Source: Dehalococcoidia bacterium (lineage in GTDB: Bacteria > Chloroflexota > Dehalococcoidia > Lucifugimonadales > UBA3495). From it: a stretch of 64,000 nucleotides of DNA. Location of the stretch: NCBI GenBank assembly GCA_963692995.1, contig OY843611.1:1525994-1589993 (forward strand), in the 5' to 3' direction. Of this stretch, positions 1 through 64,000 are shown in pieces. The translations under genes and the position numbers were made by a program. Each line of letters opens with the position of its first letter. Position 1 is the first letter of the stretch. The notes under the pieces were generated by a model, which saw nothing but the letters and a program-made list of their open reading frames with translations, did no database searches and was not told where the DNA came from.

Positions 1-81
1 TGGACCGACCGGCCGCGCTGGCCGCGATCCGCCGTCTGCTTGATTGGACGTCATCAGGATCGGGCCGAAAAGGATACTCTC

Positions 82-1515
82 ATGCCCCCTAGCAGCAAAG
101 CGCTGATCGTAGTATTCGACGGCTTGCAACCGGCACAAATCACGCCGGTTTTGATGCCCAACCTCTCGGAATTTGCCCGCTCGGGCGTTACGTTCACCAA
201 CCACCATCCGGTCTTCCCTACCGTTACCCGCGTCAACGTGTCCAGCCTGGCGACCGGTTGCCTGCCGGGACGGCATGGGCTGGCGGGCAACACATTCCTC
301 TGCCGTGATTACGATCCACACCGCGTCATTCCGGCAATGGAGCCGATCCTTCAGGCAATCTCGGACGCCACCGGCCGGGTTCTGTTGGCCCCCACGCTGG
401 CCGACCTCCTGGGCCGCCACGGCTTGCGATACGTGGCCATCGGAACCGGCACGTCGGGCAACGCATACCTCCACAACCCCAACGCAGCCGTGGCCGGCGG
501 GGCAACCATCCACCCGGACTTCACGTTGCCCCGCCCGCTATACGCCGAACTGGAGGCGCGCTTCGGCAACTGGCCCGACCAAGACCTGCCCAACACCGCC
601 AGATTGGTTCACGCCAGACGCATCCTCACCGAATACATCCTCCCGGAACTCGACCCGGCGGTGGCCGTCTTCTGGTCATCCGAACCAGACAAGACCCAGC
701 ACGAGGACGGCGTGGGGTTGGGACGAGCTCCGCGAGCCCTGGCCGAAGCCGACGCTGAATTCGGCGAGATAATGTCGTATCTGGAACAGTCCGGGCGCGC
801 TTCAACCACCGACGTTTTCGTCGTATCGGATCACGGTTATTCCACCATCAGCGAAGTAATCCCAGTTGAGCCGATATTGCGTGACGCCGGCTTTCCCGCA
901 ATCGATCAATCCGGCGGGGTAGCGGTGGCCAACAACGGCGGTTCGGCATTGTTGTACGTCCATGAAGCCGACCCCACGGTAGCCGCTAAGCTAACGGAGT
1001 GCCTTACCTCCCTGGCCTGGTGCGGGCCGCTATTTGCGTCCGCGCGTGTTGGACAACCGGCCGGGACGCTGCCGATGTCAATCGTCGGGATTGACGGGCC
1101 ACGCTCTCCCGACCTGGTGATGTCCTTCCCGTGGACTAGCCAGGAAAATGATGCCGGTTATCGCGGACACGCGCCGGCGACCGGCGGTGCGGTGGGTCAA
1201 GGGCAACATGGCAGTTTGAGTCGCCACGAACTTCGCAACACCGGATTGGCGCAAGGCCCTTCACTACGCAACGGAACGCTGATCGCCACGCCAACCGGGA
1301 ACATCGATCTGGCGCCTACGATACTCCACCTTCTGGGTGTCCCCATTAGCCCGGCAATGGACGGCCGCATCCTGACGGAAGCGCTGAACGAATTCGGAGA
1401 CATCCCGACTGCCGGCTGTCGGACCCATTCGGCCACCAGCGGCGGATACTCGCAGAATGTCCAAATCAGCGAGGTGGGAACCACCGGATACGTGGATTGG
1501 GGGAACCGGGAGTGA
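82..1515 (+). CDS. Type I phosphodiesterase/nucleotide pyrophosphatase family protein (alkaline phosphatase superfamily)
   Basis: ORF 40..1515; preferred ATG at 82 (AAGGA upstream). Motifs LIVVFDGLQP, PVFPTVTRVNVSSLATGCLPGRHGLAGN (PTxT..N..S..TG..P..HG nucleophile/metal pattern) and VVSDHGY. Confidence 0.75.
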   Translation: MPPSSKALIVVFDGLQPAQITPVLMPNLSEFARSGVTFTNHHPVFPTVTRVNVSSLATGCLPGRHGLAGNTFLCRDYDPHRVIPAMEPILQAISDATGRVLLAPTLADLLGRHGLRYVAIGTGTSGNAYLHNPNAAVAGGATIHPDFTLPRPLYAELEARFGNWPDQDLPNTARLVHARRILTEYILPELDPAVAVFWSSEPDKTQHEDGVGLGRAPRALAEADAEFGEIMSYLEQSGRASTTDVFVVSDHGYSTISEVIPVEPILRDAGFPAIDQSGGVAVANNGGSALLYVHEADPTVAAKLTECLTSLAWCGPLFASARVGQPAGTLPMSIVGIDGPRSPDLVMSFPWTSQENDAGYRGHAPATGGAVGQGQHGSLSRHELRNTGLAQGPSLRNGTLIATPTGNIDLAPTILHLLGVPISPAMDGRILTEALNEFGDIPTAGCRTHSATSGGYSQNVQISEVGTTGYVDWGNRE

Positions 1516-1530
1516 ACAACCCGCGACGAT

Positions 1531-1618
1531 TGGCGGAGGGAGTGGGATTCGAACCCACGAACCTGTGAGGGTTAACGGTTTTCAAGACCGTCGCATTCGT
1601 CCACTCTGCCATCCCTCC
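1531..1618 (-). tRNA. tRNA-Ser (anticodon TGA)
   Basis: Reverse complement reads GGAGGGATGGCAGAGTGG...ACGGT-CTTGAAA-ACCGT...long extra arm...GGTTCGAATCCCACTCCCTCCGCCA: 7-bp acceptor stem, anticodon loop with TGA, class II long variable arm, encoded CCA. Confidence 0.9.
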
Positions 1619-1683
1619 ATTCCGCCTCGCTTACCATTGTAAGTCCAAGATCGCCAGGGAGTACAGCCCGCCCACACCCTGAA

Positions 1684-1712
1684 TTGTGCGGCAATGCGCA
1701 ATGCGCTATAAT
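1684..1712 (+). promoter_or_regulatory. Putative sigma70-type promoter for tRNA-Ser(GCT)
   Basis: TTGTGC (1684-1689), 17-nt spacer, TATAAT (1707-1712), about 20 nt upstream of the tRNA 5' end. Confidence 0.45.
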
Positions 1713-1733
1713 TGGTATCGTCCAGCAGGGTCG

Positions 1734-1825
1734 GGAGGGATCGCATAGTGGTCTAGTGCGGGCGCCTGCTAAGCGCTTATCCTGGGAAACCGGGATCGTG
1801 GGTTCGAATCCCACTCCCTCCGCCA
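1734..1825 (+). tRNA. tRNA-Ser (anticodon GCT)
   Basis: GGAGGGATCGCATAGTGG...GGCGC-CTGCTAA-GCGCT...long variable arm...GGTTCGAATCCCACTCCCTCCGCCA; acceptor stem GGAGGGA/TCCCTCC, encoded CCA. Confidence 0.9.
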
Positions 1826-1867
1826 TTTTCTACAGATACTCCCTGCGGACGTGGGAACTAAGGCCGA

Positions 1868-3166
1868 ATGAAGACCTATCATATCTGGACCATCGGTTGC
1901 CAAATGAACACCGCCGACTCCGAACGTCTGGGGTCGGCATTAGAGCAAATGGGCCTTAGGGCCGTCCAACACCCCACCGACGCTGATGTGGTGGTGCTGA
2001 ACTCGTGCGTTGTCCGCCAATCCGCCGAAGACAAGGTTGGCGGCACGCTGCATCTTACACAGCCGCTGCGGAAAAAGCGGCCCGACTCCGTGCTGGCCCT
2101 TACCGGCTGCATGGTCGGTCCTCGTACCGAGGAGCTTGAGCAGCGCTTCCCCCACGTTGACCTGTTCCTTCGCCCGCAACAGTTCGAACCGCTGCTGGAG
2201 CTGGTGGGTGAACGCTTGGGGCTGGACTGGCAAGGGTGTGTCGGCTCCCTCGCGCCCCGGCAGCCCGGCGTGGCAACTTACGTACCCATCATCCACGGCT
2301 GCGACCTGATGTGCGCCTTTTGCATCATTCCCTACCGGAGGGGTCGGCAGGTAAGCCGTTCCGTGAACGAAATTGCCCAAGAGGTGGAGCTGCTTGCAGC
2401 CCGGGGCGTCAAGGAAGCAACCGTTCTCGGCCAAACTGTGGACGCCTACGGGCATGATCGGGAAGACGGTCACGATCTGGCTGACCTGTTCACGAGGCTC
2501 AACGACATTGACGGACTTGACCGTATCCGGTTTCTCACCTCCCATCCCTCTTATATGAGCAGCCGCATCATCCGGTCCGTCGCCGACTTGCCAAAGGTGT
2601 GCGAGCACATCAACCTGCCCGTGCAATCCGGCGACGACTATGTGCTGCAACAGATGCGCCGCCCCTACACTGTTGCGGAGTACCGTGACATCATCAGGGA
2701 GATCCGCGATACGATCCCGGACGTCACTATCAGCACTGACATAATCGTTGGTTTCCCTGGTGAAACCGCAGAGCAATACCAAAACACTTTGCAGTTGCTT
2801 TCCGACTTGCGTTTCGACAAAGTACACGGAGCCGCTTATTCCACGCGGCCTGGCACCATCGCGGCGCGCACCATGGACGACGACGTTCCCCCGGAAGAAA
2901 AGCGCCTCCGTCTCAAGGGCTTGGAAACGCTACAGGAAAGCATCTTGACCGAAATCAACTCGACGTACCTGGACGCAACCGTGCAGGTGTTGGCGGAAAA
3001 CCGTAAACGGGGCAACTGGACCGGCCGCACTCGCGGCAACAAGCTGGTCCATTTTGCTACAATCGACAGCATCGACTCCGCCGCCGATACCGACCTGACC
3101 GGTCAATTGGTGGACGTTAAGATCACTCACACCGGGCCGTGGTCCTTGGCCGGTGTAACGGCGTAG
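1868..3166 (+). CDS. miaB: tRNA-2-methylthio-N6-dimethylallyladenosine synthase (radical SAM methylthiotransferase)
   Basis: 432 aa; N-terminal MTTase motif KTYHIWTIGCQMN, radical-SAM CDLMCAFC (CxxxCxxC), C-terminal TRAM-like segment. Confidence 0.85.
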   Translation: MKTYHIWTIGCQMNTADSERLGSALEQMGLRAVQHPTDADVVVLNSCVVRQSAEDKVGGTLHLTQPLRKKRPDSVLALTGCMVGPRTEELEQRFPHVDLFLRPQQFEPLLELVGERLGLDWQGCVGSLAPRQPGVATYVPIIHGCDLMCAFCIIPYRRGRQVSRSVNEIAQEVELLAARGVKEATVLGQTVDAYGHDREDGHDLADLFTRLNDIDGLDRIRFLTSHPSYMSSRIIRSVADLPKVCEHINLPVQSGDDYVLQQMRRPYTVAEYRDIIREIRDTIPDVTISTDIIVGFPGETAEQYQNTLQLLSDLRFDKVHGAAYSTRPGTIAARTMDDDVPPEEKRLRLKGLETLQESILTEINSTYLDATVQVLAENRKRGNWTGRTRGNKLVHFATIDSIDSAADTDLTGQLVDVKITHTGPWSLAGVTA

Positions 3167-3178
3167 GACCGCTTTTTT
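3141..3178 (+). terminator. Putative intrinsic terminator after miaB
   Basis: Hairpin GGTCCTTGGCCG-GTGTAA-CGGCGTAGGACC (6+4 bp with 2-nt internal mismatch) overlapping the miaB stop, followed by GCTTTTTT. Confidence 0.5.
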
Positions 3179-3198
3179 AGTTTAAGGAGGCGGAATCA

Positions 3199-4406
3199 AT
3201 GGTCACCAGAACCAGACAACCTACCATCCCTCTTACGGAAATAGAACATGCCGCCTTCTGCAAACCCGAGGACGAGCTTCCCGCAAGGTCCTTGGCGGAA
3301 GAGTTGGCCATCAACGTGCGCTGGCAGAAAATCCCCGGCGAATACCTGGCGTGCTCGCCGGCCGAGTTGGACCAGCGCATCGGAGCGGCCCGAAGGATTC
3401 TGGGCGCGTCGGTAACTGTCCTCGGCCATCACTACCAGCGCGAGGAGATCATCAAGTACGCCGACTTCCAGGGCGATTCCTTTTTGCTCAGCCAGGAAGC
3501 GCGTCCCGTCCCGAGGCCGACTTCATCATCTTCTGCGGCGTGCATTTCATGGCCGAAACCGCGTACATCCTGGCCGGAGACCACCAGCAGGTGATCCTGC
3601 CGAACATCACTGCCGGGTGCTCCATGGCCGATATGGCTCCCATACAGGATGTTGAGGACGGTTGGGAAGACTTGCAGGACGTCTTGGGCGATCACGGTGG
3701 CATCCTGCCCGTAACCTACATGAACTCCGTCGCTGCCATCAAAGCCCTGTGCGGACGCAACGGCGGCGCCGTCTGCACCTCGTCCAACGCCACCGCCGTA
3801 CTGGAATGGGCCTTTGGGGAAGCTGACCGAGTACTCTTTCTGCCCGATCAGCACCTGGGTCGCAACACCGCCCTCAAGCTGGGCATCCCTCCAGACGAAA
3901 TGGTGGTCTGGAACCCTTTCAAAGCCATGGGCGGCAACACGCCGGAGCAGCTGCGGAAAGCCAGGATGGTGCTGTGGCAGGGCCATTGCTCAGTGCATAC
4001 CCGGTTCACCACCAAGCAAATCGAATCCGCCCGCCAGCGGTATCCGAACGTGACCGTGCTGGTACACCCGGAGTGTCCCATGGAAACCGTTGCAGCCGCC
4101 GACCTGAACGGCTCCACCGAATTCATCCGCAAAACCATCAACGAAGCCCCAGCCGGTTCGGCCTGGGCCGTTGGCACTGAAATCAGCCTGGTTAACCGTC
4201 TGGCCATGAACAACCCGGACAAGACGGTGTTCTGCCTGGATCCGGTGAGCTGCCCCTGCTCCACCATGTACCGCATCCACCCGGCCTATTTGCTCTGGAC
4301 CCTGGAAAGCCTGGTCGCCGGCGAGGTGGTCAACCGCATCACTGTCCCAGAGCAGATGCGGCAAGAGGCCGTCGTCGCCCTGGAGCGGATGCTCGCCCTG
4401 CGCTAG
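3199..4406 (+). pseudogene. nadA: Quinolinate synthase NadA, interrupted by an apparent 1-nt frameshift near 3499-3504
   Basis: Strong SD AAGGAGG before ATG 3199. Frame A (3199..) gives LGHHYQREEIIKYADFQGDSFLLSQEA; frame B (ORF 3351..4406) continues [20 protein letters not shown]...; the two parts are contiguous in intact long-type NadA. Confidence 0.8.
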
Positions 4407-4684
4407 GCGGCGATTGGGCCGCTTCGGCAGCAACAAGCCACCTTACAGTTGCGGCGAATGTCGGCGTCGCTACCTGCTGGTGGGGGCCTATCGGCGTGCG
4501 TTGCCGGCGGCGCGTCGCGGGGCTAGCGGCTCGGCAACCTACGGCTGGGCTGTATCGCGGCGACGCTTGCGCGGTGTACCTGGGTTAGCTTGGTTCCCGC
4601 CGTACCGACCGGTGGCGGGCAAAAGCGGCGCGCTGAATTGGAACGAAATCGCGGGAGGCTTTTCCTGCTTCGACGCGGTAACGC

Positions 4685-5119
4685 CTACACCCGCGTGAAC
4701 CGCTTCTTGGTGGACAGGGTCACGAAGGTCTGGGTCTTCTGCACGCCGTCGATAACACCGATGCGGGTGCGCAGGAAATCACCCAAGCTTTCCGCGGATT
4801 CCAGAGCAGTCCAAACGAACACGTCATAAGGGCCCGTTGCCACTACAACATAGTGGGCTTCGTCGAGATCCGCGATCGATTCGGCAACCGAGTCCGATTT
4901 TCCCGGGCCCGTTTCCAGACCGATCAACGCGGTGGTTCCGTAACCCATCTTTTCCAAGTTTGGAACCGCCACCACATGAACGATGTCCTCTTTGATCAGC
5001 CGGCGCAGCCGTCGGCGCACCGTTCCCTCGCTTACTCCTACTGCTCGGGCTATTTTGGCGTTAGAGGCGCGTCCATCAGACTGGAGAATGCCGATTATCT
5101 TCAGGTCAAGTTCGTCCAT
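4685..5119 (-). CDS. AsnC/Lrp family transcriptional regulator
   Basis: From internal Met of ORF 4685..5218: MDELDLKIIGILQSDGRASNAKIARAVGVSEGTVRRRLRRL (HTH) followed by an AsnC-type ligand-binding domain. Confidence 0.8.
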   Translation of the reverse strand: MDELDLKIIGILQSDGRASNAKIARAVGVSEGTVRRRLRRLIKEDIVHVVAVPNLEKMGYGTTALIGLETGPGKSDSVAESIADLDEAHYVVVATGPYDVFVWTALESAESLGDFLRTRIGVIDGVQKTQTFVTLSTKKRFTRV

Positions 5120-5342
5120 TAATCCGTTGACTCCATGTGGGGTCTGCCACTGTAGCCTACTGCACAACAGTGCAAATATTCGATGAATGATGATATTCCT
5201 TATAGTGTTGGTTGTCAATTATCAAACAGGCTTGAATAAACATTATTCGTTTCTTTATGACGAATTCCTTGCTATTTCGGCGGTATCGGCGCACCATATA
5301 CGTAATCAAGGCCACCGTTCACGCCCGTCGAGCGCGCCCCAC

Positions 5343-6299
5343 TCAAGTTAGGCTCAGCACCCCGACCCCACCGACGATCATCGCGATTGACACCCCTTTT
5401 GCCGCCAACGTCCGCGGAGTGACCGATTCGTCCAGCAGGTGCCACCGCATCCGGGAAAGCAGGGTGGATGCGATGAAGACGAACACCGGACGTGTCGCCA
5501 ACACTGCGGCTACCAGGGAAGCCGGACCGAGGCTGTACGCATAAACGCCCAACAGAACGGATACCGCCGGCATCAGCGATTCACCGAAAATGAGCAGCGC
5601 CAATACCCTTGGTTGACGCACCGCAGCCAACAAACGAGGACCGCCGCTGCTCCCGACCACGGCAAAAACCGCACCGACCGTAGCTTGCTGAATTGCGAAT
5701 ACGGTGAGAACCGGCAATCCGGCGTTGAGCGCCGCTTTGGCCGCGACAAAGCTGCCGGCGGCGCACATTGCGCTTACGAACAGCAGCGCCGGGCCGTATC
5801 CCGTCGCACGCTCGCGCAAACTAAGCGCCGCCAGGCTGGGCGCCCTCACCCTGGCGCCAACTCCCCCGTAGGGCTGCTCCTGGAACAGGCGCATGGAAAT
5901 CAAGACCGCCCCGGCCACTACCAGTCCGATGCCGCCCCACTGCGGCAATCGTATCCGTTCCTCCAGAAACAGCATCGCCAGCAGCGCGACGTAAATGGGG
6001 TTGGTCTGCGAGATCGCTACAGCCCGCGACGCCTCCATCAGTCGCAGACCACGGAACAGCAGCGCCACCGAACTGCCCATCAACAGCCCAGCGCCCACCG
6101 GGATCACGGCGACCTGCCATGCTGTACCGCCCGGAATGCCCACTACCGCCAGCAGCGAGCAGCCGTAAAGAATGCCGGTTGCGCCGCACCACAGGCAGAG
6201 CGGCGGGACGCCGTTCAGGTGGAAAGACAGCAAACGCTTGTCGCAGACGCTGACAAAGCAAAATGCCAGCGCGCTGCCCAGGGCAAGTACGGGCCACAT
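5343..6299 (-). CDS. EamA/DMT superfamily transporter
   Basis: 318 aa, about 10 hydrophobic segments in two similar halves, typical EamA-like composition. Confidence 0.6.
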   Translation of the reverse strand: MWPVLALGSALAFCFVSVCDKRLLSFHLNGVPPLCLWCGATGILYGCSLLAVVGIPGGTAWQVAVIPVGAGLLMGSSVALLFRGLRLMEASRAVAISQTNPIYVALLAMLFLEERIRLPQWGGIGLVVAGAVLISMRLFQEQPYGGVGARVRAPSLAALSLRERATGYGPALLFVSAMCAAGSFVAAKAALNAGLPVLTVFAIQQATVGAVFAVVGSSGGPRLLAAVRQPRVLALLIFGESLMPAVSVLLGVYAYSLGPASLVAAVLATRPVFVFIASTLLSRMRWHLLDESVTPRTLAAKGVSIAMIVGGVGVLSLT

Positions 6300-6311
6300 C
6301 TATTTTCGCAA

Positions 6312-6689
6312 TCACACCCGGCAGTGGCCGTCGCAACGGCCCAGCCAATTGCTGATGCGCATCCGATTGCGGGCGAAGCTGCGGTAAAAAGCGTCAAAGA
6401 CGGGACGGGCCGGCCACCAGGCCGTCCAGCCAATCAGCCAGCCTATGCCGGCCTGCCGATAGCCCTCGCGCAAGGTGCCCATTCCAACGGTGATGCTGCC
6501 GTCGGGTCGGATGCCGTACAGGGCGGACTGCACCTGTTCGTGGGTAAAGCCCAGGGCGGCAGCATCGAAATCGGGGGCGGATATGTCCACCGGCTCAATG
6601 GCGTCGGGACGGCGGCGGTACAGGTTCATCACTTCGCGGCTGCACATTGGACAGGCTCCGTCGTACAGCATCCGGTAGCGGTCGCTCAT
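6312..6689 (-). CDS. Thiol-disulfide oxidoreductase DCC family protein (DUF393)
   Basis: Start at MSDRYRMLYDGACPMCSREV (YDGxCxxC motif), GGAGG-like SD upstream of ATG 6689; upstream part of ORF 6312..6947 looks non-coding. Confidence 0.7.
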   Translation of the reverse strand: MSDRYRMLYDGACPMCSREVMNLYRRRPDAIEPVDISAPDFDAAALGFTHEQVQSALYGIRPDGSITVGMGTLREGYRQAGIGWLIGWTAWWPARPVFDAFYRSFARNRMRISNWLGRCDGHCRV

Positions 6690-7113
6690 TCTCCGACCTC
6701 CACTCGCAGACCGATCCGAACCGGCAACGTCAGTCATCTGCCGGCGTAAGCACGGCTGTGTCGGCGACCTGCTGGCGGCCCCACCGGCGGTTCCGTAGTA
6801 AATCGAAATCTCGCCGCCGATGAGAATGCTGGGGTGATAGGGGTACGGTTGCCATTGGTCATAGTGCTTCTCCCCGCAGTGGGTGAAAACGGCAGCAGCG
6901 TGGATGGCATTGTAGCGCAAGCGAGCCGAGGCCGGCGACCGACGCAATGACGATCTGTTGCGAGAAGGAAATTCCCAGGCGGATTGCGGATATGCTCACC
7001 GGCCCGTCGGAAACTCCGCTTCCCACAATCTCCCCAGCTCAGGTACATATTGCCCGGTGCGAATGCCATCGATGTACACGTCAAAGTATGCGCGTATGAT
7101 GGGGTGGGCGCCC

Positions 7114-8790
7114 TCAAGGGCTGTCTGTAAAAGCGGCTTTCAAAACTATGCCATCGGCCAGGATGGCTACGGTTTCAATCCCCGGCAATGCTTGGATTTC
7201 GGCAAGACCGTATCCGTGATGCGGCTTTTTTTCGGTGTGGAACCAGACGATATAGGCATCTTTGCCGACATCATAGGCATAAGCAATTTGATGGTTTAGC
7301 TGGTCGATACGCATGGAATTTGCAGCCAGTATGTCTATCCACCGATAGAAGATCGCTAAATTCCGATTCGTCAGGATAATGCCATCTAGGGGGTTGTCTC
7401 TCAGGTATTGGACGGTCTCGGATTCAGCCCAGCGCCGGGACGAATAACCTGTCCCGTTTTCCAGTAAGTAGTTTATATTGTGATAATTCACATAGGCTTG
7501 TTGCAAAAGCCAGCCAGCCAGGCAGATAGTTAATATGAGAGCCGGCGCGCTCATCGTCATATGCTTTGCCGGCCCGGTATTCCACCGTTGCAAGAGCGGC
7601 CGCTCGTTGAGTGGCCGCATAGCCGAGGCCCAGCGCAGGAACTCGTTCAACGCAAGAACACCCATAACCAGCGCCGACGGGTACATTGGTGCAAGATACC
7701 GTAATTCATGAGCGAGGTTCACATTCGCAACGGGTAGATAGATGGTCAGAAAGGAAGCATAAATCAGCACGAAAACGGCGGGAACAGTCCAGGGGCCCCT
7801 GTTCCGACAGTACCCCCGTCTGCGTAGCCACAACAGCACATACCCAACGCCGACTGTCACACCGAACAGAATCGCCATCTTTGCCCCTACGCCGGCAACG
7901 GTAGCGTCTCCGGTCATCGCGGCGCCGAAAACTTTGACAAGGGCTATGTTCAAGTAGCCGGCAATCATATTGCCAAACACCGAGTTGAGTAACTCGGAAC
8001 CGGCGCTATCCAGGCTGGACAGCACAGAAAAGTCGGTTGGAACTGGCTTCCCCGCCATTTCCCCCGCAACCAGAAAATTGCGCAGCAGCCACAGGCAGAT
8101 TGGAACCATTGAGATGCCAGCATAGATTAAGGCATTCTTCGCCTTGACCGGCCAGGCCGATCCACGCTGCAATATCAGCAGGATTACGGTGCTGGCAACC
8201 AGGGTTACTCCGATATAGCGAGACGAGCAGGCCAGAGCGGCGCAGATTGCCGCCAGCAGCAGGAATCGCAATTTGCCGTTATCCAGAAAACTGTCCAAAG
8301 TGAAAAGCGACAGTGTGACGAACAGGATGAATAAAGGTTCTGTCACCGCAGCCATCGCCGGGTATGCCAGAGGCAGCGCAAGGAGTGAGGCTCCGCCGGC
8401 CCAGATAATCAGAAAGCGAGACCGGATGCGTCGGCGCAGCCACCTGGTGATGATGAAGCCGGTCAATCCGAAGGCAGCGGCATTCACGTACCCGGCAGCC
8501 GGGATGATGTCCACGCCGAAGGCACCGATGCCGGCCAGTACTAGCGGAAATAGCGGAGCAGATCTGGTGTAGATGCCCCAGTCAGAATCCCAGCCGTTTC
8601 CTGCCAGCAGACTCTGCGCGGTCGATATGTAGTACACGGAATCTTCGGATAGCCCCACCCCATAATTGGCCTCCCGCAGCAGAATCAGGCCAGCGCCCGC
8701 CGCGCCCAGCGCCACGAGCAGTACGGTGAACCAGTCAATACGCCGGAGCCAAGCCTCCAGCCCAACCCGAACGCCGGGCCACGCTGCCAC
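7114..8790 (-). CDS. GT-C fold membrane glycosyltransferase (ArnT/PMT-like, family 39/83-like)
   Basis: 558 aa, many TM segments, N-terminal loop SEDSVYYISTAQSLLAGNG, large C-terminal soluble part; GTG start 8790; sits directly downstream of a GT2 polyprenyl-phosphate glycosyltransferase-like gene. Confidence 0.6.
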   Translation of the reverse strand: MAAWPGVRVGLEAWLRRIDWFTVLLVALGAAGAGLILLREANYGVGLSEDSVYYISTAQSLLAGNGWDSDWGIYTRSAPLFPLVLAGIGAFGVDIIPAAGYVNAAAFGLTGFIITRWLRRRIRSRFLIIWAGGASLLALPLAYPAMAAVTEPLFILFVTLSLFTLDSFLDNGKLRFLLLAAICAALACSSRYIGVTLVASTVILLILQRGSAWPVKAKNALIYAGISMVPICLWLLRNFLVAGEMAGKPVPTDFSVLSSLDSAGSELLNSVFGNMIAGYLNIALVKVFGAAMTGDATVAGVGAKMAILFGVTVGVGYVLLWLRRRGYCRNRGPWTVPAVFVLIYASFLTIYLPVANVNLAHELRYLAPMYPSALVMGVLALNEFLRWASAMRPLNERPLLQRWNTGPAKHMTMSAPALILTICLAGWLLQQAYVNYHNINYLLENGTGYSSRRWAESETVQYLRDNPLDGIILTNRNLAIFYRWIDILAANSMRIDQLNHQIAYAYDVGKDAYIVWFHTEKKPHHGYGLAEIQALPGIETVAILADGIVLKAAFTDSP

Positions 8791-10006
8791 GGAGATTTAC
8801 CCCCCCCCCCCCCCCCCCCCCCGACTTTGGCTGCCCGGCAATCAGCGCCAGCAGAAAGCCGGCGAACATCACCTGCACGGCCATAACCAGCAGAGTTATG
8901 GAAGGAATCGCAACGCGCAGACGCTCCGCAACGTCAACATCGGGAGCCCACAAGAACAGGCTCCACACGCTGCCCGCTACCCCGGCCAAAGCGAGTGTAA
9001 AACCCACCGCCAGGCCGCTTTCCAGAATGCGGTACTGCTGCACCTTTTCGGTCAGTCCGCCCGCAGACAAACCGACGGTCTCATAAAAGACGTTCGCCAG
9101 CAGCGTGAATCCAATCAACTGCGTCCCGCAGATGATAAAGACGGCTCCGTACAGCATCGTGTAAGCGCCGAACCTAGCCTCCGGATACAGCGCCGACGTC
9201 GCCATAAAAAATGCTCCCACCGCCAGCAGAACGCTGGCCGGATAAAGGAACAACCACCGGGGCGTCAGCAACAGCAGCAGGCGCAAGTGCTGCCAGCCGT
9301 CAGACCAGATACGCAGATGCGGGACACGTTCCGGGTCCAGAGCGCGCCGCTGCGTCGCCGGAACCTCAGTAATACTCAAGTTCCGGCGCATCGCCTTGAC
9401 CACCATCTCGCTGGTCAGCTCCGACCCGGATGATTGCAGTTCCAGGGAACGCAAACTGGCCGCCCGGAACCCGCGCAGCCCACAATGAAAATCGGTGACC
9501 GGAGCGTTGGAAAACAGCCGGCCGATGCCGGACAGCAACGGCGCCCCCACGTAACGGTTCAGAAACGGTCGCGCGCCGGCCTCTGCCGGCTCCGCATAGC
9601 GGTTCCCCATCACCAGGTCATAGCCGGCTTGCAGCTGTTCCCAAAACGCCTCCAGCGCATTCAGGTCATGCTCCCCATCGCCGTCGCCCAGGATGATGAA
9701 CTGCCCGCGGGCGGTGGCGATGCCGGCGCGGACTGCGTTGCCATACCCCGGCTGCGGAGCGGCAATTACCCGTGCTCCCGCCCCCGCCGCCCGCTCCGCC
9801 GACCGGTCAACACTGCCATTATCCACCACTGCCACCTCTCCGGAGATGGCGTTGCGTTCCAGAAACTCCCGCGCTTCACCGACGCAATGCGCAATCGCCT
9901 CTACTTCATTGCGGCAGAGAATCAGGATTGTCAGCTCCGGCTCCACAGCTGACGGCGTCGGTTTTGACTCGTCGGTTAACGTTGCGCTCTCGCTCGCCCA
10001 ATCCAA
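8735..10006 (-). CDS. Family 2 glycosyltransferase with C-terminal TM domain (GtrB/ArnC-like polyprenyl-phosphate glycosyltransferase)
   Basis: LTILILCRNEVEAI..., VVDNGSVDRS, ILGDGDGEHD (DxD-like), then about 4 TM helices; C-terminus runs through the poly-G tract, so the 3' end is uncertain. Confidence 0.75.
   Translation of the reverse strand: MDWASESATLTDESKPTPSAVEPELTILILCRNEVEAIAHCVGEAREFLERNAISGEVAVVDNGSVDRSAERAAGAGARVIAAPQPGYGNAVRAGIATARGQFIILGDGDGEHDLNALEAFWEQLQAGYDLVMGNRYAEPAEAGARPFLNRYVGAPLLSGIGRLFSNAPVTDFHCGLRGFRAASLRSLELQSSGSELTSEMVVKAMRRNLSITEVPATQRRALDPERVPHLRIWSDGWQHLRLLLLLTPRWLFLYPASVLLAVGAFFMATSALYPEARFGAYTMLYGAVFIICGTQLIGFTLLANVFYETVGLSAGGLTEKVQQYRILESGLAVGFTLALAGVAGSVWSLFLWAPDVDVAERLRVAIPSITLLVMAVQVMFAGFLLALIAGQPKSGGGGGGGVNLRGSVARRSGWAGGLAPAY
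8800..8822. repeat. Homopolymeric poly-C (poly-G on coding strand) tract, about 23 nt
   Basis: Uninterrupted C run. The length of 23 is deduced from the reading frames of ORFs 8735..10006(-) and 8666..9433(+), which translate it as poly-Gly and poly-Pro. Confidence 0.9.
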
Positions 10007-10106
10007 TTTTTACCACCCCTCCCGGTCGCGCTAATCATCCTAAACTGCCGGCTACCGCCCCGCAAGTTGATTATGCAGTCAAGGCGCAGCATATGGCGCC
10101 GCGCCG

Positions 10107-11045
10107 TCAGACGGCAACAGAGGATGCCCCCGCAGCGTTGGCCGCCGTGTCGGCGGCCTGCCGGGCCGCCTGGGCGGCGGCCAGCGCAGCCACATCGGTG
10201 CCCACGTCCTGTATGCCGTACTTCTTCTCCAGCTCGTAGATCCCATCCAGCCCCAACACCGAAGCCACATCCCAACGGGTGCCGTAGCGGTCCGGGTCAA
10301 CCTTTCCCGCGCTCATGAGCTCTTCATATGCGGCGCGGACCTGCTTGTAAATCAGCCAGATGGTGCTGCCGCAGATCATGATCCGGTATCCCAGATCGTT
10401 CATGGTCCGGGTGGTCGCCAGATCGCCGTTGTACATCTTCGGCACATCCGCCAGGTCGGTGGCGTAGCGCTGGATGTCGTCCTGGGACTTGATCCCATCA
10501 ACAAACACCAGGTCCGCTCCGGCATCAACGTAAGCCCGGCAACGCCGCACGGTATCTTCCCAGCCGGTGACGGCGTAAGCGTCGCACCGGGCGATGATCA
10601 CGAAATCGGGATCCTTCCGGGCGTCGAGAGCCGCACGGATTTTCTGGACGTGCTCCTCCACGGGAACCACCTGCTTTCCGGCGAAGAAGCCGCATTTCTT
10701 GGGGAATACCTGGTCTTCCAGGTGAAGGGCCGCGACGCCGGCCGCCTCATATTCGCGCACGGTTCGGCGCACGTTGAGCGGGTTTCCGTAGCCGGTGTCC
10801 GCATCGCAGATTACCGGGATGTCCACCGCGTCGGCGATGTATTTGGCGTTGGCGACCATCTCAGTCATAGTGAGCAGTCCAACGTCGGGAAAGCCGCGCT
10901 CGGCAGCGGTGCCGGCGCCGGTCATATAAACGGCCTGGTGTCCCACGTCTTCAGCGATGCGGGCATGCAGAGCGTTGAGGACGAACGGGGCTACAACCAG
11001 CTGGTCGGAAGCGAGCATTTGCCGCAGTTTGGCGGTGGCTTTCAT
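10107..11045 (-). CDS. Isocitrate lyase/PEP mutase family protein (methylisocitrate lyase / oxaloacetate decarboxylase-like)
   Basis: Start MKATAKLRQML at 11045; motifs YMTGAG, ICDADTGYG, HLEDQVFPKKCG; Ala-rich C-terminal tail. Confidence 0.75.
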   Translation of the reverse strand: MKATAKLRQMLASDQLVVAPFVLNALHARIAEDVGHQAVYMTGAGTAAERGFPDVGLLTMTEMVANAKYIADAVDIPVICDADTGYGNPLNVRRTVREYEAAGVAALHLEDQVFPKKCGFFAGKQVVPVEEHVQKIRAALDARKDPDFVIIARCDAYAVTGWEDTVRRCRAYVDAGADLVFVDGIKSQDDIQRYATDLADVPKMYNGDLATTRTMNDLGYRIMICGSTIWLIYKQVRAAYEELMSAGKVDPDRYGTRWDVASVLGLDGIYELEKKYGIQDVGTDVAALAAAQAARQAADTAANAAGASSVAV

Positions 11046-11061
11046 AATTATGGCGCCTCTC

Positions 11062-11769
11062 TTAAAAGATCCGGTCAGTTTCTTCAACAAGGGGAGGCAG
11101 CAGCGCCTCCATCCAGGGAACCATGTCGCGCAGCACTTCAACCGGGATTTCGTGTCCCATGCTGTACTCATTGTACGATAGACTGTAGTTTTCGGCGTCA
11201 AGGAATTCTCGGGTGCGCCGGGCGCTATCCATTGCGACCATCTGGTCATGCAGCCCGTGAGCTATAAACACCCGCTGATCCCGGTGGCCCGGCAGCCGCG
11301 GACGCAGCGTCTCCGGATCGGGCAGCGATGCGCTCAGCGCGATCAACGCCGTAAACCGGTCAGGACGCCCCAACCCCATGCGATAAGTCATCCCTCCACC
11401 CTGGGAAAAACCCAGCAGAATGGCCCGGCCGCCGTCAGCGCGAAACTCATTCAGCGCCTCGGTGAAAAATGCTTCAAGGAGGGACTCCGCCTGCGTATAG
11501 TGTTCTTCCGCGGCCTGTCCGCGCGGCGGGTGCCAGCCGTAGCCGATCATTCCGGGGGCCAGCTCAAAGGGTATCGGCGCATTGGGACATACGTACACGT
11601 AACCTTTGCGGTTTATGGACGGCGCGAGGCCCGCCAGGTCCTGCATATTGGCGCCGAAACCATGCAGCATCACTACCAGAGGATAGTCGGCTTCGGCGTT
11701 GTAATCGTCGGGAAAAATGACCAGATATTGCAGGCCATCGTTAGCGACCCTGCGCTGTTCAGTGTGCAT
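11062..11769 (-). CDS. Phospholipase/carboxylesterase family alpha/beta hydrolase
   Basis: 235 aa; VVMLHGFGAN, nucleophile elbow GFSQGG, C-terminal HGxxD..V and His. Confidence 0.7.
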   Translation of the reverse strand: MHTEQRRVANDGLQYLVIFPDDYNAEADYPLVVMLHGFGANMQDLAGLAPSINRKGYVYVCPNAPIPFELAPGMIGYGWHPPRGQAAEEHYTQAESLLEAFFTEALNEFRADGGRAILLGFSQGGGMTYRMGLGRPDRFTALIALSASLPDPETLRPRLPGHRDQRVFIAHGLHDQMVAMDSARRTREFLDAENYSLSYNEYSMGHEIPVEVLRDMVPWMEALLPPLVEETDRIF

Positions 11770-12115
11770 CGGGCATGCTCCTGCCGATAGGTCGGAAAAT
11801 ATAACTACTCCAATCCTATCACATCATCCCGGGCTGACCGCAGACCCGGTTGAGGAGAGCCGGCCGCCGGTCACGCCGGCGTTCCTTACCGCCGTCAACA
11901 CCCGGGTTGGCCGAAATTGCCGCAGCAGCTTTGCCGGGAAGACGCTTTTAACCGGAAGTTCGCTGCCACCTGTTTCAACACCTCCCGCCAGGGATGGCCC
12001 GTGCCCCGCAGGTTGGCGATAGTGGCTCGCAAATTTGGCCGTGCATCTTCGCAATGGCGGTGTGGCCCCTGCTGGCCTGGATCCGGATCTGTCATGAACG
12101 GCGCCTTTTCAGGAG

Positions 12116-12925
12116 TTAGACTCTTGGCGCGGCGGCATTGGCGTCGGTTCCGCCGAAAATGCCGAATGGGTTCAACGAGCGCGGCGCGTCGTAGGCGTCC
12201 ATCCGCTCGGTGCGCTTCAGCCAGGTGACTGCGGCGTAGGTGATCGGCGTAGCAACGATCTCGTACACCGATTTGGCAATCCATGCGCAAACCGCCGCGT
12301 TGAATACCGGCGCCCATGAGCCGTCATCACCAACCCAAAGGCCGGAAAAACCGAAGGCAATGGTGAAAAACAGGATCGAGTCGATGCCTTGCCCCACCAC
12401 TGTGGATGAAATCGTCCGCAGCCATAAGAACCGTCCTTGGGTACGGTTCTTTAGGACAACCATTACCACCGCGTTGGTGAACTCGCCAATGATATAAGCC
12501 ATGAATGAACCCAGCAGGATCCACCCGGTGGAGCCCAAAATGGCTTCGAACGCGTGCTCGCTGGGCAGGTTGGCCACCACGTTTCCGGCGTCGTCGCTAA
12601 TCGTAACCGGATCATTCGGCCAGAAGACCGCGCCGGGGATAAGGTCTCCCACCCAGAACAGGAACACCATGAGCAGGTTACACACGAAGCCGAGCCAAAT
12701 CACCCCGCGCGCAACCCGAAAACCATAAACCTCGGTGAGAATGTCGCTGATGATGTAACCGATGGGGAAGCAGACAATGGCCGCCGAGACGACGAACAGA
12801 TCGCTGCCGATGAAGTTGAACGGCAACTGAAACAGCGATACCGGTTTGATGGCGATAATGTTGCTGATCAACAATACCGTCGCCGCCAAGGTTGCGATAA
12901 TCACCAATTTTCCGGAGAACTGCAT
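12116..12925 (-). CDS. yhhQ: Queuosine precursor transporter (YhhQ/VUT family)
   Basis: Polytopic membrane protein with ISDILTEVYG motif; second ATG (12925) preferred because GAGGAAAGG precedes it. Confidence 0.7.
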   Translation of the reverse strand: MQFSGKLVIIATLAATVLLISNIIAIKPVSLFQLPFNFIGSDLFVVSAAIVCFPIGYIISDILTEVYGFRVARGVIWLGFVCNLLMVFLFWVGDLIPGAVFWPNDPVTISDDAGNVVANLPSEHAFEAILGSTGWILLGSFMAYIIGEFTNAVVMVVLKNRTQGRFLWLRTISSTVVGQGIDSILFFTIAFGFSGLWVGDDGSWAPVFNAAVCAWIAKSVYEIVATPITYAAVTWLKRTERMDAYDAPRSLNPFGIFGGTDANAAAPRV

Positions 12926-12971
12926 CCTTTCCTCGATTGCCCGCATCTGGTGGCCTGGGCAGTCGCGTCGC

Positions 12972-14312
12972 CTACAACAATGGCAGATAACGCGCGATTT
13001 CGTAATCGGTGACCGTGGACCGATACTGCTCCCATTCTTGTTTCTTGTTTCGGATCAAGGTCTCGTACACGAAATCTCCCAGAGTTTTACGCAGCAACTC
13101 GCTGTCTTCGGCCAACCCTATCGCCTCGCCCATGCTGGTAGGCAGACGGCTTATCCCCCGCGCGGCGCGTTCGTCGGCAGACATGCTCATCACATCCCCC
13201 GTGATTGGAGACGGCAGCGGATACTCATCTTCAATCCCCTTCAAACCGGCTGCCAGAAGTACGCTGAATGCCAGGTACGGATTGCACGCCGGGTCGGGGG
13301 CGCGGTACTCAACGCGCAGAGAGGTGTCATAACCCGTCTTGTAGGAAGGCACCCGTACCAAATCCAGCCGGTTGGACACCGTCCAGGATACATGGACCGG
13401 AGCCTCGTATCCCGGAACCAGCCGCTTGTATGAATTGACCCACTGGTTGGTCACCAGGGTGATCTCCGGCGCATGACGCAGCAGTCCGGCGATAAACCGT
13501 TTCCCAATATTCGACAGATGCAGATCGTCGTCCGGGTCGTAAAAAGCGTTGCTGTTTCCCCGGAACAGCGATTGGTGAGTGTGCATGCCGCTTCCGTTCG
13601 AGGCAGTAAAGGGTTTGGGCATGAAGGACGCATATACGCCCTGCTGTTGCGCCAGTTCCTTAATGACCAACCGCGCCGTCATTACGTTGTCGGCCATAGT
13701 CAGCGCGTCGGTGTACTGGAGGTCGATCTCGTGCTGGCTGGGCGCGCCTTCGTGGTGGGAATATTTGACCGGAATACCCATCTCGGCCAGGTTCAGCACG
13801 GTATCGCGGCGCAGGTCCGAGGCCGGATTGCTGGAGAGTTGGTCGTAGTAGCCGTAGGTGTCCAGTGGCTCCGGCGCCTCGGCATCCTTAAGGTAGAAAT
13901 ACTCCAGCTCCGGCCCGACGTAGTAGATGTAGCCCAGTCCGGCCAGCCCTTCGAGGTTGCGCTTCAGGACGTGGCGCGGATCCCCCATGAACGCTTCGCC
14001 GCGCGGTGTGCGGATGTCGCAGAAGATGCGGGCCACCGCGTTGCGCCGGGGACGCCAGGGCAATAGCGTGAACGTGGTGGGATCCGGGAACGCCCGCATG
14101 TCGCTTTCCGCGTCCGTCGTGTACCCCTCGATGGCTGCACCGTCGAACCCGACGCCTAACTCCAGGGCATCCTCCAGATCGTCCACCGTGATGGCGAACC
14201 CCTTCAGGTTGCCCAAGATATCGGTGAACCACAGGCGGACGAACTTCACATCAAAATCGCGTGCGCTCCGCAGCACGTACTCGCGCTCCGCAGCATGGTG
14301 ATCAGTCAGCAC
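12972..14312 (-). CDS. Type I glutamine synthetase paralog (446 aa)
   Basis: FVRLWFTDILGNLKGF, GFDGAAIEGY, MPKPF..SNGSGMHTHQSL, RVPS...R.EYRAPDP.CNPYLAF. Confidence 0.8.
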   Translation of the reverse strand: MLTDHHAAEREYVLRSARDFDVKFVRLWFTDILGNLKGFAITVDDLEDALELGVGFDGAAIEGYTTDAESDMRAFPDPTTFTLLPWRPRRNAVARIFCDIRTPRGEAFMGDPRHVLKRNLEGLAGLGYIYYVGPELEYFYLKDAEAPEPLDTYGYYDQLSSNPASDLRRDTVLNLAEMGIPVKYSHHEGAPSQHEIDLQYTDALTMADNVMTARLVIKELAQQQGVYASFMPKPFTASNGSGMHTHQSLFRGNSNAFYDPDDDLHLSNIGKRFIAGLLRHAPEITLVTNQWVNSYKRLVPGYEAPVHVSWTVSNRLDLVRVPSYKTGYDTSLRVEYRAPDPACNPYLAFSVLLAAGLKGIEDEYPLPSPITGDVMSMSADERAARGISRLPTSMGEAIGLAEDSELLRKTLGDFVYETLIRNKKQEWEQYRSTVTDYEIARYLPLL

Positions 14313-14433
14313 GGGTAATCTCCTGTCGGATGGCGTCGGCAGCGCCCGCGGGTTTCCTTCCCGTTATTTTACCAGCAAGGGGCGAGTTATCCCCGCCCCC
14401 GAATCAGTTCGCCGCAGCCGGGGAAAACGGCGG

Positions 14434-15858
14434 CTAGGCGTCGAAGTACTTGAAGAATTCGATGGGATGAGGGCGCAAGCGCAGGTCGTCCACATCGTTC
14501 TTCTTGTAGTCCAGCCAGGTCTCGATGAGGTCGTCGGTGAAGACGCCGCCGCGCATCAGGAACTCGTTGTCCCGCTCCAGGGCGGCCAGGGCTTCGTCCA
14601 GCGAGCCGGGAACCTGCCGAATCATCGCCAGGTCGGCGGCCGACATTTCGTAGAGGTTCTGGTCCACCGGATCGGGCGGCTCGATCTCGTTGATGACGCC
14701 GTCGAGGCCGGCCATCAGCATTGCCGCAAAGGCAATGTAGGGGTTGCAGGACGGGTCCGGCGCGCGGAACTCCAGGCGGCGCGCCGACGGGCTGTTGGAG
14801 TAAGTCGGAATGCGGATGCAGGCCGAACGGTTGCGCACCGAGTACACCAGATTGACCGGAGCCTCAAAGCCCGGCACCAGGCGCTTGTAGCTGTTGGTGG
14901 TGGGAGCCGCAAAGGCCAGCAGAGCCGGCGCGTGCTGGAGCAGCCCGCCGATGTAGTGCCGGCACGTGGCCGACAGCATTGCGTACCCGTCGGCATCATA
15001 GAACAGGTTCGACCCGTCTCTCCACAGGCTCTGGTGAGTGTGCATCCCGGTGCCGTTGTCGCCAAACAGCGGCTTGGGCATGAAGGTAGCGACTTTGCCG
15101 TGCGACTTGGCGACGTTCTTGACCACGTACTTCAGGATCGTGACGGTGTCCGCCATCCGAGTAAGTGTGTTGTAACGCACGTCGATTTCAGCCTGTCCCG
15201 CCGTGGCTACCTCGTGGTGATGCTTTTCGACGATGATGTCGAAGTGCTCAATCTTCTGCACCATCTCGGAGCGAATGTCCTGGAAAGTGTCAAATGGAGG
15301 CGCCGGGAAGTAGCCTTCCTTGTTGCGCGGACGGTAGGCCAGGTTCCGACCGCCATCGATCGTGGCCGTGCTGCCCGTGTTCCAGAACCCTTCGTCAGAG
15401 TCGATAACGTAGTAACCGGAGTTGATGGTCTGGTCGAACCGGGCCGAGTCGAACACGAAGAACTCCGGTTCCGGGCCCCAGTAGCTGGTGTCGGCAATCC
15501 CGCTTTCCCTCAGGTACGCCTCGGCTTTTTGCGCCACGTGGCGCGGGTCGCGAGTATAAGATTCCCTGGTCACCGGGTCCAGAATATCGCAGATCAGGTG
15601 CAGAGTGGGGATTTTAAAGAACGGGTCAACCTTGGCGGTGCTGACGTCCGGTATGAGCAGCATATCGCTCTCATCAATGGACTTGAAACCGCGAATGCTG
15701 GAGCCATCGAACCCGTAGCCTTCGGCTATGTTGTCCTCGGTCAGCTCGCTCAACGGTATCGAGACGTGCTGCAACGTGCCTGGAAGGTCGGTGAAACGCA
15801 GGTCGATGATGCCTATGTTGTTGGCTTTGCAAAAGTCAATGACTTCCGACGGGCTCAT
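14434..15858 (-). CDS. glnA: Glutamine synthetase type I (474 aa)
   Basis: Strong SD AAAGGAGGG; IIDLRFTDLPGTLQH, GFDGSSIRGF, MPKPLFGDNGTGMHTHQSL, RLEFRAPDPSCNPYIAF, NLYE Tyr motif near C-terminus. Confidence 0.9.
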   Translation of the reverse strand: MSPSEVIDFCKANNIGIIDLRFTDLPGTLQHVSIPLSELTEDNIAEGYGFDGSSIRGFKSIDESDMLLIPDVSTAKVDPFFKIPTLHLICDILDPVTRESYTRDPRHVAQKAEAYLRESGIADTSYWGPEPEFFVFDSARFDQTINSGYYVIDSDEGFWNTGSTATIDGGRNLAYRPRNKEGYFPAPPFDTFQDIRSEMVQKIEHFDIIVEKHHHEVATAGQAEIDVRYNTLTRMADTVTILKYVVKNVAKSHGKVATFMPKPLFGDNGTGMHTHQSLWRDGSNLFYDADGYAMLSATCRHYIGGLLQHAPALLAFAAPTTNSYKRLVPGFEAPVNLVYSVRNRSACIRIPTYSNSPSARRLEFRAPDPSCNPYIAFAAMLMAGLDGVINEIEPPDPVDQNLYEMSAADLAMIRQVPGSLDEALAALERDNEFLMRGGVFTDDLIETWLDYKKNDVDDLRLRPHPIEFFKYFDA

Positions 15859-15944
15859 ATCGTGTCCCTCCTTTGGGAGAATTTAGGGTGCGGGTGAGGG
15901 TAAAGGGGAGGCGCCAGGAGATCCTGACCAATAATTTCAGTGGA

Positions 15945-17168
15945 TCAGTTCATCCCCTCCCCGTGTTGTGTCAGGTCAACGCCGATCTCTTCCTCCGCCT
16001 CGGAAACCCGCAGACCGATGGTCCACTTCAAGACCAGCAGGATGATTGCGGACACTATAAAAGACCAGGCAAACGCGGCTCCAATGCCGATGATCTGGTA
16101 GAAGATTTGCTCGATATGCGACACGTCGGCAAACAGGTAATCCGCGCCATAGCCAACGCCCACGAAAATGCCGGTCGCCAGCGCTCCCCACATTCCGCCA
16201 ATTCCGTGTATGCCGAACACGTCCAGAGAGTCGTCGATGCGGAACTTGTGGATCAATTCCACCGCGATGAAGCAGGCTCCGCCCGCTCCGGCGCCGATGA
16301 TGATGGCCGGCATCACGCCCACGAATCCTGCCGCCGGCGTTATCGCCACCAACCCGGCCACGGCCCCCGCCGCGGCTCCGCTGGCTGACGGTCGGCGGGT
16401 GAGGAACCAGGAGATGATCGACCATGAAGACATGGCGGTTGCGGCGGCCACATTGGTTACCACGAAGGCGTTGGCTGCGGTCTCCGTTGACAGGTTAAAG
16501 CTGCTCCCGGCGTTGAACCCAAACCATCCGAACCACAGGAGGCCCGCGCCCAGCAAAACCAGCGGCACATTATCGGGCGCCAGGTTCACCGTGCCAAAGC
16601 CCCGTCGCCGCCCCACTATCAGCGCCGCAGCTAACGCCGCCGTGCCGGAAGCGATGTGCACTACGGTTCCACCGGCGAAGTCCAGCGCGAATCCGCTTTC
16701 GCTCATGCCCAACACGCTGCCCAAGTTGCCCAGCCAGCCGCCCCCCCAAACCCAGTGGCAGAGCGGCGCGTACACGATGGTCAGCCACAAGGCCGCGAAA
16801 ATTATGTAGGACACAAACTTGAACCGCTCGGCAAAACCTCCGGCGATGAGGGCCACGGTGATGATGGCGAACATTCCCTGGAACACCATGAATGCCTGCT
16901 CTTGCGGCCCGACGCCGATCATACCGAACTTGCTAAGGTCGCCAACGAAGCCCCAGCCGCCCACGCTGTTGCCAAAGGCTAGGCTGTAACCCCACAACAC
17001 CCATAGCAAGCTCACCACGCCGATCGCCGCGACGGAGTGCATCATCGTTCCAATCACGTTCTTATGGCGTACCAGTCCGCCGTAGAACAGGGCCAGCCCA
17101 GGCACCATGAGGAAGACTAACGCAGCCGAAATCAGGAACGAGAGCACCTCCAGTTCTGTGAACTCCAT
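15945..17168 (-). CDS. amt: Ammonium transporter
   Basis: Start MEFTELEV at 17168; Amt motifs FAGGTVVHIASG and DDSLDVFGIHGIGGMWG; 11 or more TM segments. Confidence 0.85.
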   Translation of the reverse strand: MEFTELEVLSFLISAALVFLMVPGLALFYGGLVRHKNVIGTMMHSVAAIGVVSLLWVLWGYSLAFGNSVGGWGFVGDLSKFGMIGVGPQEQAFMVFQGMFAIITVALIAGGFAERFKFVSYIIFAALWLTIVYAPLCHWVWGGGWLGNLGSVLGMSESGFALDFAGGTVVHIASGTAALAAALIVGRRRGFGTVNLAPDNVPLVLLGAGLLWFGWFGFNAGSSFNLSTETAANAFVVTNVAAATAMSSWSIISWFLTRRPSASGAAAGAVAGLVAITPAAGFVGVMPAIIIGAGAGGACFIAVELIHKFRIDDSLDVFGIHGIGGMWGALATGIFVGVGYGADYLFADVSHIEQIFYQIIGIGAAFAWSFIVSAIILLVLKWTIGLRVSEAEEEIGVDLTQHGEGMN

Positions 17169-17319
17169 AGGTTTTCTCCCCACTGTTTCTAGTGTTGCCG
17201 TCGCCGCCGGTTTCCGCTTCACCGCCGCGGTACGCTGGAACTGCGGATGGCCATGCCGTAAACGATGCGCTCACGTCCGGTTACCGACAAGAACTACCGG
17301 GCAATTCTAATTTTCCGTT

Positions 17320-17357
17320 GTTACGAACTAATGACGGATTTGTTACAAATTTGTTGC
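17320..17357. promoter_or_regulatory. Array of four pentamers in exact 11-nt register (GTTAC-n6-ATGAC-n6-GTTAC-n6-GTTGC), candidate response-regulator operator
   Basis: Read directly: boxes at 17320-24, 17331-35, 17342-46 and 17353-57, in the AT-richer divergent spacer between amt (start 17168, minus) and an LLM oxidoreductase (start 17532, plus). Confidence 0.4.
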
Positions 17358-17531
17358 GCGCCGTTAACCTGCGCTCCGAGCAACCGGCAACCCCCTTCGG
17401 TAGATGCTTTACTCGGGCTTTGCAAAACCGGCCGCGACTGCCGGCCCCATCCCTACGACGCCGAGTAGCGCATTCAATCTGCTACAATGCCCTCAACGTC
17501 GTCGAAGCCGCCCTCGACAGGAGTCGCCACT

Positions 17532-18659
17532 ATGGACCTTGGCCTTTTCTACCAAATCCAGGTGCCCAAGCCCTGGGACGACCTGAGCGAAACCCGCAAG
17601 TTCCAGGAAATGATGGAGCAGGTGACCTTTGCCGAAGAGATCGGGATGACCTCCGTGTGGTTTGTGGAGCACCATTTCCGCTCAGAATGGTCCCATTCCA
17701 GCGCTCCCGACATCACGCTGGCTGCCTTGAGTCAGCGGACCACCAACATGCGCTTGGGAATAGCCGTCGTGCTGGCGCCCCTGCATCACCCGCTCAACAT
17801 CGCGTCCCGGATGGCTACTCTGGACGTAATCTCAGGTGGGCGAGTTAACCTGGGCATTGGCCGGTCCGGTTATCCCTACCAAATGTTGCCCTACGGCTCT
17901 GACCTGGCAGACGTCTCGGAGATGGTGGAAGAGTATCTGAAGATTATTCCCGGAGCGTGGACTGAAGAGACGTTCTCCTATGAAGGAAAGCACTACAACA
18001 TTCCGCCTCGGGAAGTCATCCCGAAACCGGTTCAGAAGCCCCACCCGCCAATCTGGCAGGCAGTGAGTCAAGAGTCCACGGCCGAGAAGGTTGGCCGGCA
18101 GGGCCTGGGCTGCCTGGCGCAAACCAGCGTTGGACTGGACCGGGCCGAGGGGCTTATCCAAATATACCGCGACGCCATCAAGAACCCCGAACCCGCGACG
18201 AAATTGGTGTATCCAAGGGTGGCCGGCAATACGGTGGGTCTCTGCATGGAGAACCGGCAGAAGGCGTTCCAACGGGCCGAAACCATCATCGACTGGTACC
18301 GGGAGCAGCAGCGTATCCGCGATTCATACGTCTGGCAGGGTTACGATCCTGCCAAGGTGCCGGAAGACTACCAGTGGCATTACCAGCGCGCAGTGCAGGC
18401 CGACACGGCCCGCGCCGACGCGGTCACATCGCGGGCCCTTATCGACGACGGCGGTCGCTTCTGCATCGGAAACCCCGACGACTGCATCAAATACATCGAG
18501 GATTACGAGCGAATGGGCGTCGATGAGATCATGCCCTTGTTCCAGGTCGGACCCGTCACCCACGAAGAAGTGATGGAGTCCCTGCGCCTTTTCGGAAAGT
18601 ACATCATCCCGCACTTCAAGGAGAAGGCGAAGAAAACAGCCCTCGTCGCTGACAACTGA
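17532..18659 (+). CDS. LLM class (luciferase-like) flavin-dependent oxidoreductase
   Basis: MDLGLFYQIQVP..., VWFVEHHF, GGRVNLGIGRSG; start at internal ATG 17532 of ORF 17487..18659. Confidence 0.8.
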   Translation: MDLGLFYQIQVPKPWDDLSETRKFQEMMEQVTFAEEIGMTSVWFVEHHFRSEWSHSSAPDITLAALSQRTTNMRLGIAVVLAPLHHPLNIASRMATLDVISGGRVNLGIGRSGYPYQMLPYGSDLADVSEMVEEYLKIIPGAWTEETFSYEGKHYNIPPREVIPKPVQKPHPPIWQAVSQESTAEKVGRQGLGCLAQTSVGLDRAEGLIQIYRDAIKNPEPATKLVYPRVAGNTVGLCMENRQKAFQRAETIIDWYREQQRIRDSYVWQGYDPAKVPEDYQWHYQRAVQADTARADAVTSRALIDDGGRFCIGNPDDCIKYIEDYERMGVDEIMPLFQVGPVTHEEVMESLRLFGKYIIPHFKEKAKKTALVADN

Positions 18660-18701
18660 CCAGGGCTGAAGCCTTCAAACTTGGAGTAAGTTGGCGGCGC
18701 T

Positions 18702-19895
18702 TTAGTGCAAAAGCGCGGCGAGATCCGGGTGCAGCGCGCTCTCCGGTTTGCTTATCCCGGCATAGCGCAATCGCGCCAGGTACTGCCTGACGTAACCCGC
18801 GCGCAAAAGTTCCACCGCCGCCATTCCACCCGCCATTCCGGCTATGGAGCCGCCAGCGATGATAGCCATCGCTTCCCAAAGCACTGAATCTCTCAGCTCA
18901 CCGGCCATATCCTTTTCGATGGAGCCGAGGATGCGCCGCAGCGAAACGCCGAAGTCCACGCCCTTGACTGCTACTGTTGACTTGAGCATCGCCATTCCAT
19001 AGGCCAGGTGACGCGCTTTGTCTTGCAGGCATAGCGCGAACAGTTTGCGATCAACCGGATTGGTGGCGAAGTGGGTTCCGAAGCGGTACAGCAGCAGCGA
19101 TAACGTGCCGCGCGCGAGATACAGTGAAACGGAAACTTCCGGCCAGCCGGCCCGGGTTTCCACCATGCGGCGGTTCATGAAGCCGGCAGATTCCAAGCCC
19201 AAGGCTCCGCCGTTGCAAAGGGCGCGATGCCGCATGGCCTCAAAATGGCGGGCAGAATCGAACTCTTGCGTCGCCAGGAACATCTTCGGTTCGATGTAAG
19301 CGTAGTTCATCCGATGCAGCCAAAGACCGATGGTGTCGATCTCAGCGGTCGCGTGATGGCCCAGTTCGGTGCATAGTTGACACCAGGCCAGCTCCAGGGC
19401 TTCAGGTTGGTCCGGCAGATCCGCCCAGGCAATATCCTGCATGGCGTTCCACCGCCGCTGGACCGCTTCTTCATAAAGCGTTGCGGCATTGTCGGCCCAC
19501 AGTTCGTCCTTACGGTTGACGGAATAGTTGTCCAGGCGCGGAATGCCTGGCGTGGCAAAAGAACCCCGCGGCATCCTGGTCATTTCGCGGCTTTCCTCCG
19601 GGATCTCACCGTAGAGGCCGGTCATTATGGACTCTACCGTCAGTCCGTGAGGGGTCAATCGCGCCCGCGTGCCCCATTGGCGAGTATCATTCATCCAGGG
19701 GAAACGATCCGAAGGCGATTGGGGCGCGACGGGTTCCGCCGAAGCTTGATCCGGTAGCTCCGTTGGCGTCGTTTCGGGCTCGGCGCCGTCCGCTATGTCC
19801 TGTTGGACACGTTCGGCGGCAGAGGAGTGGTAGCGACCGGTGGGATCGCTGTCATCAACGTTCGGATTCTCGGGAGCATCGCTATTGGTGGTCAT
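18702..19895 (-). CDS. Ferritin-like four-helix-bundle protein, degenerate paralog of the upstream diiron protein
   Basis: 397 aa; aligns by eye with the 367-aa neighbour (LYEEAVQRRW.., MFLATQEFDSARH, ALCNGG, QDKARHLAYG) but lacks the Glu ligands; acidic/Pro-rich N-terminal about 130 aa. Confidence 0.5.
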   Translation of the reverse strand: MTTNSDAPENPNVDDSDPTGRYHSSAAERVQQDIADGAEPETTPTELPDQASAEPVAPQSPSDRFPWMNDTRQWGTRARLTPHGLTVESIMTGLYGEIPEESREMTRMPRGSFATPGIPRLDNYSVNRKDELWADNAATLYEEAVQRRWNAMQDIAWADLPDQPEALELAWCQLCTELGHHATAEIDTIGLWLHRMNYAYIEPKMFLATQEFDSARHFEAMRHRALCNGGALGLESAGFMNRRMVETRAGWPEVSVSLYLARGTLSLLLYRFGTHFATNPVDRKLFALCLQDKARHLAYGMAMLKSTVAVKGVDFGVSLRRILGSIEKDMAGELRDSVLWEAMAIIAGGSIAGMAGGMAAVELLRAGYVRQYLARLRYAGISKPESALHPDLAALLH

Positions 19896-19974
19896 AATCC
19901 CTCACGATACGTCTAACGGCCCGCCGACCTTGGGACGACGGGCCGTCGGCATGGTCACCGCCGATTTTCCCGCA

Positions 19975-21078
19975 TCAGGCGGCTGCCTTGTACGCCTCCA
20001 GCAAAGCGGGATTGACGCGACCGCTTTCGATGCGGTCGTCGAACCCGCAGGACTTGAGCCGCTGGAAGTATTCTTTGACCTGCCGCTGTCGGATGGCGGC
20101 CAGTATCTTTTGTCCTTCCTCTGCTTTATCGGACCCGCCGCCCAGGAGGATGGCCAGCGATTCGGCGGTGAGGTTTGCGCTGCGGGCGGCCGGGTTCTCG
20201 CCACCGTTGCCGGTAGCCTGCCGGTCTTCAGCTTCATCCAGGTAATAGTGCATTTCTTCCCGGCGCTCCGGGGTGCATTCGTTCATGTATCGCGCATGCA
20301 GTACGCCAAAGGCCACGTGGCGGGCTTCGTCTTGAGCAGCGCGCCGGTAGATGGCCTTCTCGGCTTCGTTGTAGGCCATCAGTTCGCCCAGGCGGAACAG
20401 GGTCAAGACGTTCCCCTCGCCCACGATGTGCAACCGGCTGGAAAGTTCGGTGAACTCCCGGGCATTGTCGGTGCTGCCCCCGGTGACGTCGCTGACGGAA
20501 TCGATCATCCGCATCAGGCCGCCACCATTAGCCAGGGCTCGCTTGCGGAAGACTTCCATGTGACGCGATTCGTCCATCACCTGCGTCAACAGGAACATCC
20601 GCACTTCGTGGTAGTCCGGTGACATCTGTGAGATGAAACGTCCGGGCACGTCGGCGGCGACAAATTCAACTTGAGCGAAGAATGTGGCTAATTGACATTC
20701 CGCCGCCTCAATGTCGTCGGGCAGCGGCCGCAGCGTTTCCCAGGGAATATCCGTGGCCGAGGACCACTGGCGGGACACGGCTTCCTGATAAAGCTTGGTC
20801 AGGTTAAAGCCCCACACTTCCTTCTTGTCCCGAAAGGTATATGCCGAAAACTGCGGGATCCCCTCCCGAGGCACCGCTCCGCGCATGCGTTGCGTTTGGT
20901 TGGGAGATTCGTCCAGCAAATCCGGGGTGTTTTCAGCCAGGGTCGGGTCCCGTTTCAACTCTTCCGCGGAGCCGGGAACCTGGTCCTTGATCTGTTGCAG
21001 CCAGGACAGGCTGAAACCGTTCTGTAGCGCCTGTTCCATCTCCACGGTGCTGCGATCTTGCAAAGTAGCCATGAGCAA
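19975..21078 (-). CDS. Ferritin-like diiron-carboxylate protein (oxygenase/oxidase-like)
   Basis: 367 aa; E138..(32)..E170-S-R-H173 and E221..(30)..E251-A-R-H254 (ORF numbering), the duplicated E...ExxH signature of diiron four-helix bundles. Confidence 0.55.
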   Translation of the reverse strand: MLMATLQDRSTVEMEQALQNGFSLSWLQQIKDQVPGSAEELKRDPTLAENTPDLLDESPNQTQRMRGAVPREGIPQFSAYTFRDKKEVWGFNLTKLYQEAVSRQWSSATDIPWETLRPLPDDIEAAECQLATFFAQVEFVAADVPGRFISQMSPDYHEVRMFLLTQVMDESRHMEVFRKRALANGGGLMRMIDSVSDVTGGSTDNAREFTELSSRLHIVGEGNVLTLFRLGELMAYNEAEKAIYRRAAQDEARHVAFGVLHARYMNECTPERREEMHYYLDEAEDRQATGNGGENPAARSANLTAESLAILLGGGSDKAEEGQKILAAIRQRQVKEYFQRLKSCGFDDRIESGRVNPALLEAYKAAA

Positions 21079-21195
21079 CCCCTTCTTCGCCAGAATGACG
21101 GAATTATGGTCGCAATTTACCCGATACGCCGTTTTATCGTCAAGAGTATCGGAGCCTTACCCAAAGTTTAGCTCCCCGCGCCCAGCGGAAAACGC

Positions 21196-21915
21196 TTAGC
21201 GGTTCCGGAGCGCCGAGGCTCCGATGCGCCGCTCGGTGCCGTTAGCAATCCGCCGGATGTTGTCCCGATGTTGCCAGATAATGACGGCTCCCCCGATGAA
21301 GGCGTACAGCGTGTACAGTCCACTGTACCCGGCCAGGAGCATAAGCGCCAGGCTCACTGCGGCCACCGTCAAGGTGCCGGCGATGCTTCCCAGGGAAAGG
21401 TATCGGCTCGACAACGTGATCACCACGAAGAGCGTCGCTCCAATCGCCGCCACCCACGGAGCCATCACCGACAAGCTTCCCATCCCCGGCAGGATGCCGC
21501 GACCGCCGCGGAATCTCAAGAAAACCGGCCAGTTGTGTCCGCACAGCGCGAATAAAGCGGCGACTACCTCCGGTTCTCCCAGCCCGATCACCGAGCGGGC
21601 CAGTAGCGCTGCCAACACACCCTTTCCCGCATCCAGCACGAATACCAGGACCGCAGCTTTCCCGCCGGCGGTCCGGAGGATGTTGGACATTCCGGTGCGG
21701 CCACTGCCGAAGTCTCGAATGTCCTCTCCCATGGTCAGGTTGACAAATATGTACCCCCATGAAATCGACCCGGTCAGGTAAGCCACGGCGCAAACCATTG
21801 CATACCGCGCCGGCAGGGCAACTTGCGATGCGGTCTCCGACAACACGAGGCCAGCGGCCGCCAGAAATAGCGCCGTGAGTAACATGGCCCAAGTTGCCGG
21901 TGTCGGGCGCCGCAT
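21196..21915 (-). CDS. plsY: Glycerol-3-phosphate acyltransferase PlsY
   Basis: Membrane protein with DIRDFGSGRTGMSNILRTAG, VLDAGKG, GHNWPVFLRFRGGRG motifs. Confidence 0.8.
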   Translation of the reverse strand: MRRPTPATWAMLLTALFLAAAGLVLSETASQVALPARYAMVCAVAYLTGSISWGYIFVNLTMGEDIRDFGSGRTGMSNILRTAGGKAAVLVFVLDAGKGVLAALLARSVIGLGEPEVVAALFALCGHNWPVFLRFRGGRGILPGMGSLSVMAPWVAAIGATLFVVITLSSRYLSLGSIAGTLTVAAVSLALMLLAGYSGLYTLYAFIGGAVIIWQHRDNIRRIANGTERRIGASALRNR

Positions 21916-21935
21916 AGCTGCTACCGGTGAGACAA

Positions 21936-23651
21936 TCAGCGCCTGCCGCTGCGAATTCCCGACCTCGATTTCAATTCCGCCCGCTCTGGCCGGAAAATCA
22001 GTCGCAGGTGGGTGCGATCAAACCCGAAGCGGTTGCGGATCTGGTTTTCCAGATAACGTTGATAAGAGAAATGCAGCAGCTTGGGGTCGTTCACCGAGAA
22101 AACGAACGTGGGAGGATTGACCCCCACTTGACGCACTCTCCGGATGCGCAGTCGGTTTCGGATATTGCCCCGTTGCGAGGGTGGGCTGTGGGTCGATACG
22201 GCGTCGGCAAGGAGGTACTGAAGCTCCCGGAACGGTACCCGCTTTTGGCGCTCTTGCCAAAGCGATAGCGCCGTATCCAGCAGGTCGTCAATCCCATCCC
22301 CGGTCAAAGCCGACGTGAAGCATACTGGCACGTAAGGCATGAAATGCAACCGTTCCTGAACCCGGTGCAAGCTGCGCTCCATGCGAAAACGGTTCTGGTT
22401 GACCAAATCCCACTTGTTGACCACGACGATGAGGCCCCGGCTGGTGTCCCAGGCCAGTCCCGCGATATGCGCGTCCTGGGACGTGGCCAACTCGGTGGCG
22501 TCGGTTATCAACAACGTAATGTCGCTGCGGTGCACCGCGTTGACGGCGCGCAGAACGCTGTATCTCTCAATACCCCGTTCTACTTGCCCCGGCCGACGGA
22601 TGCCAGCGGTGTCCACCAATGTGATGGTATGGTCGCGATACGACACCGAAGTATCCAATGCGTCCCGTGTAGTGCCGGCCACCGGACTGACGATGCTCCG
22701 CTCTTCCCCGATGATGCGGTTGGTCAGCAGGGATTTGCCCACGTTGGTTCGGCCTACAATAGCCAAACGGAGTTCGGTGGGCGCCTCATACGGCGCTTCA
22801 TCGCCGCCGCCGTCTCGTGCGTCATCCTCCCACCAATCATCCTCGCCAATGGCCGTAGCATCTTCGTCCTCCCACAGGTCGGCCAATTCCGGTTGCGGGA
22901 GCAAATCCACAATCCGTTCCAGCAGGTCGTAGATGCCGTAATTGTGATAGGCCGAGATGAAGGCGGTCTCGGTCAACCCCAGCCCGTAAAACTCCACTGC
23001 CGCCATTTCGCGGTTTTCGTTGTCCACTTTGTTGACGGCGAGCAGAACGGGCTTATCGGTGCGGCGGAGCCGTTGGGCCACGGCCTCGTCGGTGGCGGTA
23101 AGCCCCTGGATTGCGTCGGCCAGGAACACGATGACGTCGGCGGCGCCCATGGCCATATCGGCCTGCTGCCGGACACGCTGCGGTATATGACCTTCAGGAT
23201 CATCCTCAAGACCCCCGGTGTCCACCAGCAGAAAAGGCCGACCCTTCCAAGTGGCGCGTGCAATGAGACGGTCGCGCGTGGTGCCGGACACTTCAGACAC
23301 AATGGCATGGCGACGGGACAGTATCCGGTTGAATAGAGACGACTTGCCCACGTTGGGCCGGCCGATGATCGCAACCATCGGATCCGCGGCAATCACCGGC
23401 GTCGGCAGCTGTGGACTGCTCGAAACTCCGACGACATCAGCGGCGTCTTCAGTAGGATCCGTGGCAATCACCGGCGTCGGCAACTGTAGGCTGCTTGAAA
23501 CTCCGGCGACATCAGCGGCGTCTTCAGTAGGATCCGTGGCAATCACCGGCGTCGGCAGCTGTGGACTGCTCGCAACTCCGGCGACATCAGCGGCGTTTTC
23601 GGTGGTCATTTCCAATCTGCTTCTATCGTCTGATGCGTTGGGCGTCATCAT
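21936..23651 (-). CDS. der: Ribosome-associated GTPase Der (EngA) with a repeat-containing N-terminal extension
   Basis: Two GTPase domains (GRPNVGKSS...DTGG...NKVD; GRTNVGKSLL...DTAG...NKWD) plus KH-like C-terminus. The first ATG overlaps the argF-like stop (ATGATGA). Alternative canonical start is ATG 23378 (MVAIIGRPNVGKS). Confidence 0.85.
   Translation of the reverse strand: MMTPNASDDRSRLEMTTENAADVAGVASSPQLPTPVIATDPTEDAADVAGVSSSLQLPTPVIATDPTEDAADVVGVSSSPQLPTPVIAADPMVAIIGRPNVGKSSLFNRILSRRHAIVSEVSGTTRDRLIARATWKGRPFLLVDTGGLEDDPEGHIPQRVRQQADMAMGAADVIVFLADAIQGLTATDEAVAQRLRRTDKPVLLAVNKVDNENREMAAVEFYGLGLTETAFISAYHNYGIYDLLERIVDLLPQPELADLWEDEDATAIGEDDWWEDDARDGGGDEAPYEAPTELRLAIVGRTNVGKSLLTNRIIGEERSIVSPVAGTTRDALDTSVSYRDHTITLVDTAGIRRPGQVERGIERYSVLRAVNAVHRSDITLLITDATELATSQDAHIAGLAWDTSRGLIVVVNKWDLVNQNRFRMERSLHRVQERLHFMPYVPVCFTSALTGDGIDDLLDTALSLWQERQKRVPFRELQYLLADAVSTHSPPSQRGNIRNRLRIRRVRQVGVNPPTFVFSVNDPKLLHFSYQRYLENQIRNRFGFDRTHLRLIFRPERAELKSRSGIRSGRR
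23381..23605 (-). repeat. Three tandem 75-bp repeats (25 codons each) at the 5' end of der
   Basis: Units start at 23381, 23456 and 23531 (GATCCG(C/T)GGCAATCACCGGCGTCGGCA...); about 90% identical pairwise by eye; encode DPTEDAADVAGVSSSLQLPTPVIAT-type repeats. Confidence 0.9.
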
Positions 23652-24610
23652 CCCAGCAAAAACTCCAATATGGCCTTCTGGGCATGCAGGCGGTTGTGTG
23701 CCTGTTGGTAGGCCACCGATTGCGGGTGTTCGAGCATTCCGGGGGGTACTTCCTCACCGTAATGGGCCGGCATATCGTGCATGAAACATGCATCGGGAGC
23801 GGCTCGTTTCATCATAGCGTCGTCCACTGTATAGCCCCGGAAAGCGCGGAGGCGCTGCTCGGTTTCCGCCTCGTCGCCCATGCTAGTCCAAACGTCGGTG
23901 TACACAACGTTCGCGTCGGTCACGGCGTCGGAGGGACGCACCAGGGGATGCACGGTCGGACGGGGGCCGCCGTCGGCACGGCTGCCGCGCTCGCTGGCGT
24001 CGGCGAATAGGGACTCCTCCAGTTGATAGCCGTGGGGCGCGGCAATGGAGAAATTCATGCCGACTGCCGGGCATCCCAGGCACAGGCTCCGCGCCACGTT
24101 GTTGCCGTCGCCGATGTACGCGAGATTCAACCCGTCGGTCCGGCCGTGTGTCTCGGCGATCGTCAACAGGTCGGCCATCGTTTGGCAGGGGTGTTCGACA
24201 TCGGATAGCGCATTTACAACCGGAACACCTCCGTACCGTGCCAAGCCAACCAGGGATTCGTGAGAGTTGACGCGGGCCACGATGCAGTCCACATAACCGC
24301 TCAGCACCCGGGCAACGTCGGATACTGGTTCACGCCTTCCCAATCCTACCTCCTCCGGGCTCATGTAAAGGCTGAAGCCGCCAAGCTCAGCAATCCCGAT
24401 CTGGAAACTGACCCGGGTCCTCAGGGATGGCTTTTCAAACAGCAGCGCCACGCGCTGGCCGGCCAGCGGTAGCGCGTCGCCCGATGCAGCGGCCTTCAGT
24501 TCCTGCGCCCGAGCGATTAGCCGCCGGGTTTCTTCTGGGGAAACATCGGTGATGGAGAGGAAGTCCCGTTTCGCAGGCATGTTCAATAATAGACTCCAGG
24601 CCACATTCAT
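23648..24610 (-). CDS. argF: Ornithine carbamoyltransferase-like transcarbamylase
   Basis: FEKPSLRTRVSF, HPCQ, YTDVWTSMG, C-terminal NRLHAQKAIL; the expected HCLP motif reads HDMP; alternative start MPAKRDFLSI at 24580. Confidence 0.75.
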   Translation of the reverse strand: MNVAWSLLLNMPAKRDFLSITDVSPEETRRLIARAQELKAAASGDALPLAGQRVALLFEKPSLRTRVSFQIGIAELGGFSLYMSPEEVGLGRREPVSDVARVLSGYVDCIVARVNSHESLVGLARYGGVPVVNALSDVEHPCQTMADLLTIAETHGRTDGLNLAYIGDGNNVARSLCLGCPAVGMNFSIAAPHGYQLEESLFADASERGSRADGGPRPTVHPLVRPSDAVTDANVVYTDVWTSMGDEAETEQRLRAFRGYTVDDAMMKRAAPDACFMHDMPAHYGEEVPPGMLEHPQSVAYQQAHNRLHAQKAILEFLLG

Positions 24611-24677
24611 CGACCGGCGCTATGATAGCATAAAGCCACCCAAAGAACTGGTTTTCGTCCCGAAGATAGGAGCGATA

Positions 24678-25097
24678 ATGACCGAACACCGCAACGGCGC
24701 TGGAAACGGATTAGTCCCGGGTTTGATTGGGCGGCGCGACGTACTGGTTTGCGAGCACAATGCGGCGCCCCACGTCGCCAAGCTCAGTACGCCGTCAATG
24801 ATCCGCGCAATGGAACAGGCCTCGCAACGGGCGATACTTGATTATTTGCCCGCCGAAGAGTCAACGGTGGGTTTCGAGGTAAATATTCGGCACGTTGCCG
24901 GGGCCGACATCGGCGCCACTGTCGTCGCCGTAGCCGAGCTGGAGCGCATTGACGGGCGTTGGCTTTATTTCAGGGTCGAGGCTTTCGACGGCGACCGCAC
25001 CATCGGCGTCGGAACCCACCGCCGCGCCATCATCACCCTGCCGCCTGAAGCTGCGAACCGTGGTGGTGGCAACGATAGCCACACTCACGAACTTTGA
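24678..25097 (+). CDS. Hotdog-fold thioesterase
   Basis: Internal ATG 24678 with GGAG upstream; LSTPSMIRAMEQAS...TVGFEVNIRHVAGADIGATV...GVGTHRRAII pattern. Confidence 0.6.
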   Translation: MTEHRNGAGNGLVPGLIGRRDVLVCEHNAAPHVAKLSTPSMIRAMEQASQRAILDYLPAEESTVGFEVNIRHVAGADIGATVVAVAELERIDGRWLYFRVEAFDGDRTIGVGTHRRAIITLPPEAANRGGGNDSHTHEL

Positions 25098-25129
25098 CCG
25101 GCATCCGGTCGGCTTAGGTCTGCGAACAG

Positions 25130-25162
25130 AACCGGCGCCGGATCGATACCGGCGCCGGTTTT
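25130..25162. terminator. Bidirectional hairpin terminator between convergent genes
   Basis: Perfect 12-bp stem AACCGGCGCCGG / CCGGCGCCGGTT with 7-nt loop ATCGATA, followed by TT on the plus strand. Confidence 0.6.
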
Positions 25163-25182
25163 GCTCGACAATTTGATGGAGC

Positions 25183-26232
25183 CTACAGGTTGAACTGCGG
25201 ATCCAGGTATTCGTCGTCCTTCTGGTAAACCTGGAGCCGCGAACGCAGGGTGTCGCACACCAGGAGCCGATTGTTGGCGCGGTCGAACGTTACGCCCATC
25301 GGCATCCGGAAAGTCCGTTGCTGCTGTTCCAGGTCCGGAACGCGGCGGCGGGCCTTGACCATGTCCGGGTTGGCGTTCAGGGACAGGTCGCCCCATTCCG
25401 ACACCTCGGTAGCGTCGCCTTCCAGATAGGCCATGGGACGGGCATCCGCGTCGTAGATCACCACGCGCTCGTTGAGCCAGTCCGCCACATAAACGTCGCC
25501 TTCGTTGTCAATCGTCACATCCAGGGGATGGTTCAACTCGCCGGAGCGGGTGCCCCGGCTTCCGAAAGTGCGTAGATGGGTGCCACCGGGGGTGTACTTC
25601 TGCACCCGATGGTTGCCCCAGTCAGCAATATACAGGTCGCCAGCGGCATCGATGGCTATGCCAGAAGGCATTTCCAGGTCTTCCGGGCCATTTCCCTTGA
25701 CGCCAAAGCCGCCGAGGTACTCGCCGTCCTTGCTGAACTTTTGGATTCGGCTCGATCGGGACGAAACTACCCAGAGGTTGTCGTCGGCGTCGAAGGCCAA
25801 TCCGGCCGCGCCGCTGAGCTGGCCTTCACCGTCACCAGCCTCGCCCCAATGCTTCTGCAGGTCCCCGTCGGCGTCGAACACGGCCACCATGTTCTTCCAC
25901 TCGTCGGAAGCATACACATTGCCGGCGGAGTCGGCAGCGATCCCGGTGATCCACTCGAACAAACCCCGGGAACTGGCCTGATAAGCGATCCCTTCCCGGC
26001 CAAACTCGCCCAGGAACTCCTCGCCACCCTTCCCATCGGTGTTGCCGATAGTGCACTTGGTGATTCGTGCGCTGGGATTCTGCTCGCCGCCACGGCTGGC
26101 GACGTACATCGTCCCGTCGTCAAGAGCTACTACTCCGACCGGCTGGCTGAAGCCCATCCCCACCTGACCCTGGCGGCCAACGTTCTTGACGTACAGCCAT
26201 GCCCGACCGCTTGCTACGGTATTCTGGGCCAT
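25183..26232 (-). CDS. NHL repeat beta-propeller protein
   Basis: 349 aa; six repeats of the type G.F..P.GIA.D..GN.YV.D..N.R.Q.F (e.g. GIAADSAGNVYASD, GLAFDADDNLWVVS, GIAIDAAGDLYIAD, DVTIDNEGDVYVAD); no signal peptide. Confidence 0.75.
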   Translation of the reverse strand: MAQNTVASGRAWLYVKNVGRQGQVGMGFSQPVGVVALDDGTMYVASRGGEQNPSARITKCTIGNTDGKGGEEFLGEFGREGIAYQASSRGLFEWITGIAADSAGNVYASDEWKNMVAVFDADGDLQKHWGEAGDGEGQLSGAAGLAFDADDNLWVVSSRSSRIQKFSKDGEYLGGFGVKGNGPEDLEMPSGIAIDAAGDLYIADWGNHRVQKYTPGGTHLRTFGSRGTRSGELNHPLDVTIDNEGDVYVADWLNERVVIYDADARPMAYLEGDATEVSEWGDLSLNANPDMVKARRRVPDLEQQQRTFRMPMGVTFDRANNRLLVCDTLRSRLQVYQKDDEYLDPQFNL

Positions 26233-26316
26233 AGTTATTCCTCCACTTGCTCTGCGTTGGTCAGGACGGCGGCGCCAAATCGAAGCGCCGCCGCCGTTTT
26301 CGTTGGGCCGATGAAC

Positions 26317-27450
26317 TTACTTCTGGATGAAGTCCACCTTGGGGAAGGCGCCGTTGACGATGGGGTTAGCGTCCATCCCGAGCCAGTCTTCAACAATGCT
26401 GGAGTATGCGCCGCGGAAGTCGTAGTTGGGAACCAGGTCACCCTGTTCCAGGTCCTCGTTCTTCCGAGAGGGATACTCGCCGTAGAAGCCGCCCTTGACC
26501 GAGTCGCCCACGGCGAACGCAACGCCGGCTGCGCCGTGATCGGTGCCGGAGCCGTTGTCACGAACCCGGCGGCCAAACTCGGAGAACAGGTACATGACGA
26601 TGTTCTCGCCGGTGTTGTGCTCCTTCATATCCTCGAAGAAGGCGCTGATGCCCTCGGAAACTTCCTTCCACAGCACCGGGTGGGCCGCGGCCTCACCGGC
26701 GTGGGTGTCGAAGCTGCCGTGCTGGGTGTAGAAAATCTTCGTGCCCAGATCCGCCATGTACACCTGGGCGATGTCGCGGAGGTGCATGGCAATGGGGCTG
26801 TTGGGATATTCCACGTTGCTGGAGTACCGTTCCGGCGCGATCTTCACGATGTCGGCGCCGATCATGGCGTCGGTGCCGGTGGAGCGCAGATAGTCGTTGA
26901 CGTAGCTGCCGCCCACGGTGGGCGAATACATCTTGGAGAACAGGTCCAAAGCCTTGGAGCGCTGGTCAGTATCGGAGATGCCGGTCAGCAGACCGTAAGT
27001 GCTCAGATCAGCGATGGCCGCTACCGGAACACCGGGGACGGCCAGCGCGCGGGGCAGCCCGTGGCCGAAGTTGATGGCCGTCAGCACGTTCTCTTTGTTG
27101 GGATCCATCTCGCGGGCGACCCGGCCGGCCCAGCCTTCCGTTCCCACCTTGTCCGGTTCGCAGGTGTGCCAGATGTCCATGCTGCGGAAGTGCGAGCGGG
27201 GGCTGTCAGCGTAGCCGATGCCGTGGATTACGGCGACCTTGCCCTGGTCAAACAGATCTTTCATCGGACCCATGGTGGGAGCGAAACCGAGCTCGTCGGT
27301 GACGGGGATAATGCTCTCACGCTCGTAACGGACCGCGGGCCGGTTGTCATAGTACAACGGGTCGTTGTAGGGGATCACCGTGTTGAAGTAGTCGTTGCCG
27401 CCGGTGAGCTGCAGGACCACGATCACCGGATCTTTCTTGGTGGAGGTCAT
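26317..27450 (-). CDS. DUF1501 domain protein (sulfatase-fold)
   Basis: Start MTSTKKDPVIVVLQLTGGNDYFN at 27450; HGIGYADSPRSHF, FDTHA, GSGTDHG motifs; no Tat/Sec signal visible. Confidence 0.7.
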   Translation of the reverse strand: MTSTKKDPVIVVLQLTGGNDYFNTVIPYNDPLYYDNRPAVRYERESIIPVTDELGFAPTMGPMKDLFDQGKVAVIHGIGYADSPRSHFRSMDIWHTCEPDKVGTEGWAGRVAREMDPNKENVLTAINFGHGLPRALAVPGVPVAAIADLSTYGLLTGISDTDQRSKALDLFSKMYSPTVGGSYVNDYLRSTGTDAMIGADIVKIAPERYSSNVEYPNSPIAMHLRDIAQVYMADLGTKIFYTQHGSFDTHAGEAAAHPVLWKEVSEGISAFFEDMKEHNTGENIVMYLFSEFGRRVRDNGSGTDHGAAGVAFAVGDSVKGGFYGEYPSRKNEDLEQGDLVPNYDFRGAYSSIVEDWLGMDANPIVNGAFPKVDFIQK

Positions 27451-27545
27451 TGCGTATCTCCTTGTCGTAATGTGCGTGGCTTGGTTCGTCCGGAGGGGGA
27501 TTAGAGCCGGCCACAATCACGCGGCCGGCTCTACTGTCTCCAGAT

Positions 27546-28946
27546 TTAGCCGAACTGGTACTCGGTGGTGGCGCTAATCAGAGCCATGGTCTCGCCGATG
27601 CGGGTGGCGGCCGCAGGGCGGTCGTCCCAGTCAACATTGCCGCCCGCGCGGACGTGCTCGGCCAGTTGGCCCCGCGTCTCTTCGCTAAGCTCGATGAAGC
27701 CCATGTACTCGGTGCAGGCATCAAGTATGTGATCGGGCGTCTCGACACCCTCGGAGCGCATCCGGTCGATGATGTCGCGCATGCCCGGAAGCTCGGGGTC
27801 GGAAACCCGGTCGGCCACGAAGTTGATGCGAGCCAGCAGCGCGCCGGAGTTGATCCACTCGAGACCGGTGTGCCAGCCTTCTACCGACGGCGGGTCCAGG
27901 ATCGACTGACCCATGTAGGTGGGTTCCTTGCCGATGTTCAGTATGCCGGGGTCGGGGTTCTCAAAGAGGCCGACCATGCGCAGGGTGCCGGCGACCACTT
28001 CGGCAGGGCTCTTAATTTTCTGGTAGCGGGCGTCCTTGAACCACTGCGAGTTGAACATGTGCCGAAGGACGGTCCTCATATTGAAGTTGGAGTCCTCGAA
28101 CACCTGGCACATCTCTTCCAGGGCATCCTCGTCACGGGCCGGCTCAATGGTCCAGGCGGGAACCTGCGGCTCGTCAGCGACGAAGAAGTTGTAGAGGTGG
28201 CGGCAGATGAAGCGGGAGGTCGCGGGCTCTTCGAGGACGATGTCGATGATGTCCTCACCGTCAAAGTTGCCGGTGCGACCCAGGAACGTCTTTTCACCGA
28301 AGTCGTGGTCGGCTTCGTTGTAGTTGAATTTCCAGGGATAGCGGCCGTAGGGAGCCCGCGGCAGCTTCGCTTGTATCGTCCAGCCGGTGAAGGCGCGCGA
28401 GCACTCGCGAACGTCAACCTCGGTGTAGTTAGAAACGCCCATCGAGAAGAGTTCCAGCAGCTCGCGGCCCCAGTTCTCGTTAACGGCGTCCCGATGGTTC
28501 TCATTGTTGTCCAGCCAGAAGATCATGGCCGGATTCTTGGACAGCTCAATGAGAATGTCCCGATAGTTGCCCATGCCGTATTCCCGGAACATGTCAATCT
28601 GCTCAAGCAACTGGTCGCAGTTGTCAACCTTGGAGTTGCCGGTGGCGAATACATGGTGCCAGAAGAGGGTCATCTTCTCTTCCAGCGGCCGGTCGCTGGA
28701 AACCATGTTGTACATCCAGTTGGCCTGACCGGAATAGGGAACACCGCCCGGGAGCAGGAAGCTGGGGTGATAGCGCAGCAGCAGCGCCATCTTGCCGCCT
28801 TCGTTATCGGCGGGCGGGCTGAGTAGCTCTTCTACAGTGGCTTCGTAACCCTGAGCAACGCATCGCTCCAGCTCTGCGCGGTTGGCGCCAAAGCCGGCGC
28901 GCCGCATCAAGTGGGCCATCAATGCCAAGTCATCCTTGTATGACAT
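27546..28946 (-). CDS. DUF1800 domain protein
   Basis: 466 aa; HLMRRAGFGA N-terminal motif, NENWGRELLELFSMG; immediately upstream of the DUF1501 gene, a pairing that recurs in other genomes. Confidence 0.7.
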   Translation of the reverse strand: MSYKDDLALMAHLMRRAGFGANRAELERCVAQGYEATVEELLSPPADNEGGKMALLLRYHPSFLLPGGVPYSGQANWMYNMVSSDRPLEEKMTLFWHHVFATGNSKVDNCDQLLEQIDMFREYGMGNYRDILIELSKNPAMIFWLDNNENHRDAVNENWGRELLELFSMGVSNYTEVDVRECSRAFTGWTIQAKLPRAPYGRYPWKFNYNEADHDFGEKTFLGRTGNFDGEDIIDIVLEEPATSRFICRHLYNFFVADEPQVPAWTIEPARDEDALEEMCQVFEDSNFNMRTVLRHMFNSQWFKDARYQKIKSPAEVVAGTLRMVGLFENPDPGILNIGKEPTYMGQSILDPPSVEGWHTGLEWINSGALLARINFVADRVSDPELPGMRDIIDRMRSEGVETPDHILDACTEYMGFIELSEETRGQLAEHVRAGGNVDWDDRPAAATRIGETMALISATTEYQFG

Positions 28947-29178
28947 CCGGTGCCTCCTTACTGTAATTTGGTGCCGCGTTAATAGCCGATCCTTACCGGG
29001 CCGACTCTACGACGATTTCCCGTAGTTTAATTTAGACGTAACCCCGTGTCAACCAAAAACGGCTTACGGCTCAAACTTGATAACCATTATAAACTGGTAA
29101 TGCAAGGGCAACAGAAACGGTTCAACCCCGGTCGCCCTTTCCGCCCCTTTCGCCGTCCGTCAGGATATTCCTGTGGGC

Positions 29179-29207
29179 TTTATCCGGCCAACCCTGCGCC
29201 GTATAAT
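29179..29207 (+). promoter_or_regulatory. Putative sigma70-type promoter for the bicupin gene
   Basis: TTTATC (29179-84), 17-nt spacer, TATAAT (29202-07), about 40 nt upstream of ATG 29248. Confidence 0.4.
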
Positions 29208-29247
29208 CTCAACGGAACTCAGATCCCGACAACAAGGAGAAACCCTG

Positions 29248-29952
29248 ATGCAACCCATCATCCATAATATTAAGGACTACCCGGCGGGCTCCCCGGCGCG
29301 GCTCATCAGTGCCGACGACAACCCAGCCTTGGTTACGTTGGCCTACTCCGTCATTGAGCCGGGTGGCGCCAGCTCCCACCACATCCATGAGTGGGAGCAT
29401 GAAGTGTATATCATCGAGGGCAGCGGCACTCTGGTGGCCGACGGAAAAGAATATCCCGTCAAAGCGGGCGACGCCATGTTCATCCCGCCCATGGTCGACC
29501 ACGTTACACGCAATGATGGCGACGTGGACATTCGGCGCATTGAGATAAATCCTCTGTCGGCGGCCAGCGGCAACGCCCGGCCCGGCGGTTCCGAACCGGG
29601 AGCCGGCACGCCTCCGGTAATCCGCAACCACGCCGATCTGAACGCTGAAACCGGCCACACCATGCTCGGTGGCCGCGATGGGTGTCCCAATTACCTGATG
29701 CTTTACAACGGCGCGATGCTGCCCGGCGCGGTAAGCCACCCCGAAACCGGAGGGCACAATCACGCCTGGGATCATACCGTATTCATCCTGGAAGGTTCCG
29801 GCGCCTTGGTGGTCTCAGGCCAGGAATACGCCGTAACCGCCGGCGACGCCGTCCTGGTGCCTCCCGGGGAACACCACCAATGGAAGAACGAAACTGACGC
29901 CCCCATGCTCCGCGTGACCTTCAACGACATCGCGTCGGAGGGGCATGGTTAG
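29248..29952 (+). CDS. Bicupin (two cupin_2-type domains)
   Basis: AAGGAGA SD; two copies of the H.H...E...G / P...H pattern (SSHHIHEWEHEVYIIEGSG...IPPMVDH; HNHAWDHTVFILEGSG...VPPGEHH). Confidence 0.7.
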   Translation: MQPIIHNIKDYPAGSPARLISADDNPALVTLAYSVIEPGGASSHHIHEWEHEVYIIEGSGTLVADGKEYPVKAGDAMFIPPMVDHVTRNDGDVDIRRIEINPLSAASGNARPGGSEPGAGTPPVIRNHADLNAETGHTMLGGRDGCPNYLMLYNGAMLPGAVSHPETGGHNHAWDHTVFILEGSGALVVSGQEYAVTAGDAVLVPPGEHHQWKNETDAPMLRVTFNDIASEGHG

Positions 29953-30052
29953 GCATATGCCCGTCCCGGGCGCAACGACCCCACGGCGAAATGCTTGGTA
30001 ACGCGATCGCCGCTGCCTCGCACCTTCCGCCATCATGACTGGACGATAACGG

Positions 30053-31363
30053 ATGCCCACTCCCACCACCATCGCTTCCGTCCGTGCCCGGGAAGTCCTT
30101 GACTCTCGGGGCAACCCTACCGTGGAGGTTGACATATCATTGGACGGCGGCGCCTTTGGCCGAGCTATCGTCCCGTCCGGCGCCTCTACGGGCCGCTACG
30201 AAGCGGTCGAACTGAGGGACGGTGACCCGGCGCGATACGCGGGTCTGGGGGTCTTGCGGGCAGTGGGGGCGGTCAACGATGTCATCGGACCGTCCCTCGC
30301 CGGCCAGGCTGATGCCGCTGACCAACCCGTCCTGGACAATTGGCTCCGGGAACTCGACGGGACCGCCAGCAAAGCCAACCTGGGCGCCAACGCCATCCTG
30401 GGCGTCTCCCTCGCCGCCGCCCACGCCGCCGCCGCCGCCACGGGCCAGCCGCTGTACCGATACCTGGGCGGGCCCAACGCCACTACCTTGCCCCTGCCCA
30501 TGGTCAATATCATCAGCGGCGGAAGACACGCTGCCGGCGGATTAGACATGCAGGACTTCCTCGCCATTCCCATCGGCGCCGAGACCTATCGTAACGCCCT
30601 GCGGATGGTAGTGGCGGTGCACCGTGCAGTGGGCCGGCTTCTGTCCCAGTCCGGAACCGGCGCCTACGGGGTGGCCGATGAGGGAGGTTACGGACCGCCG
30701 TTGCCCTGTCACGAGGATGCCTTGGGCCTACTCTACGATGCCACGCGGTTGGCGGGTTATCGCTGCGCCCGAGACGGGGACATCGCCATCGGCCTGGACG
30801 TCGCCGCCACCGAATTTGCGGTAGCTGATGGCGCCTATACTCTCCGGGCTGAAGGCCGGTCATTCACGTCTGTTGAGTTGGCCGATTTGCTGGCTCATTG
30901 GCAACTGACGTACCCGATAATATCCATTGAGGACGGGTTGTCCGAAGACGATTGGGAAGGCTGGCAGTATCTGACCGCTAAAATGGGCCGCGTAACACAG
31001 CTGATTGGCGACGACCTGTTCACCACTAATCCAACGCGGTTGACCCGGGGCGCCGATCTGGGAATCGCCAACTCGGTGCTGGTCAAACCGAACCAAATTG
31101 GCACCCTCACCGAAACCCTGGAAACCGTGCGACTCGCCCAAGAGCGTGGCTACCTGCCGGTCATTTCGGCCCGGTCCGGTGAAACGGAAGACGCCACCAT
31201 CGCTGACTTGGCGGTAGCGACCGGCGCCGGCCAAATTAAAATCGGCTCCATCACTCGATCCGAACGCCTTGCCAAATACAACCGCCTGCTCCGGATCGAA
31301 GAAGAGTTGGGGGAACGGGCCCAGTTCGCGGGTCGTGACGTTTTTGCCCGGTTTCTCAGTTGA
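30053..31363 (+). CDS. eno: Enolase (phosphopyruvate hydratase)
   Basis: AREVLDSRGNPTVEVD, PSGASTG..EA.ELRD, SARSGETEDATIADLAV, KIGSITRSERLAKYN. Confidence 0.9.
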   Translation: MPTPTTIASVRAREVLDSRGNPTVEVDISLDGGAFGRAIVPSGASTGRYEAVELRDGDPARYAGLGVLRAVGAVNDVIGPSLAGQADAADQPVLDNWLRELDGTASKANLGANAILGVSLAAAHAAAAATGQPLYRYLGGPNATTLPLPMVNIISGGRHAAGGLDMQDFLAIPIGAETYRNALRMVVAVHRAVGRLLSQSGTGAYGVADEGGYGPPLPCHEDALGLLYDATRLAGYRCARDGDIAIGLDVAATEFAVADGAYTLRAEGRSFTSVELADLLAHWQLTYPIISIEDGLSEDDWEGWQYLTAKMGRVTQLIGDDLFTTNPTRLTRGADLGIANSVLVKPNQIGTLTETLETVRLAQERGYLPVISARSGETEDATIADLAVATGAGQIKIGSITRSERLAKYNRLLRIEEELGERAQFAGRDVFARFLS

Positions 31364-32103
31364 TCGCGAACCCTGACCCATCGGCCATGGCGAGCCTGTC
31401 CCAGCACGCGAAACGGCTCGGTGTTTGCTTGTCACACGATCAACTGGACCTCTTTTCCCATTACACGCGCCTGTTGGCCGAAGGAAACCGGCGCGCTAAC
31501 CTCACCGCCATTACCGACCCGGCCGAAGTCCAAGTCCGCCACTACCTCGATTCACTCACCGCCGTGCTGGTCAATACCGAGTGGAAGGACCGTCTGCGGG
31601 TCATAGATTTGGGCGCTGGCGCCGGGTTTCCTGGAGTGCCGCTCAAAATAGCCTTTCCCGGAATCGCCCTGACCCTGGTGGAATCGGTCGGCAAAAAGAC
31701 TGCGTTCCTCCGGGATCTTGTCGAAAAATTGGGACTTCCGGACGTCGAGGTGTTAACTACACGAGCCGAGGAGCTGGCCCGCGTCGAAGGCTACCGCGGT
31801 CAATTCGATGTTGCCCTGGCCCGTGGCGTCGGCGCCTTGCCGGTGTTGATCGAGTACGCATTGCCGCTGTGCAAGGGTCACGGAAAATTGCTGGCCTGGA
31901 AAGGCAAGGACGGGCCGGCAGAGGCCCGGGCGTCGGCCAACGCTCTGGCCGAACTTGGGGGCAACATTACCCAAATGTATCCGGTGACTACTGTGTCGCC
32001 GCCTTTGCCTCCGGATCGCTGGCTAATTTGCGTACAGAAGATCCGTCGCACTCCTGGCCGTTACCCCCGGCGCGTGGGTATTCCGGCGAAACAGCCGCTA
32101 TGA
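31360..32103 (+). CDS. rsmG: 16S rRNA (guanine527-N7)-methyltransferase RsmG
   Basis: NLTAITDPAEVQVRHYLDSL, VIDLGAGAGFPGVPLKI; TTG start overlapping the eno stop, or ATG at 31387. Confidence 0.8.
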   Translation: MIANPDPSAMASLSQHAKRLGVCLSHDQLDLFSHYTRLLAEGNRRANLTAITDPAEVQVRHYLDSLTAVLVNTEWKDRLRVIDLGAGAGFPGVPLKIAFPGIALTLVESVGKKTAFLRDLVEKLGLPDVEVLTTRAEELARVEGYRGQFDVALARGVGALPVLIEYALPLCKGHGKLLAWKGKDGPAEARASANALAELGGNITQMYPVTTVSPPLPPDRWLICVQKIRRTPGRYPRRVGIPAKQPL

Positions 32104-34017
32104 GAACGCGACGGCGAGATCGACACGGCCACCGGCATCCCAACCGCGCGCCGCGTAATAGTCGGCGATCATCCCGTCCAGCTCGTGAACCGTCAACCCG
32201 ATGCCGGCGGCCACTCCATCCGGCAGCGGTTCGGTAAGCGTGCGCGGCGGCAGCGTGTCGTCCGAGCGTCTCCAGCCCCAGCGCTGATTGTAGGCTTTTT
32301 TCAGGTCGGCGATGCCAGCGACAGTTTTGCGCAACTCGACGGCATCGAAGTCTTTCCAGCCCGTGACCATCCGGTACACTGCCGCAGACTCTTCCCAAAA
32401 ATCGGAAAACGCCCGTCGCAGGAACTTGCACCAGATCAGCGAATCCAGCGCGGCGGCAAAATCTTCGCTGTCCACCGCAATACGCCCCCGCCTTTCGTCA
32501 ACGGTCAGCCGGTCCACTTCAGGCGAGAAGTCAGCGTCATACGCAGACGTCCGGTTGTGACACGCGCCACGCGGGGTCGTTGCCAGTCCCAGCGCAAGCG
32601 TCTTCAGGCTGCGCGGTTCGTAACCCGGCATCTCCAGTCCCTTAACCTGCATGGCCCAATCCGACGAACCACCCCCGATCTTTTCGGCTGCCAGCCGGGT
32701 GCCGTCGGCGAGCAGATTCCCCAAATAGCCGCGCCGCCGCCCGATGTCGTCCAGCAAGTCGATGATGGCGTCCCCCTTTCCGAACTTCAACCCTTCCTCC
32801 GAACCGGCCGATGTTGTAATGTTCCCGCTGGGCAACAACCCGCGCTCCGCCGTTTCAATAGCCCAGGCGACCACTCCTCCGGCGGAGATGGTATCGATAC
32901 CCAACTCGTCGCAACGGCGCGCCGCTCGAATAATGGCGTCCGGGTCACCCACGCCCACCAACGGCCCCAGGGCAAATAAACTTTCGTATTCCAGCCGCGC
33001 GGTGGCGGGTTTTTCCGGTTTTCCGTCGCCGTCTTTTGGCGATACGGCGACGATTTTTTCGCACCCAATAGTGCAGTTGGCGCAATGTGCCGACTGCATT
33101 TGTTTGGTCTGATGCAATACCTCGCCGCTCACCGCCTCCGCATCGGCGAAGGTGGATTGTTGGAAATTGCGCGTGGGCAACGTGCCCAGGCGGTTGAACA
33201 CGGACACGTTGGCAATGGTGCCCAGCTCCCGATACTTGGCGGTAGCCGGGCCCAGGCTGCGCCGGCTGAGGTCGCGGGCGTACCGTCGCAAGCTCTTCGG
33301 GTCGGCCACGGTCGGATCCGCCTCCGCGCTGCCGCGGACCGCGATGGCTTTGAGCCGCTTACTGCCCATGACCGCCCCGGGCCCGCATCTGCCGGCCTGC
33401 CGGCCGCCGTCGTTGGCAATGCTGGCGAAACGGACCAGGTTCTCCCCGGCCGGCCCGATGCAAGCGACCCGCACCGGTTTTCGGTTGCCGTCCGCCAATT
33501 GGGCCTTTACGGCCAACTCCGTATCCATGGTTGACAAGCCCATGAGATGCCCGGCCGGCCGGATGCGCGGCGTACTGTCAATATCGATGTGTAGCAGGCA
33601 CGGCTCCGGGGCGCGACCGGTGATGACCAATGCGTCGCCGCAGGCGCGTTTGAGTTCCACGGCCAGGTGGCTGGACGACAACCCATCGGCGATAAACCCG
33701 GTTAGCGGCGACCGAGTCATCACGGCGAACTTGCTAGACGTCGTGAGGCCGGTCCCGACGAGGGGGCTCGTGACGAAAATCAGGGGGTTGTCCGGCTCCA
33801 GCGCGGTGTCGAGCAGATGGCGGCGCGCCGAATCAGTCAGCGTCTCGCCGTCAAGATCAGACGCCGGCCCCCCGTATCGATGCAGCAGCCAAGTCCCCAA
33901 ACCGATACCGCCGATGGTGGCGCGCAGAACTCGGGCCGGGATCGGATCCTGGCGGTAATCCCCGGACGCCAGATCCACAACCAGCGCGAAACCCCGGTAG
34001 CCGAAAAGGGTATCCAT
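32098..34017 (-). CDS. aor: Aldehyde:ferredoxin oxidoreductase family (tungsten/molybdenum pterin enzyme)
   Basis: 639 aa; N-terminal FGYRGFALVVDLASG, Fe-S ligands in HCANCTIGCEK, typical AOR length. Confidence 0.85.
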   Translation of the reverse strand: MDTLFGYRGFALVVDLASGDYRQDPIPARVLRATIGGIGLGTWLLHRYGGPASDLDGETLTDSARRHLLDTALEPDNPLIFVTSPLVGTGLTTSSKFAVMTRSPLTGFIADGLSSSHLAVELKRACGDALVITGRAPEPCLLHIDIDSTPRIRPAGHLMGLSTMDTELAVKAQLADGNRKPVRVACIGPAGENLVRFASIANDGGRQAGRCGPGAVMGSKRLKAIAVRGSAEADPTVADPKSLRRYARDLSRRSLGPATAKYRELGTIANVSVFNRLGTLPTRNFQQSTFADAEAVSGEVLHQTKQMQSAHCANCTIGCEKIVAVSPKDGDGKPEKPATARLEYESLFALGPLVGVGDPDAIIRAARRCDELGIDTISAGGVVAWAIETAERGLLPSGNITTSAGSEEGLKFGKGDAIIDLLDDIGRRRGYLGNLLADGTRLAAEKIGGGSSDWAMQVKGLEMPGYEPRSLKTLALGLATTPRGACHNRTSAYDADFSPEVDRLTVDERRGRIAVDSEDFAAALDSLIWCKFLRRAFSDFWEESAAVYRMVTGWKDFDAVELRKTVAGIADLKKAYNQRWGWRRSDDTLPPRTLTEPLPDGVAAGIGLTVHELDGMIADYYAARGWDAGGRVDLAVAFS

Positions 34018-34023
34018 CTCGAA

Positions 34024-34341
34024 TCAACCCCCGGCCTGGTTGGGCAGCAGCAGCAGCGTGTCGCCCTCTGCCAATTGGAGGAGCGCGTCGGGTTCCGCCG
34101 GCAGGAACGCCAAGCCGTTCCGGTTCAGTACGTAGCCGTCGGCGATGGCGCCACTCTCTGAAAGAACCGTGCCAACAAAATCAGGACACGCCTGGATCAA
34201 TTCGCGGGCCAGGTCCGCAACGGTCGCAGCCCCATCGAGGGAAAGCGTTAGCGCATTCACCCTCGCCCTCATGCGCGCCAGGCCAAATAGCTCCACTTTG
34301 ACTAATACGGATGCGTTGGCCATTGGGGCGTTGGCGGTCAT
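34024..34341 (-). CDS. MoaD/ThiS family sulfur-carrier protein
   Basis: 105 aa ending in ...LLLLPNQAGG (C-terminal Gly-Gly); ATGA overlap with the mobA stop. Confidence 0.7.
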   Translation of the reverse strand: MTANAPMANASVLVKVELFGLARMRARVNALTLSLDGAATVADLARELIQACPDFVGTVLSESGAIADGYVLNRNGLAFLPAEPDALLQLAEGDTLLLLPNQAGG

Positions 34342-34955
34342 CGAGCCAACTCCAACGCCCGAGCCAGATCCTCGGGCCGGTTGATGTTGAAGAAACTCAA
34401 CAGTTCCGGATCAAACTCCCGGACCTCAGCTTCGGGTACGTAGCGTACGGTTACGTCTTCAAAAAACCCGGATATTTTAAGTTGGCCGGCCCGTAGCTTC
34501 TTCTCAACGGCGGAGCGACATTCCCGCGAATAGAACGCATGGGTTGGTTCAGGCCGACCAGCTATCTCCGGTACCACTGCATCCACTCCGTCGCGTAAAC
34601 CCGCCATGTGCTCCAGAAGCGGGGCCGAAAGGAACGGCATGTCGCAAGCCGTCACCAGTACCCAGTCGGTCCGTGCGGCGTCAAGTCCGGTGTAGATCCC
34701 GCCCAGCGATCCGCAATCGGGAAACACGTCCACCGCGGTGCGATGCCTGCCGTCCAAAGGCAGGGCGGCGGCCCGTTCCGCATCAGCCACCACGACCACC
34801 ACCTCGTCGGCGCTGACGGCGTCCACCGCCCGTCGGATCACTCGGCGGATCAGAGGCTCGCCGTCAAAGGGTTCTAACGCCTTGTCCCGACCCATGCGGC
34901 GGCTCCGGCCCCCGGCCAGGATGACGGCAGTGATGTTTGCTTCGGTGTTCAGCAC
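34338..34955 (-). CDS. mobA: Molybdenum cofactor guanylyltransferase
   Basis: ITAVILAGGRSRRMGRDKAL N-terminal motif, ACDMPF. Confidence 0.8.
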   Translation of the reverse strand: MLNTEANITAVILAGGRSRRMGRDKALEPFDGEPLIRRVIRRAVDAVSADEVVVVVADAERAAALPLDGRHRTAVDVFPDCGSLGGIYTGLDAARTDWVLVTACDMPFLSAPLLEHMAGLRDGVDAVVPEIAGRPEPTHAFYSRECRSAVEKKLRAGQLKISGFFEDVTVRYVPEAEVREFDPELLSFFNINRPEDLARALELAR

Positions 34956-34958
34956 GCC

Positions 34959-35348
34959 TCAATCAGGTATTATTACCGTTGCGGTCAACAGGTCGATTAG
35001 CAACAGAATGAACAGCTCTAATAAGATGACGCAGAACCCTAGAAAAACATAGCGTGTCCCCGCACGCTTTGAAGTTCCATCACGGCTGAGATCCGCTGGA
35101 GTAGCGAATATAGTTTTGCCACCGATAACCACCAGTCGCAGGTAAACGGTGAGCGCTATTGCGATGATTACAAATTTGGCTAATTGCAGGTTCCGTATCA
35201 ATGGCTTTTCTGATGGGTACGTAGGTACATCTGACGAAATGTCAATATTGGCGATTTCGCTGGCAAAGAATGCGGCGGCAAATACGGCAGTGGCGATGGT
35301 TATAATGCCCAAACAGATTTGATTCCAGTGACGCTCTTCTTCATCCAT
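34959..35348 (-). CDS. Hypothetical small membrane protein (3-4 TM), AT-rich
   Basis: 129-aa ORF ending 4 nt before mobA; hydrophobic segments; hand-counted GC of four 60-nt lines is 42-53%, against about 72% in mobA. Confidence 0.45.
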   Translation of the reverse strand: MDEEERHWNQICLGIITIATAVFAAAFFASEIANIDISSDVPTYPSEKPLIRNLQLAKFVIIAIALTVYLRLVVIGGKTIFATPADLSRDGTSKRAGTRYVFLGFCVILLELFILLLIDLLTATVIIPD

Positions 35349-35382
35349 AGTACCATCCCCTCAGTACACCCCATCGGCTATC

Positions 35383-35757
35383 TTATTTCCGGCTATGCCG
35401 CCAAGCGTCGGTCATCATCCATATGCCGGGGACGAACATGACGAGAAGTCCGATGGTTATGAGCATGGCGGGATGACGGGCATTCGTCTCCACTGCGCTC
35501 ACCATTCCAAATACGAGGAAAGGCGATCCTGCTAATATGCCTAGCGCCCATGTCAATATTATCCACTGTATGTCGCGACGCCAAACCGAAAATAGTCTGT
35601 TAAGACGTTGACGTCCGTATCCATTAGGGGTTCCGCCGGCAGGAAACCTTCCGGATATTTCGTTACGCGTCGGTTCGCTTGCCATTTCCCGCCTCTTGGC
35701 GCCGTTTTGCAGCCCTTGCACCAAGTTTATCACAGACGACCGTTCATCATTTGCCAC
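35383..35757 (-). CDS. Hypothetical small membrane protein (2-3 TM)
   Basis: 124-aa ORF, basic N-terminus then WIILTWALGILAGSPFLVFGMV and LITIGLLVMFVPGIWMM segments; no recognisable motif. Confidence 0.4.
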   Translation of the reverse strand: MANDERSSVINLVQGLQNGAKRREMASEPTRNEISGRFPAGGTPNGYGRQRLNRLFSVWRRDIQWIILTWALGILAGSPFLVFGMVSAVETNARHPAMLITIGLLVMFVPGIWMMTDAWRHSRK

Positions 35758-35807
35758 ATCGTGTTACCCTGCGCTTAGCCCGACCCTAATCCGGAGGAAC
35801 CGCCAAT

Positions 35808-36935
35808 ATGCCCCGGGCCGCCTTTATCTACGATGATGCCATGAGCCAGCACGTGCTGCGCGCCGACCACCCCATGCGCCCGATCCGCCTGCGTCGCACC
35901 TACGAACTGTTGGACGCGTACGGCGCATTCGACGGAGTAGACTCGTTGCTGGTCTCCCCGACCCTGGCCGACGAAACCAGCGTCGGAGCATTCCACTCTC
36001 CGGACTACATGGCTGCTGTGCGAACTTTCAGCTTGGGTCTAACCGGCTATCAGGCCCAACGGTTTGGTTTCGCCCAGGGCGGAGACAACCCCACCTACCC
36101 GGGCATGTACGAAGCGGCCCTGCTCAGCGCCGGCGCTACCCTGACCGCTGCCCGAATGGTGGCGGATGGCGAAGTCCCGGCAGCATTCAACATCAGTGGC
36201 GGTCTCCACCACGCCGCGGCCCGGCGCGCCAGCGGTTTTTGCGTGTTCAACGATCCGGTACTTGCCATAATGTACCTGCTTGATCGAGGGTTGCGGGTCG
36301 CTTACGTGGACATCGATGCCCACCATGGCGACGGAGTCCAGGACGCCTTCTATAACGACCCCAGGGTATTGACCATTTCGGTCCACGAGTCGGGCCGGTT
36401 TCTGTTTCCCGGCACCGGCTTCGCCGGAGAGACCGGCGCCGGCGAAGGCATCGGTTACGCCGTTAACCTTCCTCTATACCCCTACACGGACGACGAGATC
36501 TATCTGGACGCATTTGAAGCCGTCGTGCCGCCCTTGTTGCAGGCATTCGCACCCGACGTCCTGCTCACCCAATTGGGCATCGATTCCTATCACACAGATC
36601 CGTTGACCCACTTGCAGGTGACTAGCCGGGGCTTCATCGCGGCGGTGACCCGTCTCGGCGCTTTGGGCTATCCCTGGCTGGCTACCGGAGGTGGCGGATA
36701 CGACATCGGCGCAGTGGCGCGCTGTTGGAGCCTGGCCTACGGCATCATGTGCGGCACGGAGTGGCCCGACCGCATTCCGACTATTGCGGTGGAGTCCTTG
36801 GGGAAGACCAGCCTCCGGGATACTGAGGTTCCCGACATACCCCCGCACATACGGGCCGACGCCAGGGCTCTGGCTGCGGAGAGCGTTGCGGCGATTAGGG
36901 ACGCAGTGTTCCCGGTTCACGGCCTGGACCCGTAG
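35808..36935 (+). CDS. Histone deacetylase family protein (AcuC/acetoin utilisation-type deacetylase)
   Basis: GGAGGA SD; GGLHHA, YVDIDAHHGDGVQ, GGGGY motifs. Confidence 0.85.
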   Translation: MPRAAFIYDDAMSQHVLRADHPMRPIRLRRTYELLDAYGAFDGVDSLLVSPTLADETSVGAFHSPDYMAAVRTFSLGLTGYQAQRFGFAQGGDNPTYPGMYEAALLSAGATLTAARMVADGEVPAAFNISGGLHHAAARRASGFCVFNDPVLAIMYLLDRGLRVAYVDIDAHHGDGVQDAFYNDPRVLTISVHESGRFLFPGTGFAGETGAGEGIGYAVNLPLYPYTDDEIYLDAFEAVVPPLLQAFAPDVLLTQLGIDSYHTDPLTHLQVTSRGFIAAVTRLGALGYPWLATGGGGYDIGAVARCWSLAYGIMCGTEWPDRIPTIAVESLGKTSLRDTEVPDIPPHIRADARALAAESVAAIRDAVFPVHGLDP

Positions 36936-37126
36936 CCCGGCATGGCGATGGTGTATAATTAGCCGCCGTTCCGACCGCCCGGAGGGAGGCCGTTATGGCC
37001 CGCCTGCACCAGCACGATACTGACCTTGCCGATACAGCCGGCCATGCGCCGGCCTCAACCGCCCGGCAGTTGGCATTAACCCTTGACGGCCAATCGGATT
37101 GCGCCGGAGCTTGGGAAGACACGGCA

Positions 37127-38239
37127 ATGCCCAGCCCCGCCGTCGAAAACCCCGATTATCTAACGCGGCAGTTGCTTACCTACATCGGCAACAAGCGCGC
37201 TTTGCTGGGTTATATAGGCGATGCCGTACACCGGGTCAAGCAGAGACTGGGCAAAGACCGATTGCGGGCGCTGGACGCTTTCAGTGGTTCCGGAGTAGTA
37301 TCCCGTTTCCTGAAAGCCCACTCCTCCTTGCTCATCAGCAATGACATTGAGGATTACGCCGCCGTTATCAATCGCTGCTACTTGCGCAACAGGAGTACGG
37401 TTGATTATGACCGGATATCGGGGATAGTGGCCGACTTGAACGACCGAGTTGACCACGAGACCTTTCCCAAAGGGTTTATTGAGGAACTCTATGCTCCCCA
37501 AGACGAAAGCAGCATCACCTCGACCGACCGGGTTTTCTATACCGTCAGCAATGCCCGCCGTCTGGACAATTATCGTCGGCTGATCGACGACACGCCGGCG
37601 GACACCCGCGATATGTTACTTGCGTCGCTGCTCAATAAGGCGTCGGTTCACGCTAACAATGCTGGCGTGTTCAAAGGATTCTACAAGAACCGCCACACCG
37701 GAATCGGACAATATGGCGGTACGTCATCCGATGCCCTGCGGCGTATCAAAGGCAGAATTGATCTGGAAGCGCCGATACTGAGCCGCTTCGAATGTGAGTC
37801 CCAAATATTCCAGGAAGATGCCAACCAACTTGCGAAGCGAATCGGCGGCTTCGATTTGGCCTATATCGATCCCCCGTACAACCAGCATCCCTACGGATCC
37901 AACTACTTTATGCTTAACCTGCTGCTGCATTATCAGCGCCCGGACCACATCAGCCGGGTGTCGGGCATACCAACGAACTGGCGGCGCTCCGGATACAACG
38001 TGCGGGCGAAATCGCTGCCGTTGCTACAGCAGCTGCTTGCGACGCTGGACGCCCGGTTTCTATTAGTGTCCTTCAATAACGAGGGTTTCATAAAGCCGGA
38101 GGCAACGCGGGCAATGCTAGGAGACATCGGTTCCGTGGAGGTTATGGAAACGCGTTACAATACCTACCGCGGCAGTCGAAATCTCCGTGGCCGCTCGATA
38201 CACGTAACCGAGCAACTTTTCCTCGTTGAAAAGAAGTGA
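37127..38239 (+). CDS. N6-adenine DNA methyltransferase (motif I before DPPY; Dam/D12-like order)
   Basis: LLTYIGNKRALL, LDAFSGSGVVS (FxGxG), IDPPYNQHPYGSNY (motif IV); start at internal ATG 37127 of ORF 36995..38239. Confidence 0.8.
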   Translation: MPSPAVENPDYLTRQLLTYIGNKRALLGYIGDAVHRVKQRLGKDRLRALDAFSGSGVVSRFLKAHSSLLISNDIEDYAAVINRCYLRNRSTVDYDRISGIVADLNDRVDHETFPKGFIEELYAPQDESSITSTDRVFYTVSNARRLDNYRRLIDDTPADTRDMLLASLLNKASVHANNAGVFKGFYKNRHTGIGQYGGTSSDALRRIKGRIDLEAPILSRFECESQIFQEDANQLAKRIGGFDLAYIDPPYNQHPYGSNYFMLNLLLHYQRPDHISRVSGIPTNWRRSGYNVRAKSLPLLQQLLATLDARFLLVSFNNEGFIKPEATRAMLGDIGSVEVMETRYNTYRGSRNLRGRSIHVTEQLFLVEKK

Positions 38240-38246
38240 TGATACC

Positions 38247-38825
38247 ATGGCGCGCAGTGAGCAACTCCGGGGCCAACGCGGCGAAATCGTCAGGGAACTT
38301 CGGGGCGTCTATCCCGACGTTGATTTCAACTATCATTTTGATTCCAGCAAAATAAGTCCAGACGGCGGCTTTCTCTGCATCCGTGGTCGGAGTGGTGACC
38401 AGTTGACCTATCCGATTATGATTTCGGAAGTCAAGAACCAGGGAACTAACGACAGAAGGGCTAGCGAGGGTTTGGCAAGGCAAGCACGTGGCACTGCTAT
38501 TGAGCGTCTTGGCAAAAACCTCATCGGCTTGCGGACAGCTCTTATGCGGGAAAGTATCTTCCCGTTTGTTTGCTTCGGCTATGGGTGCGATTTCTAAGCG
38601 ATTTCCTCAATCTTAGACCGCGTTTCAACGATGGCGATGTTCGGCGAGCTGAACAAAACCTACCTGCACAACCTAGAGGACGGCAAATTCAACCGGGGCA
38701 GTTTTTATTTTCGAGAGGAACCTTGGACTGTGCCCGAAATGAGCGCAGTGATGAAGGACATAGCGGAGCGTTCGGTGCAGTATTACTTCTCGAAGTACCG
38801 TGAAGAGCGCTTTCGGCTACCGTAG
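38247..38825 (+). pseudogene. EcoRI-family type II restriction endonuclease with an in-frame TAA at 38595-38597
   Basis: ORFs 38226..38597 and 38631..38825 are in the same frame. ISPDGG...ISEVKNQG (PD..ExK) and GTAIERLGKN match my recollection of EcoRI IKPDGG...AEAKHQG and GNAIERSHKN. ATG lies 7 nt after the methylase stop. Confidence 0.7.
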
Positions 38826-38844
38826 CCATCAAACGCGCTCGGCC

Positions 38845-39711
38845 TCACGGCCTGGACGTGTAGCCCTGGCGGCTGGGCGGCAAACAACGCACCGCAGTTG
38901 TTATGAAACCGCTGTGGCCCACCATGCGATGGGCCGGGCGGACGCTGCGCCGCGAAACGTTCCAGCCCCTTTGCAGTGTCTCCGCCGTCTCCACCCGGCT
39001 AAAGCGTCCGTCCTCGTGCAACGCCAGTACCAGCTCCTGCACCTGTATGATGGTCGGAAGAAATGACAGCAGAATGCCTCCGGTGACCAGCGCTTCCGCC
39101 GCCGCCGTCAGCGCCCTCCACGGCTCGGGGAGGTCAAGTATCACCCGATCCACCGGAGTTCCCGCGATACCGTCGCCGATGTCCTCGGGCCTCACCTCCA
39201 GCCGGGAGATGTCCGGGATGACCGATTTCACGTTAGCCAGGGCTTTGGGGATAACGGCTTCGTTGATTTCGTAAGTGAGAACGCGCCCGGCGGGGCCAAC
39301 CGCACGCAGCAGGGCCGTCGTAAGGGCGCCGGAGCCAAAACCCGCCTCTGCCACGATGGCCCCGGGGAAAATGTCCGCCATCGATACGATGTTGCCCAAA
39401 TCCTTGGCATAAATGACCTGGGGGCCTCGCGGCATTAAACGCACATAGTCGCCCAGCGTCGGCCGTATCCCCAGCATCACGTGCCCGCGACTCGTGGTGT
39501 ACCATCCTCCCGCCGGCTGGCCGATCACCGCGTCGTGGGCGACCCACCCCAAGTGGCAATGGAATTGCCCCCCCGGGGTCAGCGCCTCCTGGTAGGTTCG
39601 TCCCTTGCGATCCAGGAAGAGCGCGAGTTCGCCGGCACGGAAAAGACTATGGTTTGCGCCACCGTCCCGGCCGGCGTCGTCGATGTTGGTGTCATCAGCG
39701 GATGCATTCAT
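38845..39711 (-). CDS. trmI: tRNA (adenine58-N1)-methyltransferase TrmI/GCD14 family
   Basis: PRGPQVIYAKDLGNI, VAEAGFGSGALTTAL, VILDLPEPW. Confidence 0.8.
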   Translation of the reverse strand: MNASADDTNIDDAGRDGGANHSLFRAGELALFLDRKGRTYQEALTPGGQFHCHLGWVAHDAVIGQPAGGWYTTSRGHVMLGIRPTLGDYVRLMPRGPQVIYAKDLGNIVSMADIFPGAIVAEAGFGSGALTTALLRAVGPAGRVLTYEINEAVIPKALANVKSVIPDISRLEVRPEDIGDGIAGTPVDRVILDLPEPWRALTAAAEALVTGGILLSFLPTIIQVQELVLALHEDGRFSRVETAETLQRGWNVSRRSVRPAHRMVGHSGFITTAVRCLPPSRQGYTSRP

Positions 39712-39731
39712 TGGTGTATTATACAGCCGTT

Positions 39732-40130
39732 ATGCAGGAGCGAACTTTCACACTGGCTGAAGCCAACGACTTGGTGCCGTGGCTCGAAGAGCGCTTCCAG
39801 GCCATGGCTCCGCTGCGAGCCGAGCTGCTGCGCCAGCAGGAGAGCCTGCTCGCCCTCCTCCGCCGCCGCCGTAGCAACGGCCACTCCAGCAGCGAAGAGG
39901 AAATTTCGGAGACGCAACGCATCGTGTCGCAACTCACCCAACGGTTGCAGGATGCGGTGTCCGAGATAACCAGCCGTGGCATCCTGGTACGGGACATTGG
40001 CCGTGGTTTGGTGGATTTCCCTTCCTACCGGGCTGGCGACGTGGTGCACCTGTGCTGGCAGCGCGGCGAGCCTTCCATCGACTGGTGGCATCCTACCGAT
40101 ACGGGTTTCAGCGGGCGACAACGGCTATAG
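39732..40130 (+). CDS. DUF2203 family protein
   Basis: FTLAEANDLVPWLEERF..., GILVRDIGRGLVDFPS....V.LCWQ.GE..I.WWH pattern. Confidence 0.6.
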   Translation: MQERTFTLAEANDLVPWLEERFQAMAPLRAELLRQQESLLALLRRRRSNGHSSSEEEISETQRIVSQLTQRLQDAVSEITSRGILVRDIGRGLVDFPSYRAGDVVHLCWQRGEPSIDWWHPTDTGFSGRQRL

Positions 40131-40177
40131 GATACGATGGCATGACCCACTTGGACACCTACCCTTAAGGAGTTGAT

Positions 40178-41977
40178 ATGGTTATCCGGCAGACGCCCCA
40201 AGATCTCGAACAGGGCGACGTCGCCTTGCCCGAAACCGGCCGCCCCGTCATACGCTCCCGGGAGGGAGTTATTTCTTCAGGCCATTACCTCACGTCTATG
40301 GCCGGGATGCGGATGCTGTGGGCCGGCGGAAACGCTTTTGACGCCCTGGTGGCGGCCGGGTTCGCGGCCGCGGTAGTGGAGCCAATAGCATCCTATTCCC
40401 TCGCCGCCGAAGGCGTGTTCATGCTCTACGATTCGGCCAGCGGCGACCTATTGTCCCTCAGCGGTCAAGGCGGGGCCCCGGCGGCCGCCACCGCCGATTT
40501 CTACCTCTCCCGAGGCCACCAACGAATCCCCACCGGGCCCGGCATGGACGCTCCGCTCTCCTTCACCCAGCCCGGCATCGTCGATGCGTTCATCTCCCTG
40601 CTGGAACGCTACGGCGCCATGTCCTTGGAAAAGGTCCTTGAACCGGCCATCGCCTACGCGGAAAATGGCATTCCCCATTATGAGTACATGCTGGAGCGGC
40701 TGAAGTCAACGTCGGGCCAGGAACAGTTTAACAACTTCCCTCCGGGCGGTTGGGAAGTGTTTTACCACGACCGGCGCGTTCCGCAACCCGGCTCGCTGCT
40801 GGTCCAGCCGGGACTGGCCAGCACGTTGAAGATCATGCGCGACGCCTCGCGGGCCGCCGGTTCCGGCCAGGCCGGACTACAGGCGGCCCGCGACGCATTT
40901 TACCGCGGCCCCATCGCCGACCGCATCGTAAAATCGGTGGAGAAGGTCGGCGGCATTCTGGCGCTGGACGATCTGGCCAATTACCGCAGCCGGTTCGCCG
41001 ACCCGGTCAGCGCCAGCTTCAGCGGGCATGACATCCGAGGCCAGAGCGCCTGGACCCAAGGCCCCATGCTGATGCAAACCCTGAACATCCTGGAGAACTT
41101 CGACCTCGAAGCGATGGGACACAACAGCCCGGCCTACATCCACACCGTCGCAGAAGCCCTCAAGTTGTCCTTTGGCGACCGCGAGGCTTTTTACGGCGAC
41201 CCGGACTTTGTCGAAGTGCCGCTGGATGGCCTCTTGTCCAAAGAATACGCCGCCGAACGCTCCCAGCTAATCGATCCGGAAGGCGCTTATCCTGCTCAAC
41301 CGGAACCCGGAGATCCGTGGCGGTACTCCCGCCGCAACGGGAAGACGGCCGCTCCCGTAATGTCCCCTCCCGCCGTGGCTCCCGATCCGTCGGCGGATGA
41401 CGGCACTACCCATGTCTCGGTGTTGGATCGGGATGGCAACATGGTCTGCGGAACCATCAGCGGCGGATCCTTCTCCAAGTCGGTGTTCTTCCCCGAAGTG
41501 GGCTGCTGCTTGAGCACGCGCATCGAGATGTTCAACTGCGAACCCGGACATCCTAACGTCGTAGAGCCCGGCAAGCGGCCTCGCACTACCTTGGTGAACT
41601 ATATCGTGTCAAAAGACGGGCAGCCGGTGATGACTTTTGGGTGTCCTGGAGGCGACAACCAAGTGCAGGCCAACGTGCAGCTTGTCCTCAATTCGCTGGT
41701 CTTCGGCATGGACCCGCAGCAGGCCGTGGAAGCGCCCAGGTTCGCCACCGCCAGCAACGTCAACTCCTTCTATCCCCACGTCTATTACCCCGGTCAACTT
41801 GACCTGGAGCCGGGGATACCCGAATCCACCGCGGACGTCTTGCGCGCTCTTGGGCACAAAATTAACCGGACCGCCAATTGCGGTCTCGGTGCAACTGTGT
41901 CGGTGCGAGACCCCAAAGATGGCTCCCTGAGTACCGGAGCCGACCCCCGCCGGGCCTGCTATGCGTTGGCGCTCTAA
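40178..41977 (+). CDS. ggt: Gamma-glutamyltransferase family protein
   Basis: 599 aa; GGNAFDA, autoprocessing/nucleophile site DGTTHVSVLD, GGDNQ. Confidence 0.8.
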   Translation: MVIRQTPQDLEQGDVALPETGRPVIRSREGVISSGHYLTSMAGMRMLWAGGNAFDALVAAGFAAAVVEPIASYSLAAEGVFMLYDSASGDLLSLSGQGGAPAAATADFYLSRGHQRIPTGPGMDAPLSFTQPGIVDAFISLLERYGAMSLEKVLEPAIAYAENGIPHYEYMLERLKSTSGQEQFNNFPPGGWEVFYHDRRVPQPGSLLVQPGLASTLKIMRDASRAAGSGQAGLQAARDAFYRGPIADRIVKSVEKVGGILALDDLANYRSRFADPVSASFSGHDIRGQSAWTQGPMLMQTLNILENFDLEAMGHNSPAYIHTVAEALKLSFGDREAFYGDPDFVEVPLDGLLSKEYAAERSQLIDPEGAYPAQPEPGDPWRYSRRNGKTAAPVMSPPAVAPDPSADDGTTHVSVLDRDGNMVCGTISGGSFSKSVFFPEVGCCLSTRIEMFNCEPGHPNVVEPGKRPRTTLVNYIVSKDGQPVMTFGCPGGDNQVQANVQLVLNSLVFGMDPQQAVEAPRFATASNVNSFYPHVYYPGQLDLEPGIPESTADVLRALGHKINRTANCGLGATVSVRDPKDGSLSTGADPRRACYALAL

Positions 41978-42018
41978 ACATTGCTTCCGACTTCCCCCAG
42001 CCTGGCGGCTATCGAAAA

Positions 42019-42690
42019 TCAGGAGATCCGGTTGTTTGCATAATTGCAAACGTCCCGCAGACAGCATCCTTCACAACGGGGCTTGTTCTTGCTGCACGCC
42101 TCTTTGTGGTGCCGGTCCAGCAGCGCGTGGTACTCATTGTACACTCGCGCATCCGCTGGCACGCCCGCCTGGAACATATCCTGCCATCCGGCGTAATCAT
42201 CACGACCCGACGGCGTAAACCCGACCCGACGCATGATGCGAATGGTGTAGGCGTCGATAACAAACGAGGGCTTGCCGGCGGCATACAGCAGAATGTCGTC
42301 CGCGGTCTCCGGCCCGATCCCGTAGATGCTCAGCAGTTCCCGGCGCAAAGCGGCGGTATCGGCCGCAAACATCGCGTCAAGATCGCCGCCGTAATTCAGG
42401 CACACGTGGGCGGCGAAAGCCTTGAGCTTGCGCGCCTTGGCATTGTAGTACCCCGACGGGCGCACCAATTTTGCCAGCTCTGCCTCGCCCATATGATGGA
42501 CTGCCGGCCAGTCGTGGATTCCGCCGGCCTTCAGGTTGGTCAGCGCCCGCTCAACGTTGCGCCACGCCGCCGCCTGGGTCAAGATTGCCCCGGCAATCAT
42601 CTCAAAACGGCTGTCTCCGGGCCACCAGCCCTGCGGGCCATAAGCGTCGAGCAGACGGCGGTAGATCTCTTTCAGAAAACCGGCCCGCAT
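42019..42690 (-). CDS. Endonuclease III-related HhH-GPD protein with Fe-S cluster loop
   Basis: LLSIYGIGPETADDILLY (HhH-GPD), C-terminal CSKNKPRCEGCCLRDVC. Confidence 0.75.
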   Translation of the reverse strand: MRAGFLKEIYRRLLDAYGPQGWWPGDSRFEMIAGAILTQAAAWRNVERALTNLKAGGIHDWPAVHHMGEAELAKLVRPSGYYNAKARKLKAFAAHVCLNYGGDLDAMFAADTAALRRELLSIYGIGPETADDILLYAAGKPSFVIDAYTIRIMRRVGFTPSGRDDYAGWQDMFQAGVPADARVYNEYHALLDRHHKEACSKNKPRCEGCCLRDVCNYANNRIS

Positions 42691-42712
42691 ATCTCAAACA
42701 CCCCTTGGAACA

Positions 42713-43402
42713 TCACAGTCGTACCGGAACCTCGTCGGCGAGAACGATGCTCCGTTCATCAACTCGGCATCGGTACGCCCACGTTTTTACACCGGACGCT
42801 ACGGCCTCCCGGAGCGTGGCCCCCAACAACGGATCTGCCAGGTCATGGGGAGCGAAGGCGCTGGCGTCGGCGCGCTGAATCACGAAAATCACCGCCGCTT
42901 CGTGACCGGCCTCCCGCGCCGCCATCAGGCTATGCAAATGCTTGACCCCGCGCAGCGTGGGCGCGTCAGGGAAAAGGGCCACTCCATTCTGAACCAGCGT
43001 AACCGATTTGGTCTCTACGTAGCACGAACCGTCCGGTCCTTCCAGCAGGAAATCCAGCCGGCTCGCGCCGAAAACCTTCTCCGGGCGAACCACCGGGTAA
43101 CTGCCAAATTGCGGCAAGCGATCTTCGGCCATGGCCTCGGCGAGCAATTTATTGGGAAGGCGCGCGTCGGCGGAGGACAAGACATCGCCAATGTCAACCA
43201 ACGCCAGGTCGTAAGCGGTTTTCCGGGACGCCGACGCCGGAGCCGGCGCTAATAGCACTCGATAGCCCGGCGCCAGCAGTTCGCGCATCCGACCCGAATT
43301 TGGCACGTGGGCGAGATGTTCCTTGCGGTCAACATCCACCAACGCGGCGAACCGGTTGAGCCGCTTGATGAACCGACCTTCTACCAGCGGAGGAAAACGC
43401 AA
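42713..43402 (-). CDS. sfsA: Sugar fermentation stimulation protein A homolog
   Basis: EGRFIKRLNRFAALVDV....AHVPNSGRMRELL, YVETKSVTL. Confidence 0.8.
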   Translation of the reverse strand: MRFPPLVEGRFIKRLNRFAALVDVDRKEHLAHVPNSGRMRELLAPGYRVLLAPAPASASRKTAYDLALVDIGDVLSSADARLPNKLLAEAMAEDRLPQFGSYPVVRPEKVFGASRLDFLLEGPDGSCYVETKSVTLVQNGVALFPDAPTLRGVKHLHSLMAAREAGHEAAVIFVIQRADASAFAPHDLADPLLGATLREAVASGVKTWAYRCRVDERSIVLADEVPVRL

Positions 43403-43622
43403 TGTACCGGCTCCTGAGTTGATCGGCCTGGCCGATCCGCCTGATTGTGCACGCCCAATCCTAACAACGATTTGGTGCGACTCGCAATCAAAATGCGGCG
43501 CCCCCAGCTATAGATTTGGCAAATCTGACGGCGCCGCCCAAAACGGGCTATAATCCTGTAACCTGGCGGGCCGAATGGGCCCTGCCGCCACCCAGCAAGG
43601 CAACGACAGGAGGCAAGCGCAT

Positions 43623-44594
43623 ATGGCAGTACGAGTCCTGGACGTCCATGCCCATATCATGCCGGAGAGCGCGTTGCGGGCGATGCAGAGCGGAGAAAAC
43701 TGGTTCGGAGTCAGCGCGCCCGTGCTATACAACCAGCACCGCTACAATCCCCGCACCTTCTGGACGCCGGAGCAACGTCTGGCCGACATGGATTCTCTCG
43801 GGGTGGATGTCCATGTGCTTTCCACCAACGCCAATATGTACTTTTACGATTTAGGCGTTGACCAAACCATTGACATACATCGGGAGTGCAACGACCACGT
43901 GGCTCGACTTGTCGATGAATACCCCAACCGTTTCGCCGGCTTGGCTCACCTTCCCATGCAGGATGTGAACGCGGCTACGGAGGAGTTGACCCGAGCGGTA
44001 CAGGAACTCGGATTGAAGGGCGCCATGATCGGCGATCACGTCAATGGACGCGCCTTCGACGATGCATCCTTCAACCCCTTGTGGGCCGCCGCAGAACGCT
44101 TGGGCGCCCTGCTCCTCATCCACCAAGGCGGAGGAACCGTAGTCTCGCCCCGCCTGGACCGCTACCACCTGCCCAATACCATTGGCAACCTGGCCGACCG
44201 GGCCGTAACCTTCGCGTCCTTCGTATTCGGTGGCGTCATGGACCGCTACCCCAACCTCAACATATGCCTTTGTCACGGCGGGGGTTATGCGTGCTACGGT
44301 ATCGGACGCATGGATCGTGGCTGGCAAGTCCGCCCGGAAGCCCGGGCTAACATTGACCAACCGCCCAGCGCGTACCTCAACCGTTTCTACTACGATTGCC
44401 TCACCCACAGCGAGGAAGCCTTGCGGATGCTCATCGACATGGTGGGTATTGAGCGAGTGTTCTTCGGCACGGACTGGCCTTTCGATATGTGCGCCGATTG
44501 GCCGGTTTCCTGGTTGCTGGGTTTGGAGAGCCTGTCTCGCCACGAAAAGGACGCCATTCTTTTCGTAAACTTGGAGCGTCTGTTGCACATCTGA
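43623..44594 (+). CDS. Amidohydrolase_2 (ACMSD-like decarboxylase/hydrolase) family protein
   Basis: VLDVHAHIMPE N-terminal metal motif, LLIHQGG, FGTDWPF. Confidence 0.75.
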   Translation: MAVRVLDVHAHIMPESALRAMQSGENWFGVSAPVLYNQHRYNPRTFWTPEQRLADMDSLGVDVHVLSTNANMYFYDLGVDQTIDIHRECNDHVARLVDEYPNRFAGLAHLPMQDVNAATEELTRAVQELGLKGAMIGDHVNGRAFDDASFNPLWAAAERLGALLLIHQGGGTVVSPRLDRYHLPNTIGNLADRAVTFASFVFGGVMDRYPNLNICLCHGGGYACYGIGRMDRGWQVRPEARANIDQPPSAYLNRFYYDCLTHSEEALRMLIDMVGIERVFFGTDWPFDMCADWPVSWLLGLESLSRHEKDAILFVNLERLLHI

Positions 44595-44635
44595 ACGGTC
44601 GCCACTACCTGCTCACCCAAAACGGAGGACGTAAA

Positions 44636-45031
44636 ATGGGACTCAATGCCGACAGCATCCGCCTCAAGGCCATCAACCACATCACTTACAATGTTCGGAA
44701 CAAAGATATCGCCTTGCAGTGGTATCAGGAAGTCCTGGGCGTCAAGCAAATTCCGAAGATGGTGGACAGCGACAACCTCTACTGGTTGCAGCTTCCCAGC
44801 GGCGCGATGGTCCACATCATAGAAAACCCCGACGCCCCGTCCGCGCCGTCCCACCACACCGCCTTCGAGGTGGACGACATCGCTGCCGCCCGCGACGAGT
44901 TGCAGAACATCGGCGTGGAGTGCACCGACATCCAGACCCGCCACGACGGGCAGCAGGCCTTCTACTTCCACGACCCGGACCACAACCGCCTGGAAATCTG
45001 CACCAAGTCGGGGTTCGGCGTGCTGGTGTAG
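44636..45031 (+). CDS. VOC/glyoxalase family protein
   Basis: GGAGGA SD; INHITYNVRN....FYQEVLG, HHTAFEVDD, FYFHDPDHNRLEI. Confidence 0.75.
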   Translation: MGLNADSIRLKAINHITYNVRNKDIALQWYQEVLGVKQIPKMVDSDNLYWLQLPSGAMVHIIENPDAPSAPSHHTAFEVDDIAAARDELQNIGVECTDIQTRHDGQQAFYFHDPDHNRLEICTKSGFGVLV

Positions 45032-45059
45032 TCGGAGGTCCGAGCTCGGGCGTCTGCCG

Positions 45060-45080
45060 GGGCGGGCCTTGCGCCCGCCC
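45060..45080. terminator. GC-rich hairpin between convergent genes
   Basis: GGGCGGGC-CTTGC-GCCCGCCC (8-bp perfect stem) followed by TT; lies between the VOC stop (45031) and the stop of the minus-strand small ORF (45081). Confidence 0.5.
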
Positions 45081-45395
45081 TTACGGTCTCCCCATAGAAT
45101 AGCGATTCAAAATCCCCAGGTAAGCCCGCTGCCCTTCGTTGGCGATTGCCGGTCGGTCGGCCTGGTACTCGGCCCAAACGGATTGCGTGAGCGCCGTTGC
45201 TTTGCCCGCCGATTTGTAAGGGTTCACCGGATCCAACCCGGCGTATGCCTGCATACGGGCGGCTATGGACTTGGGGCTGCGTTCCAGCGCGGAAGCCAGC
45301 GCCGTCACCTCCCGACTGTCGTGGGCAACTTTCCCCCGGTAAAGGTGCAACGCCGCCAGATCTTCCAAGCGGGTCCATTTGCGCGCGGAGGGCAT
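45081..45395 (-). CDS. Small protein resembling the N-terminal module of HNH-type putative restriction endonucleases, with no nuclease domain
   Basis: 104 aa; KWTRLEDLAALHLY...LASALERSPKSIAARMQAYAGLDP...VWAEY; AGGAG SD overlapping the stop of the upstream ParA-like gene. Confidence 0.5.
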   Translation of the reverse strand: MPSARKWTRLEDLAALHLYRGKVAHDSREVTALASALERSPKSIAARMQAYAGLDPVNPYKSAGKATALTQSVWAEYQADRPAIANEGQRAYLGILNRYSMGRP

Positions 45396-45404
45396 GGCAA
45401 GCTC

Positions 45405-46454
45405 CTATGTAACGCCGTTGGCCACCAGGTCGATCCGCTGGATTATCTTTTCGGCCAACGCTCTGAAATCAGCGCGTGCATCGCTGACGGCAGCGGCATG
45501 ACTGCCAAATGCGCCGTCGGCGGTGGTCAGCTTAAAAATAGGTTTACGATGCTCCTGTGCCATCGGAACCAGGCTGCGATAATGCTTCATTGTGGCCAGG
45601 GCGTTTTCCGAGTCTTGCTGCGGGGTAGCGGCGTATGGGCCGTCTGCTTTTTCCAACAGGTTGCTGGCATATTCCTTCGGCATCCGGTTCACCCATTTAT
45701 CATAAGCGCTTACCGGACGACTCAAGCGGACGCTATGCTGCTGAACCACATAGCCGACGGGCTGCATACCCCCTTTCGGCAACGGGAACTCCGGTTCCGG
45801 CCAGTTGCCACGACGGCGCTGCCAGTCTTGCCGCCAGCGACGCAGCGTAGGGCCCAGGTTGCGCAGCCCTTGCAATGAAAACAGGTCCGCTCCTAATGGA
45901 ACTACTACATAGTCCGTGGCAATCAAGGCCGAACGGTTGATTGCGCCGAGGTTGGGGCCAATGTCAGCGAGTATGATTTTAGCGTTCACTTGACTGGCCG
46001 CGTATTGCATTATTGTCGAGAACGCGGTCAGTATGCGGAAAGGACGATACAGATTGCTGGAACCCAGCGCGTTGGGCCATTCGGTTGCCAGCGTGTCCTC
46101 GAATCCGGCTAGCGACAAATCCCCTGGAATTAAGCTTAGGTTGCCGTCAATCATAAGTTGCAGAGCAACTTGCTGGAGTGCCGGGTACCGCAAATCCCCC
46201 ACCTCCATTAGCGGCTTCACGCATTCAAAAATGGTAGCGCTGGACGCTGCGGCGTTAGCGCCGTCGTCCCATAGTGACTCCAGCCGCTCCTCATCAAGAA
46301 AAGCGGCCGTAAGATTAGCCTGCGGGTCCAGGTCGCAAGCCAGCACGTTATAGCCCAGTTCAGAGAGCATCCAAGCCAAGTGATAAACTAGCGAAGTCTT
46401 GCCTACTCCACCTTTGTTGTTAAAGAACGTCAAAACCGGAACCGTCATCACCAT
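45405..46454 (-). CDS. ParA/MinD-like P-loop ATPase with a long C-terminal extension
   Basis: 349 aa; deviant Walker A FFNNKGGVGKTS, CDLDPQANLT, ILADIGPNLG; about 150-aa C-terminal domain (MKHYRSLVPMAQEHRKPIFKL); start overlaps the stop of the upstream gene. Confidence 0.7.
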   Translation of the reverse strand: MVMTVPVLTFFNNKGGVGKTSLVYHLAWMLSELGYNVLACDLDPQANLTAAFLDEERLESLWDDGANAAASSATIFECVKPLMEVGDLRYPALQQVALQLMIDGNLSLIPGDLSLAGFEDTLATEWPNALGSSNLYRPFRILTAFSTIMQYAASQVNAKIILADIGPNLGAINRSALIATDYVVVPLGADLFSLQGLRNLGPTLRRWRQDWQRRRGNWPEPEFPLPKGGMQPVGYVVQQHSVRLSRPVSAYDKWVNRMPKEYASNLLEKADGPYAATPQQDSENALATMKHYRSLVPMAQEHRKPIFKLTTADGAFGSHAAAVSDARADFRALAEKIIQRIDLVANGVT

Positions 46455-47728
46455 GCCCCCGTAGCGGCTTTGGCCTTTATCACGGCGATAACGTGATTCC
46501 CTTGGGCAAGTAATTCCAGTTCAGGATGTTCTGATTCCCGCAGCAGTCGGCGAGCTGTCGGTATTCCAACCCCAAAGCGCTGTACAAAGCCAAGAGTTTT
46601 CATCGCTTCAGCCAAGTTCGGATTACGATAGTCGGTTAAACCCGGCTGGCCGAAGTTATCGTGGTTGATAGCTCCGTAGGGGCCACCGGGGCTGATAATC
46701 TCAATCCGGTCATTGAACCAGTACACCCGTACCGGAGCGTTGGTAGCTTCATAAGTGCGGTGCATAACCGCGTTGCGCGCGATTTGCTGAATAGCCGCAA
46801 CCGGGTACAGTTCGCTTCTCCGTTCAACCGATGCGGAAGTGAAGTCGACAGAAATTAGATTGTGAGCGCGCAGTTTTTCGTCGATGCGGCGCAGCACATT
46901 AGGGACAGCTCCGCGAATATCCTCGCTGTCAATAACAGCATCCGACAGTTCCGTCCCATCAATGCGAAGGAACTGTACATAGGCGCCGGGCAGGACATCC
47001 TGCGGGTTCTTGCCGATAACCAGTATGCCCATTACGGTAGCAACCGGGTTGTCCGCTGCCGCAATCATTTTCGTTGCCGCCAGTCGTTCTTCAAGGGTGC
47101 GATCGTTGGCGGACAGCACGTCATCGGAAAAGGCTTGTGGCAGATATTCATACTCGAACTGAATCAGGTTAATGTCGTGCAAGCTGGTAGATGGAACGGG
47201 CTGGAGGTCAAAAGGCCGGTCGCCATAACGACGGCGCTCGTTAAGGATTCGCACGTCTTGCGCCGTTGCGATTCTACGGCTCGGCCCGATGCGGATATGC
47301 ACTCTACCTCGGTAGCTAACCGGCGGCGAATCCGATGGCGCAACGATCACTACGGCTACATCCTTACCGCTGAAAGTCCGCTTCACCACTGCTATTGACG
47401 GCGGCGGCAGTGTATTGCCGTCGGTTTTTATGTCCGCCAGCTGCCGGAGCAGCTCATCCGTAACCTCAATGCCGATGATGGCATGGTCGCTATCCCGCAC
47501 CCCGATAACAACTACGCCCGGCAACCCATACCCCGGCAGGTCGTTGGCGAAAGCGCACACTGCCTCGCGGATTGCGTTGGCGCCGCCGCCGGATAGCGTT
47601 TCTTTGAACTCCACTCGGTCGGCTTCGCCGTCGCTAATTAGTTGCAGTAGCTGTTGGTCGGACAGGCTAAACATAACGGCATTAGCGAGGCGACCTGGCG
47701 CCGGCCCGGTGGAGCCGGCGCCCATCAT
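46448..47728 (-). CDS. AlbA_2 (Schlafen-type 'divergent AAA') domain protein with HATPase_c_4-like C-terminal region
   Basis: SDGEADRVEFKETLSGG...AVCAFAN..GG.VVIGV N-terminal pattern; C-terminal RNAVMHRTYE...DRIEIISPGGP and a terminal HTH-like segment. Start at 47728 abuts the GMC stop; alternative ATG 47674. Confidence 0.65.
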   Translation of the reverse strand: MMGAGSTGPAPGRLANAVMFSLSDQQLLQLISDGEADRVEFKETLSGGGANAIREAVCAFANDLPGYGLPGVVVIGVRDSDHAIIGIEVTDELLRQLADIKTDGNTLPPPSIAVVKRTFSGKDVAVVIVAPSDSPPVSYRGRVHIRIGPSRRIATAQDVRILNERRRYGDRPFDLQPVPSTSLHDINLIQFEYEYLPQAFSDDVLSANDRTLEERLAATKMIAAADNPVATVMGILVIGKNPQDVLPGAYVQFLRIDGTELSDAVIDSEDIRGAVPNVLRRIDEKLRAHNLISVDFTSASVERRSELYPVAAIQQIARNAVMHRTYEATNAPVRVYWFNDRIEIISPGGPYGAINHDNFGQPGLTDYRNPNLAEAMKTLGFVQRFGVGIPTARRLLRESEHPELELLAQGNHVIAVIKAKAATGAW

Positions 47729-49279
47729 TTAGCGCCTTTCCTTGATGAACTCGGCGACCCGCTCGCCGATGGTCATCGAGGTCACGTTGGTGTTGGCGCG
47801 GATGCAGTCCGGCATCACGCTGGCGTCGGCAACGCGCAGGTTCGTTACGCCCTTAACCCTTCCGAATTGGTCCACCACCGACATAGGGTCGCTGTCCGGG
47901 CCCATCTTGCACGTGCCCGATATGTGTTGGGAGGTGGTCACCTCGCGGGCGATCCAGGCGTCCAGCACGGCGTCGTCGGTCTCCGATCCGGCCGGCGGCT
48001 CAATGCGTTCCTGGATCAGAACCTGAAATTCAGGATGCTCCGCCAACTCCAGGCATAAGCGCACCGAATCCCGCAGCCGGACCAGGTCGAACTCCTCCTT
48101 CAGATAGTTGTAGTCCAGGAAGGGCTGCTGGTTGGGGTCGGTGGACTGTAGGCGCAGCTGTCCCGCCCCGGCGGCCAGTTGGATACCGGTGCTCATGCGC
48201 ACGCCCAGAGGCGCCATGCGGTCGCCGCCCCGGTTAATGCGCTCGGTGGCGAAGGATTGCATGCTGATCTTCATGTCGTTGCGCAGGTCCGAACCGGGCG
48301 CGGTGTAGCGCAGGCAAAGCTGGGAGCGCGGGGCCAACCCGTCCAGCTCAACCTCGGGCTTGGTGCGCCAGGTGCACCACACGGTAGGATGGTCGCGCAG
48401 GTTCTGCCCCACGCCGGGAGAGTCATGCACCACTGGGATGCCCAGCTCGCGCAGGTGCTCCGCCGGCCCTACGCCCGACAGCATCAGGATGTGAGGCGAA
48501 CCGATGGCGCCGCTGCTCAGGACGATCTCCTCAGCCTCGGCCACAAAGGTCTCGCCGCCGGATTCTAGCTGCACTCCCACGGCCTTGTTCCCGTCAAATA
48601 GGATGCGGTGAACCTGGCAGTTGGCCTTGATCGTCAGGTTCAGCCGGTGCCGCGATTCCGAAAGATAACCCAAGTTGGTACTCATCCGGATACCGTTGGG
48701 GTTATTGAAAGGAGTTGGGCCGACCCCGTAAGAATCGGGATGATTATGATCCCAGGTTTCGGGGAAGCCGGCCGCCACACAGGCGGCGGAAAAAGCGTTC
48801 TGGACCGGCAGCCAGGTCTCCCGGGCAAAGCGGTGCATTACAATGGGGCCATCCCCGCCGTGGAAGTCGTCATTGCCATAGTCGGTGTCCGTCTCGATGC
48901 GGCGGAAGATGGGCAGCAGTTTGGTGTAGGACCATTCCTCGTTGCCAGCAGCGGCCCAGCCGTCATAGTCCTCCGGCACGCCGCGCAGGAACACCTGCCC
49001 GTTGATCGCGCTGGAACCGCCCGTTACCTTGCCCCGCGGCACCATCATCTCCGGCGAGGTGTCCGTGCCCTTGCCGACAAACTGCCAGTTGTGGTCGCTG
49101 ACCATAATGTCAATCTCGGTGTTGTAGCCGAACTTGACCTCTTCAGGCAGGTGCTCAAATTCCGGATAGTCCGGGCCAGCCTCGATGAGCAGAACGTGCT
49201 TGTTGTGCTCCTCGGTGAGCCGACTGGCGATAATGGAGCCGGCCGAACCGGCGCCAATTACGATATAGTCATACTTCAT
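47729..49279 (-). CDS. GMC family FAD oxidoreductase (choline dehydrogenase-like)
   Basis: AAGGAG SD; [31 protein letters not shown]-terminal HISGTCKMG. Confidence 0.85.
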
Positions 49280-49528
49280 AGTAGCTACGCTCCTTTTGCT
49301 GAGGCCACGCCCCACCCAAGGCGGGCGCCGACGGAAGCCGGACGGCGACTGACTATTGAATTCAGGCGCAATGATATACGGGGGGCAAGAGCGGCGCAAG
49401 GGAATGATTTTGCCCTCGTGCCTGCTTTGCGGAAATCGCCGGGTTTATCGTCGGGTTGAATTCGCCATTCAACGGGCGCATACTGGCCTTGGCTGAGCGG
49501 CGTAACATCCCAGGGAGGAACGTACCAA

Positions 49529-50509
49529 ATGGCAACGCTGGTAACTGGCGGCGCCGGCTTCGTCGGCTCCAACATCGTGAAGGAACTGGCGCGGCGCGGC
49601 CACGATGTCGTCAGTCTCGATGTGATGCCGCCCGACGGAACCACGAGACAATTCCTGGGCCATCGCTACGCCGATGTCACATTCTGCACCGGCGACATCC
49701 TGGATCCGGGCCGCCTGGACGCCATCCGGGCCGACCACTCCATCCGCAAGGTAGTCCACGCCGCCGTGTTCACGGTCAACCGTACCGACCGTGAAACCGC
49801 CCGCAGCAAGGACATCCTGGACATCAACCTCGCCGGCACCGGCAACCTGCTGGAGTTCGCCCGGCTGGCCCGCGTAGAGCGGTTCGTGTACATCAGCTCC
49901 GGCGCTGCCTACGGCTTGTCCCGCGACCCCGACCAGACCTATAACGAGGACGACCATCCCCAGCCGGGCAATCTGTACGGCATCACCAAGCTCGCCAGCG
50001 AGCAGTTGACCCGCCGCTACGGTGAACTGCACGGGTTCAGCGCCGTCAGCTTGCGCCTCAGCACTCCCTACGGCCCCATGGAACGGATCACCGGCCACCG
50101 CGACAACATGTCCACACCCTACCAATGGACCGGACAGCTGCTGCGCGGCGAACCCATTGCCATCGACACCACCGACTATGGCCGGGACTACACCTACGTT
50201 GCGGACACCGCATCGGCCGTTGCAGCCGTCGTTGACGCGCCGGAACTGCCCCACTACCTCTACAACATCACCAACGGCGTGCCCGTCACCGGCGCTGAGA
50301 TACAGCGGACGCTGGCGGAACTGTTCCCCGAAACCAGGCTGGTGGAACCGACCGGGGCGGAGCCGACCGGCTCTTCCCTCGAACCGACCCGTGGGCCGCT
50401 ATCCGGCTACCGACTGTGGCACGATTTGGGATGGACGCCCCGGTACGACCTGGCTGCCGGCCTGACCGACTACGTGCGGTGGCGAAGGGAATCCGGGTTC
50501 CTCCAGTAG
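49529..50509 (+). CDS. NAD-dependent epimerase/dehydratase family SDR
   Basis: LVTGGAGFVGSNIV, YGITK (YxxxK). Confidence 0.8.
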   Translation: MATLVTGGAGFVGSNIVKELARRGHDVVSLDVMPPDGTTRQFLGHRYADVTFCTGDILDPGRLDAIRADHSIRKVVHAAVFTVNRTDRETARSKDILDINLAGTGNLLEFARLARVERFVYISSGAAYGLSRDPDQTYNEDDHPQPGNLYGITKLASEQLTRRYGELHGFSAVSLRLSTPYGPMERITGHRDNMSTPYQWTGQLLRGEPIAIDTTDYGRDYTYVADTASAVAAVVDAPELPHYLYNITNGVPVTGAEIQRTLAELFPETRLVEPTGAEPTGSSLEPTRGPLSGYRLWHDLGWTPRYDLAAGLTDYVRWRRESGFLQ

Positions 50510-50551
50510 GGATGTTGAAAATTTGAAAACCACACCAAGGAGCAATTAGCC

Positions 50552-51466
50552 ATGGCGTTGCCACCCGACCGCATCGACTACCTGCCCATCATTGACCGCC
50601 CGGTGATCAAGTGGCCCAACAACGCTCGGGTAGCCCTCTGGATCTCGCCCAACGTCGAACACTATGAATACCTGCCCATCAACGAGGGCGTGCGCGACCC
50701 CTGGCCCCGAACTCCCTATCCCGACGTGCAGCAATACACCTACCGGGACTACGGCAACCGCGTCGGATTCTGGCGGATGCTCGAACCGCTGGACAAGCAC
50801 GGCATCCGCTGCTGCATCTCGCTGAACCTGGCCGTGCTGGAACACTTCCCGGAGATCGCCGCGGCCATGGTGGAACGGGACTACGACTTTATGAGCCACG
50901 GCATCTACAACACCCGCTACCTCTACACCTGCACCGAGGACGAAGAGCGGGAGTTCTACCGGGACTGCATTGACACTCTGCAACGACACACCGGCAAGCA
51001 GCTCAAGGGGATGCTTGGCCCGGCCATCTCCGGCAGCGTCAGCACTCCCGACCTCATGGCCGAAGCCGGCTTGATCTATCACACCGACTGGTTCCACGAC
51101 GATCAACCCACTCCGATTAAGGTTGCCAAAGGCGGTAAGCTGGTATCCGTACCCTACTCCATCGAGCTCAACGACTCCTCGGTATTGCGGGACAACCACT
51201 ACACCGCCGAATACTTCGCCGACATCTGCAAGCGCCAGTTCGACCGCCTCTACGCAGAGGGCGCCGAGAGTGGCCGCGTGATGTGCATCGCCCTGCATCC
51301 CTTTTTGATCGGCCAACCCCACCGCATCAAGTACCTGGATGATGTACTGGGCTATATCATGGCCCACGATGCCGTCTGGCAGACCACCGCCGACGAAATC
51401 GCCGAGTACTACATCGCCAACTATTACGACCAGGCCATGGCCCACGCCCAGAAGTTCGCCCTTTAG
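50552..51466 (+). CDS. Polysaccharide deacetylase (NodB-homology) family protein, PuuE-like
   Basis: 304 aa; WPNNARVALWISPNVEHYEY, FMSHG, paralog of the next gene. Confidence 0.6.
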   Translation: MALPPDRIDYLPIIDRPVIKWPNNARVALWISPNVEHYEYLPINEGVRDPWPRTPYPDVQQYTYRDYGNRVGFWRMLEPLDKHGIRCCISLNLAVLEHFPEIAAAMVERDYDFMSHGIYNTRYLYTCTEDEEREFYRDCIDTLQRHTGKQLKGMLGPAISGSVSTPDLMAEAGLIYHTDWFHDDQPTPIKVAKGGKLVSVPYSIELNDSSVLRDNHYTAEYFADICKRQFDRLYAEGAESGRVMCIALHPFLIGQPHRIKYLDDVLGYIMAHDAVWQTTADEIAEYYIANYYDQAMAHAQKFAL

Positions 51467-51515
51467 CTAGCTGGCGCGTACTCAACCCTGCCCACTGCTC
51501 AGGAGCACTAGCACT

Positions 51516-52427
51516 ATGCCCGCCCAACGCGCCTTCGGAATGGACCATCCTCACCACGCATGGTCGCCCATCAACAGCCGGCCCGCCTTGCGTTGGCCCA
51601 ACGAAGCACGGGTAGCCCTGTGCGTAATCCTGGTGCTGGAGCACCTGGAATGGCAGGCGCCCGAGGGAAGTTTCGTGGTGGCCAACCTGGCCGGCGCCTC
51701 TGCGCCCCGGGCCTTTCCCGATTATGCTCGCCTGTCCCACCGGGAATATGGGCACCGGGTAGGCATCTTCCGTCTCCTGGACACCCTGGAGAAGCACGGC
51801 ATCACGGCGACCATCGCCATGGACGCCATCACCGCCGCGAACTATCCCTTCCTGGTGCGGCACTGCCTGGACCGCGGTTGCGAAATCATCGGCCACGGCA
51901 TCTCCGTCAGCCGGATGATCACCGGCAATACGCCGGAGGATGCAGAACGGGAGTACATCCGCACGTCCATCGACGCCCTGGCTCAGGCCACCGGCGTGTC
52001 CCCGCAAGGCTGGTTGGGGCCGGAATACGGAGAGTCGGAACGGACCCCGCAACTGCTCGCCGAGGCCGGCCTCCGTTACGTCTGCGACTGGGCCAACGAC
52101 GAGCAGCCCTTCCCCATGACCACCGGGAATGACCCCTTCTTCGCATTGCCCTTGCTGTACGAGTTGGACGACGTAGCCTCCCTGGCCCAGCGCAAGGTTA
52201 CCGTGGCCGATTACCAGCGCCGGCTGACCGAGTCCTTCGACGTCCTGCATCAGGATGGGGAGACCAACGGTCGGTTAATGGCCTTGAACTGGCATCCCTG
52301 GCTGGTGGGCCAACCCTTCCGCGTCGGCGCGGTGGACGACGCGCTGGCGTACATGATGGCGCATGGCGGCGTCTGGCCGGCCACCGGGTCGGAAATTATT
52401 GACTGGTACCAATCCCAAACCGATTGA
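51516..52427 (+). CDS. Polysaccharide deacetylase (NodB-homology) family protein, PuuE-like (paralog)
   Basis: 303 aa; WPNEARVALCVILVLEHLEW, IIGHGIS, colinear similarity with 50552..51466. Confidence 0.6.
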   Translation: MPAQRAFGMDHPHHAWSPINSRPALRWPNEARVALCVILVLEHLEWQAPEGSFVVANLAGASAPRAFPDYARLSHREYGHRVGIFRLLDTLEKHGITATIAMDAITAANYPFLVRHCLDRGCEIIGHGISVSRMITGNTPEDAEREYIRTSIDALAQATGVSPQGWLGPEYGESERTPQLLAEAGLRYVCDWANDEQPFPMTTGNDPFFALPLLYELDDVASLAQRKVTVADYQRRLTESFDVLHQDGETNGRLMALNWHPWLVGQPFRVGAVDDALAYMMAHGGVWPATGSEIIDWYQSQTD

Positions 52428-52438
52428 CGGGTGAATCC

Positions 52439-53974
52439 ATGGCTTCCTCATTGATTCGCGGCAAGCATGTCCTCACCGCCGATGGCTCCGGCTCGATGGC
52501 CTGCCATTACGATGCAGCGGTGTATCAGGAAGATGGCATCATCAAGGACGTTGGCCCCTACCAGGAACTCCGGGAGAAATATGCCCCCGACACCCAACTC
52601 GGCGGTATCGATTACGCCATCATTCCCGGTCTCGTCAACTCCCACCATCACGGGCGCGGCGTTACGACGCTCCAGATGGGCACCTGCGACGACTGCCTGG
52701 AGGTATGGATCCTTGCCGGCTGGGGCCGCCGCCCTTACGACCATTACCTGATGACCCTGTACACTGCCCTGAATATGCTGGAGTCCGGCACCACCACCGT
52801 CATGTATAACCATCCGCAGACGGCGGCGGCTACTTTGAAAGAGGACGTGGACGCCGTGCTGCGCGGCTTCCTGGACGCCGGAATGCGGGTAGCATTTTCC
52901 AGCTACCTGCGCAACCGGAACCGGCTGGTCTATACCGACGATGACCAATTCCTGGCCGCCCTCCCGGCCGACCTGGCCGACGCTGTGCGCCGCTACTTCT
53001 CCGTCGCGCATATGAGCGATGACGACTACTTTGCCTTCTGTGACCAGATGCGCCGAGAGTACCACAGCCACCCGTCGGGCAAGGTACGGGTACTTTTCAG
53101 CCCGGCCAACGTGCAATGGAACTCAGACGAATTCCTGCTGCGCTGCAAGCAACAGGCGGCCAATCATCAAACCGGCATCCACATGCACCTGGTGGAAAGC
53201 CCTTACCAGAAGGACTACGGCATCCGCGCCTGGGGCAAGACCCCGGTGGAACACTTGCAGGACCTGGAGTTCCTGGGGCCGGAAGTGTCTTTCGCCCATG
53301 CCGTCTGGCTCACCGACCACGACATCGACTTGCTGGGCGACGCCGGCGCAACCGTCTGCCACAACGCCAGTTCCAACCTGCGCCTCAAAAACGGCATCGC
53401 GCCGGTGAACCCCATGCTGGCCCGGGGCGTCAACGTAGCCATCGGCACCGACAGCACCGCCATCAACGACGACGACGACCTCTTGCAAGAGATGCGCCTG
53501 GTCAGCAAGCTGCATCGGCAGCCCATTATCGGCGAACCCGCCATCACCGTCGAGCAAGTGCTGGCCATGGCCACGGCCAACGCTGCCGCGCCCACCGGCT
53601 TTGGAAGCGAAATCGGTATGTTGCAGCCGGGACGCCGGGCCGATATGGTCCTGATACGGTTGGACGGCGTGGCAGACCCTTACTTTGACCCGGACGTTCC
53701 CGGCGCCGAGGCCATTCTGGGCCGGGCCAAGTCTAAGGACATTGCCGCCGTAATCGTGGACGGGGAAGTGCTGCTCCGGGATGGCGCGCACACCCGGGCC
53801 AGCAAGGCCGACGTGGCGCGGGAACTCCGCGAGCAACTGGCCCGACCCATCGAACCGGAAACCCTCGCCACCCGCCATATGGCGGGCCAACTTTCCCCCT
53901 ATGTGGAGCAGTTCTACCGTAGCCGCCCGCCGGCCATGGGAACGCCTCACTACGTGTACAACAGCCGGACCTGA
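52439..53974 (+). CDS. Amidohydrolase (ATZ/TRZ, guanine/cytosine deaminase-like subfamily)
   Basis: IIPGLVNSHHHG metal motif, HMHLVES, GTDS; a TTG at 52424 overlapping the previous stop is an alternative start. Confidence 0.75.
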   Translation: MASSLIRGKHVLTADGSGSMACHYDAAVYQEDGIIKDVGPYQELREKYAPDTQLGGIDYAIIPGLVNSHHHGRGVTTLQMGTCDDCLEVWILAGWGRRPYDHYLMTLYTALNMLESGTTTVMYNHPQTAAATLKEDVDAVLRGFLDAGMRVAFSSYLRNRNRLVYTDDDQFLAALPADLADAVRRYFSVAHMSDDDYFAFCDQMRREYHSHPSGKVRVLFSPANVQWNSDEFLLRCKQQAANHQTGIHMHLVESPYQKDYGIRAWGKTPVEHLQDLEFLGPEVSFAHAVWLTDHDIDLLGDAGATVCHNASSNLRLKNGIAPVNPMLARGVNVAIGTDSTAINDDDDLLQEMRLVSKLHRQPIIGEPAITVEQVLAMATANAAAPTGFGSEIGMLQPGRRADMVLIRLDGVADPYFDPDVPGAEAILGRAKSKDIAAVIVDGEVLLRDGAHTRASKADVARELREQLARPIEPETLATRHMAGQLSPYVEQFYRSRPPAMGTPHYVYNSRT

Positions 53975-53995
53975 CGCGGGTATGGAGAGGGATCC

Positions 53996-55483
53996 ATGGC
54001 CTGGAAAGTTGAAACCGCACCCGGCGCCATGACCGGCGCCCGTTACATCGAGAGCCTCCGCGACCACCGCGAAGTCTGGCTGGACGGCGAGAAAGTCGCC
54101 GATGTGACCACCCACCCGGCCCTGACCGGCATGGTTCACGAGCTGGCCCGTATCTACGACCTGCAACACTCGGAACCCTACCGGGATCAGATGACCTTCG
54201 TATCCCCGGAAACCGGCAACCGTTGCAGCCTGTCGTGGCTTTTGCCGCGCAGCCACGAAGACCTGAAAAGACAGCGGCGCAACAGCGAAATCTGGAACGC
54301 AGAATCCTGGGGACAGCTGGGCCGCAGCCCCGACATCCTCGCGCCCCACATCATCAGCCTGGTGGCCATCAGCGACGCCCTGGGAGGGGTGAAGCACACC
54401 AAGTGCGACTTCGCCGAGAACATCGTCAACTACCATCGCTACTGCATGGAGAACGACCTGTTCCTCACCCACGCCCTCGGCGACCCGCAGGTTGATCGTA
54501 GCCAGCAGCCGCAGAACGCCACCCGCGCCGACGGCGAAACCGAAGTTGCCTTGCACGTGGTAGAAGAAACCAACCACGGCGTCATCGTCCACGGCGCCAA
54601 GCAACTCGCTACCGCTGCGCCCATCAGCAACGAGACCTACGTGTCCCTGTCTGCCACCTTCATGCGCCGCGCCGACCCTCGTTTCATACTGGCCTTCTCA
54701 ATACCCACCAACACGCCGGGTCTGAAAACTCTCTGCCGGGAGCCGGTCTCCCAGTGGCCGGGCAGTTACGGCCATCCCCTCGCCGCAGTGTACGACGAGC
54801 AGGACGCCATGCTGTTCTTCGACCACGTGCTGGTGCCCTGGGATCGCGTCTTCATGCTCTACGATTCGGCCCCGCTGCTGCAACGGCTGGGTTCCGAGGC
54901 CAACTTCCGGGGTTGGGGCAACCTGTGCCGCATCCACCGGCGGATGCAGCTGATGACCGCCGTCGCTACGCTGATCGCCGAGGCCATCGGCGTAATTGAG
55001 TACCGGGAGGTTTCGGCCAAGCTCGGCGAGATGGCCATGCACACCGAGATGTGGCGCCACGCTATGGACGGCGTGGAACACAACGCCTATCCCGCCGACA
55101 ACGGCCTCATGTCCCTGGGGTCAACGTCCGGGATGAACATTTACTTTGCCCAAACGTCGCAGCGAATGGTGGAACTGCTGCGGGAAATCTCCGGCTCCGG
55201 CATGATCATGCAGCCCAGCGAAGCCGACCTGGCCAGCCCGGAGTTCCGCCCCTACCTGGACCGCTACATGCCGGGCCGGGGAGTCGGCGTGGAATACAAG
55301 TCCCGCCTCTTCCGCCTGGCCCACGACCTCGCCGCCTCATCCTTCGGCATGCGCCAGGAAATCTACGAGTACTGGCACGGCGGCGACCCCAACCGCAACC
55401 GTATCAACCTGCTGCGCAACTACGACCAGGCGGACATCACAGCGCGCATCAAGACGCTTATTGCCCAGCCGCTGCCCTCCTAG
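53996..55483 (+). CDS. 4-hydroxyphenylacetate 3-hydroxylase (HpaB) family flavin-dependent monooxygenase, oxygenase component
   Basis: 495 aa; GARYIESLRDHREVWLDGEKV N-terminal pattern, typical family length; no reductase partner in the window. Confidence 0.7.
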   Translation: MAWKVETAPGAMTGARYIESLRDHREVWLDGEKVADVTTHPALTGMVHELARIYDLQHSEPYRDQMTFVSPETGNRCSLSWLLPRSHEDLKRQRRNSEIWNAESWGQLGRSPDILAPHIISLVAISDALGGVKHTKCDFAENIVNYHRYCMENDLFLTHALGDPQVDRSQQPQNATRADGETEVALHVVEETNHGVIVHGAKQLATAAPISNETYVSLSATFMRRADPRFILAFSIPTNTPGLKTLCREPVSQWPGSYGHPLAAVYDEQDAMLFFDHVLVPWDRVFMLYDSAPLLQRLGSEANFRGWGNLCRIHRRMQLMTAVATLIAEAIGVIEYREVSAKLGEMAMHTEMWRHAMDGVEHNAYPADNGLMSLGSTSGMNIYFAQTSQRMVELLREISGSGMIMQPSEADLASPEFRPYLDRYMPGRGVGVEYKSRLFRLAHDLAASSFGMRQEIYEYWHGGDPNRNRINLLRNYDQADITARIKTLIAQPLPS

Positions 55484-55484
55484 C

Positions 55485-56480
55485 CTACCCCCAGGCAGCA
55501 AACCCCATAGCGCAGCCGGTGCCGGCTGGCGAGCGATAGCAAGGCACGTAATCCACCACGTCCATGTCCAGGTGCTCGGTAGCCCCGGTCACCACGATCC
55601 AGTTGCGGATTTCAGAGCTGCCGGAGTTGATCTTCTCTCGCGGCAAAGCCATCAACTGCTCAACGCTCTTGGCCTGCATCCCCGCCAGGGCCTGCTGGTC
55701 CAGATCTTCGTCCACCACGAAGTGGCTCAGACCGCCCGACGCCAGTATGCCCACCCGAATATCCTGGGGCCACGTCTCGATGGCGGAGCGCAGCGCCTGG
55801 CCCAGTTTGTAGCACCGCTTGGGCGTAGGCTGGTTGGGCGGGTAGTAAGTGTTCAGCATCACCGGCACCGTCGGGATGATCCCGTCGGTCATCAGGCGGT
55901 TGTACACATACCCGAAGGCGTGGCCGATGCCGCCCCGTTCCCCCCGTCCCCGGCTGGGGTCCAAGTACCTGGAACTGCCCACGTCGAACTCGGCGTCCAT
56001 CAAGCTGTTGATGATGTGCAGCCCCAGCTCGGAATCGGTAGGCGCCTGCTGATCCTCCGTGCTATAGCCGATGAGCGGGCGGTTGCCGGTGGAAGGCCCG
56101 GCTTCGTGCCCCGAAACCTTCACCTGCTCGCCCCAATAGACGCAGAAAGCCGGCATATTGTCGTCCAGCAAGTATTCGTGCTGGTCGTCGCCCACCATTA
56201 CCAGCACGTCCAGGTTGGCTTCGTACAGCTTTTTCGATAGATGGGCGATGGCCTTCTGGTTCTGCTGGTGGCGCTGCTCGAACTTGGCCGGCGTGATTTC
56301 TTTGGCAATGCGCTCGGTGTCCGTGCGGGCCAGCAGGTCCTCATAGTTGGAGGTGATGCCGTCGGCGCCGATCAATTCAACGTGTCCCTTGTCCCGCTCC
56401 CCTCGGCCGGCCCATCCGTCGGCGGGAGTGCTCAGTTGCGGGCTGTGGGAAGAGGCCAGGCCCAATACCAGTTCTGCCAT
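55485..56480 (-). CDS. Class III extradiol ring-cleavage dioxygenase (LigB family)
   Basis: AAGGAG SD; LGLASSHSP, VMVGDDQHE, ASGGLSHF motifs. Confidence 0.65.
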   Translation of the reverse strand: MAELVLGLASSHSPQLSTPADGWAGRGERDKGHVELIGADGITSNYEDLLARTDTERIAKEITPAKFEQRHQQNQKAIAHLSKKLYEANLDVLVMVGDDQHEYLLDDNMPAFCVYWGEQVKVSGHEAGPSTGNRPLIGYSTEDQQAPTDSELGLHIINSLMDAEFDVGSSRYLDPSRGRGERGGIGHAFGYVYNRLMTDGIIPTVPVMLNTYYPPNQPTPKRCYKLGQALRSAIETWPQDIRVGILASGGLSHFVVDEDLDQQALAGMQAKSVEQLMALPREKINSGSSEIRNWIVVTGATEHLDMDVVDYVPCYRSPAGTGCAMGFAAWG

Positions 56481-56692
56481 TGTCCAGCTCCTTTGCGCTT
56501 CGTGTTTCAACTGCCTGCGACGAAACGCTACCACACGCCGGGAGCGCCTGGCAATTCCGGCCTGCCGGTTTTGCGCAGCCCTATACCCGCCTCCCGGCAA
56601 TCTCGCTATAATGGCTGCGCCGGCAACCGGTTTTGCCTCTACTCTCTTCCCTGACTACTACTACTGTCTTCCCGAATTACAAGGACGGAAAC

Positions 56693-57508
56693 ATGGTTAC
56701 CACCTACTCGTGCATCAATACCGCAACCGTAACGCGCCCCACGATGATGGGCCGCAGCGAAGTGGAGACCCACATCGGCGTAGTTACGCTGAATCGCCCG
56801 GAAGTCCTCAACGCCCTCAACCTCCAGTTAGTGCGTGAATTGGACCAGGCCGTCACCGACTACGAAGCCGACGACAGCGTGGGCGCGATAATCATCACCG
56901 GCGCCGGCGAAAGGGCCTTCTCAGCCGGCGCCGACATCCACGAAAACCGTGAGCTTTCCGATGAAGAACGGGCGGCGGGCCAGGCCGAGCGAGCCGAATA
57001 CACCTGGCATCTCCACGCCGGCAGCAAGCCCATCATTGGCGCCGTAAACGGCCTGTGCTACGGCGGCGGCACCGTATTGGCCACCAGCCTGGACTTCCTG
57101 GTGGGCTGCGAAAAAACCAGCTTCCGCTTCCTGGCCGTGAACTATGGACAGATGAACGCTACCTGGAGTTTGCCGCAATTGGTGGGTATCCACCGGGCCA
57201 AAGAGCTGTTGCTCAGTGGCCGCGAAGTCTTTGCGGACGAGGCATATCACATGGGACTTATCAACCACCTGGTGTCTTCCGCAGAGCTGATGGACCGTAC
57301 GCTGGATATCGCGGCCGGCATCGCTCGCAACCGGGTCGAGGGCCTCGCTAACATCAAGCAATTGCTGCTCGAGCACTCAGGACTACCCATCGCAGAACAA
57401 TACCGAAACGAAATCGAAGGACGCACTGGACGCTTCCAGGGCCTATCCGTCGAAGAAGGCTTTTCCGATTTCCTCGCCCGCAAGGGCCGCAAAACTCGTT
57501 CAGCCTGA
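56693..57508 (+). CDS. Enoyl-CoA hydratase/isomerase (crotonase) family protein
   Basis: VVTLNRPEVLNALN, ITGAGERAFSAGADI, GAVNGLCYGGG. Confidence 0.8.
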   Translation: MVTTYSCINTATVTRPTMMGRSEVETHIGVVTLNRPEVLNALNLQLVRELDQAVTDYEADDSVGAIIITGAGERAFSAGADIHENRELSDEERAAGQAERAEYTWHLHAGSKPIIGAVNGLCYGGGTVLATSLDFLVGCEKTSFRFLAVNYGQMNATWSLPQLVGIHRAKELLLSGREVFADEAYHMGLINHLVSSAELMDRTLDIAAGIARNRVEGLANIKQLLLEHSGLPIAEQYRNEIEGRTGRFQGLSVEEGFSDFLARKGRKTRSA

Positions 57509-57519
57509 TTACAAGCGTC

Positions 57520-57969
57520 ATGGCGGACCATCACCAAGCCGTTGCCGCGCCCACGGTCGGGCGTCGCTCCGACGATACCATAACCGCCCCCGACGGCTCT
57601 CTGGTGCGCCTTCTGCTCACCCAGGAGCACGGCGCCACCCGCTGTAGCGTTATTGAGGTTGACATCCCGGCCGGCGCGGTAAGCCGGCCGGTGCGCCATC
57701 GTACCGTTGAAGAGGTCTGGTATGTCGTGAACGGGGAAGGCGAGGTTTGGCGCTGTCCGCCCGACACGCCGCCGTCTGCGGTTGCCCCGGTTTCGATCCG
57801 GCCCGGCGATGCGTTGACCATACCCACCGGCTGGTCATTTCAGTTCAAGGCGGGCCGTCGCGTCGGGTTCCGATTTATCTGCGTGACCATCCCGGCATGG
57901 CCGGGCGCGGATGAGGCAGAAGAAGTGGCGGAAGGCGGGCTCGGTCCACCGACCCTTGCTCCGCCCTGA
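57520..57969 (+). CDS. Cupin domain protein
   Basis: 149 aa; H.....E.WYVV.GEGEVW ... P.G..F motif arrangement. Confidence 0.55.
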   Translation: MADHHQAVAAPTVGRRSDDTITAPDGSLVRLLLTQEHGATRCSVIEVDIPAGAVSRPVRHRTVEEVWYVVNGEGEVWRCPPDTPPSAVAPVSIRPGDALTIPTGWSFQFKAGRRVGFRFICVTIPAWPGADEAEEVAEGGLGPPTLAPP

Positions 57970-57984
57970 CTGCGTTTCCGGCGG

Positions 57985-58221
57985 CTACCCTTGCCGGCGT
58001 ACCTCGATGGTCTCGCCGTCCGCCAACGCCACCCGGCGGTACTGAATCCCCATTTTCAGCATCCAATAGCCCAGCGTCGCGGGGCTAACGCCTAAATGGG
58101 CCGCCGCCCGGCTCATGCCCATTTCGTTGACCAGTTCGGGAACGAGGTTTTCCAAAGGACGACCGTGCTGGTCTTCCACGCTCCGCATTAATTTAGTCTT
58201 TCTGATACGCTGCGTCGACAT
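57985..58221 (-). CDS. Small helix-turn-helix DNA-binding protein
   Basis: 78 aa; MSRAAAHLGVSPATLGYWMLKMGI HTH. Confidence 0.55.
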   Translation of the reverse strand: MSTQRIRKTKLMRSVEDQHGRPLENLVPELVNEMGMSRAAAHLGVSPATLGYWMLKMGIQYRRVALADGETIEVRRQG

Positions 58222-58270
58222 ATCACCTCTTGTTCTGGTTATGCTAGTTCCGGCGAGCAGCCGGAGTCCT

Positions 58271-58306
58271 TTGCACTGGATAGTCGCATTGCACTGGATG
58301 GTTGCT
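58271..58306. repeat. Tandem 18-nt direct repeat (TTGCACTGGATAGTCGCA / TTGCACTGGATGGTTGCT), possible operator
   Basis: Read directly, 50-85 nt upstream of the HTH gene start (58221). Confidence 0.6.
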
Positions 58307-58412
58307 ATATTACATCAATGCCATCAGTCTCCGCACGGCGGATCAGACGCGAACTGTCAGCATTTTTAAAATCCCCCAAAAAAACGCACACAGATTGCCC
58401 ATCGGAACGTAA

Positions 58413-58499
58413 AGCGTGTCGTCAAGCAGAACGCTTTGGTTATGGAAACGCCCGGATGCTTGCTTTCGCAGGAATGACGGGATGATTTGACGACACGCT
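58413..58499. repeat. 13-bp perfect inverted repeat (AGCGTGTCGTCAA ... TTGACGACACGCT) separated by 61 nt
   Basis: Arms at 58413-58425 and 58487-58499, just downstream of the LLM gene stop (58541, minus strand). Confidence 0.6.
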
Positions 58500-58540
58500 C
58501 TAGCCAATCACCGCAAAAGGCTGCGCCCCTTTGCCGATTT

Positions 58541-59632
58541 CTACGCCGCCGCCCCGGTCAGGTCCGCCACCTGGGGCATCACCCTTTCGGCCAGGAGCTT
58601 GGTCGAGTGTTCCCATCCGGATTGATTCTCCCATTGGTCGTACACCAGCATCAGCAACCCGCCGAACCCGCCGACGTCCCCGTAGAGCCGCCTGATTTTC
58701 CCGGCTACGGTATCCGGGGACCCAATCAGCCATAAGTGATCTGCCATGTACTCGATGTTGACCGCCTCGTCGGGCACTTCGTCGTCGTGCTTGAAGACCT
58801 TCATCAGGTCAAATTCGCGGAACAGCGGCAGGAGGTAATCATTCCAGACCCGGCCCAACATCCCGTTCAGCGCCAAATCCCGGGCCGCTTCGTCACTGTC
58901 GGCAACATACACGTCCCGAACCAAACGCCAGTCGGCTCGAGAGGGAGTGCGGCCCGTTCGCTGAGCCCCTTCTTCGATGGCCTCCCAGTGGCTGCGGCAG
59001 TAGTCGGCGTTCAGCGCCAGGCTCATGGGAATGAAACCGCGTTCCCCGGCGATCATCAGCGTGGGTGATTTATAACTGACCGACGCCACGCCAATCGGCG
59101 GGTGGGGTTGCTGATAGGGGCGCAGGAAAAACTCCAGGCTGCCATACATTGGCTCAGGGATGCTCACGTTCCAGTACTTCCCCTTATATTCAAATGGCCC
59201 CTCGTTCTGCCAGATTTTCAGGATGATGTCCAGCGACTCGCGGGTCATGTCCCGGTGCTCGCCGTTATTGCCGTCCACGTCAAATAGCGCCCAGTCGCTG
59301 GGCAGTCCGCTCGAACCCACTCCGAACAAAAACCGACCCTGGGACAAGTGGTCCAGATACGCTACACGGTGCGCCAACTCCGCCGGATGATGGAAGGGAA
59401 GCAGATGCGCTCCCGAACCGAGCTTAATGCGCTTGGTCTTCATCAGGGCCTGGGCGATCAACAGGTCAGGAGCCGGGATGGGTTCCCAGGGCGAGGTGAA
59501 ATGCTCACCGATCCAAGCTTCGTCAAAGCCCAGTTCGTCGCATAGAGTCAGGTATTCCAGGTCCCACTGGTGAGAGTCGTAAATGTTCCGTTCCGGCGGA
59601 TGCGACGGCATCATAAACAATCCGTACTTCAT
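58541..59632 (-). CDS. LLM class (luciferase-like) flavin-dependent oxidoreductase
   Basis: MKYGLFMMPSHPP..., AWIGEHF, GRFLFGVGSSG. Confidence 0.8.
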   Translation of the reverse strand: MKYGLFMMPSHPPERNIYDSHQWDLEYLTLCDELGFDEAWIGEHFTSPWEPIPAPDLLIAQALMKTKRIKLGSGAHLLPFHHPAELAHRVAYLDHLSQGRFLFGVGSSGLPSDWALFDVDGNNGEHRDMTRESLDIILKIWQNEGPFEYKGKYWNVSIPEPMYGSLEFFLRPYQQPHPPIGVASVSYKSPTLMIAGERGFIPMSLALNADYCRSHWEAIEEGAQRTGRTPSRADWRLVRDVYVADSDEAARDLALNGMLGRVWNDYLLPLFREFDLMKVFKHDDEVPDEAVNIEYMADHLWLIGSPDTVAGKIRRLYGDVGGFGGLLMLVYDQWENQSGWEHSTKLLAERVMPQVADLTGAAA

Positions 59633-59741
59633 GGCTCCTCCCTCGACCTTCTAAAGCTGACTCTGCCCGTACCATATCACAATTCAGCGCTGCTTGCCGC
59701 CCGTGTTATAGTGCCCTATCCAAACTATATCGGAGGTCAAG

Positions 59742-60173
59742 TTGACCACAGCACAAACCGGCAACAAAGTTCGCGTTCACTACACTGGCCGCCTTGACGA
59801 TGGGCAAGTTTTCGACTCATCGGAAGGCGGCACTCCTTTGGCATTCACTATCGGCAGCGGCCAGGTTATACCGGGGTTTGAGACCGGTGTTCTCGGGATG
59901 TCGCCCGGCGACACCAAAACCGTCAACATTCCCTGCGCCGACGCCTACGGCGAACACCGGGACGACGGCGTGATGCAGGTTCCGCGGGATGAGTTTCCCC
60001 CCGACATGCCCTTGGCCGTGGGGTCGTCAGTGCAGGGCCAACAGCAGAGCGGCCAGCAAGTTACCTTCACCATCGTCGCCCTAACCGACGCCGAGGTTAC
60101 GCTAGACGCGAACCACCCGCTGGCCGGCAAAGACTTAACTTTTGACCTCACCCTGGTATCTATCGAGGTTTAG
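59742..60173 (+). CDS. FKBP-type peptidyl-prolyl cis-trans isomerase (SlyD-like, with IF insert)
   Basis: VRVHYTGRLDDGQVFDSS, VIPGFE.GVLGM..G, HPLAGKDLTFDL; TTG start with GGAGG upstream. Confidence 0.8.
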   Translation: MTTAQTGNKVRVHYTGRLDDGQVFDSSEGGTPLAFTIGSGQVIPGFETGVLGMSPGDTKTVNIPCADAYGEHRDDGVMQVPRDEFPPDMPLAVGSSVQGQQQSGQQVTFTIVALTDAEVTLDANHPLAGKDLTFDLTLVSIEV

Positions 60174-60192
60174 GCAGGAGGTCTCATTGTAC

Positions 60193-60501
60193 ATGGGTAA
60201 CAAGGGGAACCAATCCAAAACCCGCCAATGGCTGGTTTTCCTGGTTCTCCTGTTACGACTGGCCTTGCCGGCGGTTCGGAGTGCCGTTGCCGGCGCAATT
60301 TTAATGCTATGTGTCGTAGCAGTTGCCGCAGTAGTACTCGACCTTGCAGCTGGCGACAACCCGGCTACCCAAACACTGGAAACCCGGCTGAGAATGGTGC
60401 TGATGGTCCTGGTTGTATTAGTCGCCGCGGCTTGCGTTGGAGTATATATCCGTCAAATATCTAAACCTAACTCGGGCTCCGAGGGCCGCCACGAGAGTTG
60501 A
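60193..60501 (+). CDS. Hypothetical small membrane protein
   Basis: AGGAGG SD 13 nt upstream of ATG 60193; three hydrophobic segments. Confidence 0.4.
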   Translation: MGNKGNQSKTRQWLVFLVLLLRLALPAVRSAVAGAILMLCVVAVAAVVLDLAAGDNPATQTLETRLRMVLMVLVVLVAAACVGVYIRQISKPNSGSEGRHES

Positions 60502-60808
60502 ACCAGCTAAAGAACGATTTAAATAGACTGAGCGAGGCTACGAGAACCCAGGACAGCGCCATTACGGAAACGCCAAATCCGCCCACAAGCACAACGTAAC
60601 GATTTTCGATCCAATAACCAATCAAGAGAACCGCCAGTGCCGCCACCGCTCCGAGCAGGAGGGGGACACCGGCGCGATCCAACGTTGTCATATCGACGGA
60701 TGGCTCCCTCCTGCTTCGCTGTCGGGCGCCTGCATCCGGCAGAACAACGCCGTCCACCGACGGGTTCTCGGTATCGACAGGGACATCTCGCGTTTCGGGA
60801 ATGGTCAT
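60467..60808 (-). CDS. Hypothetical small membrane protein
   Basis: 113-aa ORF, two TM segments; no motif recognised. Confidence 0.35.
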   Translation of the reverse strand: MTIPETRDVPVDTENPSVDGVVLPDAGARQRSRREPSVDMTTLDRAGVPLLLGAVAALAVLLIGYWIENRYVVLVGGFGVSVMALSWVLVASLSLFKSFFSWFNSRGGPRSPS

Positions 60809-60838
60809 GCCGGCCTCTTACGCCTTCACTATACCAGA

Positions 60839-61672
60839 CTACAGGCGCACTTGCTGCCCCAGCGTCTGGTACGTTACCGGCGAAGTGGCTACCAGGCCGG
60901 CGTCCACCGGCAGCACTACTCCGTTTATCCAGCGAGCCTCGTCGCTGGCCAGGAACAGCGCCGCGTTTCCAATATCCCACGCCGTCCCTTCCGTGCGCAG
61001 TGGCGCGGCTGTACTGCGAACCTGCCGAAGATCATCATCCATGCGGGGCGCCACCATCGGCGTGAACACCAGTCCCGGAGCGATGCAATTAGTCCGGATG
61101 CCGTCCGGCCCATGGTCCGCGGCCATGGAAATGGTCAAGCCAATCACCGCGGCTTTCGACGCCGTGTAGGGCGTGCTGCTGTGGGCGCGCAACCCCGCGA
61201 TAGACGATATGTTGATGATGGATCCCCCGCCGGCTTCCATCATTCGTGGGATGGCGAACTTGCTCGCCAGAACGATGCTCTTGACGTTGACCGCCATGAT
61301 GTGGTCCCAATCCTCTTCCGATACCTCGACCACCGTTCCACGACGGGAAATCCCCACGTTATTATCCAGGATGTCCAGCCGTCCGTAACGCTCGATGCAA
61401 ACCTCCACCATCCGCTCACAGTCGGCGGCGTCGGTCACGTCGGCCTGTACAGTGGAGGCCGCGCCGCCCTCCGCCTGGATCATCGCCAGCGTTTCCGCCG
61501 CCCGCTCTTCCGTAGCGTCGGCCAGCAGCACTTTCGCTCCCTCACGTGCGAAGAGTGTTGCCGTAGCCCGGCCATTCCCGATGCCGGGACCGCTTGAACC
61601 GGCGCCGGTGACGATGGCCACCTTCCCTTCCAATCGCAGGCTGCGTTCAGGCACGTCGTAATCCTCCACCAT
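60839..61672 (-). CDS. SDR family oxidoreductase (classical short-chain dehydrogenase)
   Basis: GKVAIVTGAGSSGPGIG (TGxxxGxG), NNVG, YTASKAAV (YxxxK). Confidence 0.8.
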   Translation of the reverse strand: MVEDYDVPERSLRLEGKVAIVTGAGSSGPGIGNGRATATLFAREGAKVLLADATEERAAETLAMIQAEGGAASTVQADVTDAADCERMVEVCIERYGRLDILDNNVGISRRGTVVEVSEEDWDHIMAVNVKSIVLASKFAIPRMMEAGGGSIINISSIAGLRAHSSTPYTASKAAVIGLTISMAADHGPDGIRTNCIAPGLVFTPMVAPRMDDDLRQVRSTAAPLRTEGTAWDIGNAALFLASDEARWINGVVLPVDAGLVATSPVTYQTLGQQVRL

Positions 61673-61696
61673 TGGGTCTGCTAAAGTGTCGCCAGC

Positions 61697-63247
61697 TCAC
61701 TCGGCGATGGGCCGCGAAATTATCCATAAACTGGCGCAAGTGTAGCACACCATCAGCGCCAGCATCGGCGCCTGGCTCAGCAGCGCCGCCCGTCGATCAG
61801 GATAAATCCGCGTGGCCTGTACGTGCGCCAGGTAAACCCCTGCGATATGTCCGACCACAATTGCCGCAATGGAGAAATACCAGATGAACACCGGCGACAG
61901 GATCCCGATATTGATGGTAGCGTCCGCCGTGCCGAACAAGTCCCAGCCCCAGCCGAAAGGGTCTGACGCCAGCACGATGAACCGCTGGCCGTTGATCAGC
62001 AGGAACCCCAGAAAGTGGGCGAAGTGATACGCCAACGCAATGGGCAGCAATGAAAATGCGAATCGGCGCAATAGCTGGCCGGCATCAGGTTCGGACTGTC
62101 CGGATAAAGACGCCATCATCGCGCAGGTCGCAGCGAATAGAATGCCGAACGCCAGGGGCAAGCCCAGCGCACCGATCAGGTTGGCGATGTACCCGCCATA
62201 TGCCGGGAAATGCAGCAGGAACTGTGTACTGAACAGCAGCCACTCCGGCGTCGCCGACAGCCCGTCAAACGACACTGTGGACAACAATAGAATGACGTGG
62301 ACCACAACCGTCAGCGTTACCACCCCCAGGCGATTCAACCCCACGCACGGCGGGCGCAGATTGAATTCCCGCTGCTCCGGCAGAGCGGCGGAGTAGCATT
62401 CGTAGCAGTCCACGCAGTCCTCTTCCTCTGACGAACAACGTCCCCCGCTGGAGCATCGGGCGCAACCCGTCTTGGGAGCGCGGACTTCCGTTACCGAAAA
62501 CCGCGCCATGAATCCGTACACCACGGTGAATCCTTCGGCGTTGCGCAGCCATACGTCCCTTCCGTACCGGTACATCCCGATGAAGTTGTATGCCGTGTAC
62601 AGCGCCAGGATCCAGCCCAACGCCCGAGGCCCCGCCGCATCCGCGGCAACCGTCTCCAGTATGGCGAATCCCGCGAACACCAGCGCCGCCGGCCAGGCTC
62701 CCCAGCGGGCCGGGTACCGTTTTCGCAAGCTCAGGCGCTGACCCGGCGCCAGGACCCGAGTCAACGTCTCAGCATATTCCCAAACAATTTTCCAAGGGTT
62801 GACCAGCGCCCACAAATTCCCGAATAACGCGGTGAAAAAGCTTAGCCCCACCCAGAAGGCGACGTAAACAGCCGCCGGCGCCGGATTCAATGGCGCGCGC
62901 TCGGTGCCAATCAGCGCCCCCAAAATGACGTATACGGTCAGCGCCACGGAGATTGCTTTCAAAGGGCCGGTGAACCAGGGCGACGCCATCCAACGCGTCG
63001 CAACGAAATCCAGCAAGTTTAACCGCGGGTAACCACGTTCTGCCGCATCCCCTCGGAGGAACACCGCCGCGATGACGAAGGACAGGAACACCGCCGCCGC
63101 GCCGGCGATTATGAACAAGGACAGCGGCAACGGCAGATCGTAACGTTCGCCGAACCCGTGCGCCTCGGCCGGAAGCGCCACCGCCCCCGCGCACGCCCCT
63201 AACGCGCCAAATGCGCCAAGGATCGCCAGTCCCCGCCGACGTGTCAT
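61697..63247 (-). CDS. Polytopic membrane protein with a Cys-rich loop and predicted signal peptide
   Basis: Start MTRRRGLAILGAFGALGACAGAVALPAEA|HGFG at 63247; 10 or more TM segments; loop CARCSSGGRCSSEEEDCVDCYEC (nt about 62345-62464); His-rich TMs (AYHFAHF, VGHIAGVYLAH). Confidence 0.5.
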   Translation of the reverse strand: MTRRRGLAILGAFGALGACAGAVALPAEAHGFGERYDLPLPLSLFIIAGAAAVFLSFVIAAVFLRGDAAERGYPRLNLLDFVATRWMASPWFTGPLKAISVALTVYVILGALIGTERAPLNPAPAAVYVAFWVGLSFFTALFGNLWALVNPWKIVWEYAETLTRVLAPGQRLSLRKRYPARWGAWPAALVFAGFAILETVAADAAGPRALGWILALYTAYNFIGMYRYGRDVWLRNAEGFTVVYGFMARFSVTEVRAPKTGCARCSSGGRCSSEEEDCVDCYECYSAALPEQREFNLRPPCVGLNRLGVVTLTVVVHVILLLSTVSFDGLSATPEWLLFSTQFLLHFPAYGGYIANLIGALGLPLAFGILFAATCAMMASLSGQSEPDAGQLLRRFAFSLLPIALAYHFAHFLGFLLINGQRFIVLASDPFGWGWDLFGTADATINIGILSPVFIWYFSIAAIVVGHIAGVYLAHVQATRIYPDRRAALLSQAPMLALMVCYTCASLWIISRPIAE

Positions 63248-63249
63248 GG

Positions 63250-63903
63250 TCACCCGGCCCGCCGCCTTTGCATGATCAGCCAGGTCCAGATCCCTACCGC
63301 CACGATGAGCGCCATTGCGGCAGCAATCCAAACCCACTGGATTTGCGCCCCCGGTTCTATCACTTGGAGAGGCAGGATGAACCGTTCTTCACCGCGCTCG
63401 GAAGCCACGTTGACCGACACATCCCATCGGCCCACCACGTCGAATGGCACATCCACCTCGAAATAACGCAGAGTCTGTTCGTTAGACACCCTTTGCGGAC
63501 CGAACTCCGGCGAACCCGGCGGCCCGCTGGCGGAAACTGATAGCTGGACATCGGTATCCCGCAACAGACTTTCATCGCTGACGTCAAACACCTGGATAGC
63601 CAGGTGCGTTTGGGGTATCACGGGCCGAGCCGGTATGATTCCCACCACCACCCGGTACGCTCCCTGCGTACGGTCCATGATCGTGGTGGAGGCCCCGTTA
63701 GCCTCGGCCATCCCGATCCAAACCGTGGCAAAAAGAAATCCCGCCGTAACCGCGACCAGCGCCGCCGCCTTCGCTAACGCCCCGCTTGTCCGGAACGCCC
63801 CGGTTGTCCAAGAAGTCAATCCCAAATCAGCCCCGCCCGAATTGCGCTCCAAAATTTCCCGCAGCACGATAGCATAAGCTACTGACCTCATCAATGTTGA
63901 CAC
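63250..63903 (-). CDS. FixH/YtkA-like Ig-fold domain protein with N- and C-terminal TM anchors
   Basis: 217 aa; TM, then YRVVVGIIPARP..THLAIQVFD...VQLSVSA...RYFEVDVPFDVVGRWDVSVNV beta-rich domain, then a C-terminal TM; stop 2 nt before the next gene. Confidence 0.45.
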   Translation of the reverse strand: MSTLMRSVAYAIVLREILERNSGGADLGLTSWTTGAFRTSGALAKAAALVAVTAGFLFATVWIGMAEANGASTTIMDRTQGAYRVVVGIIPARPVIPQTHLAIQVFDVSDESLLRDTDVQLSVSASGPPGSPEFGPQRVSNEQTLRYFEVDVPFDVVGRWDVSVNVASERGEERFILPLQVIEPGAQIQWVWIAAAMALIVAVGIWTWLIMQRRRAG

Positions 63904-63952
63904 CCCTATCGCTTGTTGGTAGCCTGATTATGCGCTCCGTGCGCGGCAGGAT

Positions 63953-64000
63953 GGCCCGCTAGCTCAACTGGCAGAGCAGCTGACTCTTAATCAGCAGGTT
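63953..64000 (+). tRNA. tRNA-Lys (anticodon CTT), 5' part only, truncated by the window end
   Basis: GGCCCGC-TA-GCTCAACTGGCAGAGC-A-GCTGA-CTCTTAA-TCAGC-AGGTT: acceptor, D-arm and anticodon arm with CTT. Confidence 0.8.

Follow-up and report, generated by a model that had tools for sequence, protein, structure and literature searches.

We report that the window, i.e. the 64,000-nucleotide stretch of DNA analysed here, carries what we judge with about 80% probability to be a horizontally acquired type II restriction-modification (R-M) module that is shedding its nuclease while the methylase is kept. An intact methylase gene (M) adjoins a recognisable, disrupted nuclease gene (R), as in orphan methylases that derive from degraded R-M systems. 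The homology, the lesions and their order, the selection pattern and the synteny that make up this explanation are observed. An earlier note on this DNA had described an EcoRI-family R-M pair with an intact methylase and a nuclease broken by a TAA, an observation with which our coordinates and features agree. Its reading of a knock-out by a single TAA is incomplete, because the gene had earlier lost 44 codons in frame and has Thr in place of an otherwise invariant Asn in its recognition segment; both lesions are common to two sister strains in which the open reading frame (ORF) is still open. The features are as follows, with the basis of each assignment in brackets.

36995 to 38239, + strand: intact gene for a D12-class (alpha-type) N6-adenine DNA methyltransferase of 414 aa (PF02086; length of relatives)
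37280 to 37294, + strand: methylase motif I, FSGSG (FxGxG, AdoMet binding; direct reading of the sequence)
37868 to 37879, + strand: methylase motif IV, DPPY (catalytic; direct reading of the sequence)
38240 to 38246, + strand: M-R spacer of 7 nt in a co-directional M then R operon (sequence; also in L007 and L009)
38247 to 38825, + strand: pseudogene of an EcoRI-family type II restriction endonuclease, 192 codons with the internal stop counted (PF02963)
38279 to 38280, + strand: junction of an in-frame 132-bp (44-codon) deletion, at Arg11/Gly12 of the window product (alignment; DNA junction)
38418 to 38420, + strand: codon 58, ATG (Met), private to the window (Leu in 112 of 113 relatives; CTG in both sisters)
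38493 to 38495, + strand: codon 83, ACT (Thr) in GTAIER (alignment; pairs with EcoRI Asn141)
38595 to 38597, + strand: in-frame TAA, from GAA (Glu117), G to T at 38595 (GAA in the sisters; stop only in the window's genome)
38598 to 38825, + strand: C-terminal third of the nuclease gene, untranslated and homologous to the family (alignment)

The N-terminal piece of the nuclease alone scored 28.6 bits and the read-through product 35.1 bits against the EcoRI family PF02963 (Pfam, cut-off 22). Moreover, the read-through product matches EcoRI chains in a sequence search of the PDB (E=1.6e-8) and has 2,351 homologs (best E=1e-124), the family profile compared with the EcoRI chains gave E=9e-16, and hhalign aligned the nuclease family with EcoRI at a probability of 98.6. 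The fold was tested on the AF2 model of a full-length relative, P0003 (83% identical; pTM 0.72), and not on the window product; a Foldseek search of the PDB with this model returned EcoRI structures as the sole significant matches (E=5e-14, TM 0.71). Membership of the EcoRI family is hence borne out by Pfam, the PDB sequence search, the profile comparison and the fold search. The motifs listed in the earlier note (ISPDGG, ISEVKNQG, GTAIERLGKN and FPFVCFGYGCDF) are all found in the nuclease ORF. The catalytic PD...(D/E)-x-K triad is present as P38-D39 (38358-63) and E61-V-K63 (38427-35), with D39, E61 and K63 in invariant columns that align with the PDGG and AEAK segments of EcoRI. Downstream of the stop, Arg125 (38619-21) aligns with EcoRI Arg200, and hhalign gives the same SSILDRV/SGILNRL pairing with EcoRI as had been suggested. 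The 64-aa downstream piece is homologous to the C-terminus of the family.

With respect to the lesions, the 44-codon deletion takes out residues 12-55 of the full-length enzyme, and the corresponding gap is present in 0 of 113 full-length relatives. In the AF2 model the deleted part comprises a helix (residues 15-41, pLDDT 86-95) and the first core strand (residues 45-50). The DNA at the junction was set against L007, L009 and L023, and nothing convincing was found in the way of microhomology at the junction. The nuclease had been taken for a naturally small homolog (about 190 aa); members of the subfamily are however about 237 aa long, and the smaller size is due to the deletion and is not a family property. 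The Thr in GTAIER, which had been put forward as a possible specificity variant, occupies a column of the GNAIER segment (EcoRI 140-145) with Asn in 113 of 113 relatives, and because it is confined to the already deleted lineage it looks like decay and not like a functional variant. A role for Asn141, Ala142 and Arg145 of EcoRI in the extended-chain recognition segment has been described (PMC4081073; Fritz et al. 1998 is cited by title in PMC11755562).

The two ORF pieces (38226/38247-38597 and 38631-38825) lie in one frame and are split only by the TAA at 38595-97, as the earlier note had it, and in the deposited assembly they are called as genes of 116 and 64 aa. The origin that it gave for the stop, a TTA (Leu) to TAA change, does not hold: the codon is GAA in both sisters, Glu is present in 99 of 114 other aligned sequences, and the gapped alignment pairs the stop position with Glu192 of EcoRI, not with Leu175. 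Of 121 columns with at least 90% conservation, the window nuclease departs from the consensus at 6, a number reached by only 2 of 113 relatives, and with the TAA and the 44-codon deletion its coding sequence is neither complete nor uninterrupted.

The order of these events can be followed in two sister strains that are approximately 99% identical to the window, L001 (98.99% DNA identity) and L090. Both share the deletion and the Thr with the window; their codons at 38595 and 38418 are GAA and CTG, and the 192-codon ORF is open in both; L090 has a nuclease change of its own at an invariant Ile (I104V). The in-frame 44-codon deletion, with loss of the long N-terminal helix and the first core beta-strand, arose in the common ancestor of the window strain and the two sisters, in which Thr also replaced the invariant Asn of GNAIER. 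Later, and in the window strain only, a G to T change turned Glu117 (GAA) into TAA, and Leu58 became Met. We infer that the deletion and the Thr had probably already abolished or crippled cleavage before the stop arose; the methylase is intact and under purifying selection, and would now act as an orphan.

Between the window and L090 the nuclease has no synonymous change but 3 nonsynonymous ones and 1 nonsense change, compared to 52 synonymous and 25 nonsynonymous changes in five neighbouring genes pooled (one-sided Fisher p ~0.014, calculated by hand on small within-lineage counts). Relative to distant full-length relatives the dN/dS of the nuclease is 0.06, and therefore most of its history has been under constraint and the decay is recent; within the window lineage, where substitutions are few, constraint on the nuclease is relaxed. 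These data bear on the improbable alternative that the 192-aa protein was functional, as a naturally compact EcoRI-like enzyme whose specificity the Thr may have altered, and that the TAA is the sole, recent inactivation. The open ORF in the two sisters, the retention of the catalytic D, E and K and of the equivalent of Arg200, and the low dN/dS of the nuclease against distant relatives are all in its favour. Against this, no other short form is present among the 113 aligned relatives and R is full-length in 78 of 80 genome loci; what was deleted is a helix and a core strand modelled with high confidence, the Asn at the Thr position is invariant, and none of the 4 changes within the lineage is silent, one of them being at an invariant Ile.

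We regard it as just as improbable that the TAA stems from an error in base calling or assembly and that the window strain truly has GAA, with an ORF open as in its sisters. The stop is present in one assembly only, both sisters have GAA, and a G at 38595 would make a TTCGAA palindrome; modified motifs can give systematic errors in long reads. However, six genes have the same length as in L090 and there are no frameshifts, and the local assembly quality is therefore good; the window strain has a second private non-silent change in the nuclease (L58M), which is consistent with real decay; and the other two lesions, the deletion and the Thr, would remain, so that repairing the stop would not restore a normal enzyme. 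Finally, we consider it most improbable that the remnant has taken on a new function, for example in regulation or in binding DNA without cleaving it, or that the stop is read through: the ORF has outlasted the deletion in the three strains, bar the stop in one, but no constraint is visible (0 silent and 4 non-silent changes), relatives have lost nearly the whole nuclease gene at the same locus, and the lineage is too young for persistence of the ORF to carry weight.

For the methylase the picture is that of an intact gene that is solitary in practice, in keeping with the earlier note: the motifs are present, conserved positions are kept and dN/dS is low. It scores 69.2 bits against PF02086 (Pfam, cut-off 22), and its product is 100% identical to the deposited 414-aa gene call P0121, with relatives of 409-416 aa. 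Judged by P0121 and these lengths the start is most likely the ATG at 36995, and the one proposed before, at 37127, is an internal Met; the stop is TGA (38237-39), and the next ATG, at 38247, opens the nuclease ORF 7 nt further on, as had been noted. FxGxG lies upstream of DPPY, in the order reported. Among 120 homologs F96, S97, G98 and G100 of motif I (residues 96-100) are invariant and S99 is at least 90% conserved, and D292-P-P-Y295 of motif IV is invariant. Among 209 columns with at least 90% conservation the methylase departs at only 3 (family mean 4.55), each time conservatively. Its dN/dS is 0.11-0.22 overall and 0.11-0.17 across syntenic genomes (dS 0.7-1.4), and against L001 there are 6 synonymous changes and 1 nonsynonymous change. 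Full length and purifying selection, which we use as a proxy for function, are both found, and the enzyme presumably still methylates adenine in its target site, now as an orphan methylase. No match to the methylase, i.e. no related solved structure, was found in the PDB, and NCBIfam gave no family match for M, R or P0002. Between strains M is oddly more divergent than its surroundings (dS 0.077 vs 0.018-0.041 in the flanks), and hence allele exchange at M may have taken place instead of simple vertical descent. Gene conversion from a paralog, M2, as the source of this extra divergence was rejected as the variant sites show no consistent match to M2.

The locus was also compared with its counterparts in related Dehalococcoidia. 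L023 carries an intact pair at the orthologous locus, with HDAC, M, full-length R, TrmI and DUF2203 in the same order as at the window locus. Other relatives have M followed by a stub, in which only R codons 1 to ~23 (L003), ~27 (L004) or ~35 (L005/L006) are left. Moreover, the paralog M2 (P0132) is followed by a nuclease remnant in which R residues 1-4 are joined to 201-236; M2 is present in the window's own 3.29-Mb genome. The same fate, a methylase kept and a nuclease lost, recurs at this locus in related Dehalococcoidia and would also have befallen the second, paralogous locus of the window's genome. It is possible, and we put it forward tentatively as somewhat short of an even chance, that the methylase has been domesticated in a Dehalococcoidia clade at a fixed locus (HDAC, M, TrmI), with the nuclease destroyed independently at least four times with differing breakpoints. 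If so, selection for methylation itself is implied, methylation could provide immunity against re-invasion by an abundant R-M family or have an epigenetic role, and the locus would represent a natural time series of R-M decay.

The EcoRI-like subfamily comprises more than 2,300 homologs of about 237 aa, located beside a D12 methylase of 374-416 aa, and is spread over more than 338 GTDB species in many phyla. In the scan of GTDB representatives the best match, at 84% identity, was a Dehalococcoidia MAG, and 78 of the 80 genome loci checked have an open, full-length R. As the earlier note had suggested from a GC of about 50% in M, the M+R pair is a lower-GC (0.50-0.585 vs 0.60-0.66 in the flanks), horizontally spread module. 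A scan for promoters and terminators gave counts no higher than in shuffled sequence. A literature search for a characterised member of the subfamily or a determined specificity returned only background on EcoRI, RsrI, MunI, MluCI and LraI; a paper on R-M in Paracoccus denitrificans had no bearing on it. Palindrome avoidance, examined for all 4-bp and 6-bp sites across 592 kb of host sequence (83 loci) and the window, supported no site. GAATTC, with an observed/expected ratio of 1.05 (rank 63 of 64) in the 83 host loci, is not avoided, and AATT, CAATTG, AAATTT and TAATTA were unremarkable in the same test of host loci and window. The target site of the methylase probably contains AATT.

The findings have some wider bearing. 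The obvious stop codon was not the first lesion, which warns against calling genes "one mutation from functional", and an unusually clear series can be traced at one locus across the related genomes, from intact pair via deletion and deletion plus stop to stub. Furthermore, the module belongs to a very widespread compact EcoRI-like subfamily with a D12-class methylase as partner, and plasmid pCP157_17 (NZ_CP065909.1) of the cultured Paracoccus marcusii CP157 bears an intact homologous pair, its nuclease 57.5% identical to the full-length relative P0003, that could be tested.

Compared with EcoRI and RsrI (type IIP, PD-ExK, G^AATTC, PF02963), the window subfamily shares the fold (P0003 model), the catalytic PD...E-x-K residues and the GNAIER extended-chain segment, and with EcoRI also the Arg aligned with Arg200 and the FP(F/Y)V strand. 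It differs from EcoRI in having only 21-23% identity in the structural alignment, in its length (~237 vs 277 aa) and in that it lacks residues ~176-191, the hairpin arm after GSNF. In contrast to both enzymes, whose methylases are of the gamma-type (M.EcoRI) and the beta-type (M.RsrI), the subfamily has a D12/alpha-class methylase as its partner, and the window copy is a pseudogene. Within the 237-aa subfamily, the window R is 65-84% identical to other members and has the same M then R order and 7-nt spacing (checked in the intact pairs L007 and L009), but where nearly all other copies checked are full-length and open it has a deletion, a Thr for the invariant Asn and a stop. The birth of an orphan methylase through nuclease decay is a process already described at genome scale, and the locus is a routine example of it. 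Orphan methylases adjoining degraded nucleases were described by Seshasayee et al. 2012 (PMC3424554), and common to those cases and ours are an intact methylase that outlives the degraded nuclease beside it and a relative with an intact pair at the orthologous locus. What sets the present case apart is that one locus displays a full-length nuclease gene, a deletion with point changes, an added stop and a 23-35-codon stub, and that a second, paralogous orphan is present in the window's genome.

The locus is best explained as an R-M system in ordinary decay, with its methylase left as an orphan. The earlier note had described an EcoRI-family R-M pair whose nuclease was killed by a single in-frame TAA. 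As an observation this is confirmed, since both ORF pieces lie in one frame and every quoted motif was found; as an interpretation it is partly supported, in that the family assignment stands and the single-TAA knock-out does not. The features of the pair are as follows:

36995-38239 (+): D12-class methylase gene (M), 414 aa, ending in TGA at 38237-39
37280-94: FSGSG in the methylase
37868-79: DPPY in the methylase
38247-38825 (+): nuclease frame (R), ATG at 38247 to TAG at 38823-25, after a 7-nt spacer
38279/38280: junction of an in-frame 132-bp deletion, a gap in 0/113 relatives
38493-95: Thr codon ACT, where 113/113 relatives have the Asn of GNAIER
38595-97: TAA, the sole interruption of the nuclease frame

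A perfect TATAAT hexamer (36954-36959), which could be the -10 element of a methylase promoter, lies in the 59 nt that separate the HDAC-like gene from the methylase ATG (36995); a consensus scan left it uncalled for want of a -35 match. The HDAC-like gene is itself closely preceded by a low-GC patch (34959-35757, minus strand; 0.475-0.535 vs about 0.62) with two small membrane-protein-like ORFs of 129 and 124 aa. This patch is missing in the syntenic L004 and L005 (related Dehalococcoidia), in which GidB is the immediate upstream neighbour of the HDAC-like gene.

Against the Pfam EcoRI family (PF02963, threshold 22 bits) the N-terminal piece alone scored 28.6 bits and the read-through product 35.1, phmmer matched PDB EcoRI chains at E=1.6e-8, and a large protein collection held 2,351 homologs, nearly all annotated as PF02963; the resemblance to EcoRI is therefore beyond chance. 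Moreover, a profile built from 113 members matched EcoRI at E=9e-16, and the AlphaFold2 model of P0003, a full-length relative 83% identical to R (mean pLDDT 70.7, pTM 0.72), gave significant Foldseek matches in the PDB to EcoRI structures only (E=5e-14, TM 0.71). Close homologs (65-84% identity) occur in Dehalococcoidia, Gemmatimonadota, Planctomycetota, Poribacteria, Proteobacteria and many further groups, and measure about 237 aa rather than the compact 190 aa or so first proposed. The R gene is immediately 3' of a D12-class methylase gene in each of the 80 genome loci examined, and in 78 it is full-length.

Alignment with 113 full-length relatives revealed that the window product is without residues 12-55 of the complete enzyme, which in the P0003 model form a 27-residue helix (15-41; pLDDT 86-95) and the first beta-strand (45-50). 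The lost segment corresponds to approximately residues 19-63 of EcoRI, i.e. alpha1, alpha2 and beta1 (PMC11755562), and the Asn replaced by Thr aligns with EcoRI Asn141, part of the extended chain responsible for reading the AATT core (PMC4081073). At columns conserved to at least 90% the window product departs at 6 of 121, while the relatives average 1.9 and six is reached by 2/113.

Two sister strains, both syntenic with the window, bear on the order of events: L001, a Logan contig (98.99% identity over 3.6 kb), and L090, a 3.15-Mb ENA genome. All three strains have the deletion, the Thr and four further departures in common; at 38595 the sisters read GAA, and at 38418 CTG. Hence the deletion and Asn to Thr are older than the three-strain split, and the window's branch subsequently gained the TAA and L58M. 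That a compact working enzyme was killed by the TAA alone is improbable: the TAA is neither the sole nor the earliest lesion. By the time the stop appeared, the deleted, Thr-carrying nuclease would already have lost its activity. The stop codon was originally GAA, since 99/114 other aligned sequences have Glu, which pairs with EcoRI Glu192 in the gapped alignment; the proposed TTA (Leu) to TAA change is accordingly replaced by one from Glu.

It is similarly unlikely that the TAA is a sequencing error. In the deposited assembly (3,293,860-bp contig, NCBI and ENA) separate genes are called for the 116-aa and 64-aa pieces, and the stop is therefore present in the source record at the assembly level. 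Within 38590-38600 the ancestral G at 38595 gives the palindrome TTCGAA (the sister strains read ATTTCGAAGC), which the stop-creating G to T change abolishes; were TTCGAA a target of some methylase in this genome, it could lead to base-calling errors in long reads.

Substitutions between the window and its sisters were distributed as follows:

Window vs L090, R: 0 synonymous, 3 nonsynonymous, 1 nonsense
Window vs L090, HDAC, M, TrmI, DUF2203 and GGT pooled: 52 synonymous, 25 nonsynonymous
Window vs L001, R: 0 synonymous, 2 nonsynonymous (stop counted in)
Window vs L001, M: 6 synonymous, 1 nonsynonymous

For the L090 counts, which are small, the one-sided Fisher p is about 0.014 (hand calculation). 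Between the close strains R shows zero silent changes, and L090 R has a private I104V at an invariant Ile; a new role for the nuclease remnant, or read-through of its stop, is very improbable. Compared with distant full-length relatives R has a dN/dS of 0.06 (dS saturated), so constraint acted on the nuclease through most of its past, and its decay is recent in relative terms. The methylase, which is probably still active, has three departures, all conservative, in 209 conserved columns (family mean 4.55), and a dN/dS of 0.11-0.17 among syntenic genomes diverged to dS 0.7-1.4. Its divergence from L090 (36995-38239 vs L090 2749-3993; 3% of DNA, dS 0.077, 22 synonymous and 16 nonsynonymous changes) exceeds that of the flanks in close strains (0.4-1.2%, dS 0.018-0.041), so the descent of the methylase here need not have been strictly vertical. 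The variant sites are distributed along the entire gene and, compared with the paralog, gave no consistent match; the excess could stem from allele exchange or from weak codon selection.

The order HDAC-like deacetylase, M, TrmI, DUF2203 is common to L023, L003, L004 and L005/L006. The state of the nuclease gene there, and of copies elsewhere, is:

L023 (Dehalococcoidia MAG): open, full-length, 234 aa
L005/L006: first 35 codons only
L004: first 27 codons, ATA in place of the start codon
L003: about 23 codons, frameshifted
L002 6001-7375 (ENA ERZ21742358 contig_1): locus of the paralogous methylase P0132, between short-chain dehydrogenase and amidohydrolase genes
L089 3828-4537 (Capsulimonadaceae chromosome): damaged R beside methylase, frameshifted, Leu at the invariant Pro of FPFV
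L046 2119-2769 (Roseiflexus MAG): damaged R beside methylase, intact N-terminus absent
L091 1106-2976 (Paracoccus marcusii CP157, cultured strain, plasmid pCP157_17, NZ_CP065909.1): intact methylase and nuclease

Because the stubs in the relatives hold codons deleted from the window R, the nuclease gene must have been complete in the ancestor at this locus. The losses differ in their breakpoints. Between stub and TrmI, L003 has a 236-aa ORF (6391-7101, minus strand) without a Pfam match, whose end is similar to the TrmI 3' end, which suggests a local rearrangement or partial duplication. P0132 (73-79% identical) is followed in L002 by a stub in which R residues 1-4 are fused to 201-236; the protein is also on record for the window's own 3.29-Mb contig, and this genome thus appears to carry two orphan methylases of the family. 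For the L089 and L046 damage, MAG assembly errors are a possible source.

The M-R module is mobile, since intact pairs occur in unrelated contexts (L007, L009) and on the 6-kb P. marcusii plasmid, and the window pair is 8-12 GC points lower than its flanks. The plasmid pair (57.5% identity to P0003), in a cultured host, offers a practical route to the subfamily's recognition sequence.

Gapped hhalign comparison of the subfamily with EcoRI (probability 98.6) used an EcoRI sequence whose first 200 residues equal the phmmer output. The subfamily is without the hairpin that follows GSNF in EcoRI (residues of about 176-191); SSILDRV pairs with SGILNRL, which places the family Arg opposite EcoRI Arg200, and the C-terminal W..EM..M.DI segment also aligns. 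Both the EcoRI-family membership of this lineage and the homology of the downstream 64-aa part are thus well supported, as had been claimed. The methylase target would contain AATT, and GAATTC or a relative is the natural guess because the family keeps GNAIER and the Arg200 equivalent; palindrome avoidance in 83 host loci gave no support for such a target. Finally, decay of R-M systems into orphan methylases is a known process, described by Seshasayee et al. (PMC3424554), who found that 24% of orphan methylases adjoin degraded nucleases.
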